From a virus (Duplodnaviria; Caudoviricetes), in IMG/VR virus record IMGVR_UViG_3300020045_013646, positions 1 to 42,225 of that record: a DNA stretch of 42,225 nt. One strand, written 5' to 3'. Of the stretch, positions 1 to 42,225 are shown piece by piece (the stretch's first letter is position 1; every line of letters begins with the position of its first letter). A program made the translations under genes and the position numbers. A model generated the notes under the pieces. The model was not told where the DNA came from, did no database searches, and was given only the letters and a program-made list of their open reading frames with translations.

Positions 1-145
1 TTTTTGAAGGAGTCAATGATTTTATCTAGACGTTCGGTTATGGGTAAAAAGATAAAAGCAACCATCAAACGAAAACTTCCAATGCCTAACAGAACAAGAA
101 AGCTCAGTTGCCACCAAGTCAGTTTTTCTAGAACCTCAAAAAATG

Positions 146-424
146 TCATACCGTCCTCCTAATACGTCGTTTGAGATATCTCAAATATAGACAAATATTG
201 TACCAAAACAACTGAAGAAAATTCTTATTGAATATACGCTCAATCCTTGCTAGGCTATATGGTTCATGACATGACCAGACGCCACCACCGACACCAATTT
301 TATCACTGATCCAAGATTTATCAACATGATCCACATAGAGATGTTTGGTCTTTACTTTTCTTGGGATATTCTGGCCGGACACATTAACTCCTCTACGATA
401 GCAGAAACGTCTTCGTTTAGTCAT
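146..424 (-). CDS. hypothetical protein
   Basis: ORF; start moved to MTKRR (424) downstream of an AGGAGA RBS. Confidence 0.55.
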   Translation of the reverse strand: MTKRRRFCYRRGVNVSGQNIPRKVKTKHLYVDHVDKSWISDKIGVGGGVWSCHEPYSLARIERIFNKNFLQLFWYNICLYLRYLKRRIRRTV

Positions 425-435
425 AAAATATCTCC

Positions 436-750
436 TTATAGTGTCGGATCCATTGACTCGCCACCATCTGGCATCCACACAAACTCAATAAGTGGTCTGT
501 GCTTTTGACAACTACAACAATAGGTTGACCCATAAAAATATGGGTCACGAGCATAAGTAGCGGCAATAGCATCATTCATTGTAGTTATACAGCCGCATGA
601 CAAATGCTTGTAACTTTTTCTAAATGGTTTGACATATCCCTTATCAATCTCTTCTTGTGTCATTACTAAATAGATTTTATTTTGTGATACTGGTTTTTCA
701 TCAAATCCATGCCCCAAATTAGGATCGTTTGGATCAGTTGTTAGACTCAT
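436..750 (-). CDS. conserved phage hypothetical protein, probable Zn-binding (HxxC...CxxC)
   Basis: 104 aa ORF with AAGGAG RBS; motifs HLSCG and CCSC. Confidence 0.7.
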   Translation of the reverse strand: MSLTTDPNDPNLGHGFDEKPVSQNKIYLVMTQEEIDKGYVKPFRKSYKHLSCGCITTMNDAIAATYARDPYFYGSTYCCSCQKHRPLIEFVWMPDGGESMDPTL

Positions 751-762
751 ATATTGTTCTCC

Positions 763-1446
763 TTAATCAATTGGTTGAGGTCTTGGTAAAGTTATCAAAT
801 ATCCTTCTCGAACGCGAATAACCTTGACTCCTTGCAGATCGGTCCAGCCATACTTACCATCTGTAAATTCGGCATCAATTCCAACCATCTCGTAGAAGTC
901 GGCAACGCTTGCCATACCATACTCCACAACTATATCAAAGAGACGAGAAAGAACATCCTCAGCCTCACCACGCACCGGGATAATAACATCATCAAAGTTA
1001 TGGCGAGCCCGATCTGATCTAGAAAGTTCTCTACGATTGCGATCTCTCGGATCACGAGTGTCTCTGGACTCTCTAGATATACCACCATAGTTGGTTATGG
1101 TTGTTCGACTACCATCTCTACGCAGAGTGCTGTTGGTGCCATAACCGGTTCCTCGACGACGCTCCCCGAAGAGCATCATGTCCAGACCGCCACCAATCAT
1201 CTCGCTGAGCATGGATTTAGCTGCTGGGATCAGGACATCATAGAGAATATACTGTCCTACGGACTTACTATCATCTGCAAGAAAGGTATCAGCAAATTTC
1301 TTACTCAAAGAGCGCTTCTGCCTTTTGACCTTTCCGTTGACAATCTTTTGTACCTTTGGGGCTTCGACCTTTTCCTCGGCCTTTTGTGTGTGACTGTTAG
1401 ATGGAAATTCTTTCTTGAAGACTTCCTTTTCAATGTTGTCGCCCAT
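763..1446 (-). CDS. conserved phage hypothetical protein
   Basis: 227 aa ORF with AGGAGG RBS; resembles early-region proteins of this siphovirus group (PSNSH, SVADFYEMVG, GWTDL). Confidence 0.8.
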   Translation of the reverse strand: MGDNIEKEVFKKEFPSNSHTQKAEEKVEAPKVQKIVNGKVKRQKRSLSKKFADTFLADDSKSVGQYILYDVLIPAAKSMLSEMIGGGLDMMLFGERRRGTGYGTNSTLRRDGSRTTITNYGGISRESRDTRDPRDRNRRELSRSDRARHNFDDVIIPVRGEAEDVLSRLFDIVVEYGMASVADFYEMVGIDAEFTDGKYGWTDLQGVKVIRVREGYLITLPRPQPID

Positions 1447-1458
1447 ATTGATTCCTCC

Positions 1459-1602
1459 TTATTTGTCTAAGACCACTTTCAAACCTATAATCATTAAAAA
1501 ACCAACAAAGATTAGTGGGACTACCACAAAGATATCCTGTAATATTTTATATACTAACGCAACCACTAAAAGAAAGAATAATCGTTTCCAGAACTCGTTC
1601 AT
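1459..1602 (-). CDS. small membrane protein (47 aa, not in ORF track)
   Basis: Manual translation MNEFWKRLFFLLVVALVYKILQDIFVVVPLIFVGFLMIIGLKVVLDK; GAAAGGAA RBS. Confidence 0.7.
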   Translation of the reverse strand: MNEFWKRLFFLLVVALVYKILQDIFVVVPLIFVGFLMIIGLKVVLDK

Positions 1603-1620
1603 TTTGGTAATTTTCCTTTC

Positions 1621-1650
1621 AAAAAAGAAAGAGGCTGTTACGCCTCTTTC
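1621..1650 (-). terminator. intrinsic terminator of cassette 1
   Basis: GAAAGAGGC-GTAACA-GCCTCTTTC followed by a T tract; ORF stop lies in the loop. Confidence 0.75.
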
Positions 1651-1943
1651 GGTGCCGCTTCTTCAGCGACTTTCTTCTTTTTTTCATCTTCTTTTATTTT
1701 ATTGATTTTACCTTTGATTGTCTTTCCAACATTCACTCCTCGATCAATGATATCTACGTATTCGTCGACAGCAACTTTTGCCAAGCCACCAATCATCAAC
1801 CAACTCACAACCTTATAACCCACTTTCAACGCTTTGTGTGTTACTTCGGGTGTTGCGTTTTTGACGATAGTGCTTGCAATTTGTTTTGCTCCTGCGCCTA
1901 CAATAAAACCACCAATCCATTTTGCTGCTGTTAATGCAAACAT
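1638..1943 (-). CDS. cassette 1 cargo, hypothetical 101 aa
   Basis: ORF directly downstream of the repeat motif and AGGAGG RBS. Confidence 0.8.
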   Translation of the reverse strand: MFALTAAKWIGGFIVGAGAKQIASTIVKNATPEVTHKALKVGYKVVSWLMIGGLAKVAVDEYVDIIDRGVNVGKTIKGKINKIKEDEKKKKVAEEAAPKEA

Positions 1944-1973
1944 CTTGATTTCCTCCTTATAATATAATAGTTT

Positions 1974-2001
1974 CTATTATAGGAGTTGTTTTCCAAGCGA
2001 G
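1974..2001 (-). promoter_or_regulatory. 28-bp cassette/promoter motif copy 1
   Basis: CTCGC-N14-CTATAATAG on the minus strand. Confidence 0.85.
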
Positions 2002-2064
2002 ACAAAAAGAAAAGGATACTAAATTTCTTTAATATCCTCTTCTTAGTGTCCTACTCATTTTGGA

Positions 2065-2247
2065 TTACACAATGACTTGTTCCACTGCTTCTTCAGTAGC
2101 ATCCATAGCCTGTTCAATCCCGGGGACTTCGCTCACTTTGCACTTGTATATTACTATACCAGCCAAAGTAACCACGATCATTCCACCGACGATTGTCACG
2201 ATTGCTTTTTTGTGCTTCTTGACGAATTCAACGATTTTCTTCAACAT
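2065..2247 (-). CDS. cassette 2 cargo, single-TM peptide
   Basis: 60 aa, KKHKK followed by a hydrophobic stretch; hairpin and T tract at ~2003-2044. Confidence 0.75.
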   Translation of the reverse strand: MLKKIVEFVKKHKKAIVTIVGGMIVVTLAGIVIYKCKVSEVPGIEQAMDATEEAVEQVIV

Positions 2248-2283
2248 TGTTTTGTTCTCCTTAATTTTAGTAGTGTTTCCACT

Positions 2284-2311
2284 CTATTATAGTAGTTGCA
2301 TTTTATGCGAG
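2284..2311 (-). promoter_or_regulatory. 28-bp motif copy 2
   Basis: CTCGCATAAAATGCAACTACTATAATAG. Confidence 0.85.
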
Positions 2312-2312
2312 G

Positions 2313-2570
2313 TCAGAGTCTTTTGTCTCTAGGGATACCATCCTGATATTTTTTACGAAGGAGTATACAACGCATTTTGACACCACAATAGGTACAGAGA
2401 GCATCTCCAGACAGGGGGGTGCAACGATTCATCAAGAAATATGCTTCCTGATCACGCTTTTCTAGGAGCTTTTCAGCCTTTGCCAGCTTCTCTTTCAGTT
2501 CCACAACATCACGTTGAGCTTGAGAGTCCATTTTTTCTTTGAGTTGTTCAAGACTGATCCCGTCTTTCAT
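2313..2570 (-). CDS. hypothetical coiled-coil/Cys protein
   Basis: 85 aa ORF, GGAGAAATCACC RBS. Confidence 0.65.
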   Translation of the reverse strand: MKDGISLEQLKEKMDSQAQRDVVELKEKLAKAEKLLEKRDQEAYFLMNRCTPLSGDALCTYCGVKMRCILLRKKYQDGIPRDKRL

Positions 2571-2787
2571 TGGTGATTTCTCCCTTCACAAACACTTTGT
2601 AGATGGTTCCTTGTTGTCTCCGATAGACACCAGAGAGCATCCAAGTTTCTTCGATGAGCATATGAAAATTCAGAGATTCTTTGACAATGGGTAATGGAAG
2701 TTCCTTAATCATTTTGATATTCATCTGAGTCATGATATCATCAGCTTCTTTTTTACTGGGCCCGACATAAATAACCACGGTTTCCAT
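2548..2787 (-). CDS. hypothetical protein
   Basis: Start moved to METVV, coupled to the upstream stop (TAATG). Confidence 0.6.
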   Translation of the reverse strand: METVVIYVGPSKKEADDIMTQMNIKMIKELPLPIVKESLNFHMLIEETWMLSGVYRRQQGTIYKVFVKGEITNERRDQS

Positions 2788-3092
2788 TATTTTGTCACCT
2801 TCAGACCTTTGATCTCGTGCTCCCAGAACTTGGCAAAACCATCTTCCTTCAGGACGGACATTCCATGCTTTTTCTGGAGGATACGTACTAAGCAGTTCCA
2901 TTTGTCATTTTGTTCTTTGATGATGGAAATCAGTCCGGCATCTTCCTTGACATGACGAATCTCAGCAAGCTTTTTTGTTTCATCACAGAATTTAAAGAAT
3001 ATAGTTTTACAGACCTCTGTAGCTTCCTCCGAAGATATCAATGGCTGACACAGTTTGGTTCGGTAAGTATCAAAATAATCAATAGCTTTCAT
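2787..3092 (-). CDS. hypothetical protein
   Basis: 101 aa ORF, AAGGAGAAATCACC RBS. Confidence 0.7.
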   Translation of the reverse strand: MKAIDYFDTYRTKLCQPLISSEEATEVCKTIFFKFCDETKKLAEIRHVKEDAGLISIIKEQNDKWNCLVRILQKKHGMSVLKEDGFAKFWEHEIKGLKVTK

Positions 3093-3108
3093 TTTGGTGA
3101 TTTCTCCT

Positions 3109-3651
3109 TTACTTATAGTTGGCTCTTGTTACGTTTGTATTATTCTTACCAGCGCAGAAGAATATGTGTGATTTTGGTATGACTTGGACCTTTGGATCAT
3201 AGTTATCGTAGGCTTGACACCATTCCCTTATTTTTTCAATAGCGATTTTAGATGGTTTGGATGTTCGGTTCCTAGACATAGGAGTAAATTGATTCTTTTG
3301 TAAAACAACCCCTTGAACAGTGTCTGGATAATACTTATTAGTACTTCTTTGGCGATTCATTACAACACAGAGGACTTTACTCATTTCTAAGTAATATGGC
3401 TTGTTAGAAGTAACCCGTCCGACAAAGTCATATTCGCCATCACCATCTTTTTTCTCGTCGCCACATAGAAGTTGGGCTAATAGATAAATATCTTTCTCGG
3501 TAAATCCATATTGTTTATTAATAGTTCCTTGGATATTTGATTTGGCCATAGCCGTGACTTGATCCTTACCACTCATCGTCTGCAATTCAAATATGATGAG
3601 TACACAAATAATCGTCATAAGGACCAACATCACTCTTTTGGTTAATTTCAC
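3109..3651 (-). CDS. cell wall hydrolase, SleB/CwlJ (Hydrolase_2)-like, N-terminal TM/signal
   Basis: DIYLLAQL...VVMNR...YPDTVQGVVLQKNQF pattern typical of SleB-like domains. Confidence 0.7.
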   Translation of the reverse strand: MKLTKRVMLVLMTIICVLIIFELQTMSGKDQVTAMAKSNIQGTINKQYGFTEKDIYLLAQLLCGDEKKDGDGEYDFVGRVTSNKPYYLEMSKVLCVVMNRQRSTNKYYPDTVQGVVLQKNQFTPMSRNRTSKPSKIAIEKIREWCQAYDNYDPKVQVIPKSHIFFCAGKNNTNVTRANYK

Positions 3652-4007
3652 GTCTTCACCTCTTTTTTAATCATCCATGTATTTATTAAACTTACTGGGT
3701 TAAATGCCTCCCCATCAATTTCTTCCGGATCAAATTCCGAATACCACCAATTGATTGAGCTGGTAATAGCTAGTCTCTCGGCATAATTGAGCTTGGCTAG
3801 AAGCACGAGAAGTCTTTTTTCAGCCTCAAGGGCCTCTCCGGATAAAATAGGATTCTCATGTATAAGCTCCCAACAATACTGCAGATGCCCACTTTCACAA
3901 TTATTATCGTCGAGAACAAGATGTAGATCCCCACCAACACTACCTTTGTCAGACTCATAAATTACCTTGATTAACTGAAGAGCAATTTTAAACTCAGTAA
4001 GAGTCAT
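3648..4007 (-). CDS. hypothetical protein
   Basis: ORF with GGDLHLVLDDNN motif; start probably MTLTE. Confidence 0.65.
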   Translation of the reverse strand: MTLTEFKIALQLIKVIYESDKGSVGGDLHLVLDDNNCESGHLQYCWELIHENPILSGEALEAEKRLLVLLAKLNYAERLAITSSINWWYSEFDPEEIDGEAFNPVSLINTWMIKKEVKT

Positions 4008-4008
4008 C

Positions 4009-4365
4009 TTATACCTTCTTTCTCGATCGAGCATGTGTTACTGGAGGAAGGCCCCTTCGAAGTCTCCACATTCTAGCAGTACTCTTAGACACCTGATGGG
4101 CCTTAGCAATATCCTCATCTCTAGATCCAGTTTTATACATTATCAACGCTTTTTCATCGTCAATTATTCCCTCTTCTGAGAGTCTTGGATAATGCTTATT
4201 TTTTGGCACAGCAACCCCAAGAATCTCCGCAATTTTTTCTTTGGTACAACAATTAAACTCGGATAAGATCTTAATTCGGTTATCGTCCTGCTCCATTCGA
4301 TAGTTATACCTAAATATGATCTCCTCGTTTGTCATGAACATTGCTGTCTGTTTCCATCCTTTCAA
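4009..4365 (-). CDS. putative HTH DNA-binding protein
   Basis: MYKTGSRDEDIAKAHQVSKSTARMWRLRRGLP is HTH-like; start uncertain. Confidence 0.6.
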   Translation of the reverse strand: MKGWKQTAMFMTNEEIIFRYNYRMEQDDNRIKILSEFNCCTKEKIAEILGVAVPKNKHYPRLSEEGIIDDEKALIMYKTGSRDEDIAKAHQVSKSTARMWRLRRGLPPVTHARSRKKV

Positions 4366-4600
4366 TCTCTTTAATACACCACTTTACGGCTTCAAATACG
4401 AGTTTTTCATATGGATGTGCCATAAGATCATGCATGGATATTTTCTGCTGAGCATGAAGAGAGCCCTTACTAATGGTAATTGAATATCCACCTTCATAAG
4501 TGTCATCCGTTATGGTTGCTTCATATTGAATGCCTATAAGAGCTCGAATATCAGCTCTCAGTTTCATCGCAGCTTCACTCATGTAAAAAATATTAGCCAT
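4310..4600 (-). CDS. hypothetical protein
   Basis: Start MANIF after AGGAGG. Confidence 0.6.
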   Translation of the reverse strand: MANIFYMSEAAMKLRADIRALIGIQYEATITDDTYEGGYSITISKGSLHAQQKISMHDLMAHPYEKLVFEAVKWCIKEIERMETDSNVHDKRGDHI

Positions 4601-4610
4601 TTGGACCTCC

Positions 4611-5417
4611 TTACTGATTATGCCTCGGTACAACCTCATAGTTAAGGACCAAACATGGCTCATCCGTATCAGTCAATTGAGCGCTAAAAGAGACATCAAT
4701 TAAGGCCTTATCAATATTCCAACCCATATCATCACCAAGTCGGATATTACTCAGGCCAAGTTCGCTGTAGAACTCATTGAGACTGATAAACATTTCGCTC
4801 ATCAGATCCCGATTTAGCTTATTTTGAATACGACGAACCTTTTCGATGTCTGTTTTGAAGTATCGACCACTCATGCTGTCATAACAAAGAGTTTCCCCTT
4901 TGCCGGTAAATATGACCTCCGCATCTCCAACAGGATGTTGTCGAATATGGTCACCAGAGATATCATCCCTTACCTTTAGCTCTTTGTTCTTACCAATGGT
5001 CTCTACAACCTTGGCTTGGTACTCCTTAAGTGTGCTTTCGGTCAGAGAATATAGACTGGCAAGGGCTGCATTACGTCTCATATGAATACTGTTTGCGCCA
5101 ATGACACAGCCGATTGTGAGAAGACCCATACCAATAGTCGGAAGATAGCACTTCCAGGTGAGTTTGACGATCTCTCTCTTTGTCAACGGAGTAGCAAGGT
5201 CTTCTTTCCAATCCTCAAACGTATATCCAGCATGAGTTTGATCCTCACAAAATCGATGTAGATATTCTTTATCCATCACCGATAAAGCCTTCGGAGTAGC
5301 CTTAACGCCCAGAATTGTGGTCGTAACAACCCCTGTAGCAGCCAACCCAGTGAGTATAACCGTACTATTGTCCGTAATCTCTCGCGCTATTGTCTTGAGA
5401 ACAGCAGAAACACTCAT
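4611..5417 (-). CDS. DUF6353-like conserved phage protein
   Basis: ILTGLAATGVVTT..KATPKA, CYDSMSGRYF, ISLNEFY, GDDMGWN motifs. Confidence 0.75.
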   Translation of the reverse strand: MSVSAVLKTIAREITDNSTVILTGLAATGVVTTTILGVKATPKALSVMDKEYLHRFCEDQTHAGYTFEDWKEDLATPLTKREIVKLTWKCYLPTIGMGLLTIGCVIGANSIHMRRNAALASLYSLTESTLKEYQAKVVETIGKNKELKVRDDISGDHIRQHPVGDAEVIFTGKGETLCYDSMSGRYFKTDIEKVRRIQNKLNRDLMSEMFISLNEFYSELGLSNIRLGDDMGWNIDKALIDVSFSAQLTDTDEPCLVLNYEVVPRHNQ

Positions 5418-5421
5418 AAAA

Positions 5422-5568
5422 TCACCCCTTAATGATGTTTGTTAGAAAACTAATGATCTGTTTCCAGAAGGCCAATATAATACCAACGACTGATAACAAT
5501 AGCAAACTAAGAAATATCATAGATATAATATCCATAACCAAATTAAGTCTCGTCAAATCCAGCATCAT
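5422..5568 (-). CDS. small membrane peptide (48 aa, not in ORF track)
   Basis: MMLDLTRLNLVMDIISMIFLSLLLLSVVGIILAFWKQ..., AAGGAG RBS. Confidence 0.65.
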   Translation of the reverse strand: MMLDLTRLNLVMDIISMIFLSLLLLSVVGIILAFWKQIISFLTNIIKG

Positions 5569-5576
5569 ATATCTCC

Positions 5577-6818
5577 TTATTCTGTCAATTCATCACGTCC
5601 GCACCGGGTACAGTAGAGCTTTCTTGTCTTATTAGAGGCCACAACTTCTGTCTCATGACCACATACAGGACAAAATTGCGGATATGTCTCTGTCCATGAT
5701 CTGGTTAGGTTCTCCTTGACCTCCGGGATAATCTTGTTAGCTTTGTAGATCTCGAGAGTATCTCCAATACCAATTTGCAGATCCTCAAAGCACTTCAGTG
5801 TATGGAGGTTAGCCTGTCTTACCGTAGTTCCTTCCAGTTCTGTCGGTTCAACAATGACCACCGGGGTAATTAATCCGGTTGGACTAACGCTCCACTTCAT
5901 TCCTGTAACTTTTGTGAGCTTGGAAATATCCGGCCATTTAAAGGCCATTGTATCTCTCGGATAACGAAGAGTTTTACCAAGAGATGCCCCATGATCAATA
6001 TTGTTCATCGTCAATACTAGCCCATCAACCGGATACTCATAGGTTGGGAGGTCGGAAGTAAATCGTTCAATCTCCTGTTGCAGAAAATAGTTGGCGACTT
6101 TAACATAAGGTACCACATCAAACCCGAGATCTTCCAAATATCGCAACTGCTCATCCTTAGTCTTCAGATTGCGTCCGTACCCGTTAATCATCATTACTGA
6201 GTGGGCAACAAACGTCAAACGGCCAATAATTACCGGTTTGGCACTATTACTGTTGATGAGTCCAGCGGCTAAGTTACGAGGATTACGATATCTTTCTCCT
6301 TCTGGGGTCTGTTTGAGCGCCTCGAAATCATCAATTCCCATGCATCCTTCGCCTCGAACGATCAGATCATTTTGGAGACTAATAGTCTGTGGAACAGCAC
6401 TCATTAGAAGAACATTCTCTGTAATATCTCGTCCGTACACACCATCTCCACGACTAACAGCATGGTTCAGCATTCCCTCTCGATAATAAAGAACAATTGA
6501 GACACCATCAAGTTTCCAGGAAAGGAGGCCTTCCTCTTCGCCCAAGAAATATAACAAGTCAGCAACATTCTTCGTATCTTTGAGTGACAAAATAGGGAAT
6601 GGGTGCTTTATTTTATCCCCACTTTCTTCAAAACCAATCCTGTTCGTTGGTGAATTTTCAAGATGATATCCAGCAGCCTCTTCCAAATTTCTCAGTTCTT
6701 CCAAATATAAATCATATTGCTTATCTGTGAGAGATGACTCAGTACTGCCACTATAATAAGCTTTAGCAGCATCATTCAGGAATGAGACGAGTTTCTGCAT
6801 TCTTTCATCAATTGTCAT
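5577..6818 (-). CDS. ligA: NAD+-dependent DNA ligase, C-terminally short
   Basis: Domain Ia (YY...LTDKQYD), motif I KLDG, SRGDG, VRGE, RNLAAG, DGLV, OB fold, CPVC..CTRC Zn finger. Confidence 0.9.
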   Translation of the reverse strand: MTIDERMQKLVSFLNDAAKAYYSGSTESSLTDKQYDLYLEELRNLEEAAGYHLENSPTNRIGFEESGDKIKHPFPILSLKDTKNVADLLYFLGEEEGLLSWKLDGVSIVLYYREGMLNHAVSRGDGVYGRDITENVLLMSAVPQTISLQNDLIVRGEGCMGIDDFEALKQTPEGERYRNPRNLAAGLINSNSAKPVIIGRLTFVAHSVMMINGYGRNLKTKDEQLRYLEDLGFDVVPYVKVANYFLQQEIERFTSDLPTYEYPVDGLVLTMNNIDHGASLGKTLRYPRDTMAFKWPDISKLTKVTGMKWSVSPTGLITPVVIVEPTELEGTTVRQANLHTLKCFEDLQIGIGDTLEIYKANKIIPEVKENLTRSWTETYPQFCPVCGHETEVVASNKTRKLYCTRCGRDELTE

Positions 6819-6848
6819 ATGGCTTTCCTCCTTTCTTGAGGTGTTTGA

Positions 6849-6877
6849 AAAAGAGAAAAGAGCTTATTTAGCTCTTT
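6849..6877 (-). terminator. terminator of cassette 3
   Basis: AAAGAGC-TAAATAA-GCTCTTT followed by TCTCTTTT. Confidence 0.75.
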
Positions 6878-6957
6878 CCAGTTTTTGAATCGTTCTGTTT
6901 GATTTGGCAAAGTTTACAAGTTTCATAATTAGCCCACGGGCAATTATTACATGTCAT
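6868..6957 (-). CDS. cassette 3 cargo, 29-aa CxxC/CxxC micro-peptide
   Basis: MTCNNCPWANYETCKLCQIKQNDSKTGKS with AGGAGG RBS, between motif and terminator. Confidence 0.7.
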   Translation of the reverse strand: MTCNNCPWANYETCKLCQIKQNDSKTGKS

Positions 6958-6987
6958 TTTCTTTTCCTCCTTTTAATAGATATGATT

Positions 6988-7015
6988 CTATTATAGGAGT
7001 TGTTTTCGGCGCGAC
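6988..7015 (-). promoter_or_regulatory. 28-bp motif copy 3
   Basis: GTCGCGCCGAAAACAACTCCTATAATAG. Confidence 0.85.
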
Positions 7016-7121
7016 TTAATATCCTCTGATTACAATAAGTCCATACATAAGAAGAAATATAACAGCAACTAAACCAAGCATAATCCAGCAGAATCTCATT
7101 TCCTCAGGATCTAGACCAATC

Positions 7122-7340
7122 TCATTCTTTTTCGGTCTCTGGCTCAGGAGTTTCATCTTCTTTCTCCTTTTCTCTATTCTCTTGATTATCCTTCATGACG
7201 GTGCCAACAAATTCAATTTCTTTCTGAACAACAAACAACCCGCCCTTGATAAACCCAAAGAAATAAACCATTTTGGTGTAGGCATAAACGCCAGTCGCAA
7301 TACCGGCAATAGTCAGAGCCATTTTAACGTTCTTGTCCAT
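7122..7340 (-). CDS. small membrane protein
   Basis: 72 aa, hydrophobic N-terminus, acidic tail, AAGGAG RBS. Confidence 0.65.
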   Translation of the reverse strand: MDKNVKMALTIAGIATGVYAYTKMVYFFGFIKGGLFVVQKEIEFVGTVMKDNQENREKEKEDETPEPETEKE

Positions 7341-7785
7341 TTTGTATCTCCTTTAGTTCTCGAATACAGTCATCAATGTGCTCGCCAACAAGCTTTTTAA
7401 AAAAGTCTTCATCTCGTCCAAAAGCTAAGTCTTTTTGGGTAATAAGTCTCTGCCGAGCAATATTTAGAATTCGATCCCGAACAAAAATGGTATAAATTCC
7501 AGTAGAAGGATCAAGTGTCACCTCAATGTGATACCGTCCGAGATTTTCTTCTTTTTCTAATAAAGGTGCTGAAATTTCCATCGGCGGTCTCCTTTTAGCA
7601 TTACCTCTTCCAAAGTAGTAGAAGTGGGCAAAAGCGTCCATTTGATCATCATGATTTACTTTTCGAGTTTGATGATACTCCCGCAATTTGGACAGGATCT
7701 CGCGTTGCCATGAATCCATCCGCAGATTTGGCACCTTGGAGTTTTGTATGACCTTATCAACAAAAGCTTCAAATTTTTCATCCAT
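7324..7785 (-). CDS. hypothetical protein
   Basis: 153 aa ORF with AAAGGAG RBS. Confidence 0.65.
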   Translation of the reverse strand: MDEKFEAFVDKVIQNSKVPNLRMDSWQREILSKLREYHQTRKVNHDDQMDAFAHFYYFGRGNAKRRPPMEISAPLLEKEENLGRYHIEVTLDPSTGIYTIFVRDRILNIARQRLITQKDLAFGRDEDFFKKLVGEHIDDCIRELKEIQNGQER

Positions 7786-7796
7786 TTATGTCTCCT

Positions 7797-8084
7797 TTAC
7801 CATGTTTGATAGGGTTTACGAGGATAAACTGCAAAATATGCCTCATCGATTGCATCCTTTGCTTCTCGAAGACCTAATCCAGAAACTTCACGATACATTT
7901 TAATTGCAGCAATTCGATCATTTCCACATTTTTCAACGATCGTTTCAGGAGTCGGATATGATAAGAAGATGTCAGCTATCTCTTGAAAAGACATTGGCTC
8001 TCTTCTCGAGAAATCCTGATTTTGATGACCGCAATTATGACAGAACTTACCAATCAGGGTCGTTGTGCAATTCATACATTTCAT
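7797..8084 (-). CDS. Zn ribbon plus ribosomal L7/L12 C-terminal-like domain protein
   Basis: CMNC..CHNC followed by RIAAIKMYREVSGLGLREAKDAID. Confidence 0.7.
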   Translation of the reverse strand: MKCMNCTTTLIGKFCHNCGHQNQDFSRREPMSFQEIADIFLSYPTPETIVEKCGNDRIAAIKMYREVSGLGLREAKDAIDEAYFAVYPRKPYQTW

Positions 8085-8087
8085 ATT

Positions 8088-8315
8088 TTATCTCTCCTTC
8101 GCTAATCTTAAATCATCGATCGGAATCCAACGTTCGGTTACTCCTGGGCCATACTTTCGAGAATCAAAGTAATCACGATAATTTATAAGTTGAACCCGTA
8201 CTGGCAAGTATGCATTGGTCTCAGAAGACTCAATAACAGTACACATTTTACCATAATCAGAGCCCTTTTCGACTAGAATTACTCGGTCTCCAACTTTAAA
8301 ACCTACGTCAAACAT
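8088..8315 (-). CDS. hypothetical KOW/SH3-like protein
   Basis: FKVGDRVIL...; start MFDVG after AGGAGAAATCACC. Confidence 0.6.
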   Translation of the reverse strand: MFDVGFKVGDRVILVEKGSDYGKMCTVIESSETNAYLPVRVQLINYRDYFDSRKYGPGVTERWIPIDDLRLAKER

Positions 8316-8358
8316 GGTGATTTCTCCTATCATTTTGGTGGTGAATTAGTTCTCTCTT

Positions 8359-8583
8359 TCAGTCAATGGTTTTTAATGGGCACCAGTCTGGTTTTAAATA
8401 AAGACTATTTTGACTAGCAAAATCAAGTTGACCAAAGTATGGATCTTCTTTTGGTCGATTTGGATGAGTACAATAACAAGAGCCATCATTATCATCCTCA
8501 TAGAAGAATGGGCAAGTTTCTCCATATTTTGAACATACTGTAATTGGTTCGTCCATCGTAAAGATATAAGTTTGCTTAGCCAT
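8359..8583 (-). CDS. Cys-rich hypothetical protein
   Basis: Start MAKQ after AGGAGG; CPF..C..PDWCPL. Confidence 0.65.
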   Translation of the reverse strand: MAKQTYIFTMDEPITVCSKYGETCPFFYEDDNDGSCYCTHPNRPKEDPYFGQLDFASQNSLYLKPDWCPLKTID

Positions 8584-8773
8584 TTTGGGCCTCCTTAGCT
8601 TTCCGATTCTTACGCATCTCAAAACCCATCCATACCATAACTCCAGCTCCAACAAGTAACATACCCCCGCCAATAATCAAATATGGCTTAGCTAGTTCCT
8701 TGGCCAGAATCAAAGGATTATCCTGAATTAGAGTTTGTAGCCCTTCATCACTTGTTACCCAACTATCTTCCAT
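8576..8773 (-). CDS. small membrane protein
   Basis: Start MEDS; one TM segment. Confidence 0.6.
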   Translation of the reverse strand: MEDSWVTSDEGLQTLIQDNPLILAKELAKPYLIIGGGMLLVGAGVMVWMGFEMRKNRKAKEAQNG

Positions 8774-8963
8774 TTTGATTCCTCTCTTCCGCTTTAATAC
8801 CTCTACATAATATAGCGGCATCATCAAATGCTTGTTTCGGTGTGTCAAAAGCTACTGATTTGATATTCCAATAGAACTTACCATTACGGGCATAGATGCT
8901 AACTGTCTGTCCTGAGATCACGTCCGAACGAGTCTTAAATATGACTTTTTTGCCATCTGACAT
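8763..8963 (-). CDS. hypothetical protein
   Basis: 66 aa, GGAGG RBS. Confidence 0.6.
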   Translation of the reverse strand: MSDGKKVIFKTRSDVISGQTVSIYARNGKFYWNIKSVAFDTPKQAFDDAAILCRGIKAEERNQNGR

Positions 8964-8967
8964 GCTG

Positions 8968-9306
8968 TCAACCTCCAGGATATAATGTTTTGGCTAATTT
9001 GATCAGTCCAATCCTCTCTTCATTAGAGGAATTTCTATAAGCCTTCCTGCTCAGAAAATCCAAAGCTTTTGCCGAGAGTAAAGAATCGTCCTCAGAGGTT
9101 GGTTCTTCTTTTTCTTTTTTATTGGACATATCAACAATAATAACCTTCTTATCCATGATCTCTGTCAAACTCATACTGGTTGTAACAGGATAAAGGACTA
9201 TACAATTTTTATTGCCTTGACGTTCTGGATTAAAGAACCAAATATCCAACATTTTATTTCCTTGAATAATCATTGTCATCAGATCTTGGCTGGTGATTAT
9301 TTTCAT
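8968..9306 (-). CDS. hypothetical protein
   Basis: Start MKIIT after GAAAGGAGAAATCAC. Confidence 0.65.
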   Translation of the reverse strand: MKIITSQDLMTMIIQGNKMLDIWFFNPERQGNKNCIVLYPVTTSMSLTEIMDKKVIIVDMSNKKEKEEPTSEDDSLLSAKALDFLSRKAYRNSSNEERIGLIKLAKTLYPGG

Positions 9307-9332
9307 AGTGATTTCTCCTTTCAAAAATAATA

Positions 9333-9410
9333 GAGAATGACCCGCGGATTCGAACCGCTTTCTTTCGTAGTTACGAACGTTTTACGTTTTTAAACTAGCC
9401 TATCACTCTC
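9333..9410 (-). ncRNA. tRNA-like RNA with non-canonical anticodon arm
   Basis: T arm GCGG-TTCGAAT-CCGC, D arm GTTT..AAAC after TA, stem TTCGT-AACT-ACGAA, closing stem GAGAGTGA/TCATTCTC. Confidence 0.65.
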
Positions 9411-9437
9411 TATTATAGTGACTGTTTTTGATGCGAT
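9410..9437 (-). promoter_or_regulatory. 28-bp motif copy 4 (heads the tRNA-like RNA)
   Basis: ATCGCATCAAAAACAGTCACTATAATAG. Confidence 0.85.
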
Positions 9438-9874
9438 TAGACTTGGGGATGAAAGTCAACGGGTGTTTGTTGAGCCATATACATTGCTTTTTTCAATTCG
9501 GGATCATCAAGTTTACAGCCACCAATTAAACTTATATTATCAATGGTCATGCTTTCTTTGATGGCATGCTTCTTCATATCATCAACAATCACCGCGGTAA
9601 GAAGAAGAAGATAATTCATGTGATCTGTTATTTTCTCTTCCCACATTGACATTGGGTAATCTTTATCTGACATACACATATCATATACCGATACCGTATG
9701 CTTAGCCATCATACCAGCAAGTGCCTGTCTGGCTGAGACGCCCTCAAGAGCTGCTGCTATCTTGAAGTTATGCAACCTATCACCAGTTGCATACTCCTTT
9801 GCCTTCTGAATTAGCACATCCTTACTTCTCTGAATCTGCATTTCAATAACTTTATTAAATTCGTCAACCTTCAT
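9437..9874 (-). CDS. all-alpha nucleotide-modification-associated / MazG-like protein
   Basis: KAKEYA..DRLHNF..MAKH..EKITDHMNYLLLL pattern. Confidence 0.55.
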   Translation of the reverse strand: MKVDEFNKVIEMQIQRSKDVLIQKAKEYATGDRLHNFKIAAALEGVSARQALAGMMAKHTVSVYDMCMSDKDYPMSMWEEKITDHMNYLLLLTAVIVDDMKKHAIKESMTIDNISLIGGCKLDDPELKKAMYMAQQTPVDFHPQV

Positions 9875-9963
9875 TTACTTGTCTCCTTCTTCTGACAATC
9901 ACATACTTCGTTCGGATCCAAATTGGCACCACACTTAGGACACGTTTTGTAATACTTTGACAT
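9871..9963 (-). CDS. 30-aa Zn-finger peptide (not in ORF track)
   Basis: MSKYYKTCPKCGANLDPNEVCDCQKKETSK, AAGGAG RBS, ATGA overlap with the next gene. Confidence 0.7.
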   Translation of the reverse strand: MSKYYKTCPKCGANLDPNEVCDCQKKETSK

Positions 9964-10007
9964 TGTGATTCTCCTTTTGTTTTTCCAAATTTTAACCCCG
10001 GGGATTT

Positions 10008-10232
10008 TTACAGAACAGGTTTAACTAGTCCTTCAACAATCTTGACACTATGTTCTGTCACACGTTCGATATAGCCTTTGTTTAGGAGCTCAGACAGCAT
10101 GAGGCCAATACCATTGAATTCTTTTCTAGGAACAATCTTGTATTTATTAGCGAGATAGTAAACTACCCCAGTAATAAGGGCCGCTTTGATTAGTGTCTTC
10201 TGGTTCTTCTTGATGGTTTCCTCGATAGTCAT
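10008..10232 (-). CDS. hypothetical protein
   Basis: Start MTIEE. Confidence 0.6.
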   Translation of the reverse strand: MTIEETIKKNQKTLIKAALITGVVYYLANKYKIVPRKEFNGIGLMLSELLNKGYIERVTEHSVKIVEGLVKPVL

Positions 10233-10246
10233 AATAGTTTCCCCTT

Positions 10247-10435
10247 TCATTTATTCACGGGCCACTCGGCTCCGCAAGTCCTACAGTGACGACTCTCATT
10301 TTGACCATATGGATGACCGTAAGTGGTACCTCCACAATGGGTACAATTTGAATTCATCAGACAACATCTAACCTCAGAATGTGTACAAATATCCTCTTTG
10401 AACTCACAAGTTGAACATTCCTTTGTTGGTGGCAT
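10247..10435 (-). CDS. Cys-rich Zn-finger protein
   Basis: CSTC, CTHC, CRTC; GAAAGGAG RBS. Confidence 0.6.
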   Translation of the reverse strand: MPPTKECSTCEFKEDICTHSEVRCCLMNSNCTHCGGTTYGHPYGQNESRHCRTCGAEWPVNK

Positions 10436-10501
10436 AATTTCTCCTTTCAAAAATAAAAGAATAAGAACTGTTAATTCTTATTCCTTTTTTCAACTAATGT
10501 T

Positions 10502-10642
10502 TCATTCCATAAATTTCATGATTTTCTCCATTATTTTTTTGCCGAACTTCACCATCACGAATAAGTATATCAGCGTAATCCCTACGCTTGCTATAATCAT
10601 TCCGATAGCTATTGCTAATGCAAACCAAATAAATTCAAACAT
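10502..10642 (-). CDS. cassette 5 cargo, 46-aa TM peptide
   Basis: MFEFIWFALAIAIGMIIASVGITLIYLFVMVKFGKKIMEKIMKFME; AGGAGG RBS. Confidence 0.75.
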   Translation of the reverse strand: MFEFIWFALAIAIGMIIASVGITLIYLFVMVKFGKKIMEKIMKFME

Positions 10643-10716
10643 TTCTTTTTCCTCCTATAATTTGTTTATTAGTTTCTATTATAGGCGTTGTATTTTATGC
10701 GAGCAAAAGGGAGAGA

Positions 10717-10962
10717 CTAAGGTTTTTCCTTAATCTCTACCATGATCCCACTTCCTACTAGTCTTTCGACATCCCAGATCAGTTTCGATTTCTGCGTCTT
10801 TTTGACGTGAACGGTATAACTTACGGTTTGATCCTCGACGTTCATGTGCAGGCCAATAACTGAATATTTAGCTGCCCATTTCTCGGCAAGGGCGTCAACC
10901 GCCCAGTGTTTACCAATTTTCACGGTCAACTCGACTGTTTCAATTTTACTAAATCCGAACAT
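10717..10962 (-). CDS. cassette 6 cargo, 81-aa soluble protein
   Basis: Start MFGFSK after AAGGAGG. Confidence 0.75.
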   Translation of the reverse strand: MFGFSKIETVELTVKIGKHWAVDALAEKWAAKYSVIGLHMNVEDQTVSYTVHVKKTQKSKLIWDVERLVGSGIMVEIKEKP

Positions 10963-11035
10963 GTTTTTGTCCTCCTTTAATATTTGGTTTCTATTATAGG
11001 AGGTGTTTTTGATGCGAGAGAAAAGAGAAAGGGGC

Positions 11036-11203
11036 TTATTTAGCCTCTTCCTCAAATGAATCATTAACCTTTCTTTCTTCTCTACTTACCTGTCCCGTGA
11101 ATGCTCTGATGATTCTGCTGATAATCCATATAGTGAACCGTATTGCTACGGGTACCACAAAGATTGCTCCCAGAACCCACCAAAAGATCTTCCATTTTGA
11201 CAT
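11036..11203 (-). CDS. cassette 7 cargo, 55-aa TM peptide
   Basis: MSKWKIFWWVLGAIFVVPVAIRFTIWII...; AAGGAGG RBS; stop in the terminator loop. Confidence 0.75.
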   Translation of the reverse strand: MSKWKIFWWVLGAIFVVPVAIRFTIWIISRIIRAFTGQVSREERKVNDSFEEEAK

Positions 11204-11281
11204 GATAATTCCTCCTTTTAATAGATATGATTCTATTATAGGGAGTGTATAACATGCGAGAGAAAAAGGGAAGGCGTGCTG

Positions 11282-11581
11282 TTAAACACGCCATTTGAGT
11301 AGCTGACTCCAAGCTTTTGTTGTAATGACATTGAGCTCTTCATGCTTCAGAATTAATATCGTTTGACCGAGTGCTGCAAGCACCAATACTACTGTATCTG
11401 GACTCACTCTGGCTTTTGGATTTTCTTTCTCCTTAGCCTTATATAGTGTTTCCAGATACTGTGATAGTATCTGTGATTTGCCGCTCTCATCCAACGGATC
11501 TAATTTTGACATCTGTTCAAGCGTTCTTGCGATTTCCGCCTCCAACTTGTTGTCCTTCTTCTTAAATAGTTTCTTAAACAT
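11282..11581 (-). CDS. cassette 8 cargo, 99 aa
   Basis: GAAAGGAG RBS; VSPDT..ILKHEELNVITTKA. Confidence 0.8.
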   Translation of the reverse strand: MFKKLFKKKDNKLEAEIARTLEQMSKLDPLDESGKSQILSQYLETLYKAKEKENPKARVSPDTVVLVLAALGQTILILKHEELNVITTKAWSQLLKWRV

Positions 11582-11685
11582 ATTTACCTTCTCCTTTCAG
11601 ATTTTTACTTCTATTATAGAGGTGGTTTATCATGCGAGCAAAAAGTAGAAGTTATATCTTTTAAATATAACTTCCGTTTAGAAAC

Positions 11686-11796
11686 TTATGATAACATTAA
11701 CCAACCGATCAATACAATCCAAAATACATAATATACTATTGCTATCCCTACAAATACTTTTATAATAGTCATCAATACCTTTTTAATACTGTCCAT
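11686..11796 (-). CDS. cassette 9 cargo, 36-aa TM peptide
   Basis: MDSIKKVLMTIIKVFVGIAIVYYVFWIVLIGWLMLS; AAGGAGG RBS. Confidence 0.7.
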   Translation of the reverse strand: MDSIKKVLMTIIKVFVGIAIVYYVFWIVLIGWLMLS

Positions 11797-11896
11797 CTTT
11801 TCCTCCTTATAACATAAGTTTCTATTATAGGAGTTGTTTATATCGCGAGCAAAAAGCAGAAGCTATATCTTTTAAATATAACTTCCTCTTTTAGAA

Positions 11897-12145
11897 TTAT
11901 CTTACGAATTCATGTTGTCTTGTCATCACACAAATTGTTCTGTACTCAGATGCTAATGAACTTTCCTCACCAAGATCATTCTCCAGCACGGTCGTGTAAA
12001 TCGCTAAATCTTTTGCCATCTGCGATAATTTTTCAATTTCCGCAAGTGCTTTATCTTTTTGATTTAACCTTACAAGTGCCTTTGCCTGTCTTGTGGTTTG
12101 TTCAATTAGTTTAACCTGATTTTCATTGAAATCTTGTTCTAACAT
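11897..12145 (-). CDS. cassette 10 cargo, 82-aa helical protein
   Basis: AGGAGG RBS, ORF track. Confidence 0.75.
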   Translation of the reverse strand: MLEQDFNENQVKLIEQTTRQAKALVRLNQKDKALAEIEKLSQMAKDLAIYTTVLENDLGEESSLASEYRTICVMTRQHEFVR

Positions 12146-12217
12146 AATTTATTCCTCCTATAATAATAGTTTCTATTATAGGCGTTGTTTTTATAGCGAA
12201 TAAAAAAGAGAAGAGAA

Positions 12218-12358
12218 TTATCCATTCTCTTCAATTTTTGAAGCTTTCCTTGTAATCAAGTTGACAATAATTTTTGCAACCACATTCATGATGTACTCGG
12301 CAACGATCATTAGGGTTAATACCCCTACGATAGTCACTGTTAACATTGTCTGTAACAT
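12218..12358 (-). CDS. cassette 11 cargo, 46-aa TM peptide
   Basis: MLQTMLTVTIVGVLTLMIVAEYIMNVVAKIIVNLITRKASKIEENG. Confidence 0.7.
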   Translation of the reverse strand: MLQTMLTVTIVGVLTLMIVAEYIMNVVAKIIVNLITRKASKIEENG

Positions 12359-12435
12359 AATTTTATCCTCCTATAATTTAATATAGCTTCTATTATAGGA
12401 GTTGTTTTTCCTGCGAGGTAAAGAGAAGAGGGGTG

Positions 12436-12702
12436 TTAACCCTCTTCATATAGTTCTTCAATAATTTCTTCGGCCTCATGTATCTGTTCTTTCCAGTCCT
12501 CTTTGCGAAACATCATCATGATTATCCTGCCAACACCGACTAGAAAAGCGAATGGTACTATGAAAGCTGCTATAATACGACATACCCATAACGGTACCTT
12601 CTCATTAAAGCGCTCCTCATAGAGCATTTTCTTTGCTAGAACTTCTGTTAACATATAAATTCCGACGATTTCACTCCAGATTCTTTTTACGATTCTCAAC
12701 AT
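12436..12702 (-). CDS. cassette 12 cargo, 88-aa membrane protein
   Basis: AGGAGG RBS; hydrophobic segment IIAAFIVPFAFLVGVG. Confidence 0.75.
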   Translation of the reverse strand: MLRIVKRIWSEIVGIYMLTEVLAKKMLYEERFNEKVPLWVCRIIAAFIVPFAFLVGVGRIIMMMFRKEDWKEQIHEAEEIIEELYEEG

Positions 12703-12776
12703 ACTTTCTTCCTCCTATAATTTTATTAGTTCTATTATAGGGACTGTATAAAGTGCGAGAAAAAAGGAAAGGTGTG

Positions 12777-12899
12777 TTAAACCTTTCCCTTCTTAGAAAT
12801 AGAATTTGCAATTTCTTTAAGATCTCTCATGATTTCTTTCCTACCAATTATCACGATTACTACTGCTAATAGAACTTCGATCCAATATAAGTCTGTCAT
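12777..12899 (-). CDS. cassette 13 cargo, 40-aa TM peptide
   Basis: MTDLYWIEVLLAVVIVIIGRKEIMRDLKEIANSISKKGKV. Confidence 0.7.
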   Translation of the reverse strand: MTDLYWIEVLLAVVIVIIGRKEIMRDLKEIANSISKKGKV

Positions 12900-12964
12900 T
12901 TTCATGTCCTCCTATAATTTTTTAATTTTTATTTCTATTATAGGAGCTGTATTTGATGCGAGGG

Positions 12965-13003
12965 AAAAAGGAAGAGGCCGTGTTATCAGCACGATCTCCT
13001 CCC
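12965..13003 (-). terminator. terminator ending the late operon after the holin
   Basis: GGGAGGAGATCGTG-CTGATAA-CACGGCCTCTTCC-TTTTT. Confidence 0.7.
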
Positions 13004-13023
13004 ATTTTGATGCTTTTTGTAAA

Positions 13024-13365
13024 TTACAGTTTAGCGTTCGGATCAACTTTAAAGGTCACGGTGGTCTTACCCGCCAGATCCGTCAGTTCACCGTTCATAC
13101 TTAGTCTATAGATATCTTTGGCCGCACTCGTTGTATCAATCATCAATGTGCCGTCCGAACTAGCGTCAGACTTCTTATAAGCCGCGGTGCTGAGCCCCAG
13201 AAGTACACCCAAGAAGATGTCGATTGCTGAGATGGTACCTACGATTTCTTCTCCGTAGGGGAGTCCCCAAATCTTAGCCAGGGCAAAATATAATGTGCCA
13301 GATGCCGGAAGAAAGTATTGAGCAATCCATTTAAGCGTTGCATAACTTTTGTCAGATAATAGCAT
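13024..13365 (-). CDS. holin (Dp-1-like)
   Basis: LKWIAQYFLPASGTLYFALAKIWGLPYGEEIVGTISAIDIFLGVLLG. Confidence 0.85.
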   Translation of the reverse strand: MLLSDKSYATLKWIAQYFLPASGTLYFALAKIWGLPYGEEIVGTISAIDIFLGVLLGLSTAAYKKSDASSDGTLMIDTTSAAKDIYRLSMNGELTDLAGKTTVTFKVDPNAKL

Positions 13366-13690
13366 GTTCGTTTACCTCCATTGCGCCTTTGTATGTTCGT
13401 ATTGGTAACTTCCTTACTTCCTGCATAATACGTTCGGCGGACCCATTCCCGTTCATTTTAGTGTATGGAACGTATAGGTAATCATTAAGGTTCTCAAACT
13501 CATCCTTACTAATCCATCCACGTTCGATATAGCACATCCCAAGATACATTATTCTATCGTGGCCAAGCCCTAGGAGCATTAATTTTGAAGTGTCCTTACA
13601 TTCCGCTCGCTTCATCATGAATGCCCAAAAACCACTCGAGGCTGCTACTGAGCCTATAACGGTGAGTATTAAATGTGTCCACTGATCCAT
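13352..13690 (-). CDS. holin-associated membrane protein
   Basis: Start MDQW; ASSGFW, LGLGHDRI, Y..MNGNG. Confidence 0.75.
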   Translation of the reverse strand: MDQWTHLILTVIGSVAASSGFWAFMMKRAECKDTSKLMLLGLGHDRIMYLGMCYIERGWISKDEFENLNDYLYVPYTKMNGNGSAERIMQEVRKLPIRTYKGAMEVNEHAII

Positions 13691-13712
13691 CTTATGTCTT
13701 CCTCCAAGTTGT

Positions 13713-15293
13713 TTAATAAAGTCTAGTCGCCTGTCCTCCAGACTGCTGACCCGAGATCTTATTAATATAATCACTTAACTTTGTTTTATTAGCTTTCATA
13801 CCAGAGTCCACAACAAATGTTGTGCTAAATCCACTCTTACCAAATTTATGACTGACTGATGTGATTTGACCGAGTAGTTTTGGCCCATTGGATGTAATGA
13901 TCCGAGCATTATCACCACACCGCAAATATGGTTTGAAGGGGCCATCAAAGGTCTCCATCGTACCAACACTACCAAGTAAGGCAGCAACCTCATTAGCATA
14001 CGTTTGGGCGTCTGCCGCAGATGTATCCTTCGCCGCTGTAATATGGAGCGTTTTATGGCGACCCATAACAAATCGGAAGTCAACATCAGCATATGCATAG
14101 AAGTCACCAGTCGTACCCTTTTGCTGGGACACGTAGGCCGCCCAGACATAACCATCGAAGGCGTCATGTGTAACATGTAACCAACCATTGCCAAGATCCT
14201 CCAGGATATTGACGACATCATTGGTTGTTAAGACATGCAGAATTTCGTAACTGGTGCCTGGACCAGATCGAAGGTTTAGTGTCCCAACTGTTACTGTACC
14301 AGTTGTAGATGTAGCCGCGCCTTCTGCCTTGACACAGACTCGTGCATATGCATCTTGATCATCACGAGCCACACTACGACTGAATACGTCGGTATTGCGA
14401 GTAAAGGTGTATTCTTCATATGGAATAAATTCCGGATCGGACTTATCGCCAAATTTGATGGTGCCCGATAAGTCTTCTTCCAATTTCCAAGATAGGGTTG
14501 TCTGTATCAGTTCTTGAATCCCTTCCAGCAAATTCATCTCCGGGGAAAATTTCATACCTCGTTCTGTAGCGGTCTCTCCAACCCAGTAGTCTGCAATTCC
14601 AGCATCCTCAAAGATTGCTACACCAATTAAGTGCAAACTCTGCTTGGAGAAAAGCGTGTTTTCGTCAAACGTCTGGTCTTTGAGCAACTTACCAATACCA
14701 TTACGTCCCTCGACAGAGGTCGTTGAGTCTGAGACGGCCATGTCGTTCTTATCAACGTAGTAGCGCCCCATAATATAATGAGCACTATCGCCTGCTCGGA
14801 AGAACAGGGTCAAAGATGTACCAGGTGTCAGGTTAGTTGTATCCTCATGTGACACAACATAGGCCGGGTTCTCAAACGAGGCGGTGAATCTCACGATTGG
14901 GTCGTCTAGAGTGAAATCTAGGGTGCCATCAATGAGATACTTTGTAAGTTCTTGTCGGACTGCCCAGACGGCGAAGCGATGACGTAACGAGTGGGTAAGA
15001 CCTGGTACGTACGGCACCACTTCACCGACCTCAGCAGCATTTCTCCACACCACAAATATGGATGAAGCAATGTATTTTAGCTTCATATAGACCACATCAA
15101 CATCATCACAGATCATATAGGCAGGATTGAACTCGCGGTTCTCCCACTCGCCCATTGGTGTTGATGCTTCAGTGGCATATATACTCCCATTTTGACCAAC
15201 AAAGATAACTTGCACTATGTTCTCAGGAGTATGTATTGCAGCTGGATTAGTGCCTGCTCCAACTAGTTGCGGGGCCTCAAATGTCAGTTGCAT
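13713..15293 (-). CDS. tail tip/hub protein with inserted SH3b domain
   Basis: MGRYYVD, ARVCV; SH3b LNLRSGPGTSY...GW...GYV. Confidence 0.75.
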   Translation of the reverse strand: MQLTFEAPQLVGAGTNPAAIHTPENIVQVIFVGQNGSIYATEASTPMGEWENREFNPAYMICDDVDVVYMKLKYIASSIFVVWRNAAEVGEVVPYVPGLTHSLRHRFAVWAVRQELTKYLIDGTLDFTLDDPIVRFTASFENPAYVVSHEDTTNLTPGTSLTLFFRAGDSAHYIMGRYYVDKNDMAVSDSTTSVEGRNGIGKLLKDQTFDENTLFSKQSLHLIGVAIFEDAGIADYWVGETATERGMKFSPEMNLLEGIQELIQTTLSWKLEEDLSGTIKFGDKSDPEFIPYEEYTFTRNTDVFSRSVARDDQDAYARVCVKAEGAATSTTGTVTVGTLNLRSGPGTSYEILHVLTTNDVVNILEDLGNGWLHVTHDAFDGYVWAAYVSQQKGTTGDFYAYADVDFRFVMGRHKTLHITAAKDTSAADAQTYANEVAALLGSVGTMETFDGPFKPYLRCGDNARIITSNGPKLLGQITSVSHKFGKSGFSTTFVVDSGMKANKTKLSDYINKISGQQSGGQATRLY

Positions 15294-15305
15294 TTTTACC
15301 TCCTC

Positions 15306-17489
15306 TTAAGTTGGCTCTCCATATTGGATTGTAAATGTCAGATCAATGACACGAGTTGAGGTCTTATGGATGCCATCAACTGTATAATCTGCTGTTATAG
15401 AACATGTGTATCTGTAGTCTGCTGTAATGGCAACATTGAGAGCCGGAGCAGTATTAAACGTGATCGTCGTACCAACCAGAGTGTAGTCGGTTGTGGTGGC
15501 ACCATCTAGTTTAACCACCAACGTACCATTGATTGGTGTATGGTCCAGATCGAACGTTAGATCAGAGCCGTCTCCGGTACCAACAGCTTCTGCGGTGATT
15601 AGGCCGGGGGGAATTGTAAAGGTGATTTTGGTATTTGCTGGTGTGCCCATAAATAATTTTCCTGTTCCTAAGTTATTATATGTCCCACCAAAATATATAT
15701 GTCTTGGCGATACTGAAATCGTATTAGTACCAGCTGAACTTATTGGAACTGATAATCTCGCATCTTCGGTCCAAACCGCGTCTATCAATTGATATACTTT
15801 TGTATACGGTGTTCCAGTTGTAAAAACCACAAATAATCCATCTTTAGCTATACTTGCTTCTTGCGAAATAGTAGGGCTTCCAGACATTAAAGTATAAATG
15901 CTGCCATTCCATTCATAAATACCAGAACCACCATAACCTGAACAAATAACCATTTTGGATCCATCATAAGATAGCCCTCCTGGAGCTGCTTGAGTTGAAC
16001 CAAAATATCCACGTCCAGACCAAGTTGATCCGTTCCATCCTACAATATAGACATTATTTGAGGCGGGGTTAAGTTGCATAACCAGGCCATTACCAGATAG
16101 TTTAATATTACTCCATGTACTTCCTGGTGATAGTCCTGTATTTGCTCTTTTGACAAAAACACTTCCGTTCCAGTCATAACAAGTAAAATAAGGCGAATTA
16201 TTATGTGTTAATACCACAACCGATTTATCATCGGATAAGCCTATGCTAGTTCCGCTACCACTTGGAAGGTCTACTGGATCTGGTCGTGCTGTCCATGTTC
16301 CAACAGCATAGTCATATATCCGAAAATATGGAGTAGCTGAGCATGCCATTGCTAAGGTGTCACCATCCCCCGACAAGGCAATTTTACCATTACTCACTGG
16401 CCATTCTGGTGCTGAACGCAAGTAATACAAACCATCAAGTAAATCATAAATTTCAACATATGGAGCGACATTTCGACCAATCGCAAGCACCGTCCCGTCG
16501 TCCGAAAAACGTGAGGAAGTAATCTGCGGAATCTGTAAAGAATAATCACTTCCCATCTGTAGGAAGCTCGAGTTTATAATGGTCTTTGTAATATTGGTGT
16601 CTTGAGCGCCGTCAACCTTAACCACCACGGAACTCTGTCGTACATTGCGACTTGGTAATACAAAATCTTCAATTATACCATTTCCAGATCCAACAGAAAC
16701 TCCTGATAAATCAAGACCAGCATATATACCACTTGCTGGTAAAACTAATCGAGCAATTTCCGCAAACTTGAATTCTTGGATATCTCCATTACCATCATTG
16801 ACATTAAATTTTGGTGTCGCTAGAGTTCGGCGTTTATTCGCTACGTCTGCCGTCCATGTTCCTGCAATTGATGTACTTCCAAGAGATGCGGATAATAGTC
16901 CTAACGGATATTGTTTGGCAACTCCACATTGTCCAGCGACAACAACCGCATCTGTTCCACCCTCTCCCAATATCTGGCGAATCAATCCATTCCGATTTGC
17001 ACTCAGCATATTTAATGTAGGATGTGTATCGTCGATTGTAGCATAGAGTGTCGCATAAATCGTCAGAATATCAACTTCCGTCTTAAGAATACTAATCGGA
17101 TTTCCATTCATATCTCGTAGCATAGCATGTGTAACCAATGATGTAGTTACGTCGGTATTTGAGATTCCAACTTCCGTGATAGTTATACCATTTGCTTCAG
17201 TTACTCCTAATTCAATACTTTTCCGAAGTAAAGATGTTGGATTTGCGTATGTTCTATCAACCAACGTGGTTTGAAATTTATAACCAATATAGTGAAAAAG
17301 TGTTGTTCGACTAGCGTCTAGGGTTCCCGTTCCATCTCCATATTGAATAGCATAAAATGGTGGTGATCCTGCACAGAGAACCGTCCACATCTTATTTAAA
17401 ATAATATTCTCAGCATAAGCAACTTGTATGTTATTCTTAAAAATATCAAAACGGTTATGAATAATTGGTGCTTTTATTTTGATGTTCAT
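15306..17489 (-). CDS. putative receptor-binding tail protein with beta-propeller
   Basis: N-terminal EANGITITEVG..HA; repeats ending xSxDGxxL, YDW. Confidence 0.7.
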   Translation of the reverse strand: MNIKIKAPIIHNRFDIFKNNIQVAYAENIILNKMWTVLCAGSPPFYAIQYGDGTGTLDASRTTLFHYIGYKFQTTLVDRTYANPTSLLRKSIELGVTEANGITITEVGISNTDVTTSLVTHAMLRDMNGNPISILKTEVDILTIYATLYATIDDTHPTLNMLSANRNGLIRQILGEGGTDAVVVAGQCGVAKQYPLGLLSASLGSTSIAGTWTADVANKRRTLATPKFNVNDGNGDIQEFKFAEIARLVLPASGIYAGLDLSGVSVGSGNGIIEDFVLPSRNVRQSSVVVKVDGAQDTNITKTIINSSFLQMGSDYSLQIPQITSSRFSDDGTVLAIGRNVAPYVEIYDLLDGLYYLRSAPEWPVSNGKIALSGDGDTLAMACSATPYFRIYDYAVGTWTARPDPVDLPSGSGTSIGLSDDKSVVVLTHNNSPYFTCYDWNGSVFVKRANTGLSPGSTWSNIKLSGNGLVMQLNPASNNVYIVGWNGSTWSGRGYFGSTQAAPGGLSYDGSKMVICSGYGGSGIYEWNGSIYTLMSGSPTISQEASIAKDGLFVVFTTGTPYTKVYQLIDAVWTEDARLSVPISSAGTNTISVSPRHIYFGGTYNNLGTGKLFMGTPANTKITFTIPPGLITAEAVGTGDGSDLTFDLDHTPINGTLVVKLDGATTTDYTLVGTTITFNTAPALNVAITADYRYTCSITADYTVDGIHKTSTRVIDLTFTIQYGEPT

Positions 17490-17500
17490 TGTTTACCTCC

Positions 17501-19876
17501 TTATAGCGGCAATCCGCCAACGTTTGTTATAGTAATTGTTGCTGCATATAAGCCAGCTGTCAAATATTCATCGCCATTTTGTCCGATCTTAAATGTAACA
17601 TCAAACACGTTTATGGTTGCCGTATTTATTCCAGCTGTAATATACTCGGGATCGTTCGGTTTAAACCATAGTGGATTGACAACTGGTATGAAGTCTTCGC
17701 TGAACGAAGAAACTGGGGAATTACCAACTCCAATTAACCCGTTAGTATAAAGAACGTTGATGTTCCCCTGTGGATGCTTCAGCCGTCCTGCATAACTTAG
17801 ATTAATTTGGACTTGATACTCAGATTCCTGTTCAACAATTGTATAGCCTAATGTCAGCAATTTTGGTGTCTTTATTACATCAATTGTTGATAGATATGCC
17901 TTAATATAAAGATTTTTACCAGAGGACAAAGCCTCTAATCCAGGTATTGCTCCTCCATTTGTTGCTATCTGAAAATCTGTTTCTTCAGGAACGGTGTCAA
18001 CAATTGCTACTTTGATAACTAATGTTGTATCAAGCGGCACCTCCTCCGTCCAATTTATCTCAGAGGATTCAGGATCGGCGATCATTGTTGGCAATACAAA
18101 AGCACCAAGTGTCGCTGTGCCTTCTGGCAAATAATCGGCACCATTTACCATCACCAGGGTTCCATCTGTTGTAAAAGTGTGAATAGTATAGATCCCATTT
18201 GTTGTTTTAGTACCACCAGTACATTCACCAAAGGCGGATGTTACATAACGAATAATGACAATACCAGAGCCACCATCACCGCCAATACCGACTCCACTGT
18301 TTGCACCAGCACCGCCACCGCCACCAGTATTTGGTGTTCCCGAGACGCCTGCCGTAGAGCCAAGATTTGCCGCTCCTCCCCCATGAGTTGCTGTGCCTTG
18401 GGTGCCGCTTCGCATGGACCCTCCTCCACCACCAGCATAGCCAATAGTCGATCCAGAAATATCATTATTAACACCAGCTCCACCAGCACCGCCATAACTT
18501 GTCGTACCATTTTGGCCAACGGAACCAGCACCACCGCCACCGCCACCCATATAAGGCGCTGAGGCAACCGCACTTCCACCAGCATATCCTTGACCAGCTG
18601 TTCCGCTTCCTGGTGTTAGTTGCCAACAAAAGCCACCACCACCAGAACCACCATTCTCTGGTGGAATTGGACTACCTCCTTCGGCACCACCGTGCCCACC
18701 ACCAATGGCTGTTAAATCATTAAATATGGAGTTTCCACCATTTTGTCCATGATAACTATTGGCACTTTTTGCTCCAGCACCACCATTTCCGATAGTAACT
18801 GGGTAACTTCCTGGGGCGATTGAATAGTTGTTATTTGAAAGTAATCCACCAGCACCACCGCCACCGCCTTCCCAGCCACCGCCGCCACCGCCGCCACCTG
18901 CAATAACTAATACTTGGAGTGTCGGCATAGCAACTAGTAAGTCATAGGCTGCCTGAATAGCAATTGTTTCTTGTGTAAGAACTTCGTTTGTATCTTCGGC
19001 AGTCAAAGTTAAATCACAAAGAGCAATAGCTATTTCATATGCTGCATAACTATTAACGGTATAAACACCGTTATTATTCAAGGGAAGAAGACCAATTATT
19101 GCACAATAAGCCGAATAATAAGGGTTTGCACTCGTTAGAATAAGTGTATCACTTGAGGTAAATGTATGGATTGTCTCTGAACCGACTACTGTTTTTGTGC
19201 CACCAGAACTATCATTACCAAACACTCCTGTTGCATAAGAAACAATGACAATACCAGAACCACCAGCACCACCAGATTGACTTGATCCTTTATTAGCGCC
19301 ATTACCACCGTTGCCAGTATTTGGCGTTCCAGCGACACCAGCGTTTATATTATTTGATGTGCCTTGACCATACCCACCTTCAGCATATGTAACTGCCGAA
19401 CCGGTTATATCATTTGAAATTCCAATTCCACGCGTACGTCCAGATCCAGCTCCACCAGCACCGCCTCCACCGCCACCAACAAAACTACCACCAGCTGGAT
19501 CGTTTTTTGTACCGCCAGAATAACCTTGACCAGAAATTCCAGTTCCTGCGGCACCACCAGCAGATCCAGACGCACCACCACCAGAACCACCGTTGGAAAT
19601 AGTTGTATTATTATCATCGGCGTCTCTACCAGCGCCACCACCATAAGTTACCAGTGTGTCAAAGGATGAATCAGTACCTTTTGCCCCTACACTTCCTTGA
19701 GCACCACCGGCACCACCAGAGCCAACTACTATTGGATAGCTACCTTCGAAAAGCGGATAAAGGGCATTATAAAGTAGACCACCAGCACCAGCACCACCGC
19801 CTCCTGTTACCGCATCACCAGAACTACCGCCACCGCCACCGCCACCAGCAACAATTAAATATTTCACGTTTGCCAT
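17501..19876 (-). CDS. glycine-rich tail fibre-like protein with duplicated Gly-rich domain
   Basis: Two YLxVAGGGGGG...GGSGIVI..Y...TIHTFT units. Confidence 0.75.
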   Translation of the reverse strand: MANVKYLIVAGGGGGGGSSGDAVTGGGGAGAGGLLYNALYPLFEGSYPIVVGSGGAGGAQGSVGAKGTDSSFDTLVTYGGGAGRDADDNNTTISNGGSGGGASGSAGGAAGTGISGQGYSGGTKNDPAGGSFVGGGGGGAGGAGSGRTRGIGISNDITGSAVTYAEGGYGQGTSNNINAGVAGTPNTGNGGNGANKGSSQSGGAGGSGIVIVSYATGVFGNDSSGGTKTVVGSETIHTFTSSDTLILTSANPYYSAYCAIIGLLPLNNNGVYTVNSYAAYEIAIALCDLTLTAEDTNEVLTQETIAIQAAYDLLVAMPTLQVLVIAGGGGGGGGWEGGGGGAGGLLSNNNYSIAPGSYPVTIGNGGAGAKSANSYHGQNGGNSIFNDLTAIGGGHGGAEGGSPIPPENGGSGGGGFCWQLTPGSGTAGQGYAGGSAVASAPYMGGGGGGAGSVGQNGTTSYGGAGGAGVNNDISGSTIGYAGGGGGSMRSGTQGTATHGGGAANLGSTAGVSGTPNTGGGGGAGANSGVGIGGDGGSGIVIIRYVTSAFGECTGGTKTTNGIYTIHTFTTDGTLVMVNGADYLPEGTATLGAFVLPTMIADPESSEINWTEEVPLDTTLVIKVAIVDTVPEETDFQIATNGGAIPGLEALSSGKNLYIKAYLSTIDVIKTPKLLTLGYTIVEQESEYQVQINLSYAGRLKHPQGNINVLYTNGLIGVGNSPVSSFSEDFIPVVNPLWFKPNDPEYITAGINTATINVFDVTFKIGQNGDEYLTAGLYAATITITNVGGLPL

Positions 19877-21435
19877 TATGTTACCACTCCCAATATAATA
19901 GACGATCCAGCAAGGGCTGTATCATCAAGTGTTGCATCTGTCAAATCGATCGCTATATCAGATATCTCGGGATCGGCATATGTAACGCTGTCTTTTGTAT
20001 ACGTTGTGGCGACCAACTCTCCTTCGGGCGAAGCAAATGGCTCAAATCCACTGACCGTAATACCAATTGCCGGATCAATAGAAATTATTGGACGATTAAA
20101 TGTTAGTATAATTGTTTGATTATCCGTATTGACCATACTCAACAAGACCGGAGCAGGAATAGATGTTGGCACCAGATTCTGTGGAAGGAAGGTAATTGTA
20201 TCCCCAGCGATAGACGCTCCATCTTTCCACTGTAATGTTCCAGGCGTGTAGTGGATTGTACATAGATCAGATGCATTGTTGAAATCTGCAAAGGTTAATA
20301 AAATACGGTTTGGATAATCCATATGAGCAACTGCTGAAGGATAGAAAGTTGTACCATAAGCATCAACAAGTTTAAAAGCTGCCACATTTGCTTCAACGTT
20401 AGCAACTGAATCTGTCCAACGAAGAATAATTTGCTTGCCCCACTCACCAGTACCATCATCCTGATTCCACGCATCTCTCATTGTAGAGGATACATCACCA
20501 AAAACCAAAATATTTGCATCATAAGCAGAGGATAGGATATACTCATCAGATGATTTATACTCATAAAAACCAATATCAATAACATCAATGCTTGCAGTAA
20601 CAACCCCAGCAGTAATATACTCTGGAAGAACAGCCATACCACTCCATGAACGAGCCGTTAACAGCATCTGAATATTTCCAGAAATCTCTGCAAGAAATCC
20701 AGTCCGATAATCCGCGGCTCTAAACAAGGAAATATTACTCACTGGTGGGACAAACTCTGTAATCTCGCGTTCATTCTCCCAAAGAAAAGAGCCATCCTCT
20801 TGCTCACAATAGTTCCGATAGTAAGCTTTTCCATCGGTCTTCGTATAGGCACAGATCATTCCCTGATCAGTTAAGATCTCGGAGACACTCTTCCATCCTC
20901 GTAACAATGAGCACTTAACAACATCGGCATTAGCCAGGGTCATCACTCCAACTTGATTTTGATAGAGTGGCAAAGTAAATCCAGAGTTCACCATCACAAT
21001 ATATGGCTCACCAAATGTAACTAATGACCAGATGGTCTCGGTATCAAAGTAAATGCCCGTACGATCGGTTATCAATTCAAAGCGTCCGTCAAAGTCACAG
21101 GCAACATCGCTAGCTGGACCAAGAGTATACTGATATGTAAACAACTCATCTGGCTGATGGACATAGGGAAGAGTTGCCACATGGGCTTGTCCATTCAGAA
21201 TGTAAGCCATAACAATCTCGGTAGGTTCCTGATTCTTATCTTCACGACGAATACAGATATCTAGAGGGCCTAAAGAATTCTCCGTACGTACCGTCTTAGG
21301 ATTAAGAAAACTACCCTGATTAAGATACTTAGCAGCCTTTTGGGCAATAATTGTCATCTTAGGTTCGGCATTATTACCGATAGTCTGCATTGCTTGGTTC
21401 ACTTTATCAAGTAGAATAGAGGGAATAGGTAACAT
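19876..21435 (-). CDS. minor tail protein
   Basis: 519 aa, downstream of the TMP, translationally coupled. Confidence 0.7.
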   Translation of the reverse strand: MLPIPSILLDKVNQAMQTIGNNAEPKMTIIAQKAAKYLNQGSFLNPKTVRTENSLGPLDICIRREDKNQEPTEIVMAYILNGQAHVATLPYVHQPDELFTYQYTLGPASDVACDFDGRFELITDRTGIYFDTETIWSLVTFGEPYIVMVNSGFTLPLYQNQVGVMTLANADVVKCSLLRGWKSVSEILTDQGMICAYTKTDGKAYYRNYCEQEDGSFLWENEREITEFVPPVSNISLFRAADYRTGFLAEISGNIQMLLTARSWSGMAVLPEYITAGVVTASIDVIDIGFYEYKSSDEYILSSAYDANILVFGDVSSTMRDAWNQDDGTGEWGKQIILRWTDSVANVEANVAAFKLVDAYGTTFYPSAVAHMDYPNRILLTFADFNNASDLCTIHYTPGTLQWKDGASIAGDTITFLPQNLVPTSIPAPVLLSMVNTDNQTIILTFNRPIISIDPAIGITVSGFEPFASPEGELVATTYTKDSVTYADPEISDIAIDLTDATLDDTALAGSSIILGVVT

Positions 21436-21785
21436 TACACTACCCCCTCTTCATCCACCATAAGTGTAAAGTTGACTGTGAACATCGGGTCCCAGGTATT
21501 AATAAGACGCTCATAACTTAATTCTCCATCAATAAGGCCTATGTAATACCGCCCATCAAAGACGACTTTGATTAGATCCATGGTACGTTTAATACCATCA
21601 AATACAAGTTTTTCAGCCATAGTAAGGTGGGCAGTAACGTCTAAAAGCGTGCCTGCCTCACCAATACTCTGGACATGATACTTACCATCAAGGGTACGAT
21701 TCTTAATCTCGATAACATCAGGACGAGAGAGTGCTGATGCAACTGCTGGGGTTAGGACATTATCATTTTTATCATAAATAGGCAT
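21435..21785 (-). CDS. distal tail-like protein
   Basis: NRTLDGKYHVQSIG; directly after the TMP. Confidence 0.6.
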   Translation of the reverse strand: MPIYDKNDNVLTPAVASALSRPDVIEIKNRTLDGKYHVQSIGEAGTLLDVTAHLTMAEKLVFDGIKRTMDLIKVVFDGRYYIGLIDGELSYERLINTWDPMFTVNFTLMVDEEGVV

Positions 21786-24700
21786 TAGCGACTCTCCCTT
21801 CTTAATAGATCTTTTATTGCTTTAGTAGCAATACCAATAATCTCACCTTTATCATTCGTCACTTGGATAGTTAGAATGCCGGAAAGATCCATGCTTGATT
21901 GAACCGGTTCGGGGGTAGGGTTAATCTGACTCCCATTTTGAAGTGTTCGTGAGATTGATGAAAGGAGTGGCTCTTGCCCGTAACTGCGGATTGATCCACC
22001 ATACGAACTAGCTCCTGCCATCGACATAACAGGGGTAAGGGTCCTCTCTCCAAGAGTTATGGCGGCCTTTTCTGCTAAGTATGCATACTTAATCAAGCCT
22101 TTGGCAAGGCCCTTATCTGAATTCATACCAACATCTTCGAACGCACCAGATGGAGAATTGATATCAAGGTTCTGATTGGCAGATCGAAGGGCGGCAGTGG
22201 CCATTGCTCCGGCTGCTTGCGCTGCCAAAGACACCTTCGAACGAATGCCCTCAATAAACCCATCAACCAGATTCTCTCCGGAGTCAACCCACTCACTACG
22301 CTTATCGTTAATAGTTATCAATGACTCTTTAATTGTTTCCCGGATAATCTTAACGATAGTTGATTGCTCTTGAATCAGTAATCCGTTCATTTCCATGAGC
22401 ATAAACCACAAAGCACTGACAATAATAGTTCCGGTTGTCTTAATATCTCCAGGTACTTCTTTGAGTTTGTTAACAACCTCCATAAGATTATCGTTAATAA
22501 GCGCTAATCCTTCACCCGTCTTAACTGCTCCATTACCAAAATCCCAAAGACCTTTACCACCGGCCATTAATCCAGGGCCAGCAAGACCAATTTTAACAGC
22601 CGCTTTGAGAAGATCGCCAGCATAGTCGGTAATATTCGAGAGTTTTGTCATATCGACTTCGCCCATGGCAGTTAAACCAGCAGCGAGAACAATGAGACCA
22701 ATACCGCCAATCAAGAAGCCAATACCACCAATAAGTGCGCCAGCGCCTAATAGGACCAAGGCTGCTCCAAGGATGACAAGACTTGCCGCAAAAGCAATAA
22801 TGGCAACGGATAGAACAAACATTCCAGGTGCAACTAAGACCAAACCAACGAGTGTCCCGAGAAGTAATAATAGAGCTGGAACGCCAGGTACAATTGTCAC
22901 CGTTAATGCAGCCAACCCCAACGATAGCAGGAACATGCCACCACCAACGGCAGCCAAACCAATACCCATAACAATTAGTGCTCCACCAAGAAGGGCCATG
23001 GCACCAACAAATGGTTGGAGAATAACTGCAGCAAGACCAAGGATGCCAAGCACAACGGCAACTGCCATCAATGATTTTGTGAGGGCCTCGATTGGAATAA
23101 TGGAGAGCATCCCCAGAACAACGGCCAGGCCAAACAAAGCAGCTGAGACAATCAGTATGGCAATAGCGCCGCCGATGGTGCCTTCCATAATACCCATAAG
23201 CGCCACAATTATACCCAAACTAATACCAAGAGCAAGTAACCCTTGAGTGAGTCTCACGGGGTCCATTGTACCCATGATGACTAGAGCATTGGCTAATACG
23301 ATGACTCCCATAGCAAGGGCAGCAAAGCCAGCACCACTCTTAACCATATCTTTGGGAAAGTAAAACAATGCGGTAGCAATGATACCAAGTGATACGCCCA
23401 AACCAACAAGTCCCTGTTCAAGAACGGCCGGTTTCATCTCACCAAGAACTGTAATAGCTTTGGTTAGTTTGCCCATCGCAGCGGAAATCATTAAAATACC
23501 GAGACCTGCCTTAATCATATTGCCATCTTTATTAATAATCTGTGTTATACCAGCAAACCCAACAAGGATAGAGCCGATCGTAAACATGCCTTGGACGAGG
23601 ACGTCGGGGTCCATATTACCAAAAGCCCGAACCGCTCCAGCTAGGGCCCCAATAGCGATGGCCATGATTAATAGGCTCGCAGCCTGTTTAATAAACCCGG
23701 CACCATCAAAGTTTCCAACCTTCAGAAAGATACCAAAACTAATAAGAATGGCAGCGACTCCTAAAAGACCCTGCCCCATCTGCTCAAGTTCCATTCGACC
23801 AAGCTTTTTCACAGCAAAAGTAAGAATAAGAATGGCCACAGCAAGGAGTAACATTGCGGTGCTAACTTTTCTTATCGTTTGAAAGCCTTCTTTTCCAGCT
23901 ATCTTTTCAAACGAGATCATAGCTACAAATAGTTCTGTAATTAATAGTGTAACAGCAGCTAAAGAACCTTTCAGATTATCTGGTTTAATTATGGACAACA
24001 GAAAAATGGATGCTGCTAGAATTGCGACAGCTGTGGCAATCTTCTTAAGAACATCTGCTTTAAGATTATTTTGATAGGCCTCGAGTGATCCACGAACCCC
24101 GTCAAAGATACCAGTGACACCTTTAACAAATGTACCGGCACTCTCGGCAAACCCTTTAATAATACTGACAATTTTAAGAACACCAATTAGAATAGCTGAT
24201 AGGAGTCCCCCCTCAAAGATCTTCATGATATCTTCTTTAGTCAGATTTTTAAGAATAGGCCCAATCTCTCCTCCAACCTTAGCAAGGAAATCTTTTAATT
24301 TAGTAAAGCTTTCACCAATAACCTGCCAAGCTACCTTTAAGAAGTTCTTGATTGGTGGCCATATTTTCTTTATGGTCTCCCAAGCAGCTGTAAAGAATTT
24401 ACCAATTCGCTCAAGTGGTTTGAATTCCAACTGAACGTCTTCAACAAAAGTGGTGACACCACTCACATCAGCTTTATTAAATAGATCAAAACTATTAATA
24501 AGATCAATAAAGGCTATACCAATACCATTAATAATATCAGCAATAAAGTCAGCGACTTTTTGGAATCCTTTATTAAAAGTATCGCCCTTCTTCAGTGCCT
24601 CGTCAAGAGCTACAACCCAATCTGCAACTCGAGCCAGAAGATCTCGAAACTCTTTACCAGCTGGCTTAAGTTTTTTAATCAGATAACCAATATTCTTAGC

Positions 24701-26029
24701 AATAGCAACCAAAATTTGACGACCGATACTGAGTGCCGCAAAGAACCCTTTTGATATCTTACCAATGTAATACATGGCCTCGATGCCAATAGTCAAACTC
24801 TCAATAAAGTATTTGAAGTTATTGGTGAGTCTGAGTATTTTGGCAACGCCCTCTTTGGGAAACATTTCTCGAAAGGATGCAGCAATTGGCGAGAGAACAA
24901 GATCTATTTTGTTTAGAATATTGGCTAAGGTCTCTAGGAGAACATCACGACCACCAAACTCTTTCCAAAATGCAAACATTTCATTTCTTGCATCTGTCAT
25001 TGGGGCAATCATTGCAGAAAATGATTTATTTAGACCAGTAAATAATTTAGTTGCTTCGTCTTTATTACCAAAGATCGTTTCCCATGTTTGTGCCCATCCA
25101 GAAGCGACCGACTCTTTCATAGTAGATAGTAATGATGTGAGGGTTCGAACTTCGCCAGCCTTTGTGGTGAGAGCTTTATCATTACCCAAGTCTGTCAGGA
25201 CGCCTTGTAAGACCTTACCAGTTACCCAGCCACTCTCTAATGTCTGTCTAAACGATTTTCCTTCTTTAAAAGCTGCTTCTTCGGCTTTTGTCCATGTTCC
25301 TAATGCTTTAGCTTTCTCTTTTAACCGATCTTCTAAGAGTGTTCCGCTTAGATTGGCGTTCTCAATGGACATATAATCCATAGATTTTAAGCCTGTACCA
25401 ATCGCTTGGGATATTTGATACATAGCCCCTTTGACTTGCTCAGCAGTTGAACCAGTAGCAGCACCAAGATTGGCAATACCCTTTACGGAAGCTACAGCAG
25501 GTTTTAAATCGACACCTTTTGCTGTAAACTTACCAATACTATCTGCCATCGCACCAAAGTTATATATAGTTAAATCGGAATAATCATTTAGTTCTTTTAA
25601 TGCCTTGTTTATCTCGTCGAGAGTGGTTCCTTTTTTCTCTGTGTTTGTCAGAATGACCGCAATTGAGTTTATCTTTTTCTCGTATTCGCTCATGCCATCT
25701 TTTAGCGGATCTACAGTTAAGGATTTAACAAATATCTTACCTGCATTTAGAGCAGAGTTAGCAATATTTGCTAGTGCAGTAACACCAATAACCCCAAGAG
25801 CTGAAAATTTGCTAGCTATCGACGATACACTACTCGCAAGACCACCAAGACCCATAGAAGATAGACCTTTTGCAGCGGTGCCTAAACTTCCTAAACTTTT
25901 GACCGATTTATCAAAAGTTAAAGACTTCTTAAGCTTATCAATTGTGCTGAGTGTCTTTTGAACTCCAGATTCAAACTGATTGTTATTAAACTGCATCTGT
26001 ACGACGCGTTCATCAACGTTTTTGCTCAT
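21785..26029 (-). CDS. tape measure protein
   Basis: 1414 aa; VDERVVQMQFNN N-terminus, SGWAQTW, INSPS C-terminus. Confidence 0.93.
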   Translation of the reverse strand: MSKNVDERVVQMQFNNNQFESGVQKTLSTIDKLKKSLTFDKSVKSLGSLGTAAKGLSSMGLGGLASSVSSIASKFSALGVIGVTALANIANSALNAGKIFVKSLTVDPLKDGMSEYEKKINSIAVILTNTEKKGTTLDEINKALKELNDYSDLTIYNFGAMADSIGKFTAKGVDLKPAVASVKGIANLGAATGSTAEQVKGAMYQISQAIGTGLKSMDYMSIENANLSGTLLEDRLKEKAKALGTWTKAEEAAFKEGKSFRQTLESGWVTGKVLQGVLTDLGNDKALTTKAGEVRTLTSLLSTMKESVASGWAQTWETIFGNKDEATKLFTGLNKSFSAMIAPMTDARNEMFAFWKEFGGRDVLLETLANILNKIDLVLSPIAASFREMFPKEGVAKILRLTNNFKYFIESLTIGIEAMYYIGKISKGFFAALSIGRQILVAIAKNIGYLIKKLKPAGKEFRDLLARVADWVVALDEALKKGDTFNKGFQKVADFIADIINGIGIAFIDLINSFDLFNKADVSGVTTFVEDVQLEFKPLERIGKFFTAAWETIKKIWPPIKNFLKVAWQVIGESFTKLKDFLAKVGGEIGPILKNLTKEDIMKIFEGGLLSAILIGVLKIVSIIKGFAESAGTFVKGVTGIFDGVRGSLEAYQNNLKADVLKKIATAVAILAASIFLLSIIKPDNLKGSLAAVTLLITELFVAMISFEKIAGKEGFQTIRKVSTAMLLLAVAILILTFAVKKLGRMELEQMGQGLLGVAAILISFGIFLKVGNFDGAGFIKQAASLLIMAIAIGALAGAVRAFGNMDPDVLVQGMFTIGSILVGFAGITQIINKDGNMIKAGLGILMISAAMGKLTKAITVLGEMKPAVLEQGLVGLGVSLGIIATALFYFPKDMVKSGAGFAALAMGVIVLANALVIMGTMDPVRLTQGLLALGISLGIIVALMGIMEGTIGGAIAILIVSAALFGLAVVLGMLSIIPIEALTKSLMAVAVVLGILGLAAVILQPFVGAMALLGGALIVMGIGLAAVGGGMFLLSLGLAALTVTIVPGVPALLLLLGTLVGLVLVAPGMFVLSVAIIAFAASLVILGAALVLLGAGALIGGIGFLIGGIGLIVLAAGLTAMGEVDMTKLSNITDYAGDLLKAAVKIGLAGPGLMAGGKGLWDFGNGAVKTGEGLALINDNLMEVVNKLKEVPGDIKTTGTIIVSALWFMLMEMNGLLIQEQSTIVKIIRETIKESLITINDKRSEWVDSGENLVDGFIEGIRSKVSLAAQAAGAMATAALRSANQNLDINSPSGAFEDVGMNSDKGLAKGLIKYAYLAEKAAITLGERTLTPVMSMAGASSYGGSIRSYGQEPLLSSISRTLQNGSQINPTPEPVQSSMDLSGILTIQVTNDKGEIIGIATKAIKDLLRRESR

Positions 26030-26403
26030 AGCCTAGTTATCTCCTTCCATGCATCATCGACTATATCATCGAAAAGTGGCTGGAGAGCAGGATTAATATA
26101 GTCCCGGCCCTCAACATATCCACCATTTCTTGTTCCATAGCCATATTGTAGTATAACGGCTATTTGCACGCCTTCATTAATGTTTGAGTTGGTCCAAAAA
26201 ATAGAAAGATTGTTATTTTTGACCACAACTTCATAATCCCAAGCATCAGCAGTATGACCGGTATCGATAGGCGTAGCCTGTTGCAAACGGATGACTCCAA
26301 GTTTACCATAGCGATCTAGGATCTTTTTATACTCAATTCTTTTTGCAAGGGTTAGAAAACGAGTAGTCTTTCTGAAGTCTCCTTTTTGCGAGATGCCAAA
26401 CAT
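26026..26403 (-). CDS. HK97 gp10-like tail completion protein
   Basis: ATPIDTG..A..W, ILQYGYGT..GRDYINPA. Confidence 0.8.
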   Translation of the reverse strand: MFGISQKGDFRKTTRFLTLAKRIEYKKILDRYGKLGVIRLQQATPIDTGHTADAWDYEVVVKNNNLSIFWTNSNINEGVQIAVILQYGYGTRNGGYVEGRDYINPALQPLFDDIVDDAWKEITRL

Positions 26404-26419
26404 ATCGATACCTCCTTCT

Positions 26420-26572
26420 TTATTTTGTCTTTAAAAGCTCTTCACACTGGACGGGGGTTTTCTCTTGACAATTCAAGTTGTGTGCCAAATCATACCCTTT
26501 AAAGCAAAAACAACCAGTTTCCTCTTTATCGTTTTCCCATTTGGCATGATTTAAACACTCATCACATTTCAA
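26420..26572 (-). CDS. 50-aa Cys-rich peptide (not in ORF track)
   Basis: TTG start after GGAGG: MKCDECLNHAKW...CFC...C...C. Confidence 0.55.
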   Translation of the reverse strand: MKCDECLNHAKWENDKEETGCFCFKGYDLAHNLNCQEKTPVQCEELLKTK

Positions 26573-27465
26573 GGCATATACCTCCCAATAACGGCTAATG
26601 CTGGGAGAATTTCATCCAGTTTAAAATTGAGACCAGAAATTGTATTATTGGCTGTCTCAATCTGCAAACCAAGACCCGATATGGTCTGATTTGACTCTTC
26701 AACTTGCTTAGTAAGATCCACTATTTTGGTTGTATAGGGTGTCACATCAACATTGGGCACGAGCCGAAGTGCATCAAACATCTTACTAGCTGTAGCTGCA
26801 TCAACAATACCAGTCTGAGGAAGACCTACGTTCCCTTGAAAGATTTTGGTAGCATCTTCGGTGTCACCACCAAACCAATCATCAGCCCCATCTTCACCAA
26901 CACTAATTCCAAGTTTGAGAAGAGCTTCCTGCCAAGGCTTAACAAAGCCTGTATACTTATCACCAATTTTAATCACGTCTTCACCCTCCGGAGTTATATA
27001 CTCAATCAAATGACAGTAGGCCCATAGATCCCATCCATTCCCAGCAAGAACTGTACGAACGACACCATAAGCAATACCTTTTGCCTCAATAACATTTCCA
27101 TTTCCTTCTGACACACCAACATGACCAATGGATCCATCATTGTCATATTTAAAGACTAATATTCCTGGAATATGATCAGGAATACTACCAATTGATCCTT
27201 TTCTTGTAGCTCTGAGATAATATCCAGAGGCGTTAAGATCTACGCCGAGATATAAATCAATCAAACCAGAACAATCGGTTGCCCATTGACCAATTAACTG
27301 TCGGCATTTTGAAATATAAGTCGATGTATAAACTCTGGGGTATTGTCTGGCTTTCTGTTGAATGATCGTTTCGGTTACGATACCCGTAAAACCAAACATA
27401 TATCTGGCACCAATTTTACTAATACAATGTGTTACTAGACCTATGTTATTTAACAAACTGTCCAC
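26569..27465 (-). CDS. endolysin: NlpC/P60 peptidase, PG-binding domain and coiled coil
   Basis: DCSGL, GHVGV, VIEAKG; WQEALL..GADDWFG..T..FQ..GL..TGIVD. Confidence 0.85.
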   Translation of the reverse strand: MDSLLNNIGLVTHCISKIGARYMFGFTGIVTETIIQQKARQYPRVYTSTYISKCRQLIGQWATDCSGLIDLYLGVDLNASGYYLRATRKGSIGSIPDHIPGILVFKYDNDGSIGHVGVSEGNGNVIEAKGIAYGVVRTVLAGNGWDLWAYCHLIEYITPEGEDVIKIGDKYTGFVKPWQEALLKLGISVGEDGADDWFGGDTEDATKIFQGNVGLPQTGIVDAATASKMFDALRLVPNVDVTPYTTKIVDLTKQVEESNQTISGLGLQIETANNTISGLNFKLDEILPALAVIGRYMP

Positions 27466-27619
27466 CAGCCTTTGCTTCGCTTATATCGGAGTCTTTATTT
27501 TTGGCATACTCATCAACACAATCAGGACAAACAACATCACTATCTGATGGCAACGTCTGTCCATAAAATCCTTGCCCACATATATCACATGTAAAGAAGT
27601 TAAAATTTCGATGCATCAT
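27446..27619 (-). CDS. 57-aa Zn-finger peptide (not in ORF track)
   Basis: CDICG...CPDC; GAAAGGA RBS. Confidence 0.55.
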   Translation of the reverse strand: MMHRNFNFFTCDICGQGFYGQTLPSDSDVVCPDCVDEYAKNKDSDISEAKAGGQFVK

Positions 27620-27627
27620 CTAGTTGT

Positions 27628-28170
27628 CTATCCTTTCGTGTTATTCTGAGAACGACGAGCTTGATTTAGGGCGGCTCGTTGTGAAAGTGCTTCTTTACGA
27701 CCCTGTTTCTTTGGGGGTTGATTCTTAATATTACAAACCTTTATAAAAGTTAATAAGCGATTGAGATGCCATTTTTGGCAATCCATAGGAATTGTTAAGG
27801 CCACCATCCAGTAATAAATAAGTTCTGATGTTATTACTTCTCGTGTCTTGGATTGAGTCTTGGGCTCATTAAACCATGTAGCGGTCATCTGCTTATTAAT
27901 ATAATCGTCAACGGTAACAAAAACTTCCTGGGGCATATGCATATATACTTCAGGTTTGACATTCTGGGTGATTGTCATACACTTGATATAATCGATAGTC
28001 TCTTCGGTCGTCTTTGTGGTGGTTGTCAAAAATGGTTTACACCAATTTGCTTCCCATTTGGAAAGAGAGACGAGAGAGTGTTCAAGTTGCAGCGTTTCTT
28101 TCTTATAAATGGTAAAGGTCTGTGTATCATTATCAAAGAATTCACGTTCTGGTATTTCTAGTTGTAACAC
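27628..28170 (-). CDS. tail assembly chaperone-like protein
   Basis: LEHSLVSLSKWE, TSELIYYWM, WHLNRLL. Confidence 0.75.
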   Translation of the reverse strand: MLQLEIPEREFFDNDTQTFTIYKKETLQLEHSLVSLSKWEANWCKPFLTTTTKTTEETIDYIKCMTITQNVKPEVYMHMPQEVFVTVDDYINKQMTATWFNEPKTQSKTREVITSELIYYWMVALTIPMDCQKWHLNRLLTFIKVCNIKNQPPKKQGRKEALSQRAALNQARRSQNNTKG

Positions 28171-28306
28171 TCTCTCGCTCCGCCTCCTTCTTCTTTAGTG
28201 GGCAATTGTTAGCCACACAATGAGAATATCCATTTTGATATTGTATCAGTTGACAGTATCCCTTCTTTAAAAGGCACCATCCCAAGGAGTAACCTCCTCG
28301 TCTTGA

Positions 28307-28675
28307 TTATTTTTCTTCGATCTGGGGTATAATTCCTTTAATAAAGTTTGAAGCCGCATCAGCATCTGTAGCCAACTCCATAAAGAGTTCACTATAGGCT
28401 TCCGTTTGGGTAAAGGCATCAACGAGTTCTTTATTTTTGATAAATCGCTTTCCATCAAGAGATTTCTCACCATAAGATTTCATGATGATATCCTTAAACA
28501 TATCAACAATCTTCTCACTATTTTGTTCGGCAACGATTTTCTTAAGAAATTCACTCATGCCGCCAGAAACACGCATTTCCATTTCCATAACTTCAGCTTT
28601 TGAAAGATTAAAGTAAAAATCTTCCGTTCGTTCATTATTATTAAAGTCTGTGTATTTGATTGTCTTCTTAAGCAT
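28307..28675 (-). CDS. tail assembly chaperone
   Basis: MLKKTIKYTDFN..EDFYFNL..SYGEKS.DGKRF. Confidence 0.8.
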   Translation of the reverse strand: MLKKTIKYTDFNNNERTEDFYFNLSKAEVMEMEMRVSGGMSEFLKKIVAEQNSEKIVDMFKDIIMKSYGEKSLDGKRFIKNKELVDAFTQTEAYSELFMELATDADAASNFIKGIIPQIEEK

Positions 28676-28701
28676 AGTGCTTTCTCCTATCAAGATGTGT
28701 G

Positions 28702-28736
28702 AAAAGAGGAGCTCCCATATTTCAGAGAGCCCCTCT
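28702..28736 (-). terminator. terminator after the major tail gene
   Basis: AGAGGGGCTCTC..GGGAGCTCCTCT-TTT. Confidence 0.7.
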
Positions 28737-28743
28737 AGGCCGA

Positions 28744-29703
28744 TTAAGCAACAGTCATGAAGTTCTTGACAACTGCGTCAAGCGACTGCCCATAGATGTC
28801 CACAACACCAGCAATGGTGACAATGTACACTGTGGAGTTGTCGAGATTGGAAGTCGGGTTGAAGGTAAGGATCTTTCCAGCCACGTCCCAGGTCTTAGCG
28901 CCAGCAATGAGAGTACCGTCAGCCTCAGCAACAACAATGGATTCCTTAGAAATCTTGTTGTTGAAGGTCAGGACGATATTGGAAGCAACTGCAACATCCA
29001 CCGCATCGTCAAGAGGAGCGATGCTGGACAGAACAAGGGCTGAAGGTGCAGCTTCTGTGAAGATAGCAGCAATAGCATCAGGCAGAGGCAGATAAGGATC
29101 TGCTCCGACCGTACCATAGAGAATATCTTCCAGGGTGGCCAATTTGACCGGGTCGACTTTGGTCGAGTCAATGACCAGAGAGGCTGTGGGTTTCTTGCCC
29201 GTGACTGAGACAGGGGTAGTTGTCACTTCCCATGAGAAAGTGATGGCTTCCGGGGAGTCATTGATCGTGGCATAGGCTTTCTCGGAAGGAGCGGCCAGAG
29301 CACCATAGATGATATGGAGTTTATAGCCATAGTCATTGCCATCCACGTCATTACCAAGCGTTGTCTTGTAAGCCAAACCAAACGCTGAACGCTTCTGCTG
29401 ACCAATAATAACACCAACAGCCAGAGCCGCAGTGCCATCACAGACAGCAAATTCATCAGGATAGGTATAGGCTTCGATGGTGGCGCCGAATTCTTCAGCG
29501 GAGACCAGATTCAGATATTTGATGTCATCGGCGTAAATAGGAGAGGCTTCAGCACCACTCGGGCTCTCGGTAACAGCGGTCAGGCCATTCCAAGCGACAC
29601 CAAGAGGATATGCACCGACATTATTCTGCGGATACACGACGCCCTGCTTTACGCCAGTCTCGTATGTTCTTTCACCGACTGCGTCCCAAACAAGTTTAGT
29701 CAT
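28744..29703 (-). CDS. major tail protein with C-terminal Ig-like (Big_5) domain
   Basis: WDAVGERTYETGV, WNGLTAV.ESPSGAE; C-terminal IVLTFN..LTFNP..L. Confidence 0.9.
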   Translation of the reverse strand: MTKLVWDAVGERTYETGVKQGVVYPQNNVGAYPLGVAWNGLTAVTESPSGAEASPIYADDIKYLNLVSAEEFGATIEAYTYPDEFAVCDGTAALAVGVIIGQQKRSAFGLAYKTTLGNDVDGNDYGYKLHIIYGALAAPSEKAYATINDSPEAITFSWEVTTTPVSVTGKKPTASLVIDSTKVDPVKLATLEDILYGTVGADPYLPLPDAIAAIFTEAAPSALVLSSIAPLDDAVDVAVASNIVLTFNNKISKESIVVAEADGTLIAGAKTWDVAGKILTFNPTSNLDNSTVYIVTIAGVVDIYGQSLDAVVKNFMTVA

Positions 29704-29716
29704 TTACGGGTCCTCC

Positions 29717-30019
29717 TTAATAATAAATATTGAAAATGTCATGATTAAGATTGTCTTTTGCATAATGTCGAACAAACTTACACAAAGGCAACGCCAATAG
29801 TTGTTCCAGAATTGAACTATTTGGATTTGGGTCAATTACTGTCACACTATAACTGACGGTATGATTATACATCATGTTGTTTGCGTACTTCATATCGATA
29901 TCATTGCGTTCATAACGAATACAAGGATACTCCATTATTAGATTACTTGGGGGTTGAAAGTAGACATTTGCTACTCCAAGAGCCAAGAAAAGTTCCTGCA
30001 AATCAAGTTGTGACTTCAT
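29717..30019 (-). CDS. tail terminator
   Basis: VYFQPP..YPCI, DNLNHD. Confidence 0.8.
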   Translation of the reverse strand: MKSQLDLQELFLALGVANVYFQPPSNLIMEYPCIRYERNDIDMKYANNMMYNHTVSYSVTVIDPNPNSSILEQLLALPLCKFVRHYAKDNLNHDIFNIYY

Positions 30020-30020
30020 C

Positions 30021-30356
30021 TTAAGTACCTCCTACTGGTTTAGGACCATTGTAGATCCCTCCAATAGTAAGAAGGAGGCGGGGCCTCTGTACGTCCACCG
30101 AAGTGATTTTCCAGAAGGCCCCCATCCACTTGATATACCGCATAGATTGAAAGTTAGAATAAGCAAAAGGGTCTGCTATAATACTTAGTCGATTGTCGAT
30201 CGTGAGATTGTCATTTAGACTCTCTCCTTCTTTAGTTCGACTCATGTTCTTAATAACATCCCCATAATAGTTATACTCAGTCATAACATCGACCCATACA
30301 CCCTTGGAAGCCTCGGTCATCTTGGCATAGCCAATTGGTCCGTAGAACTTAGCCAT
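30021..30356 (-). CDS. head-tail stopper
   Basis: MAKFYG.IGY, ADPFA, PRLLLT.GG.YNG. Confidence 0.8.
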   Translation of the reverse strand: MAKFYGPIGYAKMTEASKGVWVDVMTEYNYYGDVIKNMSRTKEGESLNDNLTIDNRLSIIADPFAYSNFQSMRYIKWMGAFWKITSVDVQRPRLLLTIGGIYNGPKPVGGT

Positions 30357-30388
30357 GGATTTGACCTCCCATTTTGAGGTTTAAGTGA

Positions 30389-32230
30389 TTAGGCCGCAGG
30401 GAGCTCCTCAATGACGATGGCCGACTTGTACATGGTCAGCGCACCAGAGGCACGGGTCTCGATCAGGTACTTGTACTGGTTGTAATCGATGTCAAAGTCA
30501 TCAAACATCGCAACCTGGCCACCCTTATCGGCGCCAACGGTATAGTCTTTCAGGTTAACGATGATGCCCAGGATCGGGAATTCATCATCACCGGAAACGC
30601 GAACGGCAGAATTCATCTGTTCAACTTCGACGATCTTGCCAACGCGGAGAACGGATGCCAGTTCGTCAATGGTCTTGTACAGACGATGCTCAAACTGGTC
30701 TTTCAGGAGAAGCATTTCGGTCAACAGGTCAGTTCCAACAAAGAAGGAAGGAACGCCAGAACCCTTGTAGTATTTGCGGGAACGGATAATCTCGTCGATG
30801 ATATCATCGATGGGCATCGCGGCCGCAACCTGAACACGCTGTACAAAGACAGACGGATCATCGGTAGCGATAGGACGGATGTTCTGCTCATTGATCTTGT
30901 CTTCATGTCCGATGCTACGACCGTCGCCGATCAGGATAGCACGAGCAAGTTCTTCATTGAGCATTGTGCGCATTTCGGCCTTCAGCCAGACAACAACATC
31001 AAAATCGGTGATATCAACCATGTCATCACGATCAAGTTTCTGCTTTTTGTAGATCGTTGTAGGAGTGGTCGAACGCTTCATCAGCGTAATGACTTCTTCC
31101 TTCTTCAGGCTACCAGTAACATAGCCCTTGGCACGAGCTTCGTCGGCTGTGATGTCGGCAAAGCGGGTACGGATGCGGGAGAAGGGGGTCTTGTTAACGC
31201 CGGCAAGGACGGTATCAACCCAGGTCATGTCGCGACTAATTGTCGCAGGAGCGCCACCGTTTACATCTTTGACTTCGGGGAACAGATCGCCGATCGGGTC
31301 AAAGCCATAGTCAACGGCATGAGCAATGAAGCTCTCTTTCAGAGAACCATAGCGCTTGGCATCCGTCACGATCGTGGAAAGCTGGTCATGGGTCAGGGTC
31401 TTTCTTTCCTGGGACTGAGTGCTCTTATCAAAAACGTTGTTTTTCATGCTTGTATCTCCTTCTGTATTTGAGTGTTTTGCTTCTTCGTCTGGGAGTTTGG
31501 TTGCTTCATGAACCAAGTAGTAAACGACCTTTTTCTGTTCTTCGCTCAGGGTATCAAAGACATCTTGAACTGTTTTGTCTTCCGTTTTATCGGCATGTTC
31601 AAGCTCCTCTTTTGTCTCGGGAATAACCTCGGTTACAGGCATGGCCTTCTCCTTAATAGCTTGCTCAATCATCGAGTGGACAAGAGCCTTCTGCTCCTCG
31701 GTAAACCCATCAAGAGATTGGGGCGCTTCAGCCTCAGTTGTTGGGGTTTCCTCTTCGTCTCCATGACTCAAATGAAGACCAGTATAGATTATAGCTTCAC
31801 TATCATCTTGTTCTGTCGAGCCGTCATTATGAGCGAAGCTAATATGCTCGATGACTGCCCCTTCATTAGCGCCAGCAAGAACAAGACTAACCTCACGAAT
31901 GCTACCATGCATCACTTTCTTAGATTTCTCCTGAAGTTGATTGGCATAGATGGACAATGCAGAGATATCGCCATGTTCAACGAGGGCTTTTCCCTGTTTT
32001 CCCTGTTCAGTATCATTAAAGGTACCATAACAATAGACGCCATCTTCTCGGTTTTCGAGTATGGCATGACCAAGAATATTTGTCGGGTCATTGTGGAGAT
32101 GCTGCCAGACCAATGGGACTTTAAGACCATCTTGATGCTTAAATGCATCTTTCAAGATAGTTCGCCCATCTGTGCACGTTAGTCCGGCTTTAGTAGCATA
32201 GCCACTAAAATCAAACTTAGTATTTTTCAT
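30389..32230 (-). CDS. prohead protease / major capsid fusion
   Basis: DFSGYAT, VPLVWQH, IREVSLVLAGAN protease; HK97-type capsid EELARAIL.GDG. Confidence 0.9.
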   Translation of the reverse strand: MKNTKFDFSGYATKAGLTCTDGRTILKDAFKHQDGLKVPLVWQHLHNDPTNILGHAILENREDGVYCYGTFNDTEQGKQGKALVEHGDISALSIYANQLQEKSKKVMHGSIREVSLVLAGANEGAVIEHISFAHNDGSTEQDDSEAIIYTGLHLSHGDEEETPTTEAEAPQSLDGFTEEQKALVHSMIEQAIKEKAMPVTEVIPETKEELEHADKTEDKTVQDVFDTLSEEQKKVVYYLVHEATKLPDEEAKHSNTEGDTSMKNNVFDKSTQSQERKTLTHDQLSTIVTDAKRYGSLKESFIAHAVDYGFDPIGDLFPEVKDVNGGAPATISRDMTWVDTVLAGVNKTPFSRIRTRFADITADEARAKGYVTGSLKKEEVITLMKRSTTPTTIYKKQKLDRDDMVDITDFDVVVWLKAEMRTMLNEELARAILIGDGRSIGHEDKINEQNIRPIATDDPSVFVQRVQVAAAMPIDDIIDEIIRSRKYYKGSGVPSFFVGTDLLTEMLLLKDQFEHRLYKTIDELASVLRVGKIVEVEQMNSAVRVSGDDEFPILGIIVNLKDYTVGADKGGQVAMFDDFDIDYNQYKYLIETRASGALTMYKSAIVIEELPAA

Positions 32231-32873
32231 TAGTTATACCCCATTTCTTGTACTGCGACTCCTTAAGAAGTTTTTTAGATTGTTCCGCCTGTTCTTTCTC
32301 ATATTTTTCACGAATTCGTTTTTGAGCCTCGTCATATGAATCTTTAGCGTCTGCAACTTTCTCCTTTAGAGCCGATAGTGCAGCTTTTTTCTTGGTTGAT
32401 TTTGATTTGGTTACAGTCTTTGGTGTGACTTGCTGTGCTGCATAAATCTTCTCAAATTTAGCATCATATTCCCGAATAATCTTAATCATTTCCCGATCTC
32501 GATTTGGTCCTGGTGGTACAGCATCGAGTTTTGCTTGTTTTTCTTTTTCGAGATTAAGTCGCTCGGCAATATATTTAGCATTTTGTTTCCCGGACTCAGA
32601 CTGACCTTTATCTGCAAGCTTATTCCGAAGAGCTGTCCCTTTGGCTTTCAGGGCTTCCGTTTTTGGACTTGTAACGGAAACAGAGGCGGCCGCGGGAGCA
32701 GGAGCTTCGCTAACCTTAGCACTTTCAGTTGGAGCTGTTTTGTCAGTGGTCCATTTGATGTCGGAATCGGTTGAGTCTGCTGCTTCTTTTCGCCCTTTTA
32801 ATTCGCGAACTTTCAGATAATACTCATGTGCCTTAACTGGATCATAGTCTTCATGAATTAATGTTTTACTCAT
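32217..32873 (-). CDS. basic hypothetical head-region protein
   Basis: YDPVKAHEYY..RELKGR. Confidence 0.7.
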   Translation of the reverse strand: MSKTLIHEDYDPVKAHEYYLKVRELKGRKEAADSTDSDIKWTTDKTAPTESAKVSEAPAPAAASVSVTSPKTEALKAKGTALRNKLADKGQSESGKQNAKYIAERLNLEKEKQAKLDAVPPGPNRDREMIKIIREYDAKFEKIYAAQQVTPKTVTKSKSTKKKAALSALKEKVADAKDSYDEAQKRIREKYEKEQAEQSKKLLKESQYKKWGITNEKY

Positions 32874-34182
32874 CTTCCTCGTCCTCGGCTAGCAAAGCAT
32901 CAATATCCGCATCCAATCCATCAAGAATCCCATTCATTTCGGAATCTTGTTCGTCAAAAGCGGCGGTTGATGAATCTGGAGTAGTTGGCGCTGCTCCAAG
33001 ACCAGCAGAAGGCATATTACGATTAGCAAGTTCATCAGATTTCGGGTTCTTATCGGGCTTGTATCCAATAATTGAACGCACATCATTAGGAGATAGAATC
33101 TCATTTCTAGTAAATTTATCAGCAATTTCAGCAAGGTCTTTCGCGGGAACAAGACTAAATACGTCTTTGAAATACATGATAGATTGACCTTGAGATCTGG
33201 CTGTTTTAGTTAGAAATTTACGCTTAAACTCGTCAATGATGGCTGTAATGATCGGAATTATGGTTCGATTATTATAATTCAACATCGCTGCTTCGTCCGC
33301 TTTACCATTAAAAACTTCTTCAGTCAGTCCTAACTGGCTATATAGCATACTCGTTAGATACTGAATTTGAGCCATAAGGTTGTTCTCAGCAGGGCGATTT
33401 AGTTGAGTTATACGTTCTGTTCCATCGGTATAGGCAATACCATACTTAGATCCTGAAAGTTGTAGTTCAATATCCTTACGACGATCCTCAGCTTGCTGTC
33501 TACGTGCTTCGGTCTTGATAACATATGGTAACTGAATAATCAAATCCAATTTACCAGCCCCACTTTGCTCATCAATTGCATCTAGAATTGAGAGTTTGCG
33601 AAGCAAGCGTTTAAGCGTGCCATTTGGCTCATTCATTATGGCATATAGAGGATTCTCAATGATAGCGACACGACTCTTAGGAAGAATTAGTTCTTCATGT
33701 AGACCCGTTTGGTCATTATAAAGTCTAACTCGAACGTTTTTTGGAAACCATTCAACAATTCGGCCAGTTCGACAACTCTCAATCTGAAAAGCTTCTGTAA
33801 TTTTTGGATCTTTGCTTGTCTCGACTGGGACCACTGCAACAACGCCTTCATCAAACATTGACATGACAACATCTTGAATAAAAGCACGACTTGTTTGATC
33901 AATATTAGCTTCTTGAGTTAGAATCCAGTTTAAACTGGAGTCCATTGTCTCCGAAAATCGATCATTGTCATCCAAACGAACATGTTGAATATTAACAGAC
34001 GCAACATCCAAAGCTATTCGACAATATGTCGAAATAATCATTGATCTTTCACTTGTAATATGCATTCTTTGTCTAGCTTGATTATGAGATGAACTATTTC
34101 CGAGATCTCGAACGGGCGTCGGGTCTCGACTTTTAAATGCGTTCCACGCATGTTTGAGTCTATTAGTCATCGTTTCTGGCAT
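32866..34182 (-). CDS. portal protein
   Basis: LKHAWNAF, EANIDQT, LDLIIQLPY, DKFTRNEI; follows TerL. Confidence 0.9.
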   Translation of the reverse strand: MPETMTNRLKHAWNAFKSRDPTPVRDLGNSSSHNQARQRMHITSERSMIISTYCRIALDVASVNIQHVRLDDNDRFSETMDSSLNWILTQEANIDQTSRAFIQDVVMSMFDEGVVAVVPVETSKDPKITEAFQIESCRTGRIVEWFPKNVRVRLYNDQTGLHEELILPKSRVAIIENPLYAIMNEPNGTLKRLLRKLSILDAIDEQSGAGKLDLIIQLPYVIKTEARRQQAEDRRKDIELQLSGSKYGIAYTDGTERITQLNRPAENNLMAQIQYLTSMLYSQLGLTEEVFNGKADEAAMLNYNNRTIIPIITAIIDEFKRKFLTKTARSQGQSIMYFKDVFSLVPAKDLAEIADKFTRNEILSPNDVRSIIGYKPDKNPKSDELANRNMPSAGLGAAPTTPDSSTAAFDEQDSEMNGILDGLDADIDALLAEDEEDE

Positions 34183-34218
34183 CTAAGGACTCCTTTCAAT
34201 TGCTGTTATTTTGAAAAA

Positions 34219-35184
34219 TTAATAGGCAGCACCAAGAGCAATTCGACGCCAATTCTTCTGAGCAACGGTGTTTCCAGCAGCTGCAATATACAGATAGGTT
34301 GCATCAATAAGCAGAGTTCTTCCAACTGCGACGGTTCCATCAATTCCACCACTCAACTCGGTTGCAGCAGCAACAAAGTTACCATTTGCCATTGTCTCAG
34401 CAAGAGTAATGTCATTACCGGCAACACCACCAGCATCAGCGGTAAGAACAACGGTATCACCAGCACCATCGGCAGCACCAACGCCCTGAGTATCCAGAGC
34501 TGTAATAGCGGCAACAAGAGCTGTAACGGCGTTTGCGGCGATGCAGTCTGCACCATTCTCAAGAACAACAGCTGAGAAGACGTTTGTCCCGGCAGAGAAG
34601 GTCTCAGTTGTGGGAATGGCATTGCCAATGGTACCACCAACAAGAGCGGTCAGAGTGCAAACATCGCCAACAAAGGCACTAGCCGTAACTTCGGCACTAG
34701 GATTGTTAAACCCATCAGTACCATTGATTGCGGCGACGGTATTCAGTTTGGCAGCAGCAAGAGAATCACCAACGGAGACTTCGCCTTCGGCATTAGCCGT
34801 GCCAATGGGCACGAATGTATAAACCTTTGTGCCAATCCACATGGTATTGCCCGATGTCGGTTGAGTATCCATGGTTAAGGTGTTGCTCGCTTTGACAGCG
34901 GAAGCTTTGATGTTGACTGCTTTGTTTGTCGGGGCCGTTTTGGTCTGAGCTTCGTCGGTCATGAACTCATAGACATCCGCACCAATAGAAACAGTTTCGC
35001 CATCGACAACTACACCAGTAATCTCAAGAGTCTCCGTTGCGTTGACAGCGTTCACAGGCGTTCCGGTTTGGATTCCTGCTTCAGCAATAAAGGAATGAAG
35101 AATATCCCCAAGGCTAACATCGGCGTCTCTCTGCTGAGAGATCTGGTTAAGGGTCTTTTTCTCTTCGGTTGTAAGTTGATTCAT
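34219..35184 (-). CDS. putative virion structural/decoration protein
   Basis: A/T/G/V-rich, with codon usage like the capsid and tail genes. Confidence 0.6.
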   Translation of the reverse strand: MNQLTTEEKKTLNQISQQRDADVSLGDILHSFIAEAGIQTGTPVNAVNATETLEITGVVVDGETVSIGADVYEFMTDEAQTKTAPTNKAVNIKASAVKASNTLTMDTQPTSGNTMWIGTKVYTFVPIGTANAEGEVSVGDSLAAAKLNTVAAINGTDGFNNPSAEVTASAFVGDVCTLTALVGGTIGNAIPTTETFSAGTNVFSAVVLENGADCIAANAVTALVAAITALDTQGVGAADGAGDTVVLTADAGGVAGNDITLAETMANGNFVAAATELSGGIDGTVAVGRTLLIDATYLYIAAAGNTVAQKNWRRIALGAAY

Positions 35185-35187
35185 TTT

Positions 35188-35625
35188 TTATTCTCCTTTA
35201 TTTTTTACAGTACCATATCTTATACGACCTTCAATTGCCACTGCTTGATTCAGCGATCCACCAAAGGGAAACAGTCCAACTTGATATAGAATAGCCTCCA
35301 CAGCTTTTTCTCCAGATGTAGCATTTCCCTTTTTTAATTCATTAATCATGCGATGCCTATCAATCATGAGTATCTTCTGAGCAATATTTGTTCCATCCTT
35401 GATTCTTTGCCCAATCTCTGCAACCTCTAATGTAGAGGGTAATCTTTTCTTTAGAACCTTAAGTTTTTCATTTTTTCTGGAAGCAGAACCAATTTTTCCT
35501 TTAGACTCTAATTTTTTTACTTTTTCTTCGAGTCTTGAAACTTGTCTGACTTTGCGTTGTCCCCATCTCATACCGGGAACACCAAAGTGATAAATTTCCA
35601 ATTCTTCCTGACTTATAAGCTTCAA
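35188..35625 (-). CDS. HxGxxGMxWG-motif phage protein
   Basis: YHFGVPGMRWG. Confidence 0.7.
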   Translation of the reverse strand: MKLISQEELEIYHFGVPGMRWGQRKVRQVSRLEEKVKKLESKGKIGSASRKNEKLKVLKKRLPSTLEVAEIGQRIKDGTNIAQKILMIDRHRMINELKKGNATSGEKAVEAILYQVGLFPFGGSLNQAVAIEGRIRYGTVKNKGE

Positions 35626-35640
35626 GAAATAACCTCCCTT

Positions 35641-37386
35641 CTATTCAAATGAGTCTTTATTAAGTTTATAAGCAATCCAAGCATCCATTAAGGCGGAGAC
35701 ACTATCGATCTTCTGATCATATCGCTTCTTCAAAAGTTTACGATTACCATTTGTGTCTTCCAAAGTGATAGCATTTCCCATAGCAAAGGACATTAAATCT
35801 TGATCAAATATGAGCATTCTCTCTTCTGATAAAGTCTTGAGTTCTCCCAGAGGAACTGATTCGGTCTTAACTCCCTGTATAACCTTTTCAATACCAAACG
35901 CCCCATTTTCCGCTTCCCAACGAGTAATGAATTCTTTGGCGTTGTAGGGGTCAAATCCAAAACAACGAACATCATATGCACAATCAATAATAAACTTGTC
36001 GAGATCGTCATAAACATCCATCATATCAAGAACGGTGCAATCTAAGACCATCAAAGACCCTTCTTCAAGAAATTGATCATATTTTAATCGCATAGCACTA
36101 GGTAATTTCATCAGAGTTAATGAGGAAATATAACACCGTGTTTTAACACCAAATTTTCCACCTGGTAAGGGAAACATAAAGGTAAATGCACAGAAGTCAT
36201 CTCCTTGTGAGAGATCTCCTCCAAGTGCACATGCCATAGACCAGAAATCTCTCTGACGATGTGGGAGTGTCTCCTCATAAGTGAAGAAATACGTGTAGCC
36301 TTCCATTGGGATTCCGAAGCGCTTAGCAAGAATATCATTACGAGTGGCTGGAGCATTCTCTGCTCGCTCAACATCGAGTTGATAAGCTTCATATGTGACG
36401 GTTTTACCAATGTTTGGATTTGCTTTTACCCACATATCAGGATTATTTACTTCATTAACGTCGTCTAATCGATAGTACCAGATTGAAACATGCGGATTAA
36501 TGTACTCTCCCTTAAGAATATTCATTAATTCCATTTTGATTGTGTCACCCGAACTATTACGAACTGTACCTTCCGAACTAATGGCAATAATTAAATAGTC
36601 ATCAAGTTTTGAAGCTCCTTGTTCTATCGCACCTACAACATCCTCCCGAATATCTCCAGATAACCATTCGTCAACTGATGCTATTTTGGGTCGAAGGCCT
36701 TGAAGTTTATCAATTGACATTGGTCGGATTTCAAGAATTGAATTTGTCAAGAAATTTTCAATACCCTTTTTGGTTGAGGCTAATTTAACGCGATTGGCTC
36801 GCGAGCCGGTGGTGTTCTGAATCGATCCTTCTGTTAAAAACTGAAAGAGTGGTCCTCGAGCACGAACAATAGCGGTTCTGATTGGTGACAAAACTTCATC
36901 GGCTTGTTTCATCGTTGGACCAGTGGCAATCTGATGAGTGGTGGATGTATCAACACTTAAAAAGTAATTTTGGATACATGATGCATACATTGATTTGGCC
37001 GCACCACGTCCAACAATTAAATATTGCTTGTTAATCAATCGTTTCTTAATCATTTTGCGAACATACTTACCGCCATGCCCATCAGCATTCGGCTCATAAA
37101 CACTTCGCTCAACAAAATAGTACCAACCAAAGATTTGTTCGGCCCAAAGTTTGAATGTATCAAGAAGCACCAAATCTGCACCATCAGTCAATGTTAGTTC
37201 ATTCTCACAAAAAGCAACAAACCCTTCAATAGCCGATTCATCATAATAGATTCCTCGATTGGCGATCAATTCATCAATCCGATTCATTTCCATTGATACT
37301 TCTTTGCAAACCGGTATGTTACCTTTGAGAACCTCTGCTCGAAACAACCCATAATATCTTGGTGTTGCAGTATTTGATAGGCCCAT
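35641..37386 (-). CDS. terL: terminase large subunit
   Basis: Walker A VGRGAAKS, Walker B SVDEW, SSEG, nuclease GGDLS, KIDSVSALMD. Confidence 0.95.
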   Translation of the reverse strand: MGLSNTATPRYYGLFRAEVLKGNIPVCKEVSMEMNRIDELIANRGIYYDESAIEGFVAFCENELTLTDGADLVLLDTFKLWAEQIFGWYYFVERSVYEPNADGHGGKYVRKMIKKRLINKQYLIVGRGAAKSMYASCIQNYFLSVDTSTTHQIATGPTMKQADEVLSPIRTAIVRARGPLFQFLTEGSIQNTTGSRANRVKLASTKKGIENFLTNSILEIRPMSIDKLQGLRPKIASVDEWLSGDIREDVVGAIEQGASKLDDYLIIAISSEGTVRNSSGDTIKMELMNILKGEYINPHVSIWYYRLDDVNEVNNPDMWVKANPNIGKTVTYEAYQLDVERAENAPATRNDILAKRFGIPMEGYTYFFTYEETLPHRQRDFWSMACALGGDLSQGDDFCAFTFMFPLPGGKFGVKTRCYISSLTLMKLPSAMRLKYDQFLEEGSLMVLDCTVLDMMDVYDDLDKFIIDCAYDVRCFGFDPYNAKEFITRWEAENGAFGIEKVIQGVKTESVPLGELKTLSEERMLIFDQDLMSFAMGNAITLEDTNGNRKLLKKRYDQKIDSVSALMDAWIAYKLNKDSFE

Positions 37387-37397
37387 GATAGCCTCCT

Positions 37398-38012
37398 CTA
37401 GGTTACAGCCTTAGTTTTTGCGCTAAGTTCTCTAACCGTCAAAGCCAATCCGGCACCAGCAGCCGCAATAGTCATCATACTTCCAACAACTGTCAAGGTG
37501 TCCATCAGACGATTCTTACCAACATCAACGTCTTTAGTTGTCAGATTTCGATACTGTTGTTCCATATTAAGTCGACTCACAAGACCCTTAAGCTCCTCAT
37601 CAGTCAGCATTTTAGCTTCACGACGCTTCATGTTTGAGAGATATTCTTCTTTTTTCCGACCACGAAGTGCTGCAATATTAGCATATTCTTTAGCCGTCGT
37701 CGCACCAACTTCATAGGTTTTTTGTTTAATCTTGAGTTGCGGAATGGATGGATTTTTCCCTGAACCAAAGGGATATCGACCAGATCGACCCGGCATTCCA
37801 AAATGATACATCGAATCAACTGGTTTTTCAGTACTAATTCCCTCATAATTTGGGCTACCATATTGGGGGTATGGCCCTTCAGGATTTGGTTTACTTTTGA
37901 TTTGAATCTCACGAATAAGATTCTGGACTTCATTCTCAGCCCGAAGTCTCTGGAGCAAGGCACTGAGTTGTTCATCAGTAGCATACTTAATAGTAATAGA
38001 TTTATCGGTCAT
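37398..38012 (-). CDS. HxG-motif phage protein
   Basis: YHFGMPGRSGRYPFGSG, LTDEELK..RLNMEQQY. Confidence 0.7.
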   Translation of the reverse strand: MTDKSITIKYATDEQLSALLQRLRAENEVQNLIREIQIKSKPNPEGPYPQYGSPNYEGISTEKPVDSMYHFGMPGRSGRYPFGSGKNPSIPQLKIKQKTYEVGATTAKEYANIAALRGRKKEEYLSNMKRREAKMLTDEELKGLVSRLNMEQQYRNLTTKDVDVGKNRLMDTLTVVGSMMTIAAAGAGLALTVRELSAKTKAVT

Positions 38013-38014
38013 AA

Positions 38015-38356
38015 TTAGATAGGTCCTCCTTCCGCTTGAATATTGAGTCGGAATTCAAGTTCAGTACACTGATTTTTAATGGCTTCGACGAGAAAACTAT
38101 TTTGTGGAGGGTCAAAAGACAGACGAGTTTTGAGAGCTATATAGAGTTTAACCCCTTCTAGATCCACTCGATCGCCTAGGAGATCTTCCCAAATATCGTC
38201 TCCATCCGTGATAAAGAATCCGTTTATAGGGCCAATACCCAGCTGTTGAACTGACATTAAAGCCGAATTGATATGCATTACTAAGTCAGTATCAAAACTT
38301 TCATCCTCAATTGTGATGCCTAATGATTTCTTAGTCGTATTTAATATGCTCTCCAA
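38015..38356 (-). CDS. head-tail adaptor
   Basis: SIL.T.KK.LG..FDTDL..HINS..QLG.GP, FDPP, ELEFRL. Confidence 0.75.
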   Translation of the reverse strand: MESILNTTKKSLGITIEDESFDTDLVMHINSALMSVQQLGIGPINGFFITDGDDIWEDLLGDRVDLEGVKLYIALKTRLSFDPPQNSFLVEAIKNQCTELEFRLNIQAEGGPI

Positions 38357-38760
38357 GGGGTAGTATCTCCTTTCTTTCGATCTCGAGGCAGAATAATTAG
38401 CCGTGATGCATCACCATAGTGAATAGCATTATGAGTATTATGACTTGTGCAGATTAGGTTGTCTGGGTCATACACACAGTCATCACCATTCTCAATATTT
38501 GCCATTGTAATTGGATTAATGTGATGCACAATTACACCATTCTTAATTTCCCGACCATCAATCCCAAGATCATTTGCCTCGTCTCGAATTATCATAATAT
38601 CACGAGTTCTTTGCCATTCTCCCGAGTGATATAATACCTGATTGACATAGCGATCAAAGCCAAAAGTTGATTCACCGACAATTCCACCACTCAACTTTAA
38701 ATATGCAAATCGCTCTTCAAACGTTAACAATCTTGATAGTTGTTTGTAGGTTTTAATCAT
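38341..38760 (-). CDS. HNH endonuclease (packaging-associated)
   Basis: VHHINP...NLICTSHNTHNAIHYG. Confidence 0.85.
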   Translation of the reverse strand: MIKTYKQLSRLLTFEERFAYLKLSGGIVGESTFGFDRYVNQVLYHSGEWQRTRDIMIIRDEANDLGIDGREIKNGVIVHHINPITMANIENGDDCVYDPDNLICTSHNTHNAIHYGDASRLIILPRDRKKGDTTPWRAY

Positions 38761-39091
38761 TGTCTTCGTCCCCACGATGTCCACTATATGTCTTCATAGC
38801 ATTAAGAGCATTCATATAGAGTTCTTCAATTCGTTTACCTGATCGAATTGATTCTGTTTTGGCTTTAGTCATCTCATTATCGAGCTCAAGTTTTTCCTTC
38901 TCAAGTTTGGCGGTTGTTGAGCCGAGTTTTAAGAAGTGTGTGATGACTTGAGAGCTTGCTGTGCCATTCCTAAGCTGTTTTTCAGCTAAATCAATAGCTG
39001 ATGCAATCATCTGATTTTCTCTTCCTTCGGGTGTCGTTGCAGGAGGTCGTCTTCTTATCGAGTTATCCTGAGTTTTATTATTGGGTCTAAT
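38753..39091 (-). CDS. conserved pre-terminase protein (possible TerS), probable ATT start
   Basis: LAEKQLR.GTASSQVITHFLK; frame open 27 codons upstream of Met 39010 to an ATT 8 nt after AGGAGG. Confidence 0.65.
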   Translation of the reverse strand: MRPNNKTQDNSIRRRPPATTPEGRENQMIASAIDLAEKQLRNGTASSQVITHFLKLGSTTAKLEKEKLELDNEMTKAKTESIRSGKRIEELYMNALNAMKTYSGHRGDEDND

Positions 39092-39138
39092 AAGTCAGAC
39101 CTCCTTTCTTAGGACTTTTGCCATACTTTTACCATAGT

Positions 39139-39242
39139 TTAGGAGTGACTAATTAGAAGCCGAAGAGGCTTGAAAGGAGCCCAGGCTCACCACACCTGAG
39201 AATTTGCGGACACATCTTCGACTCCTAGATAGTCACTCCTAA
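39139..39242 (-). ncRNA. structured non-coding element (long stem with G-U pairs)
   Basis: 13-bp perfect stem 39139-51/39230-42 plus 13-bp inner stem 39154-66/39215-27 with two G-U pairs on the minus strand. Confidence 0.65.
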
Positions 39243-39251
39243 GCATTTTGA

Positions 39252-39602
39252 TTAGGTAAGACTGATCTGACCTGAAGAAACGGTATATGTGCCCTGTCCA
39301 GCAAAGGTTTCATTGGTAATATCATCATCGGCATGGATTGTACCAAGAGTCAGTGCAGTATTAAAACCAACAGCCATAACAGTCGTTCCCGGTGGGACGT
39401 CAAAGACTGGCATGGTACCATTAAGCGCTTTGGCGCCTGCATTAGCTGCGGCAAAAGTAATAGCCTTACGAGCATAGGCAGGCGTTCCACCAGTTACTTC
39501 ATTACCACTTGTGGCAGGGAAACCGGTGTGCAAACTCAGATGCGTACAGACTGCGCCAAGGGCATCCAGGGCAATATTTTTTCCTGTATCTTTTACTGAC
39601 AT
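39252..39602 (-). CDS. minor tail/fibre-associated protein
   Basis: LSLHTG.P...NEVTGG..YARKAITF. Confidence 0.7.
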   Translation of the reverse strand: MSVKDTGKNIALDALGAVCTHLSLHTGFPATSGNEVTGGTPAYARKAITFAAANAGAKALNGTMPVFDVPPGTTVMAVGFNTALTLGTIHADDDITNETFAGQGTYTVSSGQISLT

Positions 39603-39605
39603 AAT

Positions 39606-39962
39606 TTATACTCCTTCTTCTTGTTCTTTTAATACTGAATCGGTTAGATAAATAACTTCTCGAAGAATACCATCGGCATCATCTTCGGTTCCTTCACCAT
39701 CAATCCAGAGACGTATCTCGCAAATATACTTACCAGGAATGAGAGTCTCACTACCCTCGAGTCTACCACTGACATAGTTTCCAACAATAAGAGCGTCTTT
39801 CTTCAGAACCTCACTGCCAGTGGCTAGATTTTTGAACGCTAACTTGGCTACAGCTTGAGTTAGATCGGCTGGAGTTGGCGGGGTTGGAGGTACAGTTATT
39901 GGTGTTGGGATATTGACATAAACTCCAACTTTTATTGTCTCTCCAGTTAAAGCCCTTATCAT
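39606..39962 (-). CDS. BppU-N-like / structural adaptor protein
   Basis: ADLTQA...ETLIPGKY.CEI. Confidence 0.5.
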   Translation of the reverse strand: MIRALTGETIKVGVYVNIPTPITVPPTPPTPADLTQAVAKLAFKNLATGSEVLKKDALIVGNYVSGRLEGSETLIPGKYICEIRLWIDGEGTEDDADGILREVIYLTDSVLKEQEEGV

Positions 39963-39963
39963 T

Positions 39964-42111
39964 TTATTCCTCCTTTGTATAGACTCTTTGGTATATTGGA
40001 TTTAGTTCGCGTGTAAAGATATTGACTGAGGTTGGCTCAGTTGTTGATTCAGTCGGACCGAATATAACCGTGGACTCATAAATTGGTCGTAACTCATGAG
40101 TATACAAATGGATAGCATTTAACTCGACCGTGAACAAATATGGTTTGCAGAGTTCAACCCCTTCTGTCGGAACACCAACTGAGATGGAGAAGATACCTGT
40201 AACGGCAATAATTCCAAAAGCCTTTTTGAATCCGGATAGGTTAACAGCACTTGTGTGGACAATCTCAATCGATGTACTAATTTGTTTTTGACCGATAACT
40301 GTGACATCTGATAAGGTGGCCAGATCAAAAGATCCTTCTTTATCAATCGGTACTTGTTCGCCAGCTATAACGTTGATATTGAATTGTGCATCCGTTGCAA
40401 TGTTAGAACTTGCATTCTTTAGACCGAGAACATTGATGGCCGATTCGGATGACAACTCAATAATTTCATTTGTTGCTTTTTGACCGGTAACGCTGACATT
40501 AGTTTCAGCAACAACTTGAATAACAGCACCTTTATCACGATCACCAATCACTGTGATCTCGGAGATTGAAGTAATTGATATTGGTGAGCTAACATTCTTT
40601 CGACCATTAACAAGAACGGCCTCAATTGCAGAGCTTGTGATGTCGGATGTGATCTTCTTTAATCCATTAGTATTGATGGTTATCGGATGAGCAATAGTAA
40701 TAGCATTGCTTGAGTCTTTAAAGCCAGTAGTTAAAACCTCAGTCAAACTGGAGATAACTACCACAGAACTATTTTGCTTTGATCCGATAGCTGTTATGAC
40801 TGGTTCGGCTGAAGTAAGGATACTGGAACTTGAAGATTTCTTACCAACAATATTGATGTCTGTGATGGCCGAGGATCCAATTGTTGCACTTGTTTGCTTC
40901 GATCCCAAAACACTCGTGCTGGATAGAGACTCAACATTGATAAGTTGAGTTATTGATTTTGTTCCATCAGTTGTAACCGTGGATGGATTTGAGATCTCAA
41001 CAGAACTAATCGCCGTCTTCTTTCCAGAGGTGACCACCTCGGAAGATGCCGACGTAGTCGGAGAATCGCGGGCTGATTTTAAACCAGTTGTGTCAATGGA
41101 AATTATTGCGCTGGTTGATACCGTACCAGATTTGTTATAGTTGTCTTTAGCTCCTGAGACGTCGACCGTTAAGGAGGAAGACACATCAAGTATGCCAATT
41201 CCATTTTTCTTACCAGCTGAGGTGATATCAGAAGTTGAAGATGTGGATATTAAACTCTGTCCATTCTTATTGCTCGAGAGAACTACATCAGAAATTGCTG
41301 AGACGGCTATAGCAGAGGCTACCTGTTTGTTAGCAACAGTTACAGTTACACTAGAAATTGCTGATGTAGATATTTCCGTTAGACCGTTCTTTTTACCAGC
41401 TACTGTGACGGCTGATACTGCTGAGGTAGAATTGCTTCCTGACCGATTAGTCTTGCCAGCTACTGTTACGGCTGATACAGATGAAGTGGAGTTACTACCA
41501 GTTCGGTTAGTCTTGCCAGAAACAGTTAGGGCTGATACGGATGAAGTAGAAGTTGAGCCTGAGGTTTTCTTTGTTCCTTCAACCGTGACGGCCGATGCCG
41601 CTGTAACCGCAATTGATCCGGTATAATTTTCAACTGGAGCCGTATAGTCCACAACCACTTTGATGTAGTCAACGGACCAGGTGATGGCGGTATTACTAGA
41701 ACTTCGAAAACCAGTCAGACGAACTTTAAAGCCACCAGCCTGTGTGTTATCATTCAGTTCGGATTCTGTCCACGTGCCACAAAGATTGGTGTTGACTTCA
41801 ACTTCTGCTAACGACATACCGTTTGCGCTTTGCGTGCCACGCAACGTTGTATCAAGAATTGCTTGAAAACGTAGTTGAGCACCAGTAGAAGTGGTTACGC
41901 TTGATTTATATCTAACATACATCGTCACCGAATTGATTGTAGATCCAGCTGGAATGCCAAAAGCAAAATTATAATAGTCTGTAACAATTGAGGAGTTCTT
42001 TGCCGGAGCGGCAGTTGCAAAGGAGGTATCGTCGACATGTGCATTGTTTGGATTGGTCCAACCAGTGGTTATAAGCGCATTACTTAAAGGATACTTGGTT
42101 ACAGTTGCCAT
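39964..42111 (-). CDS. Ser/Thr-rich repeat fibre protein (~20-aa period)
   Basis: Repeats such as TSSVSAVTVAGKTNRSGSNS; N-terminal globular domain ending VDYIKVVVDY. Confidence 0.75.
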   Translation of the reverse strand: MATVTKYPLSNALITTGWTNPNNAHVDDTSFATAAPAKNSSIVTDYYNFAFGIPAGSTINSVTMYVRYKSSVTTSTGAQLRFQAILDTTLRGTQSANGMSLAEVEVNTNLCGTWTESELNDNTQAGGFKVRLTGFRSSSNTAITWSVDYIKVVVDYTAPVENYTGSIAVTAASAVTVEGTKKTSGSTSTSSVSALTVSGKTNRTGSNSTSSVSAVTVAGKTNRSGSNSTSAVSAVTVAGKKNGLTEISTSAISSVTVTVANKQVASAIAVSAISDVVLSSNKNGQSLISTSSTSDITSAGKKNGIGILDVSSSLTVDVSGAKDNYNKSGTVSTSAIISIDTTGLKSARDSPTTSASSEVVTSGKKTAISSVEISNPSTVTTDGTKSITQLINVESLSSTSVLGSKQTSATIGSSAITDINIVGKKSSSSSILTSAEPVITAIGSKQNSSVVVISSLTEVLTTGFKDSSNAITIAHPITINTNGLKKITSDITSSAIEAVLVNGRKNVSSPISITSISEITVIGDRDKGAVIQVVAETNVSVTGQKATNEIIELSSESAINVLGLKNASSNIATDAQFNINVIAGEQVPIDKEGSFDLATLSDVTVIGQKQISTSIEIVHTSAVNLSGFKKAFGIIAVTGIFSISVGVPTEGVELCKPYLFTVELNAIHLYTHELRPIYESTVIFGPTESTTEPTSVNIFTRELNPIYQRVYTKEE

Positions 42112-42177
42112 GGATACCTCCCTTCTTCAGCCAGCTAAAAGTAAGACTCTCTCCCTCAAATATCCCCCCGGAGAAAA

Positions 42178-42225
42178 ATACAGGAAAAAATATTGCCCTG
42201 GATGCCCTTGGCGCAGTCTGTACGC
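42178..42225. repeat. 48-bp perfect inverted copy of 39542-39589
   Basis: Direct base-by-base reverse-complement match. Confidence 0.9.

Follow-up and report, generated by a model that had tools for sequence, protein, structure and literature searches.

Two small cassettes, A and B, lie on the minus strand of the window (the whole 42,225-bp stretch of DNA analyzed here). Their features and immediate surroundings are as follows.

5577..6818, minus strand: NAD-dependent DNA ligase, a fixed landmark closing the variable region
6838..6848, minus strand: putative promoter-spacer remnant, with TCGC and TATAAT absent; best match is the spacer of promoter 10998
6847..6879, minus strand: terminator hairpin A (predicted fold), with a 10-bp stem, a 5-nt loop, and a U tract
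6868..6957, minus strand: 29-aa ORF with two CxxC; no homologue found
6964..6997, minus strand: 34-bp tract of cassette A, identical to 11209–11242
6988..7014, minus strand: promoter-like motif A, TCGC-N15-TATAATAG, heading the last cassette before the ligase
10991..11017, minus strand: next promoter-like motif, hexamer at 10998; its spacer resembles the remnant at 6838–6848
11018..11053, minus strand: terminator hairpin B and U tract (predicted fold), 26/31 identical to hairpin A
11036..11203, minus strand: 55-aa hydrophobic ORF, likely single-pass membrane; homologues at 67–68% identity
11209..11242, minus strand: 34-bp tract of cassette B, identical to 6964–6997
11233..11259, minus strand: promoter-like motif B, heading the 55-aa cassette

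The first-pass annotation had described a 29-aa CxxC peptide and a 55-aa TM-type peptide, and both ORFs were recovered as such. The stop codon of the 29-aa ORF sits in the loop of terminator A, and the last codons of the 55-aa ORF make up the 5' arm of terminator B; the two ORFs end in a related hairpin, but in different frames. Using tblastn, we found no match to the 29-aa peptide in 50,697 phage records or in 306 loci; it was absent from a protein collection by exact look-up, belonged to no PHROG or Pfam family, and gave two matches, both due to chance, in a search with its degenerate codon pattern. Its orphan status is weak because the query is too short for the homologue and locus searches, and no donor was found by searches that are weak at such a length. 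Homologues of the 55-aa peptide were limited to P0002–P0004 (two at 67–68% identity), with Atlas matches below 0.8 treated as uninformative, and no locus for P0002–P0004 was identified in viral or genome contigs.

The 32-bp leader reported at 6966–6997 and 11211–11242 is indeed identical, and the match grows to 34 bp, beginning 2 nt ahead of the TATAAT hexamer and ending just beyond the AGGAGG ribosome site. No exact repeat in the window is longer, the runner-up measuring 23 bp; a search for the exact leader sequence in viral contigs returned 0 matches. Both terminators fold into a hairpin followed by a U tract (z −4.2 and −2.3), and they match as claimed, at 26/29 positions with gaps (p=0.0005) and 26/31 without; the differences are two compensatory pairs and one mismatch. 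The description of the frames as near-identical therefore holds for the identical leaders and, more loosely, for the related terminators, but the promoter spacers of motifs A and B have just 6/15 bases in common. No hairpin lies directly upstream of motif A.

The cargo had been called unrelated, with detectable nucleotide homology across the ORFs named as the sign of simple duplication and divergence. We found none in the ORF cores, where the longest common word is 5 nt; across the whole ORFs, p was 0.49 and global identity was 0.39 against a baseline of 0.37. The two proteins are likewise unrelated (p=0.14). However, the last codons share a 9-mer at 8/9 positions (null fraction 0.019), placed just before the hairpin in both ORFs, so that the cargo is unrelated in its cores and not to its very end. 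Beyond terminator A, the remnant at 6838–6848 scored 18 against the spacer of promoter 10998, the one following cassette B, and ≤14 against all others of the window's 13 spacers.

The cassette family, its phage, and its promoter motif

The motif TCGC-N15-TATAAT-RR has 13 copies in the window, all on the sense strand and none in the structural module; cassettes A and B account for two. Further members of the family are as follows.

1638..2310, minus strand: two further cassettes with the family motif (motif match), hexamers at 2291 and 1981
9332..9436, minus strand: ORF-less cassette, with an 80-nt tRNA-like fold (predicted) behind the family promoter motif
10494..12961, minus strand: array of nine adjoining promoter-RBS-ORF-terminator cassettes that follows the holin, with hexamers at 12942, 12739, 12397, 12180, 11829, 11618, 11240, 10998, and 10683

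The variable accessory region of this tailed phage thus holds a repeated intergenic promoter-like unit with a stem-loop before orphan genes. In the ORF-less cassette, a 10-bp closing stem begins at the first base after TATAAT; neither ARAGORN nor Rfam made a call there. Over the window's 66 cassette pairs, leader similarity and terminator similarity were uncorrelated (rho −0.02), and a second pair has a better terminator match than A and B (score 71 vs 41) with cargo likewise unrelated.

The window contains the head module (TerL, portal, protease-capsid, HNH) of the BI/CC/DJ/1706 lineage; its TerL is 77–78% identical to those of BI and CC phages, and the protease-capsid fusion and the DUF6353 gene are both present. 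The window phage is a member of the Streptomyces BI / Rhodococcus CC / Gordonia DJ / Lactococcus 1706 lineage. Passages of Koert et al. (10.1101/842583) group supercluster AM/AU/AW/BI/CC/DJ/EL with Lactococcus 1706 and FP_oengus and treat a putative RdRP/YonO-like RNA polymerase as a lineage signature; the main text of that paper uses none of the words promoter, terminator, cassette, or intergenic. The label Ca. Heliusvirales, considered at first, was dropped because BI/CC relatives and oengus are not mentioned in PMC11283538 (de Jonge et al.). The window, which is 71% complete, carries neither the polymerase gene nor an annealing-protein gene; its complete relative G001 carries the polymerase (54% identity) and a homologue (51% identity) of the Poco6 protein annotated as a single-strand annealing protein. 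A tyrosine integrase (PF00589) was found in 0/3 records, including the window and G001, whereas the control was positive in 14/14 genomes. The nearest ligase to that of the window phage is only 59% identical, and a search for close relatives via the neighbouring 153-aa ORF found none.

The spacing in the motif is 15 in 93/95 copies, and a C outside the search pattern is invariant. We rejected a reading of the hexamer as a sigma70 −10 box: a sigma70 scan called 0/11 motif copies in 6700–13100, there is no −35 conservation while the N15 geometry is fixed, TTTAAT variants lacking the second A occur, and RNA stems start at the hexamer end. A closing stem begins at +1/+2 in 38/76 ORF-less cassettes, compared with 1.2 expected, and in 11/296 coding cassettes. 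These stems right after TATAAT point to transcription that would start at the end of the hexamer, which is not what a sigma70 promoter would do, and to a promoter probably read by the phage lineage's own RNA polymerase. The strict pattern is absent from Eevee and 1706, and variant hexamers are present in both. Such a promoter would be a testable gain, as a direct substrate for an RNA polymerase family that the literature consulted describes only from sequence.

Cassette turnover in relatives

Cassette gains, losses, and swaps are seen in relatives, with the promoter, RBS, or terminator as the place of change. Between Pepy6 and Poco6, cargo was swapped directly behind a retained RBS, and terminators differ beneath an orthologous gene. 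Between loci L001 and L002, a 500-bp insertion has the motif at both borders, and one homology block resumes 2 nt before the hexamer. Based on two alignments read by eye, with four gene-content differences in L001/L002 and four in Pepy6/Poco6, 7/8 differences have both ends in a promoter, RBS, or terminator; differing genes are thus bordered by the element in both comparisons. That a block ends at a conserved motif does not in itself prove a crossover inside the motif.

Leaders and terminators also part company. In locus L197, a 39-bp leader is held in common while the terminators are unrelated, whereas in L001 and L002 one terminator family stands behind several unrelated ORFs. A terminator precedes the ligase in L001 and L002 too, in L001 with a decayed promoter. 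Both flanks are shared around unrelated cargo in 3/55 cassette pairs of ReqiPepy6, in 1/36 of ReqiPoco6, and in 2/115 pairs from IMG/VR loci, the last in two loci and against 1.0 expected under independence. The first-pass idea of a reusable frame finds no support in the sense of a fixed unit, given the lack of correlation over 66 pairs and terminators that change under orthologous genes, and the pair A/B is not a special case, since both flanks are shared by other pairs in relatives and in IMG/VR loci.

Of the 306 loci, L002 gave the best match to cassette A (78% over 54 nt, E 1.6e-5), in its own pre-ligase cassette, which encodes a 78-aa peptide. The 78-aa and 55-aa families show a weak likeness (HHalign E 7e-4, probability 26%), in profile scores that hydrophobic helices inflate; single-sequence comparisons of the two peptides were not significant. 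A literature search of incomplete coverage found no account, for this lineage, of shuffled cassettes or of promoters used by the polymerase.

Origin of the pair

Our preferred reading, to which we give a probability of about 0.55, is that recombination between repeated promoter motifs duplicated one cassette and that a later RBS/terminator exchange replaced its ORF. Four collinear shared segments argue for duplication: the leader (34/34), the last codons (8/9), the terminator (26/31), and the spacer remnant. The crossover would have occurred at the TATAAT hexamer, because the two copies become identical 2 nt before it, after spacers that differ, and the copied block would have comprised, in order, leader, ORF, terminator, and next spacer. 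The later exchange, at the ribosome site and the terminator, would have swapped out the ORF of the duplicated cassette. We take the 29-aa ORF as the probable newcomer because, in a relative, a membrane peptide behind a related leader occupies the pre-ligase slot. The recombinase may be the lineage's single-strand annealing protein, working on 10–40-bp homologies, and the promoter would be read by its single-chain RNA polymerase from the hexamer end. Against duplication, no close relative was found, and the ancestral state is never seen directly; moreover, the ligase is preceded by a terminator in L001 and L002 as well, and the spacer of promoter 10998 is itself near the family consensus. Cargo replacement, as first proposed, gains support from the unrelated ORF cores and from swaps behind a kept RBS in relatives, but not as an event in a fixed frame; capture of a new gene is unproven.

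A main rival dispenses with whole-cassette duplication. The leader would have been copied recently by a short gene conversion from hexamer to RBS, and the terminators would belong to an older, genome-wide family and have been acquired separately, so that what looks like a common frame would be a sum of independent swaps; we hold this account to be possible, though not probable. The two ends of the tract fall exactly at motifs found in every cassette, and two compensatory changes separate the terminators while zero separate the leaders. That contrast (0/34 vs 5/31, p=0.02) falls to p=0.15 on unconstrained bases only, and as evidence for an age mismatch it is further weakened because the 3' end is less conserved than the leader in 10/12 true orthologous cassettes. 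Separate part swaps fit the uncorrelated flanks in the window, the shared leader with unrelated terminators in L197, the reused terminator family of L001/L002, and the Pepy6/Poco6 terminators that differ under an orthologous gene; the IMG/VR count (2 observed, 1.0 expected) means that separate events can give the A/B pattern. However, separate swaps must have made the same two cassettes the top leader pair (1/66) and placed them among the 3/66 with a terminator score ≥35, and must also account for the matching 3' codons and the remnant of the spacer, with everything in the right order.

A bolder view, which we consider doubtful, casts the frame as a gene-birth platform that captures any short DNA by microhomology and expresses it at once as a peptide or self-closing RNA. 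The platform would combine a phage-polymerase promoter, a strong RBS, and a terminator supplying the stop codon; the 29-aa CxxC ORF would then be newborn, consisting of ~60 foreign bases and the old gene's last codons in a new frame.

The 29-aa ORF might instead be what decay or deletion left of a copy of the 55-aa gene, as the matching last codons and the common hairpin, read in different frames, could suggest. We judge this improbable, and duplication with divergence is already largely refuted. Apart from cores that share no word beyond 5 nt, a score as low as the observed 11 came up in 0/2000 simulated deletion remnants at 84% identity, the level of the flanks, in 0.1% of simulations at 70% identity, and in 1.9% at 60%; in addition, the 12 true orthologous cassettes, with leaders at 0.81–1.0, hold ORFs at 0.68–0.94 identity, compared with 0.39 for the A/B pair.

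Chance, convergence under shared selection, or an assembly artefact is very unlikely. Leaders of the actinophage relatives are nearly constant and commonly match over 24–34 bp, with 14/55 pairs of Pepy6 at ≥25 bp, but those of the window are variable (1/66 cassette pairs with an exact match ≥25 bp), and a crude column-frequency model derived from the cassettes of the window puts the chance of the 34-bp match at 7e-10 per pair and 5e-8 over 66 pairs. Both copies are known from assembled sequence only; however, both flanks run on into intact, sensible ORFs. Least credible is an integron-like mechanism in which a dedicated recombinase inserts foreign ORFs site-specifically between a leader and a terminator that stay fixed: several insertions in relatives do stop precisely at TCGCA, but G001 and the window lack a tyrosine integrase, breakpoints vary among TCGC, hexamer, RBS, and terminator, and every cassette has its own promoter motif.

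Comparison with known systems

In the T4-like phages RB49 and phi1, the passages on promoter-early stem-loop (PeSL) cassettes in Arbiol et al. 2010 (PMC2839356) map crossovers between the −10 box and the SD or ATG and also in the stem-loop, and describe promoters that conform to the E. coli sigma70 consensus and proved active, as well as the detection of mini-circles. Like PeSLs as so described, the units studied here are repeated intergenic promoter-plus-hairpin elements before small orphan genes in a hypervariable region, and in relatives strain-specific genes are bordered by the element. Unlike PeSL promoters, the window motif does not match the sigma70 −35/−10 consensus: it has no −35 consensus, a fixed TCGC-N15, and an apparent start at the hexamer. 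Other differences are that the lineage is one of siphophages, that structured RNAs are among the cargo, and that the units are known here from sequence alone. By analogy, cassette shuffling would work like T4-type PeSL shuffling, apart from the sigma70 match.

For the Gordonia cluster DJ phages Vardy and Conley, passages of PMC9671010 and PMC10868162 report a 43–50-bp intergenic motif in five copies, which contains TATAAT and lies in a central region of small, often membrane-protein genes with terminators nearby; there it is interpreted as a sigma70 −10 and tied to gene expression only, and those passages do not mention shuffling, other host phyla, or a phage polymerase. The strict pattern has 5 copies in Duffington, 5 in Rickmore, and 7 in Perkunas, in the same region, so that a repeated TATAAT intergenic motif precedes the central small genes of cluster DJ. 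From cluster and position, we infer that the window motif is the published DJ motif, although the DJ leader is nearly constant whereas window leaders are variable and AT-rich.

Integron gene cassettes are tandem single-gene units with variable cargo, and in this the phage cassettes resemble them. However, no IntI-type integrase was found in the PF00589 search, junctions fall at several sites, and the units are not promoterless and closed by attC but come with a promoter motif and a terminator apiece. Repeated signals seem to be the places where leader, cargo, and terminator are traded independently of one another, and a widespread phage lineage with hosts in several bacterial phyla may thereby renew small accessory genes without an integrase. 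The A/B pair is a clear example of this and no surprise, as T4-type PeSLs already illustrate the principle and the motif has been published for one cluster.

A common frame around unrelated cargo

Cassettes A and B both lie in the variable region between the holin and ligase genes of the window, which is linear, 42,225 bp long and 71% complete, with genes on the minus strand.

5577-6818, minus strand: NAD ligase, 413 aa, with Pfam adenylation, OB and zinc-ribbon domains only (no HhH or BRCT); relatives match over the same length
6868-6957, minus strand: 29-aa CxxC ORF of cassette A
7797-8084, minus strand: 95-aa ORF, zinc ribbon plus ribosomal protein L7/L12 C-terminal domain (Pfam E 7e-8)
11036-11203, minus strand: 55-aa hydrophobic ORF of cassette B
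11282-11581, minus strand: 99-aa phrog_5818 gene, sixth in the window array with five cassettes ahead; similar 93-113-aa genes in L001 and L002 (two IMG/VR phages with ligases 59% identical to the window's), Poco6 and others come first in the array, directly behind the holin region
13024-13365: holin
17501-19876: tail-region protein of 791 aa, rich in glycine and containing an internal duplication
35188-35625 and 37398-38012, minus strand: two head-region proteins, each with a YHFG-x-x-G segment
41393-41572: three 60-nt tandem repeats within a 715-aa Ser/Thr-rich ORF

The first-pass annotation reported a 32-bp identical leader, matching terminators and unrelated cargo, and each of these observations holds. 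In full, the exact leader match measures 34 bp (6964-6997 = 11209-11242), and no other exact repeat in the window is as long; it begins 2 nt before the TATAAT hexamer of the promoter motif and stops just past AGGAGG, and the 15-nt promoter spacers upstream of the two tracts have 6 bases in common. Leader matches of at least 25 bp occur in 1 of 66 cassette pairs in the window, and a crude model puts the chance of the 34-bp match at 5e-8. Both terminators fold into hairpins that have the same loop; they are identical at 26 of 31 positions, and the differences include two compensatory pairs. Hairpin A is followed by an 11-nt remnant, for which the best spacer match is that of promoter 10998, the promoter after cassette B (18 vs at most 14). 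The ORF cores are without relationship; nucleotide homology, which would have indicated simple duplication and divergence, was absent from the body of the ORFs and marginally present at their 3' ends, where the last codons agree at 8 of 9 bases (null 0.019). Elsewhere in the window, adjacent cassettes at 11609-11689 and 11820-11900 (82 aa and 36 aa, unrelated) have the best terminator match (23 bp exact) and different leaders.

History of the pair and cassette turnover in relatives

Sequence comparison shows that the middle of the ORF was replaced rather than altered by drift: none of 2000 simulated remnants at 84% identity scored as low as the observed ORF cores, and ORF identity in 12 orthologous cassettes is 0.68-0.94. 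We favor a history in which the whole cassette would have been duplicated and its ORF then replaced (probability roughly 0.55), because the two cassettes share four collinear segments and a border at the hexamer. Among 306 loci, cassette A finds its best match in the pre-ligase cassette of L002, which encodes a 78-aa peptide. The family of this peptide shows a weak resemblance to that of the 55-aa peptide (probability 26%); the two peptides are not significantly similar in single-sequence comparison. This match is a hint that the membrane peptide was the earlier cargo and that the 29-aa ORF came in later.

Borrowing of leader and terminator in separate events, which would leave the collinearity to coincide, seems to us less likely. 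It is supported by the lack of correlation between leader and terminator similarity among window pairs, by the existence of house terminator families, and by the terminator before the ligase in both L001 and L002; the age gap between leader and terminator (p=0.02 or 0.15) is weak evidence because it has the same direction in 10 of 12 orthologs. Duplication with replacement and separate borrowing would both proceed by the same short-homology recombination. Single-strand annealing proteins join homologies even when these are short and imperfect; a homolog of a protein annotated as such is present in the complete relative G001, which has no tyrosine integrase.

We counted a pair as double-flank when its leaders had 20 or more exact bases in common and its terminator score reached 35. 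Such pairs number 1/66 in the window, 3/55 in Rhodococcus phage ReqiPepy6 (the cargo being clearly unrelated in one of them and somewhat similar in the other two) and 1/36 in ReqiPoco6, with none in L001, L002, Perkunas or AddiRose; 161 IMG/VR loci yielded 2 of 115 pairs, compared with 1.0 expected under independence. Because double-flank pairs occur in both Rhodococcus phages and the IMG/VR loci, the A/B pattern recurs and special machinery is unnecessary. The proposal of cargo replacement inside a reusable frame is partly supported: it holds for the ORF middle, but the frame is not a fixed unit and the pair is not a special case. Among unrelated-cargo pairs with a common terminator in IMG/VR loci L143-L303, the shared block begins inside both ORFs in 7 of 23; terminators therefore often supply the stop codon.

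Between L001 and L002, we found a 500-bp insertion with the motif at its borders, a junction that resumes 2 nt before the hexamer, a pre-ligase swap (three cassettes vs one) ending at a common terminator, and one extra ORF with a single end in a frame part. Between ReqiPepy6 and ReqiPoco6, cargo is exchanged immediately after the RBS, three cassettes are confined to one phage, and an orthologous gene has differing terminators. Read by eye, 7 of the 8 gene-content differences in these two comparisons have both ends in frame parts. Blocks that end at a conserved motif do not by themselves prove a crossover inside it; in Gordonia pairs, compared by BLAST blocks only, several blocks begin at -19 to -25 and many elsewhere. 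The last pre-ligase ORF of L001 (9776-9943) continues through the terminator in another frame, and a possible origin is deletion within an L002-like gene (L002 8375-8611) at a short repeat common with the hairpin arm (HHalign E 0.005, a weak match).

The promoter-like motif and its proposed polymerase

The window TerL has 77-78% identity to those of Streptomyces cluster BI phages and ReqiPoco6/ReqiPepy6, and PHROG and Pfam matches include a protease-capsid fusion, tail, holin, DUF6353 and NAD ligase; judged by these genes, the phage is a member of the lineage in the available text of Koert et al. (10.1101/842583). The motif TCGC-N15-TATAATAG has 13 copies in the window, including those of A and B, all on the sense strand and none in structural genes; 12 stand before short ORFs that have a strong RBS, and the thirteenth before a tRNA-like fold. 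This ORF-less cassette (9332-9411, minus strand) forms an 80-nt fold that includes a T-loop and is closed by a 10-bp stem starting at the first base after TATAAT; neither ARAGORN nor Rfam called it. A second sequence, TCAAAATGG, has eight coding-strand copies in the window (36539, 30377, 28238, 21941, 15195, 13010, 11200 and 8778, minus strand) vs none opposite, and 7 vs 1 on the two strands of G001; in the window, one of them overlaps the opening codons of the 55-aa ORF.

Of 14 sequences, namely the window and 13 relatives, 12 contain the strict pattern; they range over IMG/VR phages and phages of Rhodococcus, Gordonia, Curtobacterium and Streptomyces, with 93 copies, none antisense (shuffles ≤0.04 each). 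The two negatives, Eevee and 1706, have the motif with TATAGT or TTTAAT. A collection scan gave an estimate of ~1200 stored stretches for one variant in viral contigs. In cluster DJ, the available text of PMC9671010 and PMC10868162 describes a 43-50-bp motif with TATAAT in the same region, interpreted as a sigma70 -10.

The motif is probably not a sigma70 promoter. TCGC and the hexamer are 15 nt apart in 93 of 95 copies, every copy has a C seven bases ahead of the hexamer although the search pattern did not ask for it, the copies show no -35 consensus, and a sigma70 scan of 6700-13100 called none of 11 copies. The hexamer is TTTA(A/G)T in 14 of 372 unique copies; the A it lacks is at the position where sigma70 requires A. 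In addition, 38 of 76 ORF-less copies have a closing helix of at least 7 bp from +1/+2 (+1 being the first base after the hexamer) followed by a U tract, compared with 1.2 expected in shuffles that kept the first 12 bases and with 11 of 296 coding cassettes, the coding/non-coding split being heuristic. Of 57 best helices, 46 start at -3 to +3 and 7 at +6 or beyond; read-through plus processing is an alternative explanation for starts at the hexamer end. G001 encodes the RdRP-like protein of the lineage (DxDGD motif, 54% to Poco6), and we infer that this enzyme would read the motif.

Comparison with known systems

An integron class was rejected for the window cassettes. Our literature search, which had incomplete coverage and missed the DJ motif papers, turned up no paper that describes shuffling or a polymerase promoter for the lineage. 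In the T4-like phages RB49 and phi1, the available text of PMC2839356 demonstrates crossovers of promoter-early stem-loop (PeSL) cassettes, either between the -10 and SD/ATG or within the stem-loop, as well as mini-circles. PeSL cassettes have a sigma70 promoter, which the window cassettes probably lack, and for this reason we do not class them as PeSL; in mode of working, known here from sequence, they resemble the PeSL shuffling of RB49 and phi1.
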